From an uncultured Alphaproteobacteria bacterium (GTDB lineage: Bacteria > Pseudomonadota > Alphaproteobacteria > RF32 > CAG-239): a stretch of DNA of 64,000 nucleotides. A model generated the notes under the pieces. The model was given only the letters and a program-made list of their open reading frames with translations, was not told the DNA's origin and made no database searches. The translations under genes were made by a program, and so were the position numbers. The DNA is taken from assembly GCA_904501925.1 (NCBI GenBank), contig CAJGCO010000006.1, forward strand, positions 150 to 64,149, read 5' to 3'. This document shows, one piece after another, positions 1 through 64,000 of this stretch (its first letter is position 1; each line of letters starts with the position of its first letter).

Positions 1-18200: not shown

Positions 18201-21063
18201 TGCTAGATTATTTGTTGCAGAAGGAGATGGGGCAACTGCTACAAATAAAGGTGAAATTACAGTAACTGGCAGTGGTATTGGAATAGATGTGTTAAAAGGT
18301 GGTAAGGTCAATGTGACTGGAAGTTCGGCAAAAATTACAGTTGATGGTGGAAATGCTATAGGTATACAATCTGCAGATGAGGGAACTTTGGTTAATGTTT
18401 TTGCTGGTGCTGTATTGGATATTAGTAATAAAGGAACAGGTATTTTAACTAAAGAATATTCAAAATCTGAGAACTATGGTACAATAAATGTTAATAGTGA
18501 AGGGGTTGGTATTAAGGTTGAAGATGGTACACCTTCTAAAGCTAGTAAGACGATAAATCATGGAACAATAAATGTGGTTGGTGCAACAACTAAAGGTATT
18601 GTTGCAAATCCTGGTACGGAAGTGGAGAATGTGGGGGATATCAATATTAGTTCGAACAAACTAAGTGGCAAAGATGATCCATCAAATTATGCAGTTGGTA
18701 TTTGGACTGAGGGGACAGTTAAGAATTATTCTGATGGTAATAGTAAAGGGTATATTGTTGTAGGTAATAATGCTATTGGTGTTTATACAAGTAAATTAAA
18801 TGTAATAAATGATACAGGTAGGGAATTGGATAATATTCCAGGTGGTATTACAGTTAACGGTAATAATGCTATTGGTGTTTGGGGTAGTCTTAAAAATGGT
18901 ACTAGTGGACTATTGAGTGTTGTTAATGGAATTGGAGTTAAAGGTTCTATTGATAATGAAGGAGAAGTGAATGTATCTGGTGGAACAGGTATTGTAGGTA
19001 GCGCTTTTAATAGTGGTCTTATTGAGATTACGAGTGATGGTGTTGGTATTGAAGGTAGAGTAGAGAATACGGGAGAGATTGATAGTCGTACATCTAATGA
19101 AAAAGGTGGATTATATATTACTCAAGCTAGTAGTAATAGTGGAACTATTGAGGGGTCAGGTACGATTATTAAAGTTGCTGATGGTGGGACTTTTAGAAAT
19201 GATAGTAAAATTGATACTAATAACGCTATAATACGTATAGAAGGAAATGGTAGTTTTAATAATCTTGGAGATGTAACTAATACAAAATTTGTTATTGATA
19301 ATCTAGGGAAATTAAATAATACAGGGCAAATAGTATCTGATTCTGGAACTGTTGCTGAGGTTTCAGGTACATTTGATAATAGTGGAAGTATTAGTGTTGG
19401 ATCTGGAACTGCAGTTGTTGTGAAAAATGGGGGGTATTTTAGTAATTCTGGAACAATTGAGGTTGCAACAGGTAGTGCAGTTAGAGTTGAATCTGGTGGT
19501 AATGGTATAAATAATTCTGAGATTGTTTTAGCAGGTTCTGGTACAGCTATAAGAGTTGAATCTGGTGGTAGTTTTACAAATGCTGGTACTATTTCTTATA
19601 ATAGTAAGGTTAATGGACATTGTTCTAGCGGAAGTATGACTAATAGTGGTGAATGTAAAGATGTTTCAGCTGAAGAAGAGGAAAAAGAAACAGAGAGCGT
19701 TAGATTTGATTTTGATGATTTGATTATGGTTGATGACAGTGCTGAGTTTGTAAATAAAGGAAATGTTGATTTAGATGGCGTTGATATGGACTTTGGAAAT
19801 TCAGATAAATATGTTATAGCTAAAGGTGGTACATATAAGGCAGATACGTTTAAGGGTGAGATTAAGGCAAGCTCTGATATTGTTATGGGTAGTTTTTATA
19901 ATATTTATACTAATAAGAACTCATTTGTTGGTAAAGATGAGGGAATTGTGGTTTCATCTGATTCATATATGTTTGATGCTAGTTTAGAGAAAAATGAGGA
20001 AGATAATGTTGATGTTAAATTAGAAAGAAAGTCTTTTGATGAATTATTAGAAGATAAAGAATTAGCAGATTTCTTTGAAACAAACTATGTATTAGAGAAT
20101 AATTTAGCGATGTATGATAGTTTGAAAAAAGCTAGTAATAAAAAAGAATTTAGTAATGTGACAAATCAAGAGACTGGTAAAGGATTTTATGCAAACTTGG
20201 CTCGTGAGAATATGGCTGTTATTAGAATATTAAATGATCAAAAGCAAAATGATGTATTAAATAATGGTGTTTTATATTCTGGTGTTGGTGCGAATTATTA
20301 TAGAACATCTAAGAATGGTGTGGATGGTTTGTCTGATTATGAAGACGATATATTTAGTGCAAATATTGGTACTGGAAAAGCACTTAGCAAGAATTTGAGT
20401 GTTGGGGCAAATTTAACAGGTGCGTTTGTTAAATCTAGTTATGGTGATGTTAATTCTGAGCGTGAAAACAAGATTATTATGGCATTCTTGCCAATTATGT
20501 ATAAGAACAATAATTATAAGCATGTTATGATGCCTAGTATGGGTGTTGGATTTGGTAGCTATGAGCGTAGTGCGCCATCTGGTAAGTATGATGCTGATAC
20601 ATTTGATATTTATTATGGTTTGTATAATCATTCTGAATATGATGTAGATTTGAAGGTTATGGAACTTGTTTTGGAAGCTGAATTAAATCTTCAAGGAATA
20701 TCATCTGATGATGCTGATGAAAATAATGGTTTAACATTGAAAGCAAATGATAGCTTATCTATGGAAGCTGGTATTGGTATTAAATTGAGAAAACAAATTG
20801 AATTGGCTAAAAATCGTTCTTTGATGTTGGCTATTGGTACAAAGTATTATCATGAATTTTTAGATCCTTATGAAGAATTAAAAGTTGGTATTAATAATTC
20901 TTACTTTACAAATAAAGGTTATGAAGAGGATAAGAACCGTTTAAAGACTACGGCTGAAGCGCTTTATAAAGATGGTGATTTAGCAATTTCAGCTCAGATT
21001 ACTCATAATAAAGAAAAAGAGAGTAATGTTGAAGGTGGAGTTGGTGTTCGATATAGCTTTTAA
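15229..21063 (+). CDS. Giant autotransporter-type surface protein with N-terminal ankyrin module
   Basis: 1944 aa. Contains an N-terminal signal-like segment, an ankyrin repeat (NGDTGLCIAIKRNNHVAFESFRRAGANV), and a Gly-rich hydrophobic segment. A long passenger follows with reiterated GxIxNxGxI beta-helix-like repeats. The C-terminal roughly 280 aa resemble a beta-barrel and end in ...GVGVRYSF. Confidence 0.85.
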   Translation: MNLKAKFLFFISFISVIGSADEGFCASRLTPQDFNRMYYIASLGRVDILRNAVNRGMNINTVNQNGDTGLCIAIKRNNHVAFESFRRAGANVKHPCTNKIRTQYAAFMGRQNSKQQIEANKKYKSLYYPEEENKLLPWVLGGLALGGGALAFSGGGGGYAPSGDNGENITPVVAGDGLGTLLINYKKSIIDGQGVNGLDIDVRNSLPQSNINSIQMIPNMLDNFSNLYSYAVAKNGAGYINKGILSLYDGTIGLSATGNQSNVTNNNKIDINSVNGSIGLVASNGSIASNGRDKNDSSTINITYKGTKAGAAVIGMYADTNSTIENYGTIFGSTVSIPVSNAGGKSGIGLLATEEVLEEEGTEEEETEEKEEEKPVINANSGTILGMGVFDFYTGTNFSSQVIRALNYGEINLSAGYNDSTDASVSLIGMGSFLDDNFLYGTSNPNFAEQMILNNMGDIKLSYQGKYLLADNALKLGDGGLIGIRADGSTDALNNGSINDALNNGSINIDLRATNLPQNIDVAAGMLSVHGADLTNNGEITILNAADSGGVTYGMVATTGDGSQTRVYKFKEPLVKNDGTINMHVSNSYGMASFAGGNVINNGTINLGIEKGDSKYTNNYGLYAAGTDKTREIELVNKGTINVNSINSVAIMNEFSGSVDLINDGVIYLSNKATNSKVFGGNFSKATNNSSIMYKVGNSESFSYPELSEISYPDGTVGYEDPIALTIKNAPVGSVVEIASDATKAKQTFDNNGNIVIGDEKKIDVDYGGTFGTAAVKVSNQGSAFNYGEIKLVKYEEDTDQYNTGLYLDSSATAESYVESYGLIDVDAHYSIGIRNDSVPGAVARNFGIINADGLYSVGMAATQVNATVSNGSYNNNANANINVNASGAAGFYLNNGKAYNYGTINLNTSGTRAFYVSGKKAQILEHGTIWYNRDVEDIIFYVVTNGASLEFDDLTANVDTYTFAKALTGAQGVGSVIWGANSKAYVSGANARLFVAEGDGATATNKGEITVTGSGIGIDVLKGGKVNVTGSSAKITVDGGNAIGIQSADEGTLVNVFAGAVLDISNKGTGILTKEYSKSENYGTINVNSEGVGIKVEDGTPSKASKTINHGTINVVGATTKGIVANPGTEVENVGDINISSNKLSGKDDPSNYAVGIWTEGTVKNYSDGNSKGYIVVGNNAIGVYTSKLNVINDTGRELDNIPGGITVNGNNAIGVWGSLKNGTSGLLSVVNGIGVKGSIDNEGEVNVSGGTGIVGSAFNSGLIEITSDGVGIEGRVENTGEIDSRTSNEKGGLYITQASSNSGTIEGSGTIIKVADGGTFRNDSKIDTNNAIIRIEGNGSFNNLGDVTNTKFVIDNLGKLNNTGQIVSDSGTVAEVSGTFDNSGSISVGSGTAVVVKNGGYFSNSGTIEVATGSAVRVESGGNGINNSEIVLAGSGTAIRVESGGSFTNAGTISYNSKVNGHCSSGSMTNSGECKDVSAEEEEKETESVRFDFDDLIMVDDSAEFVNKGNVDLDGVDMDFGNSDKYVIAKGGTYKADTFKGEIKASSDIVMGSFYNIYTNKNSFVGKDEGIVVSSDSYMFDASLEKNEEDNVDVKLERKSFDELLEDKELADFFETNYVLENNLAMYDSLKKASNKKEFSNVTNQETGKGFYANLARENMAVIRILNDQKQNDVLNNGVLYSGVGANYYRTSKNGVDGLSDYEDDIFSANIGTGKALSKNLSVGANLTGAFVKSSYGDVNSERENKIIMAFLPIMYKNNNYKHVMMPSMGVGFGSYERSAPSGKYDADTFDIYYGLYNHSEYDVDLKVMELVLEAELNLQGISSDDADENNGLTLKANDSLSMEAGIGIKLRKQIELAKNRSLMLAIGTKYYHEFLDPYEELKVGINNSYFTNKGYEEDKNRLKTTAEALYKDGDLAISAQITHNKEKESNVEGGVGVRYSF
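16699..16752 (+). repeat. Perfect 27-bp tandem duplication inside the autotransporter gene
   Basis: gatgcattaaataatggtagtataaat occurs twice back to back, in frame, giving DALNNGSIN twice. Confidence 0.95.
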
Positions 21064-21088
21064 ATAAAAAAATAGTAAAAAGATAAGA

Positions 21089-21117
21089 ATGGTGCACGTA
21101 AGTGTGCCATTTTTTTG
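21089..21117 (+). terminator. Rho-independent terminator after the autotransporter gene
   Basis: 9-bp stem ATGGTGCAC/GTGTGCCAT (two G-U pairs), GTAA loop, then T7. Confidence 0.8.
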
Positions 21118-21393
21118 TTGGAATGGTGGGGAACGAAAAATGTTGCAAAAGGGGGGAAAATGTGATAGTATATAAGTGGTTATATATTGTTATGTATGTT
21201 GTTTTGATTATTTTTATGTTATTTTTCATAATTGATTGATGGGGTTTTTTCTTGTCTTTTGGTTAATGAATAATACGTATTTATAGTTGTTATTTCATAT
21301 GGCAATTTATAACTAAGTATAATATTAATCAAGAGGGAGTGGAACAGGCTTTCAAAGGAAAAGCTACCTCTTTAAAAACCACATTAGTAATTT
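21118..21393 (+). promoter_or_regulatory. Promoter-leader module, family 1, copy A
   Basis: -35 TTGCAA at 21143-21148, a 17-nt spacer containing G6 and TGn, and -10 TAGTAT at 21166-21171. The leader of about 220 nt is near-identical to copy B and conserved block-wise with copy C. The conserved 3' block GAGGGAGTGGAACAGG...GCTACCTCTTTAAAAACCACAT ends 9 nt before the ATG. Confidence 0.7.
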
Positions 21394-21918
21394 ATGAAAA
21401 AAATTTTAACAATGTTGTTGGTTGCTGCGATGATGAGTGTATGCGCAAGTGCTAACACCAACGCCAACACCGGTGAGCCAGTTACAGCGAAAGCAAATCC
21501 TGTTAAGGTTAATCTTAAAGGTAAAAGTTTGACCGTAAATGGAGAGACATTTGTTTTCAACCTCTCTGAAGAGGAAGATACAGCGGTGTTTCTTGATATA
21601 GCAAAAGCTACATGGGCGATTGTTATTCCTAAACCTGAAGGAACAAACTGGAAGGAGGATGGCGATTGGCTGCATATCTACAAGTACCAAGGACGCTATT
21701 GCTATAGTCTGCAGAAGACTTCATTTGAGTTTACCTCAAATAAGTACGAGGCTAAGCCGTATTATACGCGAAATTGGGACTTAGTTGAACATGTAGATTA
21801 CGCCGAATGGTGTGATCCTGCATTTGCTAAAGGCATGAATATCGGTTATGCTTACCTGGAAAAGGGAGACGGCAGATTTGTGCTTGTATATGGCAATGAG
21901 GCATCATACATCAAGTAG
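21394..21918 (+). CDS. Hypothetical lipoprotein
   Basis: Signal peptide with a lipobox (AAMMSVC). Visibly more GC-rich than the flanking genes. No Shine-Dalgarno site. No family was recognised. Confidence 0.6.
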   Translation: MKKILTMLLVAAMMSVCASANTNANTGEPVTAKANPVKVNLKGKSLTVNGETFVFNLSEEEDTAVFLDIAKATWAIVIPKPEGTNWKEDGDWLHIYKYQGRYCYSLQKTSFEFTSNKYEAKPYYTRNWDLVEHVDYAEWCDPAFAKGMNIGYAYLEKGDGRFVLVYGNEASYIK

Positions 21919-21939
21919 ACAAGTAAACAACAAAAAATT

Positions 21940-21985
21940 GAGCGAGGTTAATCTTATTGAGGATTTTCCTCGCTCTTTTGTTTTT
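21940..21985 (+). terminator. Rho-independent terminator
   Basis: Stem GAGCGAGG/CCTCGCTC (21940-21947, 21968-21975) followed by TTTTGTTTTT. Confidence 0.8.
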
Positions 21986-21989
21986 AAAT

Positions 21990-22016
21990 AAAAAAAGACC
22001 TAAGCTTGGAGCTTAG
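21990..22016 (-). terminator. Rho-independent terminator for the convergent 22027 gene
   Basis: Stem CTAAGCT/AGCTTAG, with a U-run on the minus strand from the A-run at 21990-21996. Confidence 0.7.
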
Positions 22017-22026
22017 ATCTTAATGT

Positions 22027-22548
22027 TTAGTTTTCGTCAATACAAATGCGTTTCATAATGACGTTGCCATAATCAAAATAGCATTCATCAATAGGGCGTG
22101 AGTGAGTGTCTTGCAAACGACAAACACTGCCGTTTATAACCCAGAAAAAGCCCTTAGGAAGTGGTCTGTAGCCACAAGTGACGCGCATTCTTGAAATTTC
22201 ATCAAAATACTTCCTAAGCAAAGGAAGTTCGGTCATCTCGTCTAGCAATTCGCCACCATGGGTGCGTGTGTTGCATATGGCGCTCTCAATGCCCCAGCCT
22301 CCACCGTATTGGGCGCATTCATGAATTACAAGCGAATTTGAAATGCGAATACCAATAACCTCTCCAAGGCTAAGATCAAAAGATGTGCTTTCTTTAAGAG
22401 TGCTATATACATAGCGAGGAGTGGTAAAATCATCAACGGGTTTAACCTTGATGTCGTTGAATTGCAGAGATGGGATTTTGTAGCTTGGTGCTTCATCTTT
22501 GATTGGCTTTCTTTTATGCGAGCCAGTGGAAACTTTGTTTTTACTCAT
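22027..22548 (-). CDS. Hypothetical protein (173 aa)
   Basis: GC-enriched ORF with a basic N-terminus and no Shine-Dalgarno site. An ATTGCAAA-containing promoter-like sequence lies upstream. No family was recognised. Confidence 0.5.
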   Translation of the reverse strand: MSKNKVSTGSHKRKPIKDEAPSYKIPSLQFNDIKVKPVDDFTTPRYVYSTLKESTSFDLSLGEVIGIRISNSLVIHECAQYGGGWGIESAICNTRTHGGELLDEMTELPLLRKYFDEISRMRVTCGYRPLPKGFFWVINGSVCRLQDTHSRPIDECYFDYGNVIMKRICIDEN

Positions 22549-22622
22549 AATAAGATGGTATTAGATGGACATAAATATATTTATTTGTGTTGTATGTTAT
22601 ATATGATTTTTTATTTTGCAAT

Positions 22623-22650
22623 AAAAAAAAGCTAGCAGAGAGGCTAGCTT
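22623..22650 (-). terminator. Rho-independent terminator after the 496-aa gene
   Basis: Stem AGCTAGC/GCTAGCT, with a U-run on the minus strand from the A-run at 22623-22630. Confidence 0.8.
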
Positions 22651-22670
22651 TGAAATGGGATAAGCTATTA

Positions 22671-24161
22671 CTATAAACGTCCAACTTCGGCAAGAGATAA
22701 TAAAATGGCATTATTATCTAACATCTCTTTTTGTTTTTGAACAGAACGGATTAAGCTTTGATATTTAACAGCGGTAGTTGTGATGTTGTTAAAATCTGCA
22801 ATATCGTTTGCTGAAAGAGATTTCCATGCTTTGTTGATATGAATTTTGGCAGTTTTACCAAACTCATCAAAGCTTTCTGGTAGAATGTTTTTTGATTTCA
22901 AATAATATGCTTTATTTAAATATTCATTTTCATTGGTGGCAAATGCGGTTACACCATCAAAAGGTTCATAACTTTCTACGATATAGTTTTTTTGAAGCTC
23001 TTTTTTGATGTATGGAAGAGGATCTTCGTTAAGAGCTTTGCAGTTTTCATCTATCCAGAAGAGTTTTTGCATTAGATATAAGTTACTTTGGTGCATAGCA
23101 CTACGGTGAATATCAATACAAAGTTTACGCTTTTCGTCGGCTTGTTTTTTTAAGTTATTAACTTTGGCTTTTAATTCTTCGGAATCTTTTTTCTTACTTA
23201 ATTGTTCTTTGGCGTTTCTTAGTTTTGCATCTATTATGCGAAATTCTTCGTATGCACCATGTGAACGAATGTGGGCAAAGAACATACAGGTTTGTTTGAA
23301 CTGAAATTCAACATAGATTTTTTTACCTGTTTTAGGATCCATAATTACGGCAGTTTTTTTGATGTCAAAATAAATACGTTGGTTTTCACTTAAATTCTTT
23401 TTGTATGAGTTTCTTTCGCCATCTTCAAATTTTATGTAGTCTGGGAATTTTTTTTCAAACTCTTTGATAAGCTCTTCTAGGTCACCAGGATATTTTGATG
23501 TAACAGATAAACGAAAGATATCTTTAGGGATTGCTTCGTATTTTGCTGCATTAAGTACTTGATGTTTTATATGTTTAGGAGTGCGTCCTGTTAGAGCTTG
23601 GAGTAATTTACAATCCGGAGTAAAGAATGGAAGTTCCGGTTCTTCTTCGAAAGCATTTTGACCGAAATCACTCATTGTATTATCACGAGCTTCTTTGTAT
23701 TCAGCATAGCATTCTAAAATCATTTTTTCAATAGAACGATGAACATCTTTTATAGGCGGACAAATTACAAATACGTCATTACATTCGCCGTTGATGTAGT
23801 GCAACATTGAAGTTGTACAAGGAGCAAGGTGACGTGTTGAATATTCGATGTAGCCATTTTTATCGGCTTCAATTTCACCAGTTTTTAGATTGATGTTATA
23901 TACGTTTTCCGGAAAGCCAGGCTTGTTTTCGGTTTTGAATGATTTAACAATAGCGTTGAATATTAAACGGAATGTTTCCATTGTGTTGGTATAGCTATCA
24001 TATATCATTTTCTTTTCGTGATCATTTAAGAACTTTAACTCGTCCTCACGGGATTTAATATATTCTACAGCTGTTTTATCAATATCCTCTTGAACACTAT
24101 CTATACTAGCGGATGAAAAATCGCGAATAGTATCAAGGGTGTATGTGTTTAATATTCTCAT
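22671..24161 (-). CDS. Hypothetical protein (496 aa) with possible RelA/SpoT-like nucleotidyltransferase motif
   Basis: Long monocistronic ORF with its own terminator. The segment YVEFQFKQTCMFFAHIRSHGAYEEF resembles the ExQxRT...H..YK synthetase motif. Other RSH motifs were not found. Confidence 0.55.
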   Translation of the reverse strand: MRILNTYTLDTIRDFSSASIDSVQEDIDKTAVEYIKSREDELKFLNDHEKKMIYDSYTNTMETFRLIFNAIVKSFKTENKPGFPENVYNINLKTGEIEADKNGYIEYSTRHLAPCTTSMLHYINGECNDVFVICPPIKDVHRSIEKMILECYAEYKEARDNTMSDFGQNAFEEEPELPFFTPDCKLLQALTGRTPKHIKHQVLNAAKYEAIPKDIFRLSVTSKYPGDLEELIKEFEKKFPDYIKFEDGERNSYKKNLSENQRIYFDIKKTAVIMDPKTGKKIYVEFQFKQTCMFFAHIRSHGAYEEFRIIDAKLRNAKEQLSKKKDSEELKAKVNNLKKQADEKRKLCIDIHRSAMHQSNLYLMQKLFWIDENCKALNEDPLPYIKKELQKNYIVESYEPFDGVTAFATNENEYLNKAYYLKSKNILPESFDEFGKTAKIHINKAWKSLSANDIADFNNITTTAVKYQSLIRSVQKQKEMLDNNAILLSLAEVGRL

Positions 24162-24253
24162 TTTACTTAGCTTTCTTTTTATATCGCAATATTAGGTTAG
24201 TCTAACATGTTTTTTATAATATGGCAAATGTTTTTTTTGATAAAAAAGTGGGC

Positions 24254-24282
24254 TTGACAGGTGGTGAGTTTTTTGATATATT
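24254..24282 (+). promoter_or_regulatory. Sigma70-type promoter for ppa
   Basis: TTGACA (24254-24259), a 17-nt spacer, then TATATT (24277-24282). Confidence 0.55.
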
Positions 24283-24318
24283 GCGTGCTAATGTGATAAT
24301 TTTTTTTTGAGGTATAAA

Positions 24319-24852
24319 ATGCATCCTTGGCACCAAGTAAAACACTATTTACAATTTCCTGATATTGTTCCTGCAATTATTGAAGTTCCTAAAGGTTCTC
24401 AGGTTAAGTATGAGTTGGATAAGGAAAGTGGTTTAGTTAAAGTGGATAGAATTTTGTATTCTGCAGTACATTATCCAGCTAACTATGGTTTTATTCCTCA
24501 GACATATTGTGAAGATAATGACCCATTAGATATATTGGTTTTGGGGCAAGAGTCTATTCATCCTCTTTCTATTATGAGGGCAAGACCGATTGGTGTGATG
24601 AAGATGATTGACTGTGGTGAGGCTGATGATAAGATTATTGCTATTCATGAGGATGATCCTGAATATAATGAATATACTCATATTTCGCAGTTGCCTGTTC
24701 ATATTTTAAGAATGTTACAAAGATTTTTTGAAGATTATAAAGTTTTAGAGAAAAAGCAGGTAACAATCGAGAGCTTTTTAGGCCCTGAAGAGGCTAAAAA
24801 GCTCATCGAAGATGCACGTTATGCATATGAAGTAAAATTTGGTAATCAATAA
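24319..24852 (+). CDS. ppa: Inorganic pyrophosphatase (family I)
   Basis: [25 protein letters not shown] and DPLDILV motifs. The ATG at 24319 is preceded by GAGGT. Confidence 0.9.
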
Positions 24853-25212
24853 TTATTTTTTAAGTAGCGTGTTTACTACATCATTCATACGATTAAAGAA
24901 AGTTTCTGGACTACTGAAATAACGACTTTTGATGTTATTTCTTTGGTGAATTTCTTTAATTGATGGTGCAAAATTATACATTTGGATATAACCAAATCCT
25001 GCGATTAAGAAGATTATTAACCACATCATTTTTTTGCCTAGTGCGAAGAAAAATAATGAGAAAAATGTGATAACGCCAACGATAAAATATGCGCTGTATA
25101 TTACTTTATCAGCTGATTTGGTTAGTTCTAAGTCTTCTAAAAAGAATAGACCTACAACGCCTACAGCTAAAAATTTTAAAACAAAAATTGAAAGAGCTAT
25201 TAGTGTAAACAT
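24853..25212 (-). CDS. Hypothetical small membrane protein
   Basis: 119 aa with three hydrophobic helices. No family was recognised. Confidence 0.45.
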   Translation of the reverse strand: MFTLIALSIFVLKFLAVGVVGLFFLEDLELTKSADKVIYSAYFIVGVITFFSLFFFALGKKMMWLIIFLIAGFGYIQMYNFAPSIKEIHQRNNIKSRYFSSPETFFNRMNDVVNTLLKK

Positions 25213-25225
25213 TTTGTATTCCTAA

Positions 25226-25260
25226 AAATTATATAAAGCCTCATTGGTTTGAGGCTTTAT
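25226..25260 (-). terminator. Terminator hairpin after the nfeD-SPFH operon
   Basis: Perfect 11-bp stem ATAAAGCCTCA/TGAGGCTTTAT. Confidence 0.6.
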
Positions 25261-25274
25261 ATGTAAGTTTGGTT

Positions 25275-64000: not shown

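Follow-up and report, generated by a model that had tools for sequence, protein, structure and literature searches.

A noncoding leader of about 220 nt stands three times in front of protein genes in the 64,000-nt stretch of DNA analysed here (the window), and the question raised by this locus is whether the leader acts as an RNA, acts as DNA (for instance as a second promoter) or reflects nothing more than recent duplication. The host is an uncultured, anaerobic, low-GC, gut-type alphaproteobacterium. The three copies of promoter plus leader (A, B and C; leaders of ~216–220 nt) end exactly at the ATGs at 21394, 27063 and 27932, and their leaders share 90.3% (A–B), 66.2% (A–C) and 73.3% (B–C) identity, in agreement with an earlier sequence-only reading of this DNA, which had described A and B as identical at most positions and C as diverged and whose quoted coordinates and motifs were all present in the sequence. 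Module A and its surroundings comprise the following features.

21094–21128, + strand: intrinsic terminator of the upstream autotransporter gene, with a hairpin at 21094–21107 and a T run (terminator scan)
21143–21171, + strand: promoter A, with −35 TTGCAA at 21143–21148, a 17-nt spacer with GGGG and an extended −10 TGA-TAGTAT at 21163–21171 (read from the sequence)
21172–21320, + strand: 5′ domain of leader A (the rod), a single long imperfect hairpin (57 pairs, including 16 G·U)
21222–21244, + strand: segment 1, TTTTTCATAATTGATTGATGGGG, forming the rod's inner 5′ arm and also complementary to its own start-codon region (anti-TIR)
21255–21270, + strand: segment 2, TCTTTTGGTTAATGAA, containing TTGGTTAA; pairs with segment 1 as the 3′ arm of the rod, or with segment 3 in an alternative fold
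21325–21336, + strand: segment 3, TTAATCAAGAGG; partner of segment 2 (12 bp) or, through AAGAGG, of CCTCTT in the 3′ hairpin
21331–21372, + strand: 3′ hairpin A, with base AAGAGG (21331–21336) and CCTCTT (21367–21372) and internal loop GAGTGGAACAG
21348–21364, + strand: top of 3′ hairpin A, with stem GCTTT (21348–21352) and AAAGC (21360–21364) and loop CAAAGGA
21373–21396, + strand: spacer and start codon of cargo A, A-rich TTAAAAACCACATTAGTAATTT, lacking a Shine-Dalgarno site
21394–21918, + strand: cargo A, 174 aa, with a signal- or lipoprotein-like N terminus, no Pfam family, lineage-restricted

Modules B and C lie together further downstream.

26813–26841, + strand: promoter B (promoter-class scan)
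26842–27062, + strand: leader B, with rod 26842–26985, segment 3 at 26997–27008, 3′ hairpin 27003–27042 and spacer to the ATG at 27063
27063–27587, + strand: cargo B, 174 aa, with a small beta-barrel at the N terminus and an FHA domain at the C terminus
27621–27656, + strand: terminator of cargo B, with a hairpin at 27621–27646 and a T run; 5′ limit of module C
27681–27709, + strand: promoter C (promoter-class scan)
27710–27931, + strand: leader C, with rod 27710–27862 ending in a GGAA tetraloop cap, segment 3 at 27866–27877, 3′ hairpin 27872–27912 and spacer to the ATG at 27932
27932–28450, + strand: cargo C, 172 aa, an FHA-domain paralogue of cargo B (38% identity)

Homology among the copies begins at a common sigma-70-type promoter and ceases at the ATG. 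The 100 nt 5′ of the promoter align at chance level among A, B and C, as do the coding sequences except for the coding DNA of B and C (49%), and in module A the terminator at 21094–21128 forms the 5′ limit, with homology starting 3′ of it. The repeat is therefore a promoter-plus-leader module and not the recent segmental duplication with neutral flanks that the sequence-only reading had held up against its own proposal. The promoter, which that reading lacked, has the consensus TTGCAA-N17 (with TGn)-TAnTAT at 21143–21171, 26813–26841 and 27681–27709, and its class is found five times in the window against 0.06 expected. The leader copies keep a single orientation and a fixed distance to promoter and ATG, and the motifs AAGAGGAGTGGAACAGG and GCTACCTCTTTAAAAACCACAT each occur three times in the window (expected 0.07 and 0.00). 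A covariance-model check, suggested earlier, recovered the three leaders as its sole matches in the window (121 bits each; runner-up 20.7 bits), and a search of the whole window with the rod model and filters off yielded no further copies.

None of the leaders matched an Rfam 15 family at gathering thresholds, the sole match of that level in the window being 6S RNA at 11814–11972, and a permissive Rfam search of the three leaders gave chance-level matches only (E at least 0.27; 9–27 bits against thresholds of 45–122). The earlier remark that the leader fits no known riboswitch class was thus borne out, and because no known class is matched a riboswitch-like leader would represent a new one. 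Exact-pattern scans with the 3′ block returned only chance matches in GTDB representative genomes (14) and JGI metagenomes (12) and none in viral contigs, and module A had no blastn match among plasmids and phages. Relatives of the leader were reachable only via the cargo proteins and their contigs, and all come from the same close lineage, a single narrow one with flanking genes 88–98% identical. The element is so far confined to this narrow lineage and is probably a new cis-acting leader RNA family.

Each leader opens at its 5′ end with the rod (~150 nt, rich in G·U and poor in C). An A/U-rich linker that ends in UUAACC leads to a small hairpin with GAGG:CCUC as its closing stem, after which 15–21 A-rich nt, devoid of a Shine-Dalgarno site, run into the AUG. 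Rod A (covariance-model match 21172–21317, 121.8 bits) begins where the transcript's 5′ end is predicted, its first pairs lying at 21172–21178 and transcription, as predicted from the −10 element only, probably starting at ~21176–21179. The rod is the minimum-energy fold of three leader types that share 64–73% identity (z −5.35, −4.41 and −3.18), and the reverse complements of the same types have no significant fold (z −0.4, −0.7 and +0.7). In rod A the folding energy is −34.7 on the + strand (z −5.35) and −5.5 on the minus strand (z −0.4), in rod C −37.5 (z −4.4) and −11 (z −0.7), and the rods overall range from −34 to −37 kcal/mol on the + strand only. They contain 51–58 pairs with a G·U share of 28–43%, and the covariance model, built with an effective sequence number of only 1.68, has no branch points, i.e. 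the rod is unbranched. Across 16 sequences 98% of cells pair, against 35–57% in slid controls, with 4 pairs altered on both sides (compensatory) and 19 on one side only. The observed covariation, which rests on perhaps 4–5 independent leader types and on a structure derived from the same sequences, was reached in none of 500 shuffles; since all relatives belong to the same close lineage, such tests have low power. RNAalifold, run independently, returned the same rod, and no comparable rod was found in the family-2 leader.

At the 3′ end, the AAGAGG/CCTCTT pairing that had been proposed before was recovered as a hairpin whose GAGG/CCUC base does not vary across six leader types that differ greatly in their tops. 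Three of the five pairs of its top stem are compensatory and 97% of cells pair, and on the minus strand this stem is lost in B and C. The hairpin alone is thermodynamically weak (z −0.1 to −0.9, no more stable than shuffled sequence), and pairing alone does not account for the invariant GAGG/CCUC base or for the invariant CCUCUUUAAAAACCACAU tail. No Shine-Dalgarno site was found near the AUG of any of the three cargo genes, while 19 of the 45 window genes (~40%) have one.

The retention of 98% of the rod pairs and of the GAGG/CCUC hairpin, together with a fold limited to the transcribed strand, indicates selection on the RNA itself, and the strand asymmetry together with the G·U pairs points to action as RNA rather than at the DNA level. 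The view of the leader as a structured, strand-specific RNA element in cis, and not a coding sequence or a DNA palindrome, is supported, which upholds the main proposal of the sequence-only reading. We consider it somewhat probable that each copy is a self-contained expression module, comprising a strong sigma-70-type promoter and a ~216-nt 5′ untranslated leader that acts in cis as RNA. The module is probably a new lineage-specific element that sets mRNA stability and translation of its genes, and not a second promoter; the 5′-terminal rod may shield the long untranslated leader from 5′-end-dependent decay and from Rho, and the leader may tune the rate of translation through competing pairings.

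Several further candidate functions were considered and rejected. A leader peptide or type I toxin (MYVVLIIF...) fails on a 2-nt indel between A and B that shifts the frame of the sole candidate, and a leader-peptide attenuator on peptides that differ by type (MYVVLIIF..., MIRSF..., MCV) and on a conserved ATG that is CTG in L019. An upstream ORF initiated by GUG in the 3′ hairpin is in frame in L039 but not in A, and runs into a stop in B. CsrA-type GGA sites were set aside, since L040 has lost the GGA, the short type has no such sites and CsrA is usually missing from alphaproteobacteria. An intrinsic terminator or attenuator inside the leader was dismissed because the terminator scan places sites between modules only (21094 and 27621). 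An RNA thermometer of the ROSE or fourU kind was rejected given that no Shine-Dalgarno site lies near the AUG and the accessibility of the start region is predicted to stay constant at 25, 37 and 42 °C (computation only); a MITE or REP-like palindromic repeat (Correia or ERIC type) does not agree with the missing minus-strand fold, the one orientation and the fixed promoter and ATG distances. A sigma-54 reading of TGGAAC-N-TTTCA was discarded by eye, the critical GC being missing and the motif not conserved.

A different long-range helix had been proposed between TTGGTTAA (21259–21266, 26927–26934 and 27797–27804) and a downstream block that reads TTAACCAA at 26997–27004 and 27866–27873 and TTAATCAA at 21325–21332 in copy A, with an apical GTTGT...ACAA hairpin inside it. 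Within the rod, which is the best-supported fold, TTGGTTAA pairs with the upstream TTCATAATTGA and not with the downstream TTAACCAA, and the folding models admit the proposed helix only in an alternative conformer, in competition with the rod; the apical hairpin belongs to this competing conformer as well. The earlier proposal therefore stands as an alternative state, predicted to be the equilibrium state in A/B-type leaders only, and not as part of the best-supported fold. In the equilibrium ensemble of A/B types the segment 2:segment 3 pairing has P 0.89–1.0 with 6–16% of the start region unpaired, and the minimum-energy fold is only 0–6 kcal/mol below the rod-containing ON state. For C and short types P of the rod is 0.93–0.99 and the start region is ~50% open, and the alternative (OFF) conformer lies above the rod by ~4 kcal/mol in the C type and ~16 kcal/mol in the short type. 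The segment 2:segment 3 helix shows no compensatory change, with one mismatch in the short type and 3 in L023 without compensation.

The A/B conformer frees segment 1, which is unusually complementary to its own start region. The predicted duplexes reach −21 to −22 kcal/mol against −11 ± 3.3 for controls, at most one of 58–59 being as strong, with the caveat that U/A-rich sequence yields complementarity readily. For segment 1 of copy A the value is −21.7 kcal/mol, compared with −11.0 ± 3.6 for 58 other window TIRs, one of which is as strong; the C type reaches −17.4 kcal/mol, beyond all 58 controls, and in the short type the complementarity is non-significant (11 of 59 controls equally strong). 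In stepwise folding the rod persists to nt 212–218 and then flips with the AUG paired, and C and short types are predicted to remain in the rod state. Since the alternative conformer of A/B types frees an upstream segment for pairing with the start-codon region, a bistable translational switch can be inferred. In the ON state segment 1 would pair with segment 2 (rod) and AAGAGG with CCUCUU (3′ hairpin), leaving the start region free. In the OFF state of A/B-type leaders, segment 2 (UCUUUUGGUUAA) would pair with segment 3 (UUAA(C/U)CAAGAGG) and release segment 1 (UUUUUCAUAAUUGAUUGAUGG; anti-TIR element UUUUUCAUAA), which would in turn pair with CCACAUUAGU...UUAUGAAAAA and bury the AUG. The rod would form first during transcription and the OFF state would become the energy minimum only once the start region has been made, so that expression may be set by a race between ribosome loading, or a factor holding the rod, and refolding. 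It is a tentative possibility that the leader is such a bistable riboregulator, in which a five-segment relay (segment 1, segment 2, segment 3, CCUCUU and start region) gates Shine-Dalgarno-independent translation by a co-transcriptional race or a rod-reading ligand or protein, co-ordinates hypervariable lineage-specific secreted and FHA-domain proteins, and serves as portable homology that plugs new cargo into regulation.

The genes behind the leaders differ as previously described: cargo A is unrelated to cargoes B and C (BLASTP E 1.2 against B), and B and C are distant paralogues at the 38% identity given above. Structure prediction for both cargo types gave no informative PDB match, and the proteins are likely host- or envelope-interaction factors. 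The claim that the leader is conserved better than the genes it precedes holds among the paralogues and fails between strains, where the leader is 89.5% identical, flanking genes 88–98% and the hypervariable cargo 65–68%. Cassette number differs among strains, assemblies break within the leader, and the B-locus leader of one genome has 7 differences to its own A-locus leader and 30 to the B-locus leader of the window. Differences among leader copies are mosaic, fitting a grouping neither by locus nor by genome, and leaders are exchanged between loci. The ~260-bp module could thus also provide homology for duplicating, deleting and swapping hypervariable cargo genes.

These observations give some weight to a reading in which the leader is a passive module for expression and recombination, i.e. 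a 5′ UTR that travels with a strong promoter, owes its similarity to recent copying and to gene conversion driving cassette turnover, and forms a rod that is at most a generic stabiliser without a switch. The mosaic differences, the variable cassette number, a between-strain conservation no better than that of the flanking genes and the prediction that C and short types stay in the rod all agree with it; we nevertheless regard it as unlikely, given that types at 64–73% identity retain 98% of rod pairs with compensatory changes included, that the GAGG/CCUC hairpin is retained under tops of differing length, that only the transcribed strand folds and that the complementarity of segment 1 to its own start region is unusually strong in the A, B and C types. 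Sensing of a ligand or protein, with the rod or the 3′-hairpin loops (GUGGAACAG and CAAAGGA) binding a metabolite or an RNA-binding protein that chooses the fold, would accord with loops that keep their sequence while stems covary, with two near-isoenergetic conformers of exclusive pairing in A/B types and with the lack of a match to any known class. Such a riboswitch-like element is nonetheless quite improbable: an unbranched rod without a multi-helix junction would be an atypical aptamer, both loops are absent from short-type leaders and the GGA of one is lost in L040, the cargo is non-metabolic and the element occurs in one lineage. The leader could also be mainly a separate ~200-nt sRNA, with most transcripts ended or processed before the cargo, acting in trans (e.g. 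via CCUCUU as an anti-Shine-Dalgarno-like sequence) and leaving cargo expression to read-through. Its layout resembles that of Brt1–9 of Bartonella henselae, multi-copy ~200-nt RNAs with 74–100% identity among copies and best conserved at the 3′ end (PMC5387305), the invariant single-stranded CCUCUUUAAAAACCACAU could act as a seed, and the cargo lacks a Shine-Dalgarno site. Against this, no terminator-like site was found within any leader by a scan in which the genome's real terminators are canonical, what comes after the weak 3′ hairpin is not a U tract but UUUAAAAA or, in the short type, GUAAA, and the cargo genes lack a promoter of their own, with the leader ending 0 nt from the ATG, so that we consider it improbable. 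The resemblance to the Brt system is one of layout only: Brt1–9/Trp modules and the leaders are alphaproteobacterial, lineage-specific, structured and directly 5′ of small protein genes (PMC5387305), both are best conserved at the 3′ end and both cluster in an actively duplicating region, but Brt transcripts appear to end before a cargo gene of the XRE-type DNA-binding family (PMC5387305), whereas here no terminator is visible and the cargo protein has an FHA domain or is secreted and lipoprotein-like.

Two readings place the function in the DNA, and both have very little probability. According to the sequence-only reading, GGAAC-N17-18-CTACC inside the 3′ block might be a proximal ECF-type promoter giving a short leader. 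GGAAC agrees with the −35 element of EcfG-type promoters in alphaproteobacteria and is kept in most long-type leaders (GGAAA in L039A and L043A). It is, however, missing at the 3′-block position in short-type leaders and in L021p, which still keep the GAGG/CCUC hairpin; GGAAC-N15-18-CGTT is absent from all three leaders, the spacer being followed by GCTACC instead of the CGTT-like −10 that EcfG-type promoters carry 16–17 nt after GGAAC; and the spacer is compensatory in 3 of 5 pairs, as expected of an RNA stem and not of a promoter spacer, with the top stem lost on the minus strand in B and C. This compensatory variation in the supposedly variable spacer leads us to rule out the second promoter, to which we would give hardly any credence. 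Still harder to credit is that the conserved blocks act as DNA, with TTAACCAA, inverted at segments 2 and 3, forming a CtrA-type half-site pair (TTAACCAT) or the site of another protein. CtrA is encoded in the window (13291–14013, minus strand), and TTAACCAA differs from the Caulobacter CtrA half site at one base; yet the window shows no enrichment of TTAACCAW (19 occurrences, 13.5 expected), no full TTAA-N7-TTAAC site lies in the leaders, A-type leaders read TTAATCAA, and the sites would fall at ~+85 and ~+150, far downstream of the promoter.

As a cis-acting RNA, the leader shares single traits with several described elements. In 5′-terminal stabiliser hairpins such as the ompA-type 5′ stem-loop the stem starts within ~0–4 nt of the transcript's 5′ end, and the rod is predicted to start within a few nucleotides of it, in the long leader of a strongly transcribed gene; the rod, at 150 nt and more than 50 pairs, goes far beyond what end protection needs and has conserved sequence blocks. 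The ROSE and fourU thermometers of alphaproteobacteria are likewise multi-copy structured 5′ UTRs, placed before small paralogous genes and built of weak helices with A-U and G·U pairs, but the leaders have no Rfam match and their 3′ hairpin contains neither the start codon nor a used Shine-Dalgarno site. In the variable surface-protein gene families of Borrelia (upstream homology boxes, UHB) and Mycoplasma (vsp/vlp), a conserved promoter-plus-5′ region common to hypervariable genes that are divergent or unrelated serves as recombination homology; those regions are defined at the DNA and promoter level and usually include the signal peptide, whereas the module described here reaches no further than the ATG and contains an RNA fold under selection. 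In the rpoS leader, in hok mRNA fold-back inhibition and in the MS2 maturation-gene leader an upstream segment pairs with the start region, and alternative or metastable folds formed during transcription decide ribosome loading, as proposed here. Such cis-inhibitory leaders hide a functional Shine-Dalgarno site, while the sole Shine-Dalgarno-like sequence here, AAGAGGAG, lies ~55 nt upstream in a hairpin. Pairing of an upstream segment with the translation start region is also shared with the aapA3 mRNA of H. pylori (PMC6733600). Compared with all leaders of this kind, the present one has no known antisense or small RNA partner, and its switch is predicted for A/B types only.

Because the element has so far turned up only in a single narrow and rarely sampled lineage, these findings have a limited practical reach. 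Clear, testable predictions for RNA folding and translation follow from the strand-specific, G·U-dependent rod of 150 nt and from a start region that lacks a Shine-Dalgarno site. If the proposed reading is true, an undescribed family of structured leader RNAs exists in this uncultured, anaerobic, low-GC alphaproteobacterial lineage, in which a compact module would impose common post-transcriptional control on unrelated, fast-evolving small proteins and the same module would be a recombination handle with which their genes are duplicated, deleted and swapped.

The three copies of the family-1 leader described in the sequence-only reading were recovered at 21172-21393, 26842-27062 and 27710-27931 with their quoted motifs exact on sequence check, and both motifs of the 3' block (the hairpin region before the ATG) occur three times each in the window versus 0.07 and 0.00 expected. 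Pairwise leader identity is 90.3% (A-B), 66.2% (A-C) and 73.3% (B-C). Alignment is at chance level over the 100 nt preceding the promoter and, outside the B-C pair, over the coding DNA. Homology starts at a promoter absent from the earlier description, in which TTGCAA and TAnTAT are separated by a 17-nt spacer that contains GGGG and the TGn of an extended -10 element (5 matches to this class in the window versus 0.06 expected). As a terminator of the preceding gene lies before the unit (terminator scan, units A and C) and the ATG is the 3' limit of every unit, the repeat is a promoter plus a leader of ~216 nt, with transcription of module A predicted to start at ~21176-21179. Homology thus spans promoter to ATG, rather than including neutral flanks as in the duplication that the earlier reading had considered.

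Family-1 modules in the window
21094-21107, terminator of the gene preceding unit A
21143-21171, promoter A
21394-21918, cargo A (the gene directly downstream of leader A)
26813-26841, promoter B
27063-27587, cargo B
27621-27646, terminator of the gene preceding unit C
27681-27709, promoter C
27932-28450, cargo C

The family-1 cargo genes have no Shine-Dalgarno site, versus 19 of 45 window genes with one, and cytosine makes up only 8-10% of the leader. Directly upstream of module A lies a 1944-aa autotransporter (15229-21063; BigA-type domains according to the annotation of its relatives), whose N-terminal region resembles ankyrin repeats on visual inspection. Two small membrane proteins with ankyrin repeats are encoded at 31791-32870. 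A Band7/SPFH gene contains a 33-nt periodic repeat in five copies (25474-25658, minus strand) coding for a repeated AEGQKEA-like motif.

The G+C content of the window (32.9%) and its gene content, including CtrA (scoring 388 bits against its equivalog model), an anaerobic ribonucleotide reductase, LptD/F and, judged from its translation, a TolB-like protein, point to an anaerobic low-GC alphaproteobacterium. Rfam contains no match to the leader, in keeping with the earlier reading, which could not assign it to a riboswitch class; the sole Rfam match at gathering threshold in the window is a 6S RNA gene (11814-11972, minus strand; 46.8 bits). Further homologues do exist in contigs carrying cargo relatives and syntenic with the window (L015-L023, L036-L053), with 31 leader matches in a first search and more in a later one. 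Scanning for exact patterns returned chance matches only, or none, from GTDB representative genomes, JGI metagenomes and viral contigs, and blastn against plasmids and phages gave no match. The relatives from the syntenic contigs form a narrow set (covariance model effective sequence number 1.68), whose leaders sort into six types.

Leader types
Type 1, A-like, B included
Type 2, variant of L039/L043
Type 3, C type
Type 4, short, with a compact 3' hairpin (L016 5650-5827; L021 706-884)
Types 5 and 6, partial (L023; L021 1-77)

In every type, the 5'-most ~150 nt form, by computation as for all leader energies here, a single long imperfect hairpin, the rod, with 51-58 pairs and a G·U share of 28-43%.

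Computed rod stability (dG in kcal/mol)
Rod A, plus strand -34.7 (z -5.35), minus strand -5.5 (z -0.4)
Rod C, plus strand -37.5 (z -4.41), minus strand -11.0 (z -0.7)
Rod of the short type, plus strand -36.2 (z -3.18), minus strand -4.7 (z +0.7)

The predicted rod fold is limited to the transcript sense; a DNA palindrome is rejected, as the minus strand has no significant fold. Across 16 aligned sequences, 98% of cells are paired in the consensus rod of 40 pairs versus 35-57% with slid partners, with pair changes on both sides in 4 cases and on one side only in 19; none of 500 shuffles attained the observed values, and an RNAalifold run reproduces the rod. The AAGAGG/CCTCTT pairing proposed earlier forms the base of the 3' hairpin, with GAGG/CCUC unvarying, below a top stem GCUUU/AAAGC, replaced by GCUAU/AUGGC in C and by ACAUU/AAUGU in L023 (compensatory changes in 3 of 5 pairs). 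The short type and L021p retain GAGG...CCUC around much shorter tops. By itself this hairpin is no more stable than shuffled sequence, and its support is therefore comparative rather than thermodynamic. Rod and 3' hairpin are the conserved core of the leader.

The helix described earlier, between the rod partner of the inner 5' arm and the segment that runs into the 3' hairpin, stands as a possible 12-bp pairing of UCUUUUGGUUAA with UUAA(C/U)CAAGAGG in A, B and C types, but has one mismatch in the short type and three in L023, shows no compensatory change, and is mutually exclusive with both rod and 3' hairpin. In the modelled equilibrium ensemble it dominates in A/B types (P 0.89-1.0), where the freed inner 5' arm would bind the start region through UUUUUCAUAA:UUAUGAAAAA and two more helices, leaving only 6-16% of that region unpaired; C and short types are predicted to be rod-dominated (P 0.93-0.99) with the start region about half open. 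The computed rod state of A/B types lies just 0-6 kcal/mol above the minimum. For the inner arm and its own start region the computed pairing energy is about -21.7 kcal/mol, whereas 58 other window start regions give -11 +/- 3.3, and in a simulated growing transcript the rod persists to nt 212-218, then flips, with the AUG paired. Such competing folds would allow bistable translational control in A/B-type leaders, a switch that is a prediction only; base pairing by itself accounts for neither the invariant GAGG/CCUC base nor the CCUCUUUAAAAACCACAU tail.

The ECF-type promoter offered as an alternative is contradicted by the compensatory nature of the spacer changes, the lack of GGAAC in the short type, its replacement by GGAAA in L039 and the lack of a CGTT -10 element. 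A separate small RNA akin to Brt, the multi-copy RNAs of Bartonella, would fit the similar layout but is improbable; the terminator scan found no intrinsic terminator within family-1 leaders. A leader ORF is not conserved (a 2-nt indel changes the frame and ATG is CTG in L019), and TTAACCAW, a motif similar to the half site of CtrA, shows no enrichment in the window.

The family-1 promoter class (TTGCAAATGGGG...TGTGATAGTAT) also heads two genes, at 49188 and 49875, with a different leader of 230-270 nt.

Second family and intergenic repeats
49174-49490 and 49861-50130, second module family
49244-49471 and 49931-50122, conserved leader ORF of 63-75 codons (MVMMMC...)
49489-49797 and 50131-50592, cargo, two small secreted Gly/Ser-rich paralogues
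48972-49028 and 49066-49122, tandem 57-nt repeats (GGGGGCGnGCTAAAGC...) directly after a malQ-like gene
35377-35433 and 35490-35546, 57-nt direct repeat pair, 74% identical, intergenic after glgB

Nothing like the rod is predicted in the second-family leader, where z is about -2 for either strand. The tandem repeats, each followed by a terminator-like hairpin and lacking an Rfam match, are a candidate small-RNA gene pair.

The earlier view that the leader is conserved above its genes holds relative to cargo, which is hypervariable from strain to strain; the leader itself shows only background conservation in that comparison.

Identity between the window and syntenic contig L016
Flanking genes, 88-98%
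Leader B, 89.5%
Cargo B, 68%
Cargo C, 65.5%

Cassette number also varies among strains: two A-type cassettes are present in L037, a further leader follows the cargo in L040 and in L044, and L038 has one FHA cassette only. The B-locus leader of L019 differs at 7 positions from its own A-locus leader versus 30 from the window's B-locus leader, and scaffold breaks fall within the leader in related assemblies, which indicates that leaders swap between loci and serve as recombination homology. Runs of N lie within family-1 leaders of L038 (about 8500-8590) and L047 (4256-4355); assemblers collapse on the repeat, so draft-genome copy numbers are probably underestimated.

As stated earlier, cargo A and B are unrelated (E 1.2) and B and C are distant paralogues, here FHA-domain proteins with 38% identity. 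Cargo A (174 aa) has a signal-peptide-like N terminus and no Pfam family, and its predicted structure is beta-rich and matches no PDB entry; the confident model of the FHA cargo (pLDDT 91) combines a small SH3/CPH-like barrel with an FHA domain. With only 10 (A) and 13 (FHA type) clusters among 5.8 billion proteins, the cargo families are confined to this lineage. Family 1 is thus a new structured leader RNA, present in multiple copies, specific to its lineage and associated with a family of hypervariable cassettes.
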